Positions 1 to 64,000 of a stretch of DNA of 64,000 nt are shown in pieces. Source of the stretch: Eledone cirrhosa (lineage: Eukaryota); contig OZ024740.1 of assembly GCA_964016885.1 (NCBI GenBank), positions 283,526,001 to 283,590,000 of the forward strand, written 5' to 3'. The position numbers were made by a program, and so were the translations under genes. The first letter of the stretch is position 1. Each line of letters starts with the position of its first letter. The notes beneath the pieces were generated by a model. That model saw only the letters and a program-made list of their open reading frames with translations, did no database searches and had not been told where the DNA came from.

Positions 1-1030
1 TTAACTCTGTTTCCCAGGACTTCATACTTTTGCTCAACAACTGTCTGATGTTATCTGCCATCTTGAAGATCTCTAGGCTTTTGGTTATCCAAGAATGAGG
101 TACCATGTCGAATGCCTTTTTGTAATCTATCCATCCCGATTATTAGGCACGTTTTCCCACAGCTCGTCTCCTTGACGGAGCTGCAGTCCTGGGTCAGGAA
201 AAGACCGAGGGATAGCGCTTGGAAACTGGAATGTCTCCAGGCGCTCACTGCCATCTGCCAGCTGGGCACCAGTATCGGTGGAACATCTACCTCAGCGTTC
301 TATAGAGGACTAGTGGAGCGGAAGAGCGACGACGTTCTCGGAGAGATCCTGGGCGTCGAAGATCAGCTGTTTGCTCTCTTCCGGAGAACTTTCAGCCCAG
401 GGCCTATGGATAACTTCCAAAAATCCCTGGCCTGACAGTGCTACCGGGGAGCGTTGCCGGTTCGAGATAAGCTCTACAGGCACGGAAGTGCCGTTAGCCG
501 AGCTTGTCCGAGATGCGCGCAGTGCGACGAAACCGTCGCGCACGCACTCGTTCAGTGCCCGAGCATTGCTGACTTGTGGAGCTATGTCGAACAGTTGCTG
601 TCGCGTGTAGGACAGATCCGGTTATCGACTGAGTCCATTGTACAGATGGTCTCGCCGTCTTCCTTCGGCAGGCAGTTTTCATCTGCCTGTTGGCCATGGC
701 AAAAGAGATTGTGTGGGGGACAAGGATGAAAGGGTTAAAGACAGACACTTTCCTCATCGGCGAATCCCTAATTAACTTTTTCAAGTTTCAGTTGAAGAGG
801 GGAATCAGCGTGGAGAGGCAAGTGCTGCCTTCTAGCAAGTTTGTTGAAAGGTGGGAAAATGTAGCGAGAATGGTCCGAGTGAACGGGACCGCTCTGAATA
901 TACGCCTATAGTTTGAGAAATGGAAAATTGAGAGAGGGTGCTTGTCCTGGTGGTCAGGGTGGCCGTGGCCTTTTGTGTGGTTTTCGCCACGAGTAACCCT
1001 CGGATGTTTCCCCCCTATTGGGGAATTTTT
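1..1030 (+). mobile_element. L1/Tx1-like non-LTR retrotransposon, decayed ORF2 C-terminus plus 3' UTR
   Basis: Broken ORFs 112-435, 454-729 and 690-911 give LPVRDKL..CPRCAQCDETVAHALVQCP, a zf-RVT/CCHC knuckle typical of L1/Tx1 ORF2; stops and frameshifts present; homologous to 1157-1775 and 17805-18756. Confidence 0.8.
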
Positions 1031-1156
1031 CATTGTTTCAATTTTCATTTTTATTGTTTATATATATATATGTTTCTATCTCTTTTTTTTCTTTTCTTAT
1101 ATAAATAATAAAAATCTTTACACGCACAAAACCCACATCTTATCGTCCTGTACCGG

Positions 1157-1775
1157 AGCGACGAAACCGTTCTGCACGCACTCGTCCAGTGTCCGTGCAT
1201 TACTGACTTGTGGAGTTATGTCGAACAGCTGTTGTCGCGTATAGAACGGATCCGGCTATCGGCCGAGTCCATAGTGAAGATCGACCCGCCGCCTTCTTTT
1301 GTCTGGTGGCAGTAGCGAAAGAGGTTGTATGGTGGACGAGGTTGAAAGGACTGAAGACAGACACTTTTCTCTTCGGCCAATCCCTCATCAACTTTTTTAA
1401 ATTTCACTTGGAAATAAAATGAGGGTGGAGAGATAAGTGCTGTCGCCCAGTACATTTGCTGAAAGGTGGGTGAATGTGGCGAGAATGGCCCATGTGAGTG
1501 GGCCTACTCTGATCATGCGCCTGTAGGCTGGTGAATTTGAGGAGGAGAGGGGTGCCCTTCTCGAGTTCCCTCGAAGCGTCGGGTGGTTCAGGATGGGTGG
1601 GGTAGCTCAGTAAACGCCGGGTGGTTATCCTCCCTATTGGGCAATTTTCATTGTTGTATTTTTCTTGTTTATTGTTATTGCTTTCCTATTTTTTATCAGA
1701 TTTTTGTGTAAAACCCCACTGTCCCCGTAAATTGTATTGTCCCCTATATGTCGGCCCTTGTGGCCAATAAATGAA
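1157..1775 (+). mobile_element. Second 5'-truncated L1/Tx1-like 3' end
   Basis: Repeats 524-910 (CLVAVAKEVVWWTRLKGLKTDTFLFGQSLINFFKFHL); ends GCCCTTGTGGCCAATAAA, followed by (ATT)n/(AGT)n. Confidence 0.8.
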
Positions 1776-1802
1776 ACCAGTATTATTAATTATTATTATT
1801 AT

Positions 1803-1855
<53 letters not shown>

Positions 1856-2466
1856 TTTTAGTTGCTGTTGCTTTTGCTTTTTCTGTTGTTACTGTTAATA
1901 TTCTATTGTATAAATCAAATTTCAGCTATAATAACATACATATGCCAGTAACATGTCGTTCGCACGTTACCTTTATGACCTCATCTAGCTGTAATCGAAT
2001 CATATGACGAAATTTAATACATGGCCTGTACATAGGGCTTTGTTGTCTCCGTTGATCATCAAATATTGCAAATACTACTCAGAACAGAACAAGGATGGTT
2101 TGACTGGACGTTTGACATTGACCTACAATTTCGACGGGTTATATTTCCCTTACGTTTTAGCTCTTTTATCCTGTTCTATTACTTGCTAGTATACCAAGTA
2201 CACATCGTTTACATGCACATAACTGTAACTCATATATAAATCATATGTATCTAGCGTTTACTATAAAATTATTTTATGAGTAGTGTGAAATAGAGCCGAT
2301 ATTTCACATCCCACCTGAGTTTCCTGTCTGCTTTCGGCACCTACGTATTCCATCTGGTATAGGCTTATTTTCATCATGAACGTATACGCACTGGGGTTGA
2401 TATGATCGAGTAAATCAATACGATACACCAATATGGCCGCAGTATAAAGATTGAAATCAGTAGACA

Positions 2467-3699
<1,233 letters not shown>

Positions 3700-3838
3700 G
3701 TAGATAAATCTAACAAAATATACGGTAGTGTCCAATCCGTATGAAGAACTCAATGTAATCCAAATATAGAAGATATCATGAAAAGAGACGATGCATTCAA
3801 AAATTTACGATAAAAATCATAAAAAAACAGATTCAAGA

Positions 3839-4075
3839 TAAATTAATAAAAACAATGAAATAAACACAAAGAACAAATTCTTTATATTAAAAAATTCATC
3901 ATTTTACGATCGTTTCTGGGATGTATATGTTCCTCTGATAATTTGTAATATTTTTACATAGATCTATATGATATACATACCAACACACATATACATCCCA
4001 GAAACGATCGTAAAATGATGAATTTTTTAATATAAAAACTTGTTCTTTGTGTGTATTTCATTGTTTTTATTAATT

Positions 4076-4077
<2 letters not shown>
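3839..4077. repeat. Inverted repeat (about 91-bp arms, 56-nt spacer) carrying the 3' half of a hammerhead
   Basis: 3839-3930 is the near reverse complement of 3987-4077; right arm reads GAAA-CGATCG-TA at 4001-4012 (palindromic stem III plus cleavage triplet); no CUGANGA. Confidence 0.75.
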
Positions 4078-4106
<29 letters not shown>

Positions 4107-4107
4107 T

Positions 4108-4175
<68 letters not shown>

Positions 4176-4273
4176 CATGTATATATACATATATATATAC
4201 GTTATTCCGGGTTGAAACGGAGGTAACCACAGTAAGTAAGGTACTCAATACATAGCAGAGTATAACAGTTTTA

Positions 4274-4334
4274 ATATAGATGAGATTCTACAGGACTAAT
4301 GAATGAAACAGTTCTAGTCCTGTAGAATCTCATC

Positions 4335-4338
<4 letters not shown>
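4274..4338. repeat. Perfect hairpin of about 24 bp
   Basis: TATAGATGAGATTCTACAGGACTA / TAGTCCTGTAGAATCTCATCTATA with a 16-nt loop containing GAAAC; abuts (TA)n. Confidence 0.8.
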
Positions 4339-4412
<74 letters not shown>

Positions 4413-4431
4413 CATACATATATATATATAT

Positions 4432-4512
<81 letters not shown>

Positions 4513-4579
4513 CATATATATATATATAAATATATATATATACATACATATATTTATATATATATATACATATATATAC

Positions 4580-4611
<32 letters not shown>

Positions 4612-4628
4612 TTATGTATATATATATT

Positions 4629-4847
<219 letters not shown>

Positions 4848-4923
4848 GTATATATGTATGTATATATATGTATATGTATATATATATCAATTATATAACT
4901 CTCGGCAAAATCGAAGAGGTATG

Positions 4924-4969
4924 TAGTCTTGACAACCACTTACAATTGAGAAACGGTCACCGTCGATTA
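4924..4969 (+). ncRNA. Type I hammerhead ribozyme, U3-A8 core variant
   Basis: Stem I TAGTC/GATTA, core TTGACAA 4929-4935, GAAA 4950-4953, stem III CGG/CCG, GUC site at 4964; distal stem CTCGGCAAAA/TTTTGCCGAG; stem II weak. Confidence 0.55.
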
Positions 4970-5256
4970 GTCCCCTTTGCTTTTGCCGAGACTAGATATG
5001 TGACGTTAGTCACTACTTATAAATTCATGGCGAATGGCCTTTAAAATGTTTTTAAATAAACGTACAGTATATTATTAAATATACTATACGTACATTCATA
5101 TATACATCGCCCTTTCAGAGCACTAATGCTCATTTCTAATGTTTGCCCGACCGGCAATCACTCTGTATGTTAATGAGTTTAAACAGCTCATAAACATAAC
5201 TGCAATTCTATAAGAATCCAGGTTCTATAACTTTAGGCAAAAGCGAAGACGTATGA

Positions 5257-5300
5257 AGTCTTGACAACCACTTACAACTGAGAAACGGTCACCGTCGATT
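5257..5300 (+). ncRNA. Type I hammerhead ribozyme, U3-A8 core variant (second copy)
   Basis: TTGACAA 5261-5267, GAAA 5282-5285, CGGtcaCCG-TC site at 5296; distal stem GGCAAAAGC/GCTTTTGCC. Confidence 0.55.
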
Positions 5301-5568
5301 ACTATGCTTTTGCCATGACTAAATATGTGCCGTTAGACACTACTTTAAAATTCATAGCGAATGGCCTTCAAAATGTTTTTAAATAAACATAGAGTATATT
5401 TATTAAATATACAATACGTGCATTCATATATATATATATATATATTATAAAATAATATATATGACTTGAGGGCGGCCGATCGAGGTAGAAGCTGCTAAAT
5501 GTTCGGTCGCCCTCATGTCTCAGATTTTGCCATGGATTTTGCCTATTTATTCCTTTGTTATATTTCAA

Positions 5569-5626
5569 ATACCTGATGATGTCACCGGATTCATACTGAA
5601 TCCGGTCATTGAAATGATCATAGTAT
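5569..5626 (+). ncRNA. Minimal type I hammerhead ribozyme
   Basis: ATAC-CTGATGA(5573-5579)-stem II ACCGGATTCA/TGAATCCGGT-GAAA(5611-5614)-TGATCA-TA^GTAT; stem III palindrome ATGATCAT. Confidence 0.85.
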
Positions 5627-5837
5627 AATAAACCTTTCAAGGATTTACACCAGTCCAGCCTCCTGTTATTTTATAATAATTAACTCCGCACTTGCACCAC
5701 CAACTATACAAACGAAGACGGGTGAGTTGCATTACGTTGAGTGCTCTCCATAATATTACATCGAGGTTGACCATACGGAATGACCAGTTCTATCCAGTAG
5801 TAAACCAACAAACCTACATAAATAAATATAAATATAT

Positions 5838-5944
<107 letters not shown>

Positions 5945-6206
5945 GTGCATACATTTGAGACATACGAATACTGAAGTCCTACAAAGCATTGGGCGAAGAT
6001 TCACCAGTATAGGCTCAACATGTTGTACAACTGACAGCAGAAAGCAATAGCTTACCCATATAGTTATTGTTTACCGATAGGTGTAATAGAACAGCAATAA
6101 ATAATTGGCAGAAGTATTGCTACTACTACCGACACTGGTAAAAAAAAAAATGACATGAAACTCTGGCTATCAACCAAATACAAATGTTGGTAAACATTAT
6201 TAAAAT

Positions 6207-6392
6207 GGTGGATTGGCAGTATCCGTGGAGGGTCGGACGCCATGCTTTCCAGCATAGTTACGTCCCTTTACGATCTGAGTTCAAATCCCGCCGAGGTTGA
6301 CTTTGCCTTTCATCCTTACGGGGTCGATAAAATAAAGTACTAGTAATGCACTGGGTAATTGCTGGCCTTGTGCCTAAAGTAGAAACAATTAT
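6207..6392 (+). mobile_element. tRNA-derived SINE family A
   Basis: TGGCAGTATC (A-box-like), GAGTTCAAATCCC (B-box), core GCCTTTCATCCTTACGGGGTCGATAAAATAAAGTAC, end GTAGAAACAATT; about 20 copies in the window. Confidence 0.85.
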
Positions 6393-6699
6393 TAAAATAG
6401 TAGTAAATTGTCCTTATGTTTCTATGACGTTCGAATTTTAGTTTCTATTGTGTCACGATGTATACAGACAACATTCAATACTTTGCTGATATCAACATTT
6501 CGAATTATATACCTGATATCTTTCTCTTGACCTTTCATGCCATTCAACAAACTACACCACAGTAAAGACTAGGTTTCACTTCAGAGTTGTAAAACAATTC
6601 AACTGTGAACAATAGTTAGTCTACCAGACACAAGTATGACCTACATTGCAACGCTGCTCACATGTCTGGTCTGAGCCAATGTTGCTGCTAGGAGTCTTG

Positions 6700-6852
<153 letters not shown>

Positions 6853-7003
6853 ATATATTTATATATAAATATATATATATATATATATAAGTTGAAAAAA
6901 AATGAAAACGAAATTTCATTTCTCACTCTTAGTATGGCACTTACTTAAATGTAAGTATGTATGTATACGTACATACATATATGTATACAGACGTACAGTA
7001 GCA

Positions 7004-7055
<52 letters not shown>

Positions 7056-7201
7056 TACATACAGGTACACATACATATATGCACGCAACAGTTTAGCGGA
7101 CGCTTATTATAACGCCGCTTTGTTCGTTTGTAAACAAACTGAACAGCCTGAATTTATGCCATACGTCTGTATACATATATGTATGTACGTATACATACAT
7201 A

Positions 7202-7295
<94 letters not shown>

Positions 7296-7308
7296 AGTGT
7301 GGGTGTGT

Positions 7309-7397
<89 letters not shown>

Positions 7398-7407
7398 GTA
7401 AAAAGAA

Positions 7408-7607
7408 NNNNNNNNNNNNNNNNNNNNNNNNNNNNNNNNNNNNNNNNNNNNNNNNNNNNNNNNNNNNNNNNNNNNNNNNNNNNNNNNNNNNNNNNNNNNN
7501 NNNNNNNNNNNNNNNNNNNNNNNNNNNNNNNNNNNNNNNNNNNNNNNNNNNNNNNNNNNNNNNNNNNNNNNNNNNNNNNNNNNNNNNNNNNNNNNNNNNN
7601 NNNNNNN
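7408..7607. other. Assembly gap (200 N)
   Basis: N run between (GT)n and (TA)n tracts. Confidence 1.
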
Positions 7608-7876
<269 letters not shown>

Positions 7877-7879
7877 ATA

Positions 7880-8160
7880 AGCAAAAGGGATATTTAATTT
7901 GTTGGTAATTCAACAAATATAAATGTTTATAACTGATTCAAAGCACTCGACAGTTTTTCCGGAGTATAATATTCAATGATATTAAATAAATGGAAACTAT
8001 ATTTATAAAACCATATTTATTCTATTATATATATTTCAAGGGTACCAAAACTTTGGTACGCTCTCATCAGATAAAATACAAAGTTTGTTTTATAAATATT
8101 GACATAACCAGGAAGAAGATCTTAACGGTTCAAGTTTTTCCTGGATAGTAAAGGAAAGAA
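7880..8160 (-). mobile_element. AT-rich HHR-bearing non-coding element (family F3)
   Basis: Shares AAATGGAAACTATATTTATAAAACCATATTTATT and AAAGCACTCGAC with 35472-35937, 36160-36358, 50714-51150; partial sharing with 61270-61427; flanked by (TA)n. Confidence 0.8.
8018..8078 (-). ncRNA. Minimal type I hammerhead ribozyme (F3)
   Basis: Minus strand TATTTTAT-CTGATGA-gagcGTACCAAA gt TTTGGTACcctt-GAAA-TATATA-TA^ATAGAATA; 8-bp stem I with one GU pair. Confidence 0.85.
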
Positions 8161-8346
8161 GGGAACGAGAAGAAATATATATATATATATATGTGTGTAT
8201 GTATATATATATATGTATGTATACATACATTGTTGGGAGGGTCATGCTGTCAATAAAAACATGCACCTGTGGAATTTCACTTCAATTTATTAGAAATTTC
8301 CAGTTGCTTAGTTTAATAGCCTGTATGGTTATTTATATGTTTATTG

Positions 8347-8387
8347 TCAAAGTTCTTTCGCCACACATTCCGTGACCTCCTCAGTGA
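8347..8387 (-). ncRNA. Minimal type I hammerhead ribozyme (F4), in element 8230-8410
   Basis: Minus strand TCA-CTGAGGA-gGTCAC..GTGGC-GAAA-gaac-TT^TGA; homolog of 37274-37318. Confidence 0.7.
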
Positions 8388-8493
8388 GTAATTTCTTATT
8401 TTCTGTCTCTCCTTTGTTCTGTACTACACCATCTTATTTTTGTGAGCTATGTTGTATACTTGGGCTGTGCATGCGTTACATCGGCGCGCGCGC

Positions 8494-8620
<127 letters not shown>

Positions 8621-8637
8621 TGTGTGTGTGCGCGTGC

Positions 8638-8718
<81 letters not shown>

Positions 8719-8989
8719 TGTGTGTGTGTGTGCTTCCTATCGAGAGTAGAGGGAGTTGACAAAGATATTATAATTTGCATTTGAACCAATTAATAGTGGA
8801 ATAGAGATGATTGACAGGGCAAATATTTGATTATTGATCTGAGCAATTCTTGGATGACCGAATATGTTTAATTAACGTCTGCAATCAAAAATAAGTTGGT
8901 TTATTGCAGTTATACCTAATTGTAGAGTTATTATTGCGATTGATATTTATGTTTAGAGTTCTTTATTGTGTTGTTAGTGATGTTGTTGT

Positions 8990-9752
8990 TGGTGGTGGTA
9001 GTGGTGGTTGTGGTGGTGGTGGTGGTATTGGTGGTGGTAGTGGTGGTTGTGGTGGTGGTGATGGTATCGGTGGTTGTGGTGGTGGTTGTGGTGGTGGTGG
9101 TGGTATTGGTGGTGGTGGTGGTGGTATTGGTGGTGGTGGTGGTGGTATTGGTGGTGGTTGTGGTGGTGGTGGTGGTATTGGTGGTGGTAGTGGTGGTTGT
9201 GGTGGTGGTGATGGTATCGGTGGTTGTGGTGGTGGTTGTGGTGGTGGTGGTGGTATTGGTGGTGGTGGTGGTGGTATTGGTGGTGGTGGTGGTATTGGTG
9301 GTGGTTGTGGTGGTGGTGGTGATATTGGTGGTGGTGGTGGTGGTGGGTGATGGTGGTGGTGGTGGTGGTATTGGTGGTGGTGGTGGTATTGGTGGGTGAT
9401 GGTGGTGGTGGTGGTGGGTGGTGGTGGTGGTGGTATTGGTGGTGCTAGTGGTGGTGGTGGTGGTGGTGGTGGTGGTGGTGGTAGTGGTATTGGTGGTGGT
9501 GGTGGTGGGTGATGGTGGTGGTGGTATTGGTGGTGGTGGTGGTGGGTGATGGTGGTGGTGGTGGTGGTATTGGTGGTGGTGGTGGTATTGGTGGTGGTGG
9601 TGGTATTGGTGGTGGTGGTGGTGGTGGTGGGTGGTGGTGGTGGTATTGGTGGTGCTGGTGGTGGTGGTGGTGGTGGTGGTGGTGGTAGTTGTAGTTATTG
9701 GTGTCGTTGTTATTGCTGGCTGTGTTTGTGCTGATGGTGGGGCTTGTAGTGA

Positions 9753-9798
<46 letters not shown>

Positions 9799-9940
9799 GC
9801 GGTGGTGAGGTGGTGATGGTGGTGGTGGTGGTGGTTGTGGTGATGGTGGTGGTGGTGGTGGTGGTCGTCGTCGTCGTCGTCGACGTCGTGACCGTGGTCG
9901 TCGTCATGGTGGTATTGGTGGTGGTGGTGTTGTTGGTGGT
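8990..9940. repeat. (GGT)n/(GTT)n trinucleotide complex
   Basis: Direct inspection; explains the poly-Gly/poly-Val ORFs. Confidence 0.95.
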
Positions 9941-10294
9941 GAAGTTGTCACGTGTGTTGATACAACGTAGTAAAGATTCTGTGATGTTATGTCAGGAGTT
10001 GTTATTCATGTTTATGTTACTGTCTATGTTATTGCTAGTGTTGCTTCCACTGTTGTTGTTTTACTGTAGTTATTATTGCGATGGATACTGGCACATCACA
10101 GTAATGTTTTAGCTATTTCATACTAGTATTTGTTGTTGCTGTTGTTTCTGAAGTTAAGGTCGTTTTTGATATTGTTGCTGTTGTTGATTTTTAGTATGTA
10201 TGTATGTATGTATGTATGTACGTACGTATGTATGTATGTATGTATGTATGTATGTATGTATGTATGTATGTACGTACGTACGTACGTACGTATG

Positions 10295-10328
<34 letters not shown>

Positions 10329-10353
10329 TGTATGTATGTATGTATGTATGTAT

Positions 10354-10588
10354 GTGCTTCACGGCACAGGTATTGTTTTATATCTGGAGATCTCTCTGCA
10401 CTTGTCGTCACATGGTACCATGGGACCCACCACTATGTGTCAGTAATTGTCACAAATGTAGTGTTTGTACCAGAGTTTTCAAGTCGCTGGCTGGACTAAA
10501 AAGTCACACTCGTTCAGCGCATCGGTAGGGGTTCTCCTACATGGATATAAAGTAGTGGCCGTACTCGAAAACAAGTTGGCAGCCACCA
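10354..10588 (+). mobile_element. RTE-like non-autonomous element, 3' end, in (TATG)n
   Basis: Encodes CSVCTRVFKSLAGLKSHTRSAHR* (terminal C2H2 typical of RTE ORF ends); 3' stem-loop then (ATGT)n. Confidence 0.75.
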
Positions 10589-10714
10589 TGTATGTATGTA
10601 TGTATGTATGTATGTATGTATGTATGTATGAATGTATGTACGTATGTATGTATGTACGTATGTATGTATGTACGTATGTATGTACGTATGTATGTATGTA
10701 CGTATGTATGTATG

Positions 10715-11116
10715 TTATCTCTTTCTCTTAATTTCGAGTATATTTTTGACCGGCCACCTTCCTAAGGGTAAGGTTGTAAAAGAAAAGAAATTGTCATCCC
10801 TTGAATCGCAAGAATGTTTTGCAAATTTTGAAGGTGCCAGCTATCGCAGCCATTTGTAGACTATCGTTTAGGGAGCTGTGCTCTTTGTCCGCAAATCCAA
10901 GTTCAGTTATACATTGGTCCAAGCGGGTTGGTATATAACCCGTAGCTCCAATAATGATGGGTATGAAGCTAAAGGTGTATCTTGGATACTGGATTTGTAA
11001 ACTCCTCATCAATGGTCCGTAGATGTCCTCCTTCTCCTGTATTTTTCTGACAACGTTTACATCAAGTGGGCAGCTGATCCCACAACAGAACACGTTTTCA
11101 ATGTGTGGTCGCACAA
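10715..11116 (-). mobile_element. R4/Dong-like RLE LINE, 5'-truncated, in (CATA)n
   Basis: ISCPLDVNVVRKIQEKEDIYGPL..IPIIIGATG; near-identical to 13112-13515. Confidence 0.8.
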
Positions 11117-11624
11117 TGTATGTATGTACGTATGTACGTACGTATGTATGTATGTACGTATGTATGTATGTACGTATGTATGTACGTATGAATGGATGTA
11201 TGTATATACGTATGTATGTACGTATGTATGTATGTATGTATGTATGTATGTATGTATGTATGTATGTATGTATGTACGTATGTATGTATGTATGTATGTA
11301 TGTACGTATGTATGTATGTATGTACGTATGTATGTATGTATGTATGTATGTACGTATGTATGTATGTATGTATGTATGTATGTATGTATGTTCTTCTGGT
11401 TCACAAAGTTTTCCCAATAGAGAGAGAGTCGGTTTCTAACATAGACACAAGACTCTCTCATTGGAATTTACACATCAACTAGGTAGATTATGTATGCATG
11501 CATGTGTAGATATGGATGTTATTGTATGTGTGAATGTGTATGTTTTGAGTTGTATGTGTGCATGTGTATATGCTTTGTATCTGCATGTGTATATGCTTTG
11601 CATGTGTATATGCTTTGTATATGC

Positions 11625-11745
11625 AGTTATTAGATGTAAAATATTTGGAATGTTTTACATACTTTTACTGTTCCATTAATGGATTGTACTTGTAATTTCC
11701 TAACTAGTTGTGTTCTTTCTGTTCCTGTGAAGCCTAGCTTCTCAG
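11625..11745 (-). mobile_element. Diverged R4/Dong-like extreme 3' fragment
   Basis: KLGFTGTERTQLVRKLQVQSINGTVKVCKTF parallels ELGFADK..SLQMAAIAGTFKICKTF. Confidence 0.6.
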
Positions 11746-11956
11746 TATGTATGTATGTATGTATGTATGTATGTATGTATGTATGTGTGTATGTATGTGT
11801 GTATGTATGTGTGTATGTATGTATGTATGTATGTACGTACGTACGTACGTACGTATGTATGTATGTATGTATGTATGTATGTATGTATGTATGTGTGTAT
11901 GTATGTATGTATGTATGTATGTATGTATGTATGTATGTATGTATGTATGTATGTAT

Positions 11957-12280
11957 GTGAAGGTGCATGGCTTTTTGGTTAGGGTATTCGGCTCACAATC
12001 TTAAGGTCATGAGTTCGATTCCCCTTGGCACGTTGTGTCCTTGAACAAGACACTTTATTTCACATTGCTCCAGTCCACTCAGCTGGCAAAAATGAGTTGT
12101 ACCTGTAATTGGAAGGGCCAGCCATGTCACATTATGTGTCACGATGAATCTCCCTGAGAACTACGTTAAGAATACGCGTGTCTGTGGAATGCTCAGACAC
12201 TTGGACATTAATTTCAGGAGCTGGTTGATCTGTTGATCGAATCAATGGAAAACTCTTCGTCGTAACCGAAGGAGTGCCAG
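11957..12280 (+). mobile_element. tRNA-derived SINE family B, tail type 1
   Basis: GTGAAGG..TGGC..TGGTTAG head, GAGTTCGATTCC B-box, GTGTCCTTGAACAAGACACTTTATTTCAC domain; same tail at 57099-57416 (-). Confidence 0.85.
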
Positions 12281-12616
12281 TAGTCGTATGTATGCATGTA
12301 TGCATGTATGCATTTATGTATGTATGTTAAATCTAAAGTCTCTCCAAAGCCAAGAGGTTCATCAGTCCGGAGGTTATCCAGGTTTCATTAACGTTGATCA
12401 ACTCAAAAAACAAGTGTGACCCATCACAATGTTAATCACACGAGTACTCCTTTTCAGTAACGATAAATGAAGTACTTTGTTCAAAAGATGAACCAGCCAC
12501 CCAGTACGAAAATTGAATCCATGACCTTTCGATCGTGAGCCCAACTCTCTAACCACATGTTTACGGGTTTTCATATATGTACGTTTATACATATATATAT
12601 ATATATGTATGTATGT

Positions 12617-13090
12617 GTCAGGTCGCTCTCGAGTGCTACTGGTAACATGTAACCCAGTGCAACCTGTCTCATGGTCGGGTCGCCGGCGACTAAACCGGCG
12701 ACCCGACCAAGCCTGCTTGGTGAAGAGGGTGATATCTGGACACCCTGCGGAATGAAATACAAAACCCGGCAAAGGGCGGAGGAACTCAACAGAGTCAACG
12801 GCCATCCAAATAGTACTTTTTCTTTCCACCTGGGAGTGAAAGGGTCCCCCAGCTGTTGTCACAACACCTTTCTAAGAGAAGGAAACTCTGAAAAAAAACC
12901 TACAAAATCGGAAGCATCCGATAATGTTGACCAGTTCTCCTTTTCGGGTAGTGTTTTCAATGCTCAAAGAGTGCGATTGGTTGAGTGCACGGCCTTTCCC
13001 CAGTTAAAAAACCTTCAAAGCACAGGCATTGCTTGTTCAGGATCTGTTACAAGCGATTGCAATACTCCTAGCAGAATCTGCAGCCATCAT
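12617..13090 (+). mobile_element. RTE-like 5' head/UTR fragment
   Basis: GTCAGGTC..TACTGGTAACATG..GGCGACTAAACC head shared with 44340-44520 (-) and 45060-45253 (-). Confidence 0.65.
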
Positions 13091-13111
13091 ATATGTATGT
13101 ATCTGTGTATG

Positions 13112-14063
13112 TTTTCTCTTTCTCTTAATTTCGAGTATATTTTTTTGACCGACCACCTTCCTGGTGGCAAGGTTGTAAAAGAAAAGAAATTGTCATCCCT
13201 TGAATCGCAAGAATGTTTTGCAAATTTTGAAGGTGCCAGCTATCGCAGCCATTTGTAGACTATGAATTAGGGAGCTGCGCTTTTTGTCCGCAAATCCAAG
13301 TTCAGTCATACTTTGGTCCAAGCGGGTTGGTATATAACCCGTAGCTCCAATAATGATGGGTATGAAGCTAAAGGTGTATCTTGGATACTGGATTTGTAAA
13401 CTCCTCATCAATGGTCCGTAGATGTCCTCCTTCTCCTGTATTTTTCTGACAACGTTTACATCAAGTGTGCAGCTGATCTCCACAACAGAACACGTTTTCA
13501 ATGTGTGGTCCCAAACAATAATATCAAGCCGGTTCTGCTTTAATTTGGTGGCAGTTTTTATTTTCAGGTTCCACTAGTATTCCTTAGTGCCATCTGTCTC
13601 AATATATTCTTCCTCGTTTGTTGTTAATTTTGTTTTCCGAAGTGCGTTCCAGATGGTTCTAGCTATCCCATCGTGTCTCATGGGGAGGTATTAGCGAGAT
13701 GACATTCTTTCGCAGCTGGCAACAATGTGGCTTACATCCTCGATCTTTGTTTTACATAGCCTACATTTATTGTCAGCTGCTGGCCCTCCTCTTTTGTGCA
13801 GCAGATATTTGGTAGGGAGTTCTTGTTCCTGTATTGCATAGAGATATCCCTCAAGGTGTGATGTCATAAACTTGTCGGAACTCCATGCCAGGCTTTTTGA
13901 GTGGTTTATCCCCTCTATGGTCTGTGTTTTACGCCTCAAGTATCCATGCACAACTTTTTCTGTAAATTGGTCAATTTTTTTATCTTGTTTGAACATTGAA
14001 TAGGATCTTCCGATTTCTCTGGGTGAAAGATATATATCAAGCTTTATTCCATATCTCTCCTCC
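13112..14063 (-). mobile_element. R4/Dong-like non-LTR retrotransposon, CCHC plus RLE domain, 5'-truncated, in (CATA)n
   Basis: EGYLYAIQEQ..CRLCKTKIEDVSHIVASC..RHD..NRLDIIVWD..VVEISC..K (PD-(D/E)xK type); two in-frame stops. Confidence 0.85.
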
Positions 14064-14112
14064 ATGTATGTATGTATGTATGTATGTATGTATGTATGTA
14101 TGTATGTATGTA

Positions 14113-14896
14113 TGTTCTTCTTTTTGGTAAATATCATCTTGGTTAAGAGAGTGGGACTGGCTTTGTGCAGTGCCTTTCCTCACTATAAAAGCTTCACGGC
14201 ACAGGCATTGCTTTATATCTGGAGATCTCTCTGTACTTGTCATCACATGGTACCATGGGCCCAGCACTATGTGTCAATAATTGTCACAAGTGTAGCGTTT
14301 GTACCAGAGTTTTCAAGTCGCTGGCTGGACTAAAAATTCACACTCGTTCAGCGCATCGGTAGGGGTTCTCCTACATATAAAGTAGTGGCCGTACTCGAAA
14401 ACGAGTTGGCAGCCACCATGTATGTATGTATGTATGTATGCAAAGGGCAAGGGAGCTCTTAAGACTCAATAGCCATCCAAAATCACCGGGAGAGATGACC
14501 CCTTAGCCTTTGTCAAGGCAGAATTCTAGGAGAAGGAAAACTCTGATATAACACCTGCAACCCTGATGGTATCCAATGATGTTGACTTGTTCTTCTTTTT
14601 GGTAAATATCATCTTGGTTAAGAGAGTGGGACTGGCTTTGTGCAGTGCCTTTGCTCACTATAAAAGCTTCACGGCACAGGCATTGCTTTATATCTGGAGA
14701 TCTCTCTGCACTTGTCGTCACATAGTACCATGGGCCCAGCACTATGTGTCAATAATTGTCACAAGTGTAGTGTTTGTACCAGAGTTTTCAAGTCACTGGC
14801 TGGACTAAAAAGTCACACTCGTTCAGGGCATCGGTAGGGGTTCTCCTACATGGATATAAAGTAGTGGCCGTACTCGAAAACGAGTTGGCAGCCACC
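14113..14896 (+). mobile_element. Two tandem 5'-truncated RTE-like non-autonomous copies (14113-14418, 14441-14896)
   Basis: Near-identical to 43912-44520; each ends GTTGGCAGCCACC(ATGT)n. Confidence 0.8.
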
Positions 14897-15655
14897 ATGT
14901 ATGTATGTATGCATGTATGTATGCATGTATGTATGTATGCATGTATGTATGTATGTATGCATGTATGTATGTATTTATGTATCTATGTATATGTGTATGT
15001 ATGTTTGTATGTATGGAAGTAAGTATGTATGTATGTATGTATGTATGTATTTATGTGTCTATGTATATGTGTATGTATGTTTGTATGTATGTATCTATGT
15101 ATATGTGTATGTATGTTTGTATGTATGGAAGTAAGTGTGTATGTATGTATGTATTTATGTATCTATGTATATGTGTATGTATGTTTGTATGTATGCATCT
15201 ATGTATATGTGTATGTATGTATGTATGTATGTATGTATGTATGTATGTTTGTATGTATTTATGTATGTATGTATATATTCATGGGTGTGCGTGGGTGTTT
15301 TGCCAGTGGGCGAATGTATGTCTGTATGTGTTTCTGTTTGTGTGCGTAAAATATTTTATTCAAAACCTCAATAAACTCGATGTACAAGATTTTGCTATAT
15401 TATTTCTGTAGATAACCACGAAGCCTGCAAATGTTGAATTGTTAAGTAAATTCTATACACAGCATGAATCATACTCCATTACAGTAATGTGAGTTAGCAA
15501 CAGAAATCATTGTAATGCAATGGTTATCATCCATGTCTATTTAACCAGATTAACACGAGCCCCGTTTTCTCATCCTCCTCCCCTTCCTTCTTCTTCTTCT
15601 TCTTCTTCTCCTCCTTCTCCGCCTCCTCCTCTTCCTCTCCTCCTCCTTCTTCTTC

Positions 15656-15714
<59 letters not shown>

Positions 15715-15729
15715 GTTATCATCCATGCC

Positions 15730-16095
15730 GGGTGGTGGATGGCCATATTGTTAGAGTATCGGAAGAAAGACTTTCAAGTATATCTTCTATCTCTTCATGT
15801 TCTGAGTTCAAATCCCACGGAGGACAACGTTACCTTTCATCCTCCTGGGTGTCGATGAAATAAAGTACCAGTCCCTTTCTGGGGTAGGTCTAATTATCGC
15901 TTCCGTTAAGTTGACGATATTTTGCATAATTTAAATAGGGTTGGACATGCTTTCCAGCATAGTTACGTCCCTTCTCGATCTGAGTTCAAATCCCGCCGAG
16001 GTTAACTTTGCCTTTCATCCTTACGGGGGTCTATAAAATAAAGTACCAGTAATACACTGGGTTATTGCTGGCCTTGTGCCAAAAGTAGAAACAAT
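15730..16095 (+). mobile_element. Two SINE A copies (about 15730-15875 diverged, 15938-16095)
   Basis: B-box and CCTTTCATCCT..ATAAAGTACCAGT core. Confidence 0.75.
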
Positions 16096-16188
16096 TATTA
16101 TTATTATTATTATTGATGGTTTGCACGGTAAATCTTATAAATACTGGATCTTCTTCTGCCGGTCCAGTCTCAGTAAAGACCGTAATTT

Positions 16189-16281
<93 letters not shown>

Positions 16282-16331
16282 GCTGTCGTCGCTGTCGTCG
16301 CCGCCGTCGTTGTCGATGTCGCTGTCGTCAT

Positions 16332-16370
<39 letters not shown>

Positions 16371-16550
16371 GGTTTCGCCGTTGCCATCATCATCATCATC
16401 ATCATCATCGTCGTTGTTGTTGTCGTCGTTGTCATCGTCATCATCATCATCATCATCGTCATCATCATCGTCATTATCGTCGTCATCATCATAATCATCA
16501 TCATCATCATCATTATCATCATCGTCATCATCATTATTGTTGTTGTTGTA
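16189..16550. repeat. (ATC)n/(GTC)n trinucleotide complex
   Basis: Direct inspection. Confidence 0.95.
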
Positions 16551-17279
16551 CCGATCTACTGTTTACTTTATTATGTCTAAACTAAAACCAGCTGTCTTTT
16601 CTTTTGCAGGTGAGTAAATACCGTTACCGTAATCTATTAATCAACTCGTGTAAATGTCACCAGTAAGGTAAAATCTCTTCTCTTTTTTTTTCCTTCCATC
16701 TTTCTATTCTGTTCTCAACTTAATTATATATATTTCTTGCAAATATTTCCTTATTACTTACTCAACTTTTATCTACGATCTTCTGGTGGTGTATATATAT
16801 TGTTTTTATCTTGTGATGGCAATAAATCGATATTCAACAATGCTACATATATCACTGGTTATTCTCCGTAGTAGTCGGATAATATACAGTTTCGTATTTG
16901 AATCCTAGTTTAATACTCACTGTGTTAAAAAATAAAGCTTGTACGTAATGAAACTAATTTTGTATCTAGAATTGGAATTGTTTCTGTCTGTTGACTGATT
17001 TGGAAACTAATATAAACTCCAAGTAAAGCACTGAGAAATTGAAATTGAGAAACCGAGAAACTGTAAATAATTTTACAGTTATTGTCATATGTATTTATCT
17101 TATCCAAACAGACATATATATGACTTAAAATGGTAGTAGATATTTACAAGAAGAAAAATTATTACAAGCTATACAAAATTTCCCAAGATGGAGTGTTCCA
17201 TTGCATGTTGAACTATTGTAGTACCACAGACGAAAACGATTTTAGGTATCGTATGAAGGCAAATTTTCCAATAGCTAGA

Positions 17280-17468
17280 TAATTGTTTCTACTTTTGGCC
17301 CAATGCCAGCAATTAACCAGTACATTACTGGTACTTTATTTTATCGACCCCGTAAGGATGAAAGGCAAAGTTAACCTCGGCGGGATTTGAACTCAGACCG
17401 TAAAGGGACGTAACGATGCTGGAAAGCATAGCGTCCGACTCTCTACTGATACTGCCAATCCACTGCCC
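17280..17468 (-). mobile_element. SINE A
   Basis: Reverse complement of the family consensus. Confidence 0.85.
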
Positions 17469-17542
17469 TATTTCCTATAACTAAAATTTCCTATAGCTAG
17501 ATAATAACCACCAGTATTATCAAATATATTTTCATACATGAA

Positions 17543-17735
17543 ATATATTAAATTTACTTAAATTTTCAATATTTATCAGTCTTTCTATATATATGCATCT
17601 ACCACATTGTGATGTTTGCATGTATTTAAGCCTTGTTCTCGCTCTGGGAACATCTTACTCTCTCCCTTTCACTAATCTAAGTGGATATGGAAACGATAAC
17701 TAGATATCAGACAGACAAGCAGATAGATAGATAGC

Positions 17736-17804
<69 letters not shown>

Positions 17805-18764
17805 GAAAAAAATTATTATCCACAAGGGCACAAAAGAAGGGGACAAATACAAATAGGGAGTTTACATACAGGTATACGAAAATAAAACTATTAATACAAT
17901 AACAAATAACAATTGAAATCCCCAATAGGGGGGAGGTGTTACACAGGGGTTGTACACACCCCGAAAAAATGTACAACCCTCATCTTCAGGAGCACCAAGA
18001 GTGAGTACTGCCTTCCTCTCTTCCTCTTTTTCCTAAACCTACAGGCTTATATAGAGAGAAGGCCCAACCACTCGGGCCATCTTTGCCACATTCACCCACC
18101 TTTTATTAAATTTGCTGGGGTACAGCACCTCTCTCTCCATCCTGATTCTTCTTCCAAAATGATATTTGAAAAAACGAATCAGCTGCTCGCCGGAGAGAAA
18201 GGTGTCTGACCTCAGCCCTTTTAACCTCGTCCACCATATAACCTCTTTCACCATAGCCATAACACATAGGAAAACCGCCTCTCCCTCGTTTTTGAAGGAG
18301 GGTGGCTGTTTGATCATGACAATAGACTCGGTGGTCAACTGGATTGGTCCCACCCGCGACAATAGTCGTTCTACATAGCCCCACAGGTCGGTAACGTCCG
18401 GGCAGTGTACAAATGCGTGTCCAACGGTTTCCTCATCGCGCACGCATCTCGGACAGATCTTTTTCGAAGGGTCCCTACCCGGGCGCCCGTGTCTATAGAG
18501 CTTGTCTCGAACTGGTAGAGCTCCTCAGTAGCACTGCCAGGCCAGGGACTTTTGGAAGTTGTCCATTGGTCCCGGGCGGAAGGTCGTACCGAACAGACTG
18601 GCCAGTTTGTCCTCCTCTACGCCTAGAGTTTCTCCGAGCGTGTCGTCGCACTTGCTGCGGACCAACCCTCTATAGAATGTCGAAGTGGAGTCTCTACTGA
18701 TCGCCGGGTCCGTTTGCTAGAGGACTGTGAGCGCCTGAGCACATTCGATGTGCCAATAGGTAGG

Positions 18765-18844
<80 letters not shown>

Positions 18845-19110
18845 CAAAAACATCACGCCCACTGTAAATTGTAATTTTCTTCTACATTCTCAATTCATGT
18901 AATTCTGTATGTATATATATATAATATATTAATATGTTGATTAATAGATACAAATATTAATCATATTGTCTGACAAAAACTCGGGTCAACAGGAGTAAGA
19001 TGTTCCCAGAGCGAGAACAAGGCTTTAATACATGCAAACATCACAATGTGGCAGATGAATATATATAGAAAGACTGATAAATATTGAAAATTTAAGTAAA
19101 TTTAATATAT
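17543..19110. repeat. 118-bp inverted repeats (17543-17660, 18993-19110) enclosing (GATA)n and a LINE
   Basis: Arms are reverse-complementary with about 3 mismatches. Confidence 0.85.
17805..18756 (-). mobile_element. L1/Tx1-like LINE 3' portion inserted in (GATA)n
   Basis: EETVGHAFVHCPDVTDLWGYVERLLSRVG..KEVIWWTRLKGL; (GATA)n on both sides. Confidence 0.85.
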
Positions 19111-19182
19111 ACTTGGTTGGAGAGAGTATAATCTATTCATTAATTCTTCTGAATTTATTTTGCTAACATCTCCCATTTATGA

Positions 19183-19262
<80 letters not shown>

Positions 19263-19329
19263 GGTTGTTCTGTTCTGTTCTTTGAGGACATTTTCATGAC
19301 TTTGATAAAAATGCATTAGTCATGAAAGA

Positions 19330-19520
19330 AGAGCTTTATTTTAGAAATCGTCCATATCTTTGGGGTGACGTAATCTTGGAGATTGTAACTCATCCAGTCT
19401 TGAGTCGTGTTGGCCATATGAGACAATGGATGTGAAAATAGTCTAGAAATTGAATGTGCTCGTAGGAAAGAGCTCCCCGGAACACAAGCTAGCCACATTC
19501 GAAGACATTGTTTATACAAT
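19330..19520 (-). pseudogene. Possible Tc1-like transposase fragment
   Basis: SHMANTTQDWMSYNLQDYVTPKIW resembles the segment preceding WPPxSPDLNP; motif itself missing. Confidence 0.35.
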
Positions 19521-19868
19521 CAGCAAGACGTCTATGGAGTAAGACAACCAAATATGAATGGTTGTATTTTAACGTTCAACCAAGCGAAGTAACTGAGTAA
19601 GTCATGGCTGTAGTGTTGGCGGCGGCGGTCACACTGCTTACGTCTCACCGCTACCATGAAAACCAACGTTACTTTTCCAATTATTAGTTTGAAAGCTAAA
19701 TATCCGCAGAAGGGCATCTAGGAGTCATGACCTGGATGTGGGCCCCCTTAGAGTGTAAGAAGTTAAAGGCTAAAACACTTGCGTGGGGTGGGGTTTCTTC
19801 TCTGAAGATCTTCTGCTGTCCAACTCTCCTGAGAGTTTCTTACCACTATATATTTATATATATATATA

Positions 19869-19912
<44 letters not shown>

Positions 19913-20648
19913 CAAATACATAACTTATTATCGCAATAACTATAATATCAAATTGAATTCCAATGCTGTATAGAGGTTATGTCAGAATTCAAATCAATAT
20001 TTTTTTTAGATATCTATCTATAATAAAAACATTTGTGATTTATATGAAACCACAATATTTCTGATTCATATATTTCCCCAGGGAATATAAACACCCATTT
20101 TTGATATGTCATAATTTCTACATTTAATTATTTTTGAAAATATCGATAAAGATACGCTGAAAATTACAAGTGGCTTTTTTTTCAGAAAATCTTAATTGAA
20201 ATCTATTGGTATTTAAAACTTATCAATGAGGCATACAGTTCTCATCGCTATTGGTGTGTTTGTTTCTTGTTTATGAAAAAATTAATTAATTCAGTGTTTA
20301 AATAAAGCTCAAGAGGTTAGTTTAGTTGTTTAAAATCAGGTGATTATGTTAATTAAGGCGCGTCTGCAGGAATAAAATTCTGATGACGTAGCACTCTATT
20401 GAAATGTTATGAATATTATTTGGCACAAATTTCGAACACTTCTTTATCGATCGCTTTTGCCAATCATATTTATTTCCTAAGTTTAGTTAAACATGTAGTT
20501 AACATTTTTATTATATTGCTTGCGGTCTTTAGAGTTACTTCAATTAGTCTCTTCTCTCTAATCCGCTCTTTTCTAGATCTCTCCCACACACACTCTCTAC
20601 CTCACCTTCTATCTTTGCATCCCCACTCTCTCTCCCTCTCTTCTCTTT

Positions 20649-20690
<42 letters not shown>

Positions 20691-20691
<1 letters not shown>

Positions 20692-20826
20692 TAGGAAAAT
20701 GTTTAACCCCGACGGCAGAGCTCTGCCGTCGGGGTTAAACATTTTCCTATTACCCACTCTACTACCCCAAGTATTGAGTAGTGTGGTGCGTTATGGTCCA
20801 TCTGGTTCCTTACCTCACTTCCGTCG

Positions 20827-20830
<4 letters not shown>
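20691..20830 (+). mobile_element. Family F7 short element with perfect 60-bp palindromic head
   Basis: 20691-20750 is a perfect palindrome; tail CCTATTACCCACTCTACTACCC..GGTGCGTTATGGTCCA shared with 38552, 59214, 60024 and 63830 copies. Confidence 0.85.
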
Positions 20831-20852
<22 letters not shown>

Positions 20853-20860
<8 letters not shown>

Positions 20861-21618
20861 AAAAGGTAACACACTAGAGAGAGATATACAGTGCGCTATC
20901 AATAAAACAGGGGAAAACCACCAGTGTATGGAATCTATAACCTATGAGAGGCAGACTATAGAAACGATAATTAAAAATATAAATTAAAGCGTAAACAAAT
21001 TCCTCTATAACTATATAACACACATACAAATCCAGAGAGATCTGTTTCGCAAGTAAGTTGTTGACAGAAATGGAATAACCTCGATTCCTCAGCGTGTGTA
21101 AGGCTATACATTTCAGACAACACTAAAAGAATTTTAAAAGTGACTGTCCAGCTACACGTGGGAGAGAGAAGTCACAGCGTGTTTAAGGGCAGTGAACCAG
21201 TGGCCTCTGAGGGACGAGCTGCTAGAAAGGGCAGCCCCAAAACCACTCAGAGAAGTGTGCTCAACCAAACAGAGAGATAGGAAAGACTGCTATAAGGAGC
21301 GAAATATCACGATAAATTAGCGGAGCCATAGACCCTTGCCATTCCCTGTAAATCATGTGCTCAAAGGAGAAGAAATCCTGAGCTCTTTAAAATACAATAT
21401 GTTGAAAAGGTAACACAATAGAGAGAGATATACAGTGCGCTATCAATAAAACAGGGAAAAACCACCAGTGTATGGAATCTATAACCTATGAAAGGCAGAC
21501 TATAGACACGATAATTAAGAATATAAATTAAAACGTGTGTTATATAGTTATTGAGGTATTTATTTACGCTTTAATTTATATTTTTAATTATCATGTCTAT
21601 AGTCTGCCTTTCATAGGA
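20853..21618 (-). mobile_element. Partial tandem (544-bp period) plus inverted segment, Penelope pLTR-like arrangement
   Basis: Direct repeats at about 20853-20992 and 21397-21535; 21535-21618 is an inverted copy of about 20941-21023; degenerate CTGAGGA..GAAACAGATCT on minus strand 21035-21092. Confidence 0.6.
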
Positions 21619-23281
21619 TTTAGCTTCAAGCATAGCTGTACGCAGATATGTATAGAAATTTCGTATTTCTAAATTATGTGATTTTGTAGGAACTTGGAGC
21701 TTTATGATGGTATCCGATTAGTCATAGCAGATTTATCTCGCATGCACCATCAATCTTCAACCTTTGTGGGAATACTTCTCTATCTGTCGTCATTGTAAAT
21801 CTGCTGATGCCCATTTTTCCCCTTTCTGGGAGTTTATACGTCCTTTTATTATTAGTCTATAGTAAAACTATATATATTATTAGACTGTAGTGAAAACTGC
21901 GGACATATTTCACCCTCAACTTTCTGATGACGGCACAAACCTGATACAGTTGTAAAAACATATTAATGTGACAGTGGTAGTGAAATGTAACACATTCTTG
22001 CGTCCAACGATATCAAAGCATTAATTTCACAACAAACTATATAGAACGACAATATGCATTAAAATATGTAGAACTTCAATGGAACTCTAAAACTACGAAC
22101 AAAGAAATGTCGATGTATTGAAACCAAAGGAATATTTGTACAACATTCCTGTAACATTTCCTCAAACACAGACACAAAAGAACACATACTGTTATACTGT
22201 TCTATATGACCGAAAACAAATACAAACAAATACTTTTGTTTGTATCAGTTAATGTTGAATTTTCAGTTGTTGTTACTTTCATATAATAACTTTAAATTCG
22301 TATACAAAACCAATGGTGCATTTGGCTACATAAACAAATATTTGTGCAGCAACCTTGAAAATAACGTTGCTGCTCAAAGAAGAAAGAAATTTCAGAAACT
22401 GTTTAATGGTATTGTAGGGGCCCGATAAGGATGTGTAAAAATACTTCCATAATTCATCACTTCCCTTAAATATACTGTTTTCTCAATATTAGTAATAGAA
22501 AAAATTATCTCTTCAGTAAAGACCAACTAATGTTTCCACTTGATTGAACTCAACTAAATAGAAGATTTATTTATATGTCTGCAATCTCTGACAATTAATA
22601 TGAATAACAATAAGTCTGCAAAAAAAAAATGAATAAACACACTTCCGAAGCATTTGAAAAACTTCACCTATTAAAGAAATGGTAGGATTTCACATATGTA
22701 ATATAGTGAATATATATATATATATATTTGTATATGTGTATGTATGTACGAACGTACGTATGTATGTATATATGTATATATATATGTATGTATGTTCAGG
22801 AATCGATATGCCGCATTCAGACAATGGGACGGTTCAGTGAACAGAGAGAAAACGTCCGAATGTTGATATTAGATATGGCTCCGTCATGTCTTTCTTGCAC
22901 TGGGTCATCGAGTTCATTTCACACGGAACTTAGTTATTAACGAAATTTATTCTAATTCATATGGAATTGTGTCTTTCTCCTAGCTATTGTAATAGATATT
23001 AAATAGACAAATTTGTTGATGGGAGTGAGGTTGTGTCACTTTTGTATCAATTGGACCGGCGCCACTTGTCTCAGATGGTGAGAAGTCACAATTCGACTGA
23101 ATAATTATGGAGTTACTCTTTACATTACAAGTAAGACGGCGTTATTGTACGACTCTGTTCTCTTCTGAAAAACATCGACAGCAAACGTTCCTACACATAA
23201 TATTCGATGCAACCCTTGTACACACAGATGTTCACGCACACATACACACACATTCGCACGGACACATACAGATATATATTG

Positions 23282-23326
<45 letters not shown>

Positions 23327-23434
23327 TTGTGTATATACATGTATACATATATATATGTTTATATATATATATTTATATATATATATATATATAGACATAT
23401 GTATATATAGACATATGTATATATATATATATAC

Positions 23435-23487
<53 letters not shown>

Positions 23488-23644
23488 GAGAGCGAGAGAG
23501 AGAGAGAGAAATATTTGCATGTTTATTCCTGGGTATTGGGTGTATTTTGTGTGAGGTTCACACGTCGTATTTGCCCTTTATTCACAAACCCTTCAAAAAA
23601 TCAAGTAATTTATTTTTTGCCAATCTGAAAAAATAATATATCTA

Positions 23645-24089
<445 letters not shown>

Positions 24090-24187
24090 TATATGTATGT
24101 ATATATATATATACACATTTCTTCATTACACTCTCATTTGCTGTGTTATTCCTGCTTACTTTTTCATATATGTATATATATATATAT

Positions 24188-24242
<55 letters not shown>

Positions 24243-24294
24243 TAGATATATACATACATACATACATACATACATACATACATACATACATACA

Positions 24295-24325
<31 letters not shown>

Positions 24326-25145
24326 GTGTAGGTGGGTGGGTGACTGTGTGTGCATATAAGTGTGTATGTATGTATGTATGTATGTGTGGTTTAACAAATA
24401 AACTTGTTACAGAAACCATTGGTGGTCAGAAAAACAGTGAAGCATTAGTCAGACCATCAAACGTAACAACCAACAGAATTGGTTACTTTATGTAGACAGA
24501 AAAGCAAACACTACACATAATAAATATCAAGTAGACGAACGAAGATGCTGGGCTCTCTACGGTCGTTCAAACTGGTAGAAATAATGGATCTTCCGTCGGC
24601 CTCGACGATGAGCATTCAATCGTCCAGTTAACTGAACCTCCTTCTTAAATTAACATGTACGTGGCTAAGTACTCCGCATATACGTGTATCTTTAATATAA
24701 TTCCTCAGCTGAATTACCATGACAAGGCTCACTTTCTTCTGTGCATCAATATTCCTTGCTTTTTCCCTCCTTTTCCTCTCATTTATGGCATTTATCGTCC
24801 TTTCCTCTACTTTCTCATACAGCCAGATCTGCCCCTCTTTTCTCCCTCCCCTTTTTCTCATTACTTCATTTTGTTTTTATATTTCTATCATTGTATAACT
24901 TCTTTTTTATTTGTAATCTATATAACTGTCAATGATAAAAACCCCATTTATATCCATAATAAAAAGATTAATATTTTTTTTAACTGGCTAACTTTGAACT
25001 AGAAGTACAATCCATCCATTTCTTCCTACCCAATTCAACTCACAAAGCTTGGATTGAATAACAGTTTAGTCTCTCTCTAATCATACTGACTACAGTTTTT
25101 CATAGTCAGATCAACTTTGAGCATTCTCGTCGATGGAGATCTGGT

Positions 25146-25510
25146 GCTTCTTCTTCTTCTTCTTCTTCTTCTTCTTGAGAGGGTTGTGGGCGCAGAGTCC
25201 TCAAACACTCCTTCCAAACACTTCCTGTCAGAAACAACCGTCTCCAACTGTCTGGCTAGATTCCCAAGCGAGACCATCCGCGATCATGGATGTTATCCAA
25301 CCATCTTGCTGGGGCTCTACTCCTGGGTTTCCTGCCAGTTGGTTTTGCCCGTACAATCTGTCCAGCGTTTCTTTCCTGAGACATTCTAGCCTCATATCCA
25401 CATACACGAAGCTGTGATCTGTTAATTCGGAGAAGTAGTGACTCTACCCGGAGTGACTCTCTCTTCTCTGAACTACGCATTCTATCGAGAAACTTTACTC
25501 CAAAGACCAT
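25146..25510 (-). mobile_element. RTE-clade (Expander/Rex3-like) LINE 3' end with (GAA)n tail
   Basis: GVKFLDRMRSSEKRESLRVESLLLRINRSQLR..RM..PTGRKPRSR..RWLDNI..WSRLGI. Confidence 0.8.
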
Positions 25511-26371
25511 TCAGAAGAAATCAATGTTGATTTGTTTTAAGATTATTTTCATAGTGATAAGTAATGATCATTAATGATTGCATATGTTTGCAGAATAGCA
25601 TTGATTTGATGAAGGATTACTCTGTCAGACGTTCAGGTGATCGAACAACTGAATGCTTATCATCAAACCAGTAAAGAATCTATCAGTCTTTATGCCAAGA
25701 CATGAGATTGTTTTAAAACTTCAGCTGTAAATAGTTGGGGATATTATCTGAGAGTCAAATAAAGCATATCCTTATGATAGACAAATTGTGTCGTGATTAC
25801 GATTTAGATTAAATAGTTAACAGCAATAAAGTGTTGATATCTCGATGACAAAATGGAATGAACTGAAAAAGTACTCGAAAATAGGATAAAACTATAATAA
25901 ATGTTCAATAAAATATGAAGTGTTTTTACTGTGTGGTGTACTATAATTTTCAATGAGTGGTTCTCTGTAAAACTACGCTCTATCCCTCTAGCAGTATAAA
26001 TCTTCATCAAATAAACGTTTATATAGCAATTCCTATATAATACTTGCTATCCATTGACCACTATCAATAGCCTGTTGATTTCCTTTTTTTATTTCAGGGT
26101 CTAGTTATTTTATGAGTTAGGGTTATTGTTCTACTGCCTTAGCCGCTGTCCAGTCAAGTCAGTGACCTCATCAATGGGATAATGACCGAACATTATATTT
26201 TAAAATCAATTTTGTTTATAAACTATGCTGTTAATATGGGAATAAATATATTGATTCGTCGAAATGGAAGTCAGCACAGATTAAAATGCCGAGAAAATAT
26301 ATTTAACAGAAAAAAACACAGATCTTAAAGAGAAAGATAAGACTGCTCTAAAATTCTAGATTACGCTGGCT

Positions 26372-26568
26372 TACGAGGGTCGGCTGAAAAGTTTAGAGGC
26401 TGACTACGGAGGAGTGGCGCTAGAGTTGTGAAATCTTCCAAGCATTTATTCTAACTCTTTTCATTTAATAGCTGCATTGTTTCTTTCCAGGGACTATGTT
26501 AAAAAATAAACCTCATTTGGTCAGTCTATGAGCTTTTCAGCCAATGAACTCTTCAGCCGACTCTTATA
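26372..26568. mobile_element. Mariner MITE related to the element at 2467-3538
   Basis: TA-CGAGGGTCGGCTGAAAAGTT ... AACTCTTCAGCCGACTCT; internal GGACTATGTTAAAAAATAAACCTCATTT matches the transposase stop region. Confidence 0.75.
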
Positions 26569-26602
26569 GTTCATTAATAAGTAGAATCCTACTCTCTATC
26601 GT

Positions 26603-29128
26603 ATGAAGGCGCATGGCTTAGTTGTTAGAGCATTGGGCTTGCAATCGATAGGTTGTGAGTTCGGTTCTGCGTTCTATCCTTGAGCAAGATACTTTATTTC
26701 ACGTTGCTCCTTTTACTCAGATGTAGAAATCATTTGCGACGTTACTGGCGCCAAGCTGTATCGGCCATTGCCTTTCCCTTGGGCAACAATCGGTGGCGTG
26801 AAGAGGGGAAGCTGGTATGCATAGGCGACTGCTGGTCCTCCACTAACAACCTTGCCCGGACTTGTGCCTCAGAGGGAAACTTTCTTGGTGCATGGTCTTC
26901 CACTAACAACCTTGCCCGGACTTGTGACTCAGAGGGAAACTTTCTTGGTGCATGGTCTTCCATTAACAACCTTGCCCGGACTTGTGCCTCGGGGGGAAAC
27001 TTTCTTGGTGCATGGTCTTCCATTAACAACCTTGCCCGGACTTGTGCCTCGAGGGGAAACTTTCTTGGTGCATGGTCTTCCATTAACAACCTTGCCCGGA
27101 CTTGTGCCTCGGAGGGAAACTTTCTTGGTGCATGGTCTTCCACTAACAACCTTGCCCGGACTTGTGCCTCAGAGGGAAACTTTCTTGGTGCATGGTCTTC
27201 CACTAACAACCTTGCCCGGACTTGTGCCTCGGGGGGAAACTTTCTTGGTGCATGGTCTTCCACTAACAACCTTGCCCGGACTTGTGCCTCAGAGGGAAAC
27301 TTTCTTGGTACATGGTCTTCCACTAACAACCTTGCCCGGACTTGTGCCTCAGAGGGAAACTTTCTTGGTGCATGGTCTTCCACTAACAACCTTGCCCGGA
27401 CTTGTGCCTCAGAGGGAAACTTTCTTGGTGCATGGTCTTCCACTAACAACCTTGCCCGGACTTGTGCCTCGGGGGGAAACTTTCTTGGTGCTTGGTCTTC
27501 CACTAACAACCTTGCCCGGACTTGTGCCTCAGAGGGAAACTTTCTTGGTGCATGGTCTTCCACTAAGAGCCTTGCCCGGACTTGTGCCTCGGGGGGAAAC
27601 TTTCTTGGTGCATGGTCTTCCACTAACAACCTTGCCCGGACTTGTGCCTCAGAGGGAAACTTTCTTGGTGCATGGTCTTCCACTAACAACCTTGCCCGGA
27701 CTTGTGCCTCAGAGGGAAACTTTCTTGGTGCATGGTCTTCCACTAACAACCTTGCCCGGACTTGTGCCTCAGAGGGAAACTTTCTTGGTGCATGGTCTTC
27801 CACTAACAACCTTGCCCGGACTTGTGCCTCAGAGGGAAACTTTCTTGGTGCATGGTCTTCCACTAACAACCTTGCCCGGACTTGTGCCTCGGGGGGAAAC
27901 TTTCTTGGTGCTTGGTCTTCCACTAACAACCTTGCCCGGACTTGTGCCTCAGAGGGAAACTTTCTTGGTGCATGGTCTTCCACTAAGAGCCTTGCCCGGA
28001 CTTGTGCCTCGGGGGGAAACTTTCTTGGTGCATGGTCTTCCACTAACAACCTTGCCCGGACTTGTGCCTCAGAGGGAAACTTTCTTGGTGCATGGTCTTC
28101 CACTAACAACCTTGCCCGGACTTGTGCCTCAGAGGGAAACTTTCTTGGTGCATGGTCTTCCACTAACAACCTTGCCCGGACTTGTGCCTCGGGGGGAAAC
28201 TTTCTTGGTGCTTGGTCTTCCACTAACAACCTTGCCCGGACTTGTGCCTCAGAGGGAAACTTTCTTGGTGCATGGTCTTCCACTAAGAGCCTTGCCCGGA
28301 CTTGTGCCTCGGGGGGAAACTTTCTTGGTGCATGGTCTTCCACTAACAACCTTGCCCGGACTTGTGCCTCAGAGGGAAACTTTCTTGGTGCATGGTCTTC
28401 CACTAAGAGCCTTGCCCGGACTTGTGCCTCGGGGCGAAACTTTCTTGGTTCATGGTCTTCCACTAACAACCTTGCCCGGACTTGTGCCTCGGGGCGAAAC
28501 TTTCTTGGTGCATGGTCTTCCACTAACAACCTTGCCCGGACTTGTGCCTCAGAGGGAAACTTTCTTGGTGCTTGGTCTTCCACTAACAACCTTGCCCGGA
28601 CTTGTGCCTCGGGGCGAAACTTTCTTGGTGCATGGTCTTCCACTAACAACCTTGCCCGGACTTGTGCCTCAGAGGGAAACTTTCTTGGTGCTTGGTCTTC
28701 CACTAACAACCTTGCCCGGACTTGTGCCTCGGGGGGAAACTTTCTTGGTGCATGGTCTTCCACTAACAACCTTGCCCGGACTTGTGCCTCAGAGGGAAAC
28801 TTTCTTGGTGCATGGTCTTCCACTAACAACCTTGCCCGGACTTGTGCCTCGGGGCGAAACTTTCTTGGTGCATGGTCTTCCACTAACAACCTTGCCCGGA
28901 CTTGTGCCTCAGAGGGAAACTTTCTTGGTGCTTGGTCTTCCACTAACAACCTTGCCCGGACTTGTGCCTCGGGGGGAAACTTTCTTGGTGCATGGTCTTC
29001 CACTAACAACCTTGCCCGGACTTGTGCCTCAGAGGGAAACTTTCTTGGTGCATGGTCTTCCACTAAGAGCCTTGCCCGGACTTGTGCCTCGGGGGGGAAC
29101 TTTCTTGGTGTAAATCCCATGATCATTT
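26603..29128 (+). mobile_element. SINE B (tail type 2) containing an internal tandem array
   Basis: tRNA-like head and CCTTGAGCAAGATACTTTATTTCACGTTGCTCC at about 26603-26710 run directly into the array. Confidence 0.8.
26833..29110. repeat. 60-bp minisatellite, 38 units
   Basis: Unit TGGTCTTCCACTAACAACCTTGCCCGGACTTGTGCCTCRGRGGGAAACTTTCTTGGTGCA in exact 60-bp register. Confidence 0.98.
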
Positions 29129-29674
29129 ACCCTTATCATTTTACTCTCTATCGCAAAAAGGAGACGGGGACGTTGAACTGCATATTCAGTAGCTGTGAGC
29201 AGATCGCTTTGTTTATCGTTGAGAACACAAGCCAGCCTTTCTGACAAAGTGTTATGAACTAGAAAGTACCCATGATTAAGTAATTAAACTGAAATAAGCT
29301 TCAAGGTTTCAAGTTGACAATTATTTGTAATTCTCATATTGGGTCATTTTGTTTTTATGTTGTATTGTTTTATTGTCGCTGTGCTGTAATTCACACGGAA
29401 CTGCACCGACATACTACCCACAAATTGGTGCATGAGATACACAAATAATATGCATGCATATGTGTGTTTCTGTTTGAATGTCTGTGTGTGTAAGTATTAC
29501 GTGTGTTTGTATTTAATTACTGGGTTTGTTGTGATATATTATGCAATATTAATATGACACTTAAGAAAACACGGAACGTTTTTAAAAACTAGTTTCTATT
29601 CTGGTCTTTTATATAAGTAAACATTCTAAAGATTTTAATTACAGGCTTTGTTTTCAGAGACATCGCACACACAA

Positions 29675-29735
<61 letters not shown>

Positions 29736-29990
29736 CACATATACACACGCATAAACACACACTCAAACACACAGACACACACAAACGCACACACATACAG
29801 GTACACACACAAACACACATACACACATACACACTCACATATATATATTTATATGTATGTATAATATATGCATGTGTATACGTATTAAATCTTATTATAT
29901 TATATATATATATATTTATATATATATACATACATACATTTAATTATACATGTATGTAAATCTATATAAATGTGTATATATATTTATATA

Positions 29991-30033
<43 letters not shown>

Positions 30034-30089
30034 TTATATAGATTTATATACATGTATAATTAAATGTATGTATATATATATATATATAT

Positions 30090-30153
<64 letters not shown>

Positions 30154-30432
30154 CTATACTATTTTTTTATTTGAAAATTGAATTAGAACGTACGCACTTA
30201 TATAATTATTCATACAGTTATGTAGTTACTGAAATGTCCTCAGCTTCAAAACTGAGATATATTTACTTTTCATAAAATATTGAGTACTTTTTTCTCCCTT
30301 ATATATATATATATCAAAACGTTCAGACCCTTTTCCTACTATATCAAGCGTTAAATTAATATATTTCTTTGTACTGTAACGTTTTCCTGTATCGTTAATC
30401 CGTTTTCTTTTCGAATATTGATGTGTGTATGC

Positions 30433-30491
<59 letters not shown>

Positions 30492-31499
30492 GTATGGTGA
30501 TAGGAAAGAAGCATTAAATACAAATGACTATTTGCATAATGCTAATTCCCATTATCTCATTGATATGAAACTTCTATCACAGTTAAATATACCACATTTA
30601 CTTCTTCGTGAGGAATTCACACATCCCAGCAAAGAAAACCACATTTGAAATTAATCGTTGTAGATAACGAAACACAGCTAAATGAGATGCACTAATTGTA
30701 TTTGACACTATAAAATATGACCCATCAAATTAATTTTGTCGAGATTTTTAACCAATGAAGCTTTCTGAATTAATTATTCAAATTCTCCCCTGGAATTCCA
30801 ATTTCATGTTTTTCATTCTTTATTTTAAATTGAATTTTGTTGATTTTAAAGTATTGAACGTGTCTTATTTGAACTTAATTTCCAAACTGCCATTCTCTGA
30901 ATATTTTTAAAATGGCGAACAAAGAGCAGTTAATAAAAAAAAGTGAGGTTAAATATAATTTTCCAGTGAGACGTAATGAATAAAAACATTAACTGGTTGT
31001 TACAAGAGTCGAATAATTAATTCGCTGCTACTACCATATTCAAATAAGAAACCGTTCTGACAATTACGTAAATTTAAATTTGGTTCAACGATAATCTTGT
31101 TTTGGTAAACATTATTATATTTTGTTTAAATTTCTATTCAATATATTGTTTATTATATTTAGATATGGCGGATGTGGCGGATATAGTGATTGTTGTATAA
31201 ACTTCAGTAACAAAAGCTGAATATTAATAAGAAAAAAATTCATAAGTATTAAATACCAATGATGTAGAATAATAATACATAGCAATAGCAAAATTTAATA
31301 CGCATCAAATAACTATAACAACATAGAATCATAATGGATAACAATAGAGCTCAGAACTTAAAACACCGAAACAAATACTGCAAGGGACTTTTCCGGATGT
31401 TCTGGCGATTCTGAAATAATTACAACATAGAATAATACAATAATAACATTTAATACAAAGACAATGAAGTCATGAATATATTAATAAAACATTGTCATT

Positions 31500-31848
31500 T
31501 CGATTGGTAGTTCCGGTAGAGCGTCAGGCAACATGTTTTTCAGCATAGAGTTACGGCTCTTTACGTTCTGATTTCAAATCCCGCCGAGCGTAGCTCTGCA
31601 TTTCATCTTTACGGGTCGATAAAATGAAGTACCAGTAATGCACTGGTGTCGATTTAATCGACTTTCTCATCCCACAAAATTGCTGACTTTTTGCCTATAG
31701 TAGAAATCATGATTTCACTCTATACGGTCTGAGTTCAAATCCCGCCGAGGTTAACTTTACCTTTCATCCTTACGGGGGCGATAAAATAAAGTACCAGTAA
31801 TGTACTGGGATAATTGCTGGCGTTGTGCCAAAAGTAGAAACAATTATT
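31500..31848 (+). mobile_element. SINE A long form plus partial copy
   Basis: Consensus match; long form has a GTCGATTTAATCGAC hairpin. Confidence 0.8.
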
Positions 31849-31996
31849 TCAGTATATAACTATGTTAATGTGCCAACGAAAATGTCACCATGACCTCGAG
31901 TCAGCTTCTTAGGAATAACAGCCAAGGCACCATCAAATCACATTCTACTCTTCTAAAGATAGGAAGGATACATTGACAACATGGTAAAACCTACAT

Positions 31997-32734
31997 CAGT
32001 GCTACTCAAAGTGGTCGTCCGCGGACCGGTGGCAGTACGCGAGCCATCAGCTACCGGACGCGGCCAGTGTCCAGGCCATGTTAAGGAATCATTTGAGGCA
32101 TTTTTTTAATTACTTTTTTATGTTTTGATATTGTATTATTTGTTTACAAAATAAATAGAAGATAAAAAAAATGGTCAACTATTATTATTTGGCAGTATCG
32201 GTAGAGGGTTGGACGCCATGTTTTCTAGCATAGCTACGGCCCTTTCCAATCTGAGTTCAAATCCCGCCGAGGTTAACTTTGCCTTTCATCCTTACGGGGT
32301 CGATAAAATAAAGTACCAGTAATGTACTGGGATAATTGCTGGCCTTGTGCCTAAAGTAGAAACAATTATATTCATTATATATATATATATCGTTTCCGGT
32401 ATAAATTAATTGTTTCTACTTTAGGCACAAGGCCAGCAATTATCCAGTGCATTACTGGTACTTTATTTTATCGACCCCGTAAGGATGAAAGGCAAAGTCA
32501 ACCTCGGCGGGATTTGAACTCAAATCGTAAAGGGACGTAACTATGCTGGAAAGCATGGCGTCCGACCCTCTACCGATACTGCCAATAAATTAATATTACT
32601 ACGAAATATTAGCAGTACGTGGCACATTGAAAAAGAAAATGGTCAACTATTATTATTTGGCAGTATCGGTAGAGGGTTGGACGCCATGTTTTCTAGCATA
32701 GATACGGCCCTTTCAGATAGTTTGAGAAGCACTG
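31997..32734. mobile_element. hAT/Charlie-like MITE interrupted by SINEs
   Basis: CAGTGCTACTCAAA ... TTTGAGAAGCACTG terminal inverted repeats; TSD decayed. Confidence 0.65.
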
Positions 32735-32925
32735 GACTAGATAATTGTTTCTACTTTAGGCACAAGGCAGCAATTATCCAGTGCATTACTGGTACTTTAT
32801 TTTATCGACCCCGTAAGGATGAAAGGCAAAGTTAACCTCGGCGGGATTTGAACTCAGATCGTAAAGGGACGTAACTATGCTGGAAAGCATGGCGTCCGAC
32901 CTTCTACCGATACTGCCAATCCACC
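32188..32925. mobile_element. SINE A cluster: 32188-32370 (+), 32408-32587 (-), 32657-32713 (+, partial), 32742-32925 (-)
   Basis: Consensus matches on both strands. Confidence 0.85.
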
Positions 32926-32944
32926 TAGATAATCATTGCTAAAG

Positions 32945-33540
32945 TATGTTTGATTATGTTATGTTATGTGTTTGATTATGTTATGTTATGTGCTTGATTA
33001 TGTGTTTGATTATGTTATATGTTTGATTATATTATGTGTTTGCTTATGTTATGTGTTTGATTATGTGTTTGATTATGTTATACGTTTGATTATGTTATGT
33101 GTTTGATTATGTTATGTTATGTGTTTGATTATGTGTTTGATTATGTTATACGTTTGATTATGTTACGTGTTTGATTATGTTATGTTATGTGTTTGATTAT
33201 GTGTTTGATTATGTTATATGTTTGATTATGTTATGTGTTTGATTATGTTATGTGTTTGATTATGTTATGTGTTTGATTATGTTATGTTATGTATTTGATT
33301 ATGTGTTTGATTGTTATATGTTTGATTATGTTATGTGTTTGATTATGTTATGTGTTTGATTATGTTATGTTATGTGTTTGATTATGTTATGTGTTTGATT
33401 ATGTTATGTTATGTGTTTGATTATGTTATGTGTTTGATTATGTTATGTGTTTGATTATGTTATGTTATGTGTTTGATTATGTTATGTTATGTGTTTGATT
33501 ATGTGTTTGATTGTTATATGTTTGATTATGTTATGTGTTT
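32945..33540. repeat. Minisatellite built from TGTTTGATTA and TGTTA modules
   Basis: Direct inspection, 10-20 bp variable units. Confidence 0.9.
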
Positions 33541-33629
33541 GCTGGATCACGATGAAGATTTTCGGCAATCCCATAGATGTTGATTCCAGTTTTTCAAACA
33601 TAAGTAACCTACATTATGCAACAACAAAA

Positions 33630-34098
33630 ACACCATCATCACTTTCATCATCGTCATCATCATTCTCATCTTCTTCAGCAGTAGCAGCAACATCATCATC
33701 ATCATCATCATCTTCAGCTTCATCTTCATCGTTATTATTATCGTCATCTTCAGAATTATCGTCATTTTCATCATCGTCGTCGTCGTCGTCGTCATCGTCA
33801 CCATCAGCACCACCACCACCACCATCACCATCATCACCATCATCACCATCATAATCATCATCATCGTCGTCGTCGTCATCGTCATCCTCACCACGATCGC
33901 GATGATGATGATGACGATCATCATCATCATCATCATCATCACCATCATCGTCATCATCATCATCACCGTCATGATCATTATCATCATCACCACTATTACC
34001 AACGTAATCATCATTGTCATCATCATCATCCTCATCATCATCATCATCATCATCATTCTCATCCTTATCGTCGTCGTCGTCGTCGTTGTCATCAATGG

Positions 34099-34135
<37 letters not shown>

Positions 34136-34165
34136 TTCGTCGTAGTTGTTGTCGTCGTCGTCATT
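33630..34165. repeat. (ATC)n-type low-complexity tract
   Basis: Direct inspection. Confidence 0.9.
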
Positions 34166-34531
34166 ATGGCGTGAGGCGTGAGAATCGTTAAAGTAAAATC
34201 TTTATTCACTGTTATGTAATTACTCATATAAGTGCCAACTAGTCTCCCCCACTCCACCCCACCCACCTCCCCCACACACACCCTCATCTATACTCTCTCC
34301 CTCCCTCTCCCCCTCTCCCACTCTCCAATACTATAAATATTACAATCTATCAATTAAAATGTTGCTGGTCACACCTATTTAAATGAAGTTGATTATATTT
34401 TTTTACCTGTAGCTAATTATAGCTGACTCAACCCTCTCCCCCCTTTCTTTATCGTTTTGTCATTGCTGTTGTTATATAACCCCAGGCAAACCCGTTCTAC
34501 GATGACCATCCCATGTGTAATTAGGAATATG

Positions 34532-35012
34532 GTGAATGCGAGTGGCTTAGTGGTTAGAGAGTTGGATTCGCAATCGTAGGGTTGCGAGTTCAATTCTCGG
34601 ACCGGGCGGTGCGTTGTGTCCTTGAGCAAGACACTTTATTTCACGTTGCTCCTTCTGCGAGGAGTTGCCACCGATAGACAGTATCAGCAATGGAAAAACC
34701 AATGGAAACATTGTTTCCTTGGTCCGAATTGACGAGTTCCACCCTATTCGGCAAGTGAATGAGGACTGGGATTTTGTCTATCGATCAGAGCGAGTGAATT
34801 AGGGTTACATTATCATGTGAAGGACGGTGGATTGGCAGTATCAGTAGAGGTTCGGACGCCATGCTTTGACGCATAGAGTTACGGCCCTTGCGATTCTGAG
34901 TTCAAATTCCGCCGAGGTTAACTTTGCCTTTCATCCTTACGGCGTCGATAAAATAAAGTACCAGTAATACACTGGGTAATTGCTGGCCTTGTGCCAATAG
35001 TAGAAACAATTA
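34532..35012 (+). mobile_element. SINE B tail type 3 (34532-34740) and SINE A (34824-35012)
   Basis: Type 3 tail GGAGTTGC..CAGCAATGGAAA.ACCAATGGAAACATTGTT also at 48673-48875 (+) and 56640-56842 (-). Confidence 0.8.
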
Positions 35013-35400
35013 TCATGTATGACCTTACATTTATTCAAAGACATTGTATTTGAAGTAGATTTGGTTACTATGTGTAGCTGGTAAATACATTGTCTCGTTT
35101 CAGTAGTAATCATAGTGGTTACTGTTGTTTAACCCCAGGTCAACCCTATTTGAAAAGACACTCATACAAATGTGTTGCAACCTTTTATTCAAGTGTAGTA
35201 TACCTACAGCTATATTATAAAATATGTATTTCCTTTTTTAAAACGATTGTGCGGGATTCGAAGGATATTTGGTTGTTATTTCTAACAAATCTTATAACCA
35301 TATACAGGATCTCTTATTTCAGTTATACTCAGTCGAAGAATATGTGCAAATGTGTATGTGTATATGCATAATGTAAAGGCGTTGTGGATATGGATATAAA

Positions 35401-35433
<33 letters not shown>

Positions 35434-35604
35434 TATATATATATATATATTATATATATATATATATATATATGTAAAGTTATATTTAAAATTGTTGGGT
35501 TACAACTAGTAAATATTTATAACTGATATAAAAGCACTCGACAAATATTTGGAGTATATTTACAATATTAAATAAATGGAAAACTATATTTATAAAACCA
35601 TATT

Positions 35605-35670
35605 TATTTCATTATATATATTTCGGGGATATCATATTAACAATATGCTATGCCTTCATCAGACAAAATA
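35605..35670 (-). ncRNA. Minimal type I hammerhead (F3), mirror copy
   Basis: Reverse complement of 35828-35893. Confidence 0.75.
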
Positions 35671-35827
35671 CAATATAAACAGTTTTATAGATAAATATAT
35701 TCGACATACCGTAATAAACATCAACTTCATTTGAAGAGGTTTACTCTGCTAGAGTAAACCTCTTCAAATGAAGTTGATGTTTATTACGGTATGTCGAATA
35801 TATTTATCTATAAAACTGTTTATATTG

Positions 35828-35893
35828 TATTTTGTCTGATGAAGGCATAGCATATTGTTAATATGATATCCCCGAAATATATATAATGAAATA
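35828..35893 (+). ncRNA. Minimal type I hammerhead (F3)
   Basis: TATTTTGT-CTGATGA(35836-35842)-stem II with CATATT/AATATG-GAAA(35874-35877)-TATATA-TA^ATGAAATA. Confidence 0.75.
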
Positions 35894-35935
35894 AATATGG
35901 TTTTATAAATATAGTTTTCCATTTATTTAATATTG

Positions 35936-35969
<34 letters not shown>

Positions 35970-36013
35970 ATATATATTATATATATATATATATTATATA
36001 TATATATATATAT

Positions 36014-36067
<54 letters not shown>

Positions 36068-36159
36068 CTCTTTTACTCTTTTACCTGTTTCAGCCATCCC
36101 GCTGAGGCCATGCTGGGGCACCGCCCTTGTATATATATATATTATATATATATATATAT

Positions 36160-36352
36160 TACAATATTAAACAAATGGAAACTATATTTATAAAACCATA
36201 TTTATTTCATTATATGGTTTTATAAATATGGTTTTATAAATATAGTTTCCATTTGTTTAATATCGTATATCTACTCCAAAAACTTGTCGAGTGCTTTATA
36301 TCAGTTATAAAATATTTACTTGTTGTAACCCAACAATTTTAAATAAAACTTT

Positions 36353-36358
<6 letters not shown>
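36160..36358 (+). mobile_element. F3 3' fragment with fold-back head
   Basis: Ends AAATAAAACTTTTGCA(TA)n as at 51150; head is an inverted copy of its own body. Confidence 0.75.
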
Positions 36359-36400
<42 letters not shown>

Positions 36401-36404
36401 ATAT

Positions 36405-36590
36405 ATTGTTTCTACTTTTGGCACAAGGCCAGCAATTATCCCAGTGTATTACTGGTACTTTATTTTATCGACCCCGTAAGGATGAAAGGCAAAGTTAACC
36501 TCGGCGGGATTTGAACTCAGTCCGTAAAGGGACGTAACTGTGCTGCAAAGCATGGCGTCCGACCCTCTACCGATACTGCCAATCCACCGT
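36405..36590 (-). mobile_element. SINE A
   Basis: Consensus match. Confidence 0.85.
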
Positions 36591-36916
36591 GAAAGTGAGG
36601 GGGTTTTTTTAAATGGAAAAAGACGAGATGTCCTTACCGAGTGAAACCTATAAGGAAAAAAATCAAATCGAAAATGCAACTGGAGTCTTTTTTTTTTTTT
36701 AATATATTTACTTGGTTTCTTTACCGGTTTCACAGTTCTTGTGCTTTTCAAAAGTAGGATTGAGATGGAGGGTTTGTGATTTTTCTCCTATCTGGTTGCT
36801 GTTCTAATGTTACTTCTGTTTTATATGGAAAAAAAGTGGCTCGAAATGCTAAATGTTTCTAGAAAATTAATTTGGTTGGTTGATGACTGTCATGTGAATA
36901 AGTATAACAAATTTTG

Positions 36917-36947
<31 letters not shown>

Positions 36948-37105
36948 ATACTTTGGGAGGGTCATGTTGCCAATAAGAAACACACGCACCAGTTGCTTTC
37001 ACTTCAATTTATTATATATTTATAAATTTATAAATTTACAAATCTACAAACTTATAAATTTCTGGTTGGTTGGTTGGTTCCACAACCAGATAGTTGTTTA
37101 TATAT

Positions 37106-37150
37106 AGTCATAGTCCTTTCGTCACACACTCTGTGACCTCTTCAGTGACT
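37106..37150 (-). ncRNA. Minimal type I hammerhead (F4), mirror copy
   Basis: Reverse complement of 37274-37318. Confidence 0.8.
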
Positions 37151-37273
37151 GGGGATTCCTTTCTTTGTTTCTGTGCCTTTCCTTTCTTCTGTCCTACGCC
37201 ATTTTGTTTCTGAGAAACAAAATGGCGTAGGACAGATGAAAGGAAAGGCACAGAAACAAAGAAAGGAATCCCC

Positions 37274-37318
37274 AGTCACTGAAGAGGTCACAGAGTGTGT
37301 GACGAAAGGACTATGACT
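37274..37318 (+). ncRNA. Minimal type I hammerhead (F4)
   Basis: AGTCA-CTGAAGA-gGTCAC agagtgt GTGAC-GAAA-ggac-TA^TGACT. Confidence 0.85.
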
Positions 37319-37538
37319 ATATATAAACAACTATCTGGTTGTGGAACCAACCAACCAACCAGAAATTTATAAGTTTGTAGATTTGTAAATTTATAAATTT
37401 ATAAATATATAATAAATTGAAGTGAAAGCAACTGGTGCGTGTGTTTCTTATTGGCAACATGACCCTCCCAAAGTATAACAATATCGGTTTCAACACACGA
37501 TTTCAGATAAAGAATCTTGCTAAACAAATTCAGAAACG

Positions 37539-37588
<50 letters not shown>

Positions 37589-37718
37589 GCATATGTACTC
37601 TCTCTCTCTCTCCGTCAACTTACTCCTTCCCTCAATGAATCTTTTCTCTACCCCCCCCCCCTCTCTCTCTCGTACATTTACACAATCTTCTTTTCAGTTA
37701 CTCTATCAAAATAGTCTT

Positions 37719-37750
<32 letters not shown>

Positions 37751-38513
37751 AAACATGAGAAGAAAGAAGAAAGAATACTGCGTGGTTTGCACATGGGTTA
37801 CATATGATAAAAATAGTCCTTCGTCAGTGATTTTCCAACCATCATTGGTATTTCATCGCATTAAAAATCACATACCTCAGGTTGGTGCGAGCAATAAGCT
37901 AAAAAATGTTATTGGGACCAGTAATCGAGTAAAGCGAGGGGGACAAGTGAACAACATAGAAGGATAAAAACATATATATATATATATATAAAGAATCGCT
38001 GCTTTCACCCTTAACGGTAAATCTGTATGTGCACACGTATAGATGTATGTAAATGCGTGTGTAAGAGTGTATATTCCACGGTGTAAGAGAAATGGAACCA
38101 GTCATTTGCATAAGAATGAGAAGAAGAAAATAAACAACGTCAACGCCTTACTTGAAGATTATAGAAAATTACTGAAACATTTGTTCACCAAAGGCAATAT
38201 AGTTTGTATGTATTTGTGTTTTCCTGATCTTCGTTTTATATATATATATATATATATATATAATGTAGGACGTGAGTTTTATTGTAGTACAATAAAGCAA
38301 TGCAGATATTGGATAAGTAGCACTCTACAGTTTGTAGGACTGGAGTATACATAATATATAAGATCAAAAGATGGTTAAATGAGTTCCATGTATTTTATTA
38401 TGCGCATTTCAAAAACAAATATCATCACGCAATAACATTTGTGTGTTCATCAGACAAAATAGGAAGACATGATATGAAGGTTAAAAATACTTGTGGATAG
38501 TGCAGTTTTAAAT

Positions 38514-38551
<38 letters not shown>

Positions 38552-38556
<5 letters not shown>

Positions 38557-38737
38557 AACGAGTAGGACCCCGACGGCTGAGCTCAAGCCGTTTCGACAGC
38601 TAATTAGCCGTCGAAACTGCGTGAGCTCAGCCGTCTGGGTCCTGACTCTTTTCCTATTACCCACTCTACTACCCTAAGTATTGAGTGCTTTGGTGCGTTA
38701 TGGTCCACCTGGTTCCTTACCACATTTCCTTCGTTAT
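38552..38737 (+). mobile_element. F7 element with imperfect palindromic head (centre 38603/38604)
   Basis: Shared tail; head contains GAAAC..GCCGTC. Confidence 0.8.
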
Positions 38738-39239
38738 ATATATATATATATACATGTGTGTGTATCTATGTGTGTGTGTGTATGTATGCATGTATGTATG
38801 TCTTTATGTGTACGTATATATATAAGTATACATATGTGTATATATGTGCGTATATATGTATGTATGTATGCATGTATGTCTGTGCGTAAGTATGTATTTA
38901 TGTCTATGTGTACATATATATGTAAGTATACATATGTGTATGCATGTATGTATGCGTGTGTGTATGTTTGAGGTAATTAGTCAATGTAAGCGTATGTGTC
39001 ATTTTATGTCTGTGTGTGTGCGCGCGCGCGCATGTTTTTGTCTGTATCTGTGTGTGTGTGTGTGTATGTGTGTATGTGTATCTGTGTGTGTGTGTGTGTG
39101 TGTATGTGTGTATGTGTATCTGTGTGTGTACGTGGAGTTATACATTACCGCATGCATTCTTATGTATGTAAGTATACATATATGTATATATATGTGTATG
39201 TATGTATATATGTACGTTTGAAGTAATTAGTCAATGTAC

Positions 39240-39925
39240 GCGTATGTGTCATTTTGTGTGTGTGTGTCTATGTGTGTGTGTATGTATGTGTATGTGTATG
39301 TGTCTGTGTTCGTGTGTCTGTGTCTGTGTGTCTATGTATGTGTCTGTATGTGTGTCTATGTATGTGTCTGTATGTGTATGTGTCAGTGTGCGTGTGCCTG
39401 TGTCTGTGTGTCTATGTATGTGTCTGTATGTGTGTCTATGAATGTGTCTGTATGTGTGTCTAAGTATGTGTCTGTATGTGTGTCTAAGTATGTGTCTGTA
39501 TGTGTGTCTATGTATGTGTCTGTATGTGTGTCTATGTATGTGTCTGTATGTGTGTCTATGTATGTGTCTGTATGCGTATGTGTATGTGTCTGTGCGTGTG
39601 TCTGTGTCTGTGTGACTATGCATGTGTCTATGTGTGTGTGTCTGTATGTGTATGTGTATGTGTATGTGTCAGTGTGCGTGTGTCTGTGTCTGTGTGTCTA
39701 TGTATGTGTCTGTATGTGTGTCTATGTATGGGTCTGTATGTGTGTCTATGTATGGGTCTGTATGTGTATGTGTATGTGTCAGTGTGCGTGTGTCTGTGTC
39801 TGTGTGTCTATGTATGTGTCTGTATGTGTGTCTATGTATGTGTCTGTATGTGTGTCTATGTATGTGTCTGTATGTGTGTCTATGTATGTGTCTGTATGTG
39901 TGTCTATGTATGTGTCTGTATGTGT
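39240..39925. repeat. 24-bp TG-rich minisatellite
   Basis: TGTGTCTATGTATGTGTCTGTATG units; 8-aa periodic ORFs. Confidence 0.85.
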
Positions 39926-40611
39926 ACATTGCCTCTGTATGTGTACATTTGTTCTGCTCCTGTGTTTCAGGCGTTAACGGAATGACTAATTAATTCTGTA
40001 AGTAAACTAGTCTCACCACGCCTTCCAGTCTTTATTTGATCTCATTTAAACATAATTACTGACATTTTAACGGTTGGATATCAATTTATACTTTAAGATA
40101 ATCACATATAATGAAGAACCAACGTGTGATTATTATATGTTTATGTTGCTTCACAGAAATTGTGTAAGATGATGGACAAGTTATGTTAAATCGATATATT
40201 TAGTTGGTTTCTGTAATGACACACCGCAGGACACCAAATTATAAAGGTCTACCTATTATTCCTTCCATGCATTTATCCATCTGTCTACTTAACCATCTAC
40301 TCAACCATCCAACCATTAGCCGTACTCCATTCATCCATTCACCAGCCAGTCATCCCCCCCATTCGTCCATCTCTCCTGCCAAATAAGCATATATCTACCC
40401 ACTGTATCTTCCAGATATCAACCATCTTTCCATCTAATCAGCCAACCGAACAATCCAACTATCCATTCATCCATGCGTGTCACCATCCATTTATCCATCC
40501 ACTCATCCATTTATCCATCCAACCTTCATTCAATCCACCCACTCGTCAATCCATTTATTCATTGGTCCACTCATCCAATCTCCAGCCACCCATACATTCC
40601 ATGCCTCTACT

Positions 40612-40898
40612 AATCAATCAAACGGGTGCCCTTGACCCTAGGGTCACCTCTCTACTCACCACCATCGGCACAGAGCTGGCTAACCGCGGGTGTGAGCCAG
40701 CGCATCTCCCTCAACATCATCTTGGGGAAACGCCTTCTCTGTTCTGTCCACCGAGGCCGCCGGGCGGCCAGCGCGTGGGACCCCATTTGCTCATAATAAT
40801 CGGAGATGGGGAGGGCGGGAGGGACGGAGGCGATGACAGTGGGAATTTGGTTCCTCTGTGTTCGGACCTGGTGTTCATGGGTGTGTAATAAATAAAAT
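40612..40898 (+). mobile_element. Possible CRE-like RLE LINE 3' end
   Basis: TGALDPRVTSLLTTIG then (frameshift) QRISLNII.GNAFSV, resembling the CRE terminal QRxSxxxxxGNA; GC-rich island ending TAATAAATAAAA. Confidence 0.5.
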
Positions 40899-41400
40899 TA
40901 TGTATATTTATATGACTAAACTGGAGAAACGTGAAATAAACGCCATTGCGTCATTAATCAATCCAGTCCTTTAAACTTCTAGCCATACAGCCGCCATTCA
41001 ATCCATACATATATAATATAATGATATAATGAAATTATTGTGTACAGTGCTCAGGTGCACTACAACTCATCAAAGGTGCATGTAAAGTACATAGAATAAT
41101 GTACAAATGTCAATTGATATATATATATCAATCCGCATATTTTTCACATTAATACTAGTTCTTCATTACGTTAGATGCCTAATGTCTTTTACCATCCGTG
41201 TGCCAATATACAAAATCGATATTTCGTGGGTGGAAATGAAATGATATATATTGATAATAAAATCGATTTCACAGTGAAATTAAGGAATGACATCACAAGT
41301 AAACACGATGTAAATTAGAGTAAAAAGACTTGAGTATCAACCGTATAAGCATCACCAGCAACCATATCATAAATTTCAGTCTGAGAGGAATTAATGTCTG

Positions 41401-41503
<103 letters not shown>

Positions 41504-41534
41504 ATACACATATATATATATATATATATGTATG

Positions 41535-41659
<125 letters not shown>

Positions 41660-41727
41660 TACTGATGAGCTTGATAGACAGAATTGATTTACCATTTACC
41701 AGTATACACACACACATACAAATACAT

Positions 41728-41838
<111 letters not shown>

Positions 41839-42175
41839 CAGATATATAGATACTCAATGTATGGTGTATAAACGAGTAGAATCAATAACACAGCCGAGTA
41901 AAGATATCATGTATGTTGATGTATATATCACTTTTGTTAATACCGTTCCATACGATCATTTCGATGGCGAATTTGTATCAACATTTCATCGATGGAATAA
42001 ACATCTGTAAAGGTAGATGTGTTACAGCTAACAACCGGATATTGTGTGTTGAAATATAAAATAACAATTTGAAAGTTGGAGAGTATATTTAGGGTGGTAA
42101 TGATTATCTCTTCTTTCCTCTCTCTTTCTCTTTCTCTCTCTCTATCTCTCTCTCTGCATCTCTCTTTCTCCCCTC

Positions 42176-42272
<97 letters not shown>

Positions 42273-42308
42273 TAGTTTTGCGAGGTCTTTTTATATGAAA
42301 TCGTGTGT

Positions 42309-42351
<43 letters not shown>

Positions 42352-42406
42352 TTGATAGATAGATAGATAGATAGATTGATAGATACATATATATATAAAT
42401 ATATAT

Positions 42407-42481
<75 letters not shown>

Positions 42482-42989
42482 CACACATATATATACACTC
42501 ACATATATATATATATATAAACTCACACACATATACATACATACATACATACATACATACATACATACATACATACATACATACATACATACATACATAC
42601 ATACATACATACATACATACATACATACATACATACATACATACATTCATTCATTCATTCATTCATTCATTCATTGGTGAAGTAATCTTAAATATATAAT
42701 AAATGTATAAAAGTTAAATAAAACAGATCGGTGAAATCATGCTACATGGTCGAGTGATTTGACATATAAACCGACATAAGAACATTTTCAAAACTCATAA
42801 CATTATCATTTAGTGTAACATTCAAACGATGGAATCATGCGTAATGTAATAGGCTTCATTGGTGAATTTAACCAACAGTCACTTCCTGTTGGTGGTCAAC
42901 ACGTCTAAACATTCAACTATTGATTGACCATAGAGGTGAAAATCTTGGAAAGAAGTAGAGAAACAGCGAAACTAAGGAGAGAACAAATT

Positions 42990-43213
42990 AATTGTTTCTT
43001 ATATAGGCACAAGGCCAGTAATTTTTTTTTTTTGGGGGGGGGGGTCGATTAAATCGACCCCAGTGCATGACTGGTACTTTATTTTATCGACCCCATAAGG
43101 AAGAAAGGCAAAGTTAACCTCGGCGGGATTTGAGCTCGGATCATAAAGAGCCGTAACTCTCTGCTGCAAAGCATGGCGTCCGACTGTCTATCGATACTGC
43201 CAAGTCACCGCCC
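42990..43213 (-). mobile_element. SINE A long form
   Basis: Consensus match with GGGGTCGAT..ATCGACCCC hairpin. Confidence 0.85.
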
Positions 43214-43911
43214 TCAAGGAGAGAACAAATTAATGCGAGAGTAAAACGAAATAGAAGTACAATATATTATTGTCAGAGTAGAATAGAATGCTACGTATGA
43301 GTTGTAACATGAGATTGGATATTGTAAGGCTGCACTGTGTAAGATATGGGATGGAATTACTTTCCCAACCGTCACTGATAGGTGTGTGTATCTAGAACTG
43401 CTTCATTATCTAACATGTCCTTCTTTTTTTAAGATTCAAATGTGTGATATGAAGGAGTTTTGACTGCCATTTCTAGGACTCTGAGCTCCTATGTAAGATT
43501 TCGTTCGTGGACACGTTTATATTGATGATCTGAAATTGCAATGTTGACGATACACAAACATACCAAAGAGAGTTTACACAAACAATGTTCAGGGTACATA
43601 AACACAACTTGTTGGTAATACATAAACACGTTATTTCGATACTACATAAACACATTAACCTTTTAGGTTGTGTAGGTTTGTCAATCAAACGTATGAATTT
43701 GAATCGCGTCAACATTATTTTTTTTATTATGATTTCTCTGGTAAAGAACCAAAATTATATTGAATCTGTTCAAACTACACTTTGACATTTGGAGTAAAAT
43801 TGACATACATACACACACACACACACGTACATACATACATACATACATACATACATACATACATACATACATACATACATACATACATACATACATACAT
43901 ACATACATGCA

Positions 43912-44520
43912 TGGTGGCTGCCAACTCGTTTTCGAGTACGGCCACTACTTTATATCCATGTAGGAGAACTCGTACCGATGCGCTGAACGAGTGTGACTTT
44001 TTAGTCCAGCCAGCGACTTGAAAACTCTAGTACAAACACTACACCTGTGACAATTATTGACACATAGTGCTGGGCCCATGGTACCATGTGACGACAAGTG
44101 CAGAGAGATCTCCAGATATAAAGCAATGCCTGTGCCGTGAAGCTTTTATAGTGAGCAAAGGCACTGCACAAAGCCAGTCCCACTCTCTTAACCAAGATGA
44201 TATTTACCAAAAAGAAGAACAAGTCAATATCATTGGATACCATCAGGGTTACAGGTCTTATATCAGAGTTTTCCTTCTCCTAGAATTCTGCCTTGACAAA
44301 GGCTAAGGGGTCTTCTCTCCCGGTGATTTTGGATGGCCATTGACTCTTAAGAGCTCCTTTGCCCTTTGACAAGTATTGTTTTTAGTCCTGCAGGATGTCC
44401 AAAGTCACCCTCCTCACCAAGAAACCTTGGTGGGGTGGCCAGTTTAGTCCCCAACGACCCGACCATGAGACAGGTTGTACTGGGATACATGTTACCAGTA
44501 GCACCAACTGGTGACCTGAC
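43912..44520 (-). mobile_element. Apparently full-length (about 610 bp) bipartite non-autonomous RTE-like element in (CATA)n
   Basis: RTE-like 5' head fused to the C2H2-coding 3' end, no RT; (CATA)n on both sides. Confidence 0.75.
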
Positions 44521-44933
44521 ATACATACATACATACATACATACATACATACATACATACATACATACATACATACATACATACATACATACATACATAC
44601 ATACATGATAATATACCATTATCAATAATTATTAATTAATTCTATCGTGGAATGTTTTTGCGTGAAGATTTTTTTAAAGTGAGGAAAGACTGTGCACTGA
44701 GCCAATCCCACTCTTTGAGCGACAGTAGCTATAACCCGAGAAGAAAAGATCAACATCATCGGTAACTACTGAGCCGCAGGTTTTATGTCGGAGTTATCCC
44801 AGTTTACTGAGTTGCCTTCTCCTAGAAGAATGTCCTCACAAAGGATAGGGGTCCTTCACTCCCAGTGGTTTAACCGCGCGATCGGGTGTCCAGCCCGATT
44901 ATTTCTATGTCCCCGCATATATACATACACATG

Positions 44934-45030
<97 letters not shown>

Positions 45031-45059
45031 GCATACATGTATATACATATTTACACACT

Positions 45060-45600
45060 TTTGGATGGCCGTTGACTCTTATGAGTTCTTCCGCCCTTTG
45101 TCAGGTTTTGTTTTTTAGTCCTGCAGGGTGTCCAAAATCACCCTCCTCACAAAGTAGACTTGGTGGGGTTGCCGGTTTAGTCGCCGACGTCCCGACCATG
45201 CGACAGGTTGTACTGGGTTACATGTTACCAGTAGCACTCAAGAGTAACCCGACATGAACATACATACATACATACATACATACATACATACATACATACA
45301 TGCATACATGCATACATACAAACATACATACATACATACATACATACATACATACATACATACATACATGGTGGCTTCCAACTCGTTTTCGAGTACGGCC
45401 ACTACTTTATATCCATGTAGGAGAACCCTTACCGATGCGCTGAACGAGTGTGACTTTTTAGTCCAGCCAGCGACTTGAAAACTCTGGTACAAACACTATA
45501 CTTGTGACAATTACTGACACATAGTGCTGGGCCCATCGTACTATGTGACGACAAGTGCAGAATTCTAGGAGAAGGAAAACTCTAATATAACACCTGCAAC
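45060..45600 (-). mobile_element. RTE-like head (45060-45253) and internally deleted 3' copy (45368-45600)
   Basis: Homology to 43912-44520. Confidence 0.75.
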
Positions 45601-45714
45601 ATGCATACATATATGCGTACATACATACATACATGCGTACAAAGCCACATGCATGAATATACACATTCTTATGCAGATACAGTTATATATTATATGTGCT
45701 TGTATGTGTGTGTG

Positions 45715-45789
<75 letters not shown>

Positions 45790-45979
45790 TACATTCCTCC
45801 ACTCCATGACCACTGATCGCAATGTCCCACATCCCACATCCATCAAAATACAACAAAACCATTCAGCACAGCTTTATTTGACGTAGACCACATATGCTCC
45901 ATTTTAGGTACGTTTATGGTAATAAAACTATAAAGTATGATGAATTATGTATGCATCATATCTTCCTTAAACATTTTGT

Positions 45980-45987
45980 AACTACTG

Positions 45988-46023
<36 letters not shown>

Positions 46024-46083
46024 TCACCACTACTAATACTACTACTACTGCTACTACTACTACTACTACTACTACTGCTACTG

Positions 46084-46119
<36 letters not shown>

Positions 46120-46310
46120 ATACTACTACTACTGCTACTACTACCATCACCACCTCTACTACTATTACCACCACCACCACCACCCCCATCACCACCTCTA
46201 CTACTACTACTACTACAACCACCACTAGCTCTACTATTACTACTGCTGCTGTTGCTACTGCGGCTGCTACTACTACTATTACTACTACTATTGCAACCAC
46301 TACTACTAGT
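45980..46310. repeat. (ACT)n/(ACC)n tract
   Basis: Direct inspection. Confidence 0.95.
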
Positions 46311-46311
46311 A

Positions 46312-47085
46312 ATAATTGTTTCTACTTTAGGCACAAGGCCAGCAAATACCCAGTACATTACTGGTACTTTATTTTATCGACCCCCGTAAGGATGAAAGAC
46401 AAAGTTGACCTCGGCGGGATTTGAACTCAGACTGTAAAGGGACGTAACTCTCTGCTGCAAAGCATGGTGTCCGACTCTCTACCGATACTGGCAATCCACC
46501 AATAATGTTATTAGTGTAGCTGCTGATGATGATCATCATCATCTTCGTGGTGCTGATGATGGTGATGATGATGATTACAGTGATAATAATGATTTAAACG
46601 ATAAAACGTATGGCAGGAACTAGAACTTCAAAAACAACAATAACAGCAGTAACAACAACTAGAAGAAGACTTTGAAAATAACAGTTTCTACTTTTGGCAC
46701 AAGGCTAGCAATTATCCCAGTGCATTACTGGTGCTTTATTTTATCGACCCCGTAAGGATGAAAGGCAAAGTTAACCTCGGCGGGATTTGAACTCAGATCG
46801 TAAAGGGCCGCAACTCTATGCTGCAAAGCATGGCGTCCGACCCTCTACCGATACTGCCAATTAAAGCGCCAAGGCTATAATAATTATTTCCACTTTAGGC
46901 ACAAGGGGAGAGGAAATTTTGGGGAGAGCAAAGTCGATTAAATCGACGCCAGTGCGTTACTGGTACTTTATTTTATCGACCCCGTAAGAATGAAAAGCAA
47001 AGTTAACCTCGACGCGATTTGAACTCAGATCGTAAAGGGCCGTAACTCTATTCTGCAAAGCATGGCGTCCGATCCTCTACCGAAA
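46312..47085 (-). mobile_element. Three SINE A copies (46312-46500, 46682-46860, 46882-47085)
   Basis: Consensus matches. Confidence 0.85.
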
Positions 47086-47471
47086 CTCCCTTTGAAAATA
47101 ACATTGTATATTTAGATTAGAAAGAACGACGACATTTCACTATAGCGACTCCATTGTCCCATGTTTGAGGCAGTTTCATATGTAAAACATTGTTAACATG
47201 CTGAAATGTGTTTTTTATATTAACCAAGCCATTACAGTCTGTTTTCTTACGAAATTAAATAAAAATTGGTTTGATGCGTAAAGCTATCCTTTGATAAAAA
47301 TAGTAGTGAATTTATGGGGCCTTGGTTTTTATTTTATTATTGGTCGTCTAGTGTTACTTCTCCCCCTCCCCTCTCTCTCTTAATATATATATATATATAT
47401 ATAATAGTAGAACACTGACGGGTTGTATCCGTAGTAGTAGAGCACTCAGTCCATGGGACTTCATTTAGACC

Positions 47472-47508
47472 GAGCTGAAGATCCGAATAAGGTGAAACAT
47501 TTGTTCTC
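47472..47508 (+). ncRNA. Minimal type I hammerhead (F5)
   Basis: GAG-CTGAAGA-tCC gaataa GGt-GAAA-CATTTG-TT^CTC; homolog of 49225-49264. Confidence 0.65.
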
Positions 47509-47535
47509 ATTATGGTGAACTAACTTTTGTGGAAT

Positions 47536-47633
<98 letters not shown>

Positions 47634-48034
47634 TTTATTATCCCTAAGATTTGGAGTTTCTGTAGTTTCTCCTGTGTACTCAGAAGAAGCTCCAACGTAA
47701 CAAGGGTAATATTAGTGGTGTATTATATGAATTATGTAAATAATTTAGTACTGAGTGCATCAAATAGGGAATCTACATTTATTTATGAAAGGGTACACCA
47801 CGGGACTAGTTCTGTTTCTTTTGTTTACGAAATATTCGGTGGCTTCTTAGACAAGACATACTTTTAATACGGCGTTCATATAAAATACATATTAATTTTG
47901 GACTGCTTGTGTATTTTGAGAGACTTTGAAATGTCTCCTTACAGCTTGTGATTTGCAGGTCTTGTTGCAAATGTCGCAATGACCAGGGTTAAACCAGTTT
48001 GTCTATTCTATAGTAAATAGGAAGGGTTCTACAG

Positions 48035-48240
48035 CAGGCATGTCAAACATGCGGCCCGCGGGCCACATGCGGCTCTTTACAAGCACACCTGCGGCCCACA
48101 CAAAGGTTTTTACAGCACGAGCATTTTTTTATCTTCGTAGAATTAGTTGTAATGTGCACAATTAGTTGTCATGTGTGGCCGTCAGACAACACATATGTGA
48201 CACATGTGGCCCTCGGGGGACCCTCAGTTTGACATGCCTG
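48035..48240. mobile_element. hAT-like MITE
   Basis: Perfect 14-bp TIR CAGGCATGTCAAAC/GTTTGACATGCCTG; GCGGCCC subterminal motifs; flanks TTCTACAG/GTCTATTG. Confidence 0.8.
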
Positions 48241-48268
48241 GTCTATTGTGTAGTGTTATATTATTATG

Positions 48269-48349
<81 letters not shown>

Positions 48350-48365
48350 CATACAGGCACATCAG

Positions 48366-48875
<510 letters not shown>

Positions 48876-48911
48876 CGAAAGTCGATCGCTTCTTCCATAT
48901 ATATATATATA

Positions 48912-49204
48912 TAGTAATAATAATAAATTTGAAGACTAAAATCCAAAGAGGGCTCGATAAGGGTAAATATATATCAAATATATAAGAACCGTAGAGCAAA
49001 TAATGACGTATTATCTTCGTTTTTTTGTACGTTCTTTGCCAGGGAACGTTTCCACGAACCAAAGTATCATCTTCCTCTCTTCCTTCGGTTGCAACGTTTT
49101 TTTAAATATTTACTTCTGCGTTCACAGATTGACTTTTTTAGTTTCAGAAGATCCCGTTAAGGGTGAAAGCAGCGATTCTTTGCTTAAACTGTTATTTTAA
49201 TAAA
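48912..49204. mobile_element. (TA)n-inserted element with internal inversion relative to 23836-24010
   Basis: 48912-49001 is collinear with the 23.8-kb copy; 49150-49204 is in the opposite orientation. Confidence 0.7.
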
Positions 49205-49224
49205 TATATATATATATGCCCATT

Positions 49225-49264
49225 CCGAGCTGAGGATCCGCTAAGGTGAAACAATTGTTCTCGG
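49225..49264 (+). ncRNA. Minimal type I hammerhead (F5)
   Basis: CCGAG-CTGAGGA-tCC gctaa GGt-GAAA-CAATTG-TT^CTCGG; stem III palindrome ACAATTGT. Confidence 0.85.
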
Positions 49265-49295
49265 TATGGTGAACTAACTGTTGTGTAACCACTTC

Positions 49296-49412
<117 letters not shown>

Positions 49413-49494
49413 TATTCAAAATATTAATAATATTAATAATATTTAAAATATTAATAATATTAATAATGAAAAATATTCTCATAATCAAAATATA

Positions 49495-49557
49495 TATTTT
49501 ATTATACATATTTCAAAGGTACTATGGTGTTTAAGTACGTTTTCATCAGACAAAATA
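49495..49557 (-). ncRNA. Minimal type I hammerhead (F3)
   Basis: TATTTTGT-CTGATGA-AAAcGTACT..AGTACcTTT-GAAA-TATGTA-TA^ATAAAATA. Confidence 0.8.
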
Positions 49558-49964
49558 TAAGATTTTATATGCGACATACCGGTATGGTTTTGATTATTCA
49601 ATTCCAATAGTGGCAATTCCAATAGTTATATATGTATGTATGTATATGTGTGTAGATATATATTGTTTATGTAAAAATGTCCATACTAAGTATGAATAAT
49701 TTGAGCACTTTATTCAAAGAGGTATTTCCATGTTACCCTAAACAGGCATCTCCAATGTAAACGAATAGATTTTTTTAATTGAAACAGATACATATTAGTA
49801 AGGCTTTTAAGGAGATTCTCTACTTTTGATATTTATTCTTGATATTTAACCATGTTTTTGTTATAACATTATTTAGTGTTATATCGCGTGTTAGAATGCA
49901 TGAGAATGATAAGTGGAATGCATTTACATAAACGAGCTTTCAGCTGTTTTAAATTAAAAAATGA

Positions 49965-50018
<54 letters not shown>

Positions 50019-50022
<4 letters not shown>

Positions 50023-50706
50023 GTTAGTAAGCCCGTGGGTACTAAGTACCCCTGGAAATACATAGGTTGTCTATGATTTAAGGTTGTTCTATGGTATCAA
50101 TTTGACATACCAGAACTATAATATTAATATAAGCAGAACAAGCAAAATTCAACCAATTTTTTAAAATAAATTAAAAAATATAATTTAAATATTTACCTAT
50201 TCATATGGCTCTTACCGATCGGTTTCGCCTTGTAAAACACCAGAGACCCAATGGATTTCTAATGGAAAATCAAGGCTCATCAGAGAAGCATTTTCCTTTC
50301 CTAGGGCTAAAGACCCAGGAACGATAAAATATATTGTTATCTGCCAGCTAGCACAGATCCAAAAGGCCGAAAAATGACCTGTACGTGAACTACCCGAGGT
50401 TAAAGCGGGAAAAACATAGACGTGTTGTCTATCTCGTTACTAAAAATAGCAGCTAAATAGAATCAACGTGATTGTTCTCAACAAATGGAGGGTGATAGAA
50501 GAAGTTAGTAAGCCCGTGGGTACTAAGTACCCCTGGAAATACATAGGTTGTCTATGATTTAAGGTTGTTCTATGGTATCAATTTGACATACCAGAACTAT
50601 AATATTAATATAAGCAGAACAAGCAAAATTCAACCAATTTTTTAAAATAAATTAAAAAATATAATTTAAATATTTACCTATTCATATGGCTCTTACCGAT
50701 CGGTTT
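50019..50706 (-). mobile_element. Retrozyme/pLTR-like element: 481-bp period, 207-bp direct repeats
   Basis: 50019-50225 matches 50500-50706 with no difference seen; (TA)n on both sides. Confidence 0.85.
50209..50287 (-). ncRNA. Minimal type I hammerhead (F6)
   Basis: TTCT-CTGATGA-GCCTTG..CAAGGC-GAAA-CCGATCGG-TA^AGAG; stem III palindrome ACCGATCGGT. Confidence 0.9.
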
Positions 50707-50713
50707 ATATATA

Positions 50714-51148
50714 TACGATATTAAACAAATGGAAACTATATTTATAAAACCATATTTATTTCGTTATATATATTTCTGGGATATCATATTAAAAATATGG
50801 TATGCCCTCCTCAGACAAAATACAATACATAAGCTGTTTTATAAATAATTTTGACATACCTTATAATAATGCAACTTCCATTTAAAAAGTTGATTTGGTA
50901 GTTGCATTATTATAAGGTATGTCAAAATTATTTATAAAACAGCTTATGTATTGTATTTTGTCTGAGGAAGGTATACCATATTTTTAATATGATATCCCAG
51001 AAATATATATAAATATATATATGGTTTTATAAATATAGTTTCCATTTGTTTAATATCGTAAACCTACTCCAGAAACTGTTGAGTGCTTTTATATCAGTTA
51101 TAAAATATTTACTCGTTGTAACCCAACAATTTAAAATAAAACTTTTGC

Positions 51149-51150
<2 letters not shown>
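50714..51150 (+). mobile_element. F3 element with about 345-bp fold-back (50714-51060) and HHRs on both arms (50757-50822 minus, 50954-51011 plus)
   Basis: Inverted arms with a few mismatches; CTGAGGA core; minus copy stem I TATTTTGT/ACGAAATA; plus copy 3' stem I disrupted. Confidence 0.85.
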
Positions 51151-51244
<94 letters not shown>

Positions 51245-51589
51245 GATTGCATCGATCGTGCCACGAGCTGATCGCCAGAGAAACGATTGTAATATGTCTA
51301 ATAAATCTTATTCGTCGCACCAATGATTCTCCGTTTCTTATGTGATATATATATATATATATAAACGCATAGTGGGTCGTTCAATAATTCAAGAATCATT
51401 TAAAATATACTTTATTCTTTATTATTTCAACATAAAATGATAATGGATTCATATCATTATGTGACGATTCGAAGAGACGGTGAAATTCCAGCCAAACGTT
51501 GATGTGTACTCTAAATTTTAGGAGGCTTTGTTGCTATTTTTAATAGTTTCATAGATAGTCCCACAACGGTTAGTTTTATTTGTGGAATG

Positions 51590-51920
51590 AACCTCCATCG
51601 GTTTCGACAATGAGTGTTCCAGTTGTTCGATCAACGAAACACCATCCTCATGAAATTAAAGTGCAAGTGACTGAGCATTTCACAGACATGTATCCCCTTA
51701 ACGTAATTCTCATGAAGATTCAGTGTGGCATTGTGTGACAAAGCTAACCTGATTTGCAAGTACAGTCTACCCAACGTGCTTCCAAACAGTTTCTATCTAC
51801 CAAATTTCACTCACAGGAGATGGGTTGACTTGAGGCTATGGTAAATGATACATTCCTAATAAGTCATCCAGTGGGATCGAACATGGGGCCTAATGATTGC
51901 GAAATGAACTTGTTAACTAT
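51590..51920 (-). mobile_element. Diverged SINE fragments
   Basis: 51590-51760 resembles the SINE B type 1 tail; a reverse B-box-like GGGATCGAAC near 51873. Confidence 0.55.
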
Positions 51921-52234
51921 TCCTATTAATTGTAGTTTGACCATAACAGAATTTCTTTGGAGATGGGCTCTGCCAAACGACTCACTCGGGAATTACTGGT
52001 CCAGGCATTCATACCAGATTATTAGTTAGGAACCAGCTGATTAATTTAACCATATATCTGCTATTTTAGAATTTATTAATGTGAACAAACAGGTCAACCA
52101 ACTCCAAAAGTTGAACTTTTCTTTAACTCATATCAATTCAACCTTTTATTTTCTTTAAAAAAAACGTCTCTTTATTCTTATATACTTCTCCCTCTCATTT
52201 CTTTCCGTCTACCTTGCTTCCTTTCTCACTGCCA

Positions 52235-52324
<90 letters not shown>

Positions 52325-53808
52325 TCTCTCTATCTATCTATATATATATCACATAATGTTAATGTTTGTATGTAAACTTACTCTCTTCCTTATCATCACT
52401 CACATCTCCCTTTTCACTCACATCTTTTCTTCCCAACTTCATGTCTTCTTTTCTCCTCCCTTTCTTTCATCTTTCATCGCGATTTTGTTTGTTTTTTTTA
52501 TTTATACGCCTCTTCCTTTCTTTCTTTCTGTTTTTTTTTTCATTCACTTTTAGCCTATTTATTTCTTCATTTCATTCTTTTTTTCACCATAGAGATGGGT
52601 GTGGTGTTGGTTGAGAGATCATCACAATGACAATCTTGATATATAGCTTTGACGTAGAAGTTTTGCATGACCTTACGAAACATGAAACCAAATTGTTTCA
52701 TTTACATTGTTGTTTTATATGGTCACCACTAGGAATTTCCAACAGAACTGGAAAATATTCTTATTTAGCTTTTTGATCTTCATATCTAACTAAATAGCCC
52801 TCCTTGTATATCAATTTATCTAAATAGTTGTATGTTCAGATAACTAACTAGTCATTTAGATATCTAACTAAACGACTAATTGACTATTTTACTAATTATT
52901 TAGCTGCTTCACTGAATGTTTGGCTACCTATGTTTAGTTGGTTATCTTAACTTGATGTTTAGCTATGTAGGTTACTATCGAGATGGTTTAGCTATCTAAC
53001 TGTATGTTTAATTGAATATCTTACTGCTTGTTTAGCTATCTGAATGTATGTCAAACTATTTATTTAGCTACCTAACTGCATAGATAGCCAAGTTACTTAA
53101 TAGCTGTTTATCTATCTAATTGTATGTCTAGTTGATTGCATGTATGGCTATTTAACTATCTACTATGTTGTTGCCTATGTAAATAATTGTTTACTTATCT
53201 AAGTTTAAGTCTAGCCGACTATCTAAAGAGCTGTTTAGCTATATTTCTCTATGTGTAGTTAACTAACTGTTTTCCTTTTGATTTATATTTCAATATTTCG
53301 GCTGTAAAATATCCTTATCAAGAATAGAGTAGAATGAGCGTTGTTCTGATCGGCGATGATATAAAGGTCAAGGGAGTGAGGAAAATGAGATTTGCCTACG
53401 TGTTTGGTTCAAATCGTATTCAGAATAGCATGTACCTGTCCTTGAAAACTAGTGACTAAATATAGAAAGGAGTACTAACCAGTGATGTCATTCTGCCCGA
53501 CGGTAAAGACCTGCTGTTGACACTTCTGCGCTATAAAAACTAGAGATTAGTTCATGCTGTGAGTCATCTTAACATGTGAAGGGGCTTAAGAGTTACGGGA
53601 GAAGCTTCACAGTGTGTGTGTGTGAAGGAGAGTGTGTGGTGTGTGTGTGCATGTGTGTGCTAACATAAAGTGAATGCTACTTGGCTGGAAGGAAAATGGT
53701 AAAACCGGTTGGAAAAAATGAAAAACAAATAATGGTGGAATTAAGTTTAAAGCGATTGTGCATAAAAATGTACAACAACAACAACAACAACAACAACAAT
53801 AATGATAA

Positions 53809-53999
53809 TAATTGTTTATACTTTTGGCACAAGGCCAGCAATTACACAGTACATTACTGGTACTTTATTTTATCGACTCCGTAAGGATGAAAGGCAAAGT
53901 TAACCTCGGCAGGATTTGAACTCAGACCATAAAGGGCCGTAACTCTTTGCTGGAAAGCATGGCGTCCGCCCCTCTACCGATACTGCCAATCCACCACCC

Positions 54000-54040
<41 letters not shown>

Positions 54041-54115
54041 GTTTCTACGTTAGGCACAAGGCCAGCCATTACTCCAGTGCATTACTGGTACTTTATTTTA
54101 TCGAACCCGTAAGGA
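53809..54115 (-). mobile_element. SINE A plus partial copy
   Basis: Consensus match. Confidence 0.8.
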
Positions 54116-54156
54116 TAATAATAATAATAATGATAATGTTGATGATGATGATAATG

Positions 54157-54222
54157 ATTTCTTTATTGGCCACAAGGGCTGACATCAAGAAAAACATTAC
54201 AGACGGCACAGGACGGTACAGG
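54157..54222 (-). mobile_element. Tx1-like LINE extreme 3' end in (ATG/ATA)n
   Basis: TTTATTGGCCACAAGGGC is the reverse complement of 1755-1772. Confidence 0.5.
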
Positions 54223-54654
54223 ATGATGATGATGATAATCACGATAATTTCCATGATATAAGGAGCCAGACACGTTTCTTTAGAAGGGCCCCATAAAAAC
54301 AACTAATGGTTAATGACGTAACTTAAGGAGAAGCATTCTATCTTTATATAAAAACATTAGAGACACAAGAGAAACTGAGAGCCATAGGAGGCGGCGGCGG
54401 GGGGGCGGCGGCGGGGGGGGGGGGGGGACATTGTTGTTATAGATTTTTTTTTAATAGCAACAACTAAGGAAAACTAAGGAAAAAGGGAAAAGCGGGAAGA
54501 GAAGTAGACAGGGTTTAAGGGAGCTTGACTAAAAATACTGAAATTCGTAGGGTTGTGATGATAATGATGATCGTAATGATGATGATGATGATGATGATAT
54601 GAAGACTATAACCACGATGACGATGGTGGCGGTAATGGTAGCGGTGGGGTAATG

Positions 54655-55560
54655 GTTAGTGGTAGTGGTAGTGGTACTAGTAGTGGTAGTGGTAGCGGTA
54701 ATGGTAGTGGTAGTGGTAGTGGTAGTGGTAGTGGTAGTGGTAGTGGTAGTGGTAGCGGTAGTGGTACTGGTGGTAATGGTAGTGGTAGTGGTAGTGGTAC
54801 TAGTAGTGGTAGTGGTAGTGGTAGTGGTAGCGGTAGTGGTAATGGTAGTGGTAGTGGTAATGGTAGTGGTAGTGGTAGCGGTAGTGGTACTGGTGGTAAT
54901 GGTAGTGGTAGTGGTAGTGGTACTAGTAGTGGTAGTGGTAGTGGTAATGGTAGTGGTAGTGGTAATGGTAATGGTAATGGTAGTGGTAGTGGTAGTGGTA
55001 GTGGTACTGGTGGTAATGGTAGTGGTAGTGGTAGTGGTACTAGTAGTGGTAGTGGTAGTGGTAGTGGTAATGGTAGTGGTAGTGGTAGTGGTAGTGGTAG
55101 TGGTAGTGGTAATGGTAGTGGTAGTGGTAGCGGTAGTGGTAGTGGTAGCGGTAGTGGTAGTGGTAGTGGTACTGGTGGTAATGGTAGTGGTAGTGGTAGT
55201 GGTACTAGTAGTGGTAGTGGTAGTGGTAATGGTAGTGGTAGTGGTAGTGGTAGTGGTAATGGTAGTGGTAGTGGTAGTGGTAGTGGTAGTGGTAGTGGTA
55301 GTGGTAGCGGTAGTGGTACTGGTGGTAATGGTAGTGGTAGTGGTAGTGGTACTAGTAGTGGTAGTGGTAGTGGTAATGGTAGTGGTAGTGGTAGTGGTAG
55401 TGGTAATGGTAGTGGTAGTGGTAGTGGTAGTGGTAGTGGTACTAGTAGTGGTACTGGTACTGGTAGTGGTAGTGGTAGTGGTAGTGGTAATGGTAGTGGT
55501 AGTGGTAGTGGTAGTGGTAGTTGTAGTTGTAGTTGTAGTGGTAGTGGTAGTGGTAATGGC
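54655..55560. repeat. (GGTAGT)n hexamer array with recurring GGTACT/GGTAAT/AGC variants
   Basis: Direct inspection. Confidence 0.95.
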
Positions 55561-56639
55561 AATGGGGCTGATGAAGATAGTGGTGGAGTCGCGGTGAAGG
55601 GGTAAGGTTGATAATGAGGAATGTATTGTCAATGGTGGACGGTAATATTAATCTCCGTTGTCATGGTGATGGCAGTAGTATTAACGGTGGTGAGGGTTGA
55701 GGTGGTAGTGGTAGTGGCGGTGACGGTGATGGCGGTGGTGGTGGTGGCGCGGCGACGGCGGTGATGGTTGTGGTGGTGGTGGTGGTGGTGGTGGTGGTGG
55801 TGGTGGTGGTGGTTTTGGTGGGGGTAGTGGTGGCGGCGGCGATAGTGATGGTGGTGGTGGTGGTGGTGGTGGTGGTGGTGTGGTGGTAGTTGAAATAAAG
55901 TAGCAGGTGGTATTGTCAGTAGTAATGGTGGTTGTGGTAGCATCTTATAACGATGAAGGCAGTGGTGAGGTTTCGAACCTACTTTAAATGCAATCAATCA
56001 ATATAATGTTATGGCATGTTATAATAACAAACTCGAGTATCTTTATGTTTCGGTCTGTTTTCATCTTCGCCATCTCCCTTACTCGTTACGTGTGCGTGTG
56101 CATGTGTTTACATATGGAGGGAGAGGTGGAAACTAAAGGTATATGTGTCTGCACTTATGTGCAAGGACATATCTATGCATGCGTGTGTGCGTGCACACTT
56201 ATAGATATCAAATGTATATAAAATATGTAAAACTATGTATATGTTTATACCTATATGATGTACACACATAGACAATTTTATGGATATTTTAGAGCCCTTG
56301 CCTAGCTCTACAATGTGTGTCTTCTTCTCCCAGATATGCGCTCCATTCTTCCAAATAAAATAATTTTAACTTATAGTTTGATAAACATGCGAACATAGTT
56401 TTTAAGACTTCTTTTTGTGGCCACAATAGGAAAATCACAAAACCTATATTTTCTACTACACAGTTCACATTTGCCCTTTCTAAATCATGTAATAGGTTCA
56501 TAACACTATACGAACATCTCTACTGCTTTGAATAATTTCACCACATTCTACATAGCAAAGATATTTAGTGATTTATTTATTGGTCACAGGAAACTATTGT
56601 ATATTTTGGAAACAATCAACAAGATCCCAGGGCGGAACT

Positions 56640-57416
56640 CGTCAAATAGGACCAAGAAAACAATGTTTCCATTGGTCTTTCCATTGCTGATACTATCTAC
56701 TGGTTGCAACTCCTGGTAGAAAGAGTAACGTAAGATAAGGTGTCTTACTCAATGACATAAAGTATCGCCCGGTCCGAGATCCGAGATCACAATCTCACGA
56801 TTGCGAATCTAATTCTCTGGCTCTTAAGCCACGCGCCTTCACATATTTAATTAAATATTTTATTTAATTATGAAAATTTGTAAATTATAAGATTATGATA
56901 CTATAATATTCCGCAATGCGCCTCTCTGGGGTTCGCACCCGAGGCGGCTGTGTAGTTCACCTGAGGGTAGCACAGGTAGTGCCTGTATTTCTGCCGAGTG
57001 TTGTGACCTGTAGATAGTGTCTACAATGAAAAGACCAATGGAAACATGGTCTGCTTCATCCGATTTAACTATTGGCTTCTTTTCATATTGTTATATTAAC
57101 TGGCACTCCGTCTGTTACGATACGAGTGTTCCAATTGATCAGATCAATGGAACAACCTGCTCGTGAAATTAACGAGCAAGTGGCTGAGCATTCTACAGAT
57201 ATGCGTACCCTTAGTTCTCAGGGAGATTCAGCGTGACATAGAATGTGACAAAGCTGGTCCTTCCAATTAGGTACAACTCATTCTTGCCAGCTGAGTGGAC
57301 TGGAGCAACGAGAAATAAAGTGTCTTGCTCAAGGACACAACGCACCGTCGGGAATCGAACCCACAACGCTACGGCTGTGAGCCGAATACCTTAACCACAA
57401 AGCCACACGCCTTCAC
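56640..57416 (-). mobile_element. SINE B type 3 (56640-56842) and type 1 (57099-57416)
   Basis: Reverse-complement matches to 34532 and 11957 copies. Confidence 0.85.
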
Positions 57417-58007
57417 TGTTATATTACATATGTGAGATCCGTCTGTTTATTTAAATTGTTGTTTTTTTTGTTGATGCTTATTTTGTTTGTATAAATGTTA
57501 TCTGTGGCATTTCAATGTTAAAAAGCAATTACTTAAGATGGATTCTACTATTAATTCAAAGGTCGGCCTTGTAACATATTGTGTCACATTGATTCTGCCT
57601 GAGAAATTACGTTAAGGCTATATGTGTCACAGTCACGTACACTGTAATACTGTTTTACATTCATCAAATTAGGGATCGAGTAAAGAAGATCCAGTTATTT
57701 ATTTTTCTTTTGTGTATCCCTCTCTGCCCTTCTCGTCACTTTCTCACATTCACTCTCTCTCCCCCCCCCCCTCTTTCTATATATATATATATAATCATTG
57801 TAAATTCCATTCCCATAATAATTGTTGCCCATACAAAACCATGGTAGGGAGATCTATGTATAAGCAAAGTTGAAGGAAAAGATTTTCCATCGATCTTGTT
57901 TATACTCGCGTAATTAGAGTTTTTTCTCATTTAATTTTGATATATAATGCTGCTTCTTTGAGAGATTTCTTTCATTGAGATCTTTGGTTATTAGTGTCTA
58001 ATTAACC

Positions 58008-58091
<84 letters not shown>

Positions 58092-58553
58092 AGAATTACA
58101 GTTTTTTATGAAACCATATTACAATTGTTTCTATATCGATCAGCTAGGGTTTGTTGGGATGTATATGTATGCCTGTATTTATGTAAGCTTTTTTAAGTGA
58201 GGAAAGGTTTTGCACGGGGCCAATTCCTACTCTCTGGACATGGAATGCATTTACCCAAAAAGAAGAACTGGTCTACATCATTGGATGCAAACGATGTGGC
58301 AGGTTTTATATCAGATTCACCATCGCCTAGATAGATGTCATAATGAAGACTAGGAGTCTCTCACTCCACAAACATTTTTTTAAAAACAATAATAATATAC
58401 GTACATACACACACATGCACGCACGCACACACACACACAAACACACGCACACACACACACGCACACACACACACACACAAACACACACTCACACACACAC
58501 ACACACACGAACACACACAAACACACGCGCACACACACATACACACACATACT

Positions 58554-58585
<32 letters not shown>

Positions 58586-58686
58586 CACGCACACACACGC
58601 ACACACACTCACACACACAAACACACACACACACACACGCACACACACGCACACACACGCACACACACGCACACACACGCGCACGC

Positions 58687-58744
<58 letters not shown>

Positions 58745-58800
58745 ACACACTCATATGCAATCGGTACTAGCAGGGAAACCTTATGCTAATCCCGTCAACT

Positions 58801-59203
58801 GCGGTGGATTGGCAGTATCGGTAGAGGGTCGGACACCATGCTTTGCAGCAAAGAGTTACGGCCCTTTGTGGTCTGAGTTCAAATCCCGCCGAGGTTAACT
58901 TTGCCTTACATCCTTACGGGGTCGATAAAATAAAGTACCAGTAATACACTGAGATAATTGCTGGCCTTGTGCCAAAAGTAGAAACAATTATTATTAATAT
59001 TATATATATATATAAGGGCGGTAGATTGGCAGTATCGGTAGACAGTCGGACGCCATGCTTTCCAGCATAGTTACGTCCCTTTACGATCTGAGTTCAAATC
59101 CCGCCGAGGTTGACTTAGCCTTTCATCCTTACGAGGTCGATAAAATAAAGTACCAGTAATGCACTGGTTAATTGCTGGCCTTGTGCCTAAAGTAGAAACA
59201 ATT
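58801..59203 (+). mobile_element. Two tandem SINE A copies
   Basis: Consensus matches at 58801-58990 and 59016-59203. Confidence 0.85.
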
Positions 59204-59213
59204 ATATATATAT

Positions 59214-59372
59214 ATAGGAAATGAGTCAGGACCCCGACGGCTGAGCTCCGGCCATTTCGACAGCTAGATCCGAACAGGGTCCTGACTCTTTTCCTATTAC
59301 CCACTCTACTACCCTTAGTATTGAGTACTCTGGTGCGTTATGATCCACCTGGTATCTTACCACTCCCTCTTT
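59214..59372 (+). mobile_element. F7 element with inverted head
   Basis: Shared tail; inverted HHR stem II/III segment. Confidence 0.75.
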
Positions 59373-59533
59373 ATATATATACATATATACATCAGAAGTC
59401 GACACTTAAGTATCGAGTACTCTGCTGAATAATGGTCTTATTAGTTTAATACTGGTTTAATCCTGATATATACGGCTGGAGCTCAGCCATCGGGGTCCTG
59501 AATCTTTTCATATATATATATGTGTGTGTGTGT

Positions 59534-59590
<57 letters not shown>

Positions 59591-59971
59591 CATCCATATG
59601 CGTGTTTATGCATTAGGTATGGGAGTATGGTATATGTGCGTATGTATGGAAATGACGTCATCCCATCAGACGATAGAGTTTGGAATGGAAACCAATTCCG
59701 AACAATCTCTGTCAATAATTCTAACTTAAACATTTTTATGTTGTTTCTTTTACTTTTGCTCTTCTTTTTCTTTTTGTTGTTTATATATTTCTCCTGTATT
59801 TTATTTTGCTTTATGTTTCTAACCTACGACAGATACGGAATGTATCGACATGCAACACTGCTTTCCCCTCTTTCTCTATCTATCTATCTATCTGTCTGTC
59901 TGTCTGTCTATATTTCCTCTATCTATCTTCCATCTATTTATCTATCTATCTCCCACCTATCAATCTATCTC

Positions 59972-60023
<52 letters not shown>

Positions 60024-60027
<4 letters not shown>

Positions 60028-60255
60028 CGAGTAGGACCCCGACGGCTGAGCTCAAGCCGTTTCGACGGCTGATTCTGGAGTAAAGGAAAATTTGTAGGAT
60101 AAAAATGTTCATTTAGTCCAGAATTAGCCATCGAAACGGCTTGAGCTCAGCCGTCGGGGTCCTACTCGTTCCTATTACCCACTCTACTACCCTAAGTATT
60201 GAGTACTTTGGTGCGTTATGGTCCATCTGGTTCCTTACCACATTTCCTTCGTTAT
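60024..60255 (+). mobile_element. F7 element; palindromic head centred on putative HHR stem II
   Basis: GAAA(60133-60136)-CGGC..GCCG-TC^GGGGTCC; 60024-60078 is the inverted copy of 60117-60171. Confidence 0.8.
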
Positions 60256-60509
60256 ATATATATATATATAGAGAGATAGATATAGATATATCCCATCTAT
60301 CTATCTGTCTGTCTATCTATCTACCATCTATTTATTTCTATATCCATCTATGTCCCTATTTATATGGCTATCACTATCTCCTTTTCTATTACTGGTTGGA
60401 CGGTTATACGTGTGTATGTCTGTTGGTGAGGTGGTGTAGGTAGAAAGAGAGATTTATCGTTATAGTAAAGTGTGCAAGAGGATTTCTCTCTTTCACTCTC
60501 TCGCTCACA

Positions 60510-60548
<39 letters not shown>

Positions 60549-60722
60549 GCACACACTCTCTGCCTCTCACAGAAGCTATCTCCCCCCCCCCTCTCTCTCT
60601 CTCTACTTTGTTACCAACTTATGATCTATTTATTACCTCTCGTTCCATTGGCTGCCGAGAAATGTGCAAGTATTTGCTTTCAAAATTGTAAACATAAGCA
60701 TGTCGTATGTATGGACGGGGGC

Positions 60723-60821
<99 letters not shown>

Positions 60822-60840
60822 CGTAGACATACACACACAC

Positions 60841-60921
<81 letters not shown>

Positions 60922-60933
60922 TACGTATGTATG

Positions 60934-60965
<32 letters not shown>

Positions 60966-61137
60966 TATAGAGAGAGAGAGAGACAGATTTATAGACGGAG
61001 AGAGAGAGTGAGGTGGGGAGATATGCATATATATATGATGAACAGAGCAAGCTGAAAGTTCGAAGTCCCTGCCACTTTTCTTAATCTCTCTCTTTCTTTT
61101 TCTCTCTCTCTCTATATATATATCTATATATATATAT

Positions 61138-61206
<69 letters not shown>

Positions 61207-61331
61207 GAGAAGAAAGAATACGGCGTGGTTGCACATGGGTTACATATGATAAAAATAGTCCTTCATCAGTGATTTTCCAACGAACCTTCAACCGTCAAGG
61301 TTGTTTTTCCTCGGGTATAAAACAAATTTTG

Positions 61332-61396
61332 TATTTCATCTGATGAAAGCGCACCAAAACTGCCTTGGTTGCCCTTGAAATATATATAATAAAATA
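61332..61396 (+). ncRNA. Minimal type I hammerhead (F3)
   Basis: TATTTCAT-CTGATGA-AAGcGCACCAA..TTGGTtGCcCTT-GAAA-TATATA-TA^ATAAAATA. Confidence 0.8.
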
Positions 61397-61422
61397 ATTA
61401 TGGTTTTATAAATATAGTTTCC

Positions 61423-61512
<90 letters not shown>

Positions 61513-61908
61513 AGAGAGAGAGAGGAGGGGGGAAGTGGCAGGGATTTCGAACTTTCAACCTAGTCGGTTCAATCTGGGAGTCAGATGAATCGAGCAAGCT
61601 GAAACGCCGAAATCAGAGGCACTTTTCTACTTAGAAAATGACATTTACATCCTACTCACAAGTATTGAGTGCTTGTTCAGTCAATCTATGAATGTTTTAA
61701 GTACTATAGTATTTTAAACATACATTTTTATTATACACACTACCATACACCACACACGTGTGTGTGTGCGCGTTTGTATATGTATGCATATATACCCGTA
61801 CATTCTAATATGCGATAATATACTTATACTCAAATAATATAAATGTATCCGTGTACATCTAAAGTAAAGTTTGATCGCCATGCATTCCTCCTCGTTGTCT
61901 CTCCCACC

Positions 61909-61951
<43 letters not shown>

Positions 61952-62368
61952 TCTCTCTCTCTCTCTCGCTCTCTCTCGCCCTCTCTCTCTCTGTCCCCCC
62001 CCCCCCAAACCCTCTTTCGTCAAATCTGTATTTTTTTCTTCCATTTTCCTTCCAATAATCCCCCAGTAAAGACTCGAATGATGACTAAAATATGTAACTC
62101 AGTTATGTCTGTCTATTTGTCTATTGCTATTTATCAAACTTCACATTACGAACATGCTGAAATAGAATAGCACCCGTCACTATGGTGTACAATTGTAAAT
62201 ACCCACGTATACACGCATACACGTTCACATGCATGCATATATACACACATACACACGCACAACTACACATATCACTCATACCCTCACACAAACAAGCATA
62301 CATATGTACAGTCACAAAAGCAGACATGAAAACACATGAATCCTTTCTCAAAAACAATATGTAAATAT

Positions 62369-63152
<784 letters not shown>

Positions 63153-63504
63153 ATTATATATATATATTATATATATATATTATATATATATTATATATAT
63201 ATATATTATATATATATATTATATATATATATATATATATTATATTTTCACCCTCCTCCACACTGACACACACAAATGACATTCGCAAATATATTTGTGT
63301 ACATGCCTGTATGTTGTTGAAATATGAAGCAACGCTGTCCAAGCTAAACCATACTGTAACAAACATGATTTCTGAAATATATCCACCCCTGACACTGCAT
63401 TTCGTGTTATTGTAAATCAGATTTGCCATACTTATTTATTTTGAGACGATACTCATTTTCTCCTGCAGTTTCTTACACTTACTACATTATATCTCCATAT
63501 CACC

Positions 63505-63790
63505 GTCGCGTGGCTTCGTGGCTACCGTTTTGAACTTACGACTGTAATGCTGTGGGTTCGATTCTTGGACTGGGTTGTGCGTTGTTTTTAACCAAAACAC
63601 TTTATTTCACGTTACTCCACTCAGGTAAAATTTATTACCAGCAATAATTAAGGGTTCACCAAGTGATGGACTGTTGGCCTGTACTGGGATGTGGATGGGG
63701 ATTTGGTGAGCCTAGCACTCTCAGTCGTTTAAGGCCAATGAAACCAGTATAAGTACCACCCCAATGAGCTTCTAGGCTCGGGAAGGAATT
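63505..63790 (+). mobile_element. Diverged SINE B with another tail
   Basis: GGTTCGATTC B-box and ACACTTTATTTCACGTTACTCC domain. Confidence 0.65.
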
Positions 63791-63829
63791 TAACAATTAA
63801 TATATATATATATATATATATGTATGTAT

Positions 63830-64000
63830 AAGAAAGGTGTGGTAAAATACCAAGCGGAACATAACCCACAAGAGTACTCGATGCTTGGCGTAGAAGAGTA
63901 GGTAATATGAAAATATTGAGGACCCCTACGGCTGAGCTCCGGCTGTTTCGACAGCTAGATCCGAACGTGTTCCGATCTAGCTGTCCTCAATCTTTTCATA
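63830..64000 (-). mobile_element. Diverged F7 element
   Basis: Minus strand GACAGCTAGATC..GATCTAGCTGTC-GAAA-CAGC..GCCG-TA^GGGGTCC, then the shared tail. Confidence 0.7.

What the first reader, a model, noticed from the sequence alone, without database searches (positions are those of the whole stretch)
4895..5430. Dimeric 332-nt unit with a compensatory U3-A8 hammerhead core (UUGACAA)
Seen: two diverged repeats both keep TTGACAA and GAAACGGtcaCCGTC exactly, while flanks drift; the distal stem I pairing is retained in both (CTCGGCAAAA/TTTTGCCGAG and GGCAAAAGC/GCTTTTGCC). Predicted sites at 4964 and 5296 are 332 nt apart. Known: C3-G8 is a tertiary Watson-Crick pair and a U3-A8 swap is tolerated. 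Inference: a variant-core retrozyme that canonical CUGANGA searches would miss. Stem II is weak (about 2 bp), so these copies may be inactive.
Basis: partly seen in the sequence, partly recalled or inferred. Interest (0 to 1): 0.72.

Follow-up and report, generated by a model that had tools for sequence, protein, structure and literature searches.

The report
Decayed retrozyme with double-variant hammerhead
This is a worn copy of a 332-base non-coding repeat scattered through an animal genome, likely pasted into TA repeats by Penelope-type jumping-gene enzymes, whose hammerhead RNA motif, predicted to cut itself only weakly, carries an already published U-A core swap plus a C-A mismatch at a normally fixed G-C pair.

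Summary
In detail: two type I hammerhead motifs with a U3-A8 core, cut sites at 4964 and 5296. The insert is 1.66 units (4891-5435) inside (TA)n, not a full dimer. It belongs to a dispersed non-coding family with Penelope-type ends (partial tandems, inverted copies, two fixed 3' ends about 26 nt apart). U3-A8 is the founder state (0 of 41 matches have C3). A sister family has C3-G8, and every stem covaries. Stem II is sound in the family and broken only in these two copies, which no longer favour the fold. U3-A8 in Penelope-like hammerheads is published (PMC4209133). U.U is published; I did not find C.A in four searches. Cleavage is untested, published mutagenesis suggests it is slow, and no copy ends pile up at the cut. 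The scan already noted U3-A8 retrozymes and a C.A core on other DNA of this genome. Verdict: a modest variant of a known kind.

The parts
4891..5435 (+). Whole insertion: 1.66 units (partial tandem) of a 332-nt non-coding Penelope-type repeat, flanked by (TA)n on both sides
4891..5222 (+). Unit 1 (complete, 332 nt; 92.8% identical to the family majority)
5223..5435 (+). Unit 2 (partial; ends at unit position about 217, the commonest 3' end of the family; 89% identical to the family majority)
4901..4990 (+). Hammerhead 1 with long stem I. Core U3..A9 4929-4935, C10.1 4936, stem II 4937-4948 (third pair broken by a G to T change at 4946), A11.1 4949, GAAA 4950-4953, stem III to 4963, predicted cut after C4964
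5236..5314 (+). Hammerhead 2. Core 5261-5267, C10.1 5268, stem II 5269-5280 (G to C at 5278), A11.1 5281, predicted cut after C5296; 5-nt deletion in stem I
4965..5296 (+). Predicted 332-nt monomer between the two cut sites (36% GC; as a circle it folds at z -5.3 against 100 shuffles)
5108..5133 (+). 'Tail' segment between the two fixed 3' ends of family copies (unit positions about 217 and 243); inferred to lie between two reverse-transcription start sites
   Evidence: PMC11167929
4335..4887 (.). (TA)n tract upstream, the inferred target site

Best explanation
The region is a decayed 1.66-unit copy of a dispersed 332-nt non-coding repeat with a covarying type I hammerhead motif (U3-A8, C10.1.A11.1), likely copied into (TA)n by the enzymes of a Penelope-like retrotransposon from an RNA predicted to cut itself only slowly. 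Shown here: family, end pattern, target, covariation, decay of the window copies. Inferred: a source copy is transcribed across the unit junction. The borrowed reverse transcriptase-endonuclease nicks (TA)n and starts copying at two fixed internal sites about 140 and 170 nt past the cut site. It copies through the ribozyme for more than one unit, from an uncut tandem RNA or a ligated circle. Selection on source RNAs kept the fold and the 3-8 pair but let 10.1-11.1 drift, which fits a slow ribozyme that is useful but not rate-limiting. The two window copies would not cut.
For: Family: 94 matches from the 40 of 1,884 candidates scored. Ends: 28 of 31 classifiable inverted pairs (54 pairs seen) have one short and one long 3' end, P 2e-6. 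Long ends are followed by (TA)n in 41 of 52 and 13 of 15 pieces, against 14% background. This matches the tail and two-start-site model in PMC11167929 and the anatomy in PMC8557442. Core: none of 41 exact matches has C3; 38 have U3 and 40 have A8. A sister family, identical at 253 of 332 columns, has C3-G8. In 119 distinct aligned segments pair 3-8 is U-A 74, C-G 39, U-G 1, other 4; 87% of structure cells pair, against 32-53% for slid controls; 0 of 500 shuffles reach the covariation score. The family majority folds into the hammerhead as its minimum-energy structure, while the window copies give 0.2% and about 1e-6 of the ensemble. GIY-YIG domains are abundant in the genome (10,596 candidates, 150 scored).
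Against: No cleavage, transcript or circle was observed. No autonomous partner sharing this end sequence was found. 5' truncations do not pile up at the cut: 2 of 96 and 3 of 73 pieces start within 3 nt of it, 0 of 28 new loci, and the single genome-wide pattern match is an internal deletion. Related sequences can beat the shuffle control without structure, and many aligned loci were picked by core-containing patterns. The weak-activity step rests on other ribozymes, not on this one.
Confidence: 0.72

Rival explanations
1. The family ribozyme is efficient in vivo, rescued by loop 1-loop 2 contacts, by pairing of two hammerheads through stem III, or by the Penelope protein, and the element spreads through an abundant 332-nt circular RNA.
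For: The loop 2 last A (117 of 120) and the stem I bulge U (117 of 120) are kept, like the U/A contact in PMC2632901. Stem III is near-palindromic: duplex -13 to -16 kcal/mol against hairpin -2 to -4. The predicted circle is strongly self-paired (z -8.7). The axolotl U.U hammerhead cuts better as a dimer and yields circles. The anole Penelope-like hammerhead needs protein.
Against: In a full double-mutant scan of a type III hammerhead only the G-C swap rescued 3-8; all other changes there were low (PMC9901934). U.U is described as the best-tolerated mismatch at 10.1-11.1, so C.A should be worse. Loop 2 starts with a pyrimidine, not the purine of the RNnA motif. No truncation peak at the cut.
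Confidence: 0.17
2. The motif in the C.A subfamilies is a catalytically dead relic, kept only as a fold that the Penelope protein binds or simply inherited, and copies are made from uncut tandem transcripts.
For: Two core departures at once. Hammerhead mutants did not affect insertion in vitro in PMC11167929. 8 of 9 frog retrozyme dimers did not cut in vitro. One copy lacks the whole core.
Against: The catalytic bases stay nearly fixed across subfamilies (G5 118, G12 118, A13 119, A14 120 of 120; position 17 is G in only 1) while stems are rewired. The 11 core bases carry about half the expected substitutions.
Confidence: 0.09
3. A satellite-like local duplication or chance motif with no RNA stage.
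For: The two window copies alone could share the motifs by descent (P about 0.07).
Against: Dispersed copies on many contigs, fixed 3' ends, variable 5' ends, inverted partners, and compensatory changes in all stems. Pattern controls give 6 against 437 and 0 against 1,950 matches.
Confidence: 0.02

Closest known systems
Metazoan non-LTR retrozymes (Cervera and de la Pena 2020, PMC7229834; Li, Clavereau and Pollet, bioRxiv 10.64898/2026.07.22.740005)
   Same: Non-coding unit of about 330 nt, GC under 45%, one type I hammerhead per unit with 6-bp proximal stem I and a 6-nt loop 2, strongly self-paired monomer, proposed mobilisation by Penelope-like elements. Axolotl HHR_Amex2 has a U.U mismatch at the base of stem II.
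   Different: U3-A8 core and C.A at 10.1-11.1. Copies seen in this subfamily are dispersed partial tandems of at most about 1.7 units with inverted partners, not long arrays. Expression and circles are not shown.
U3-A8 hammerheads in the pLTRs of Schistosoma mansoni Cercyon Penelope-like elements (Cervera and de la Pena 2014, PMC4209133)
   Same: Same U3-A8 covariation in a Penelope-associated type I hammerhead.
   Different: Those are minimal motifs with almost no stem III, an extra base after A9 and a paired 10.1-11.1. This one has a full stem III, a long stem I, no open reading frame and a mismatch at 10.1-11.1.
Natural hammerhead core variants (Perreault et al. 2011, PMC3088659)
   Same: Natural U3-A8 and U10.1-U11.1 variants are both described.
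   Different: C10.1.A11.1, and five amplified states of this pair in one element clade, are not in the text I read; its Figures 5, S6 and S7 could not be seen.
Poseidon element PAc of the green anole (Frangieh et al. 2024, PMC11167929) and (TA)n-targeting Neptune elements (PMC8557442)
   Same: Two fixed 3' ends bounding a short tail, AT-rich targets, partial tandems, inverted 5'-truncated partners, hammerhead upstream of the tail.
   Different: Those are autonomous and encode RT and GIY-YIG. This unit encodes neither, and its partner was not identified.

Membership tests
Type I hammerhead ribozyme | Core bases U4 G5 A6, A9, G12 A13 A14, A15.1-U16.1 and H17 in type I order | tested here: met
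   Each is kept in 110-120 of 120 aligned segments; position 17 is C 71, U 46, A 2, G 1
Type I hammerhead ribozyme | Watson-Crick pair between positions 3 and 8 | tested here: met
   U-A 74, C-G 39, U-G 1, other 4; U3-A8 in both window copies
Type I hammerhead ribozyme | Three stems around the core, supported by covariation | tested here: met
   86-94% of cells paired per stem, with two-sided changes in each. Stem II is broken in the two window copies
Type I hammerhead ribozyme | G10.1-C11.1 at the base of stem II (highly conserved, not absolute) | tested here: not met
   C in 37 and A in 40 of 41 matches; only 12% of cells paired at this position across the clade
Type I hammerhead ribozyme | Loop 1 U / loop 2 3' A tertiary contact | tested here: inconclusive
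   Both bases are kept in 117 of 120, but loop 2 lacks the 5' purine of the RNnA motif; the contact itself was not tested
Type I hammerhead ribozyme | Match to an Rfam hammerhead model | tested here: not met
   No hammerhead family at E up to 10 for window 4880-5440 or for intact copy L036
Type I hammerhead ribozyme | Site-specific self-cleavage | not testable with these tools
   Needs an assay; the indirect test by 5' truncation gave no peak
Metazoan non-LTR retrozyme | Non-coding unit of 150-450 nt, low GC, one type I hammerhead per unit, head-to-tail | tested here: met
   332 nt, 36-37% GC; no frame of 120 codons within the unit; head-to-tail junctions in many loci
Metazoan non-LTR retrozyme | Dimers to long multimers | tested here: inconclusive
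   Only partial tandems of up to about 1.7 units were seen in the fetched loci of this subfamily
Metazoan non-LTR retrozyme | Expressed as linear and circular monomer RNA | not testable with these tools
   No RNA data could be laid on it
Penelope-like element insertion | 5' truncation, partial tandem, inverted 5'-truncated partner, tail at one end, microsatellite target | tested here: met
Autonomous Penelope-like element | Open reading frame with RT and GIY-YIG endonuclease | tested here: not met
   None in the unit; an endonuclease profile built from this genome does not score the unit
Non-autonomous Penelope-like element | End sequence shared with an identified autonomous partner | tested here: inconclusive
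   Not found among 30 endonuclease loci fetched of 150 scored

The most novel reading that the evidence does not exclude
C10.1.A11.1 is an unreported working state of the hammerhead's second most conserved pair. It arose in at least two element families of this genome and works even together with U3-A8. The clade is then a natural allelic series (G-C, A-U, A.A, U.U, C.A crossed with C3-G8 or U3-A8) in which ribozyme speed is tuned down or rescued by the Penelope protein, and a whole class of animal hammerheads is invisible to current models.
Probability: 0.25. Interest if true: 0.6.

Novelty: new variant of a known kind. Interest (0 to 1): 0.36.

Why it matters
What the hammerhead does for Penelope-like elements and retrozymes is still open: in the one in vitro system it was not needed for insertion (PMC11167929). 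This clade offers matched natural ribozymes on one scaffold that differ at two core pairs, each amplified to many copies. Measuring their rates would show how little cutting such an element needs in order to spread, and would widen hammerhead search models. The headline feature, U3-A8, is already known, and this locus itself is a decayed copy.

Tried and rejected
Rfam: no hammerhead match in window 1-12000, in 4880-5440 or in an intact copy; the hits were microsatellite-driven miRNA models. RNA expression: no RNA holder listed; this is no evidence either way. Endonuclease remnant: unit positions about 262-322 translate to a short peptide that looked by eye like a GIY-YIG C-terminus (resemblance recalled), but a profile from 30 endonuclease loci of this genome did not score it; not claimed. 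Autonomous parent: not found. Cut-site footprint in 5' truncations: none. 'C.A is a specific wobble replacing G-C': weakened, because A.A, U.U, A-U and G-C subfamilies also amplified. Number of 3-8 swaps: the tree (120 of 209 candidate rows, 121 columns, bootstrap not settled) separates the subfamilies but cannot tell one swap from two. Chimeric tandems: units within a locus differ at fewer diagnostic sites than units between loci (1.1 against 2.2 of 5), so no sign of routine template mixing. An inverted partner upstream of the window copy (4846-4886) lies in the (TA)n tract and was taken as low-complexity noise. A hammerhead review (PMC2271363) was not held, so measured rates for 10.1-11.1 mismatches remain unseen.

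Full report
Observation. Each copy reads stem I, U3 U4 G5 A6 C7 A8 A9, C, three stem II bases, a 6-nt loop, three bases, A, GAAA, a 4-bp stem III with a 3-nt loop, and GUC. Predicted cuts follow 4964 and 5296. The insertion spans 4891-5435: one whole 332-nt unit plus the first 217 or so positions of a second, with (TA)n on both sides. The copies match at 190 of 212 aligned positions, so identity at the 22 motif bases has P about 0.07 on its own.

Family and anatomy. A search of the own genome (3.0 Gb) gave 1,884 candidates; the 40 scored gave 94 matches on many contigs. Long pieces average 88.6% identity to the family majority (66 pieces), so the family is old. Copies are 5'-truncated partial tandems, often with an inverted truncated partner. 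Their 3' ends fall mostly at unit positions about 217 and 243. Of 54 head-to-head inverted pairs in this family and its sister, 31 had both ends classifiable, and 28 of those had one short and one long end. Long ends are followed by (TA)n in 41 of 52 and 13 of 15 pieces, against 14% of background positions. This is the anatomy described for Penelope-like elements (PMC8557442, passages). The short tail matches the interval between two reverse-transcription start sites in the anole element (PMC11167929, parts 1-2 of 4). The genome holds many GIY-YIG domains (10,596 candidates, 150 scored, 30 fetched). Several fetched ones carry their own U3-A8, U.U hammerhead about 450 nt downstream, but none shares this family's ends. 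The family also occurs in a run labelled as a second organism.

The 3-8 pair. With positions 3, 7, 8, 10.1 and 11.1 left free, 41 exact genomic matches showed U3 in 38, C3 in none and A8 in 40 (counted by hand). U3-A8 is therefore the founder state. A sister family (1,903 candidates) is identical at 253 of 332 columns, has the same tail and target, and carries C3-G8 with rewired stems. I aligned 120 ribozyme segments: 118 of the 123 that passed anchors outside the ribozyme (212 hits examined; I dropped one truncated row and four duplicates or near-duplicates), plus L036 and window copy 1. Pair 3-8 is U-A 74, C-G 39, U-G 1, other 4. Overall 87.4% of cells pair, against 31-53% when partners are slid, and 0 of 500 shuffles reach the covariation score; the count of pairs with two-sided changes is not above the shuffles (71 of 500). 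Many of these loci were picked with core-containing patterns, so the proportions are not genome proportions. In 28 of 29 loci chosen only by upstream sequence, the 11 core bases carried 14 substitutions against 27-33 expected (P 0.0002-0.006). The TTGACAA heptamer alone gave P 0.05-0.26.

Stem II and pair 10.1-11.1. The family majority folds into the hammerhead as its minimum-energy structure (-47.8 kcal/mol; 38% of the ensemble under the strict constraint). The window copies, each changed at the same stem II G, give 0.2% and about 1e-6. What remains unusual is C opposite A where G10.1-C11.1 is normal: C in 37 and A in 40 of 41 matches. A pattern fixing this state found 437 matches (control 6), with stem II varying in compensated ways such as CAC/GUG, CGC/GCG and CGU/ACG. 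Leaving the pair free gave 1,950 matches (control 0). Among the first 100 listed I counted G-C 34, A-U 26, A.A 13, U.U 9, C.A 8 and other 10; not all 100 were checked for homology to the unit. A barely related family with a C3-G8 core (12,190 exact matches) shows U.U in 85 and C.A in 11 of the first 100. The position is therefore relaxed rather than switched to one special pair. A tree on sequence 3' of the ribozyme separates these subfamilies but is too weak to order the events.

How it likely works. Shown: dispersal, end pattern, target, covariation, decay. Inferred: a source copy is transcribed across the junction; a borrowed Penelope-type protein nicks (TA)n, starts at one or both internal sites and copies through the ribozyme. 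The window insert (545 nt) spans both cut sites, so its template was either uncut tandem RNA or a circle. The predicted circle is highly self-paired (z -8.7 for the majority, folded one base short at 331 nt; z -5.3 for the window unit). I expect slow cutting. In a double-mutant scan of a type III hammerhead only the G-C swap rescued 3-8 (PMC9901934, passages and a supplement search; heat-map values not seen). U.U is called the best-tolerated mismatch at 10.1-11.1 (PMC3088659, passages and section 8), and G10.1 helps bind metal (PMC7151607, passages). 5' truncations show no peak at the cut. Against a dead relic, the catalytic bases, the loop 2 last A and the bulge U stay nearly fixed while stems change (PMC2632901, abstract and section 24).

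What is known. PMC4209133 (parts 1-2 of 4 and supplement file 2, parts 1-2 of 3; figures not seen) reports U3-A8 in Cercyon elements with about 1,300 hits and calls G10.1-C11.1 highly conserved. One of its 56 aligned motifs has an extra A before GAAA, a possible precedent for a mismatch there; the text does not keep which row. PMC7229834 (passages and sections 14-15) defines metazoan retrozymes and describes a U.U variant that cut 22% in an hour as a monomer. The 2026 preprint (parts 1-3 of 5; supplements closed) derives retrozymes from Penelope-like ends and found 8 of 9 dimers inactive. I did not find C10.1.A11.1 in four searches. The library lacks most subscription papers, and unseen figures and supplements may hold it. 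Earlier notes of this scan report U3-A8 retrozymes of 316-320 nt, a C.A core in another family and paired ends in this same genome. They call the host an octopod, which I did not test.

Verdict. A real feature with a sound hammerhead reading, in a decayed copy of a Penelope-dependent retrozyme-type family. The flagged swap is published. The relaxed 10.1-11.1 pair is the one part I could not find in print, and its function is untested. New variant of a known kind; interest 0.36.

Noticed in passing
window 36692-36751, minus strand: Copy of another U3-A8 hammerhead family with a short palindromic stem III and G at 10.1, seen in 8 other places among the fetched loci.
   Followed up: partly
window 37269-37340 plus; about 8325-8384, 8011-8070 and 49490-49549 minus: Four further hammerhead-like motifs with canonical C3-G8 cores, from other repeat families.
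   Followed up: no
window 26833-29110: 38 tandem copies of a 60-nt unit (95% matches), open in three reading frames of 760-860 codons; a coding repeat or a minisatellite.
   Followed up: no
window 5467-5600: A different, very high-copy repeat starts just after the insertion (far higher summed depth than the unit in run X1).
   Followed up: no
L052-L079, about 450 nt after the endonuclease domain: An endonuclease-encoding Penelope-like family (Neptune-like by its cysteine motif, label from recall) carries a U3-A8 hammerhead with U.U at the base of stem II.
   Followed up: partly
L172-L201 and G000 C1: A young family with 12,190 exact hammerhead matches, units of about 470-540 nt in short arrays, has subfamilies with U.U and with C.A at 10.1-11.1. 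It may suit cut-site and circle tests better than this old family.
   Followed up: partly
L256:1480-1570: A family copy with an internal deletion of the whole ribozyme core.
   Followed up: partly
L202:2200-5900: One insertion of a sibling subfamily repeated three times with its flanks at about 1.53-kb spacing, a later local duplication.
   Followed up: partly
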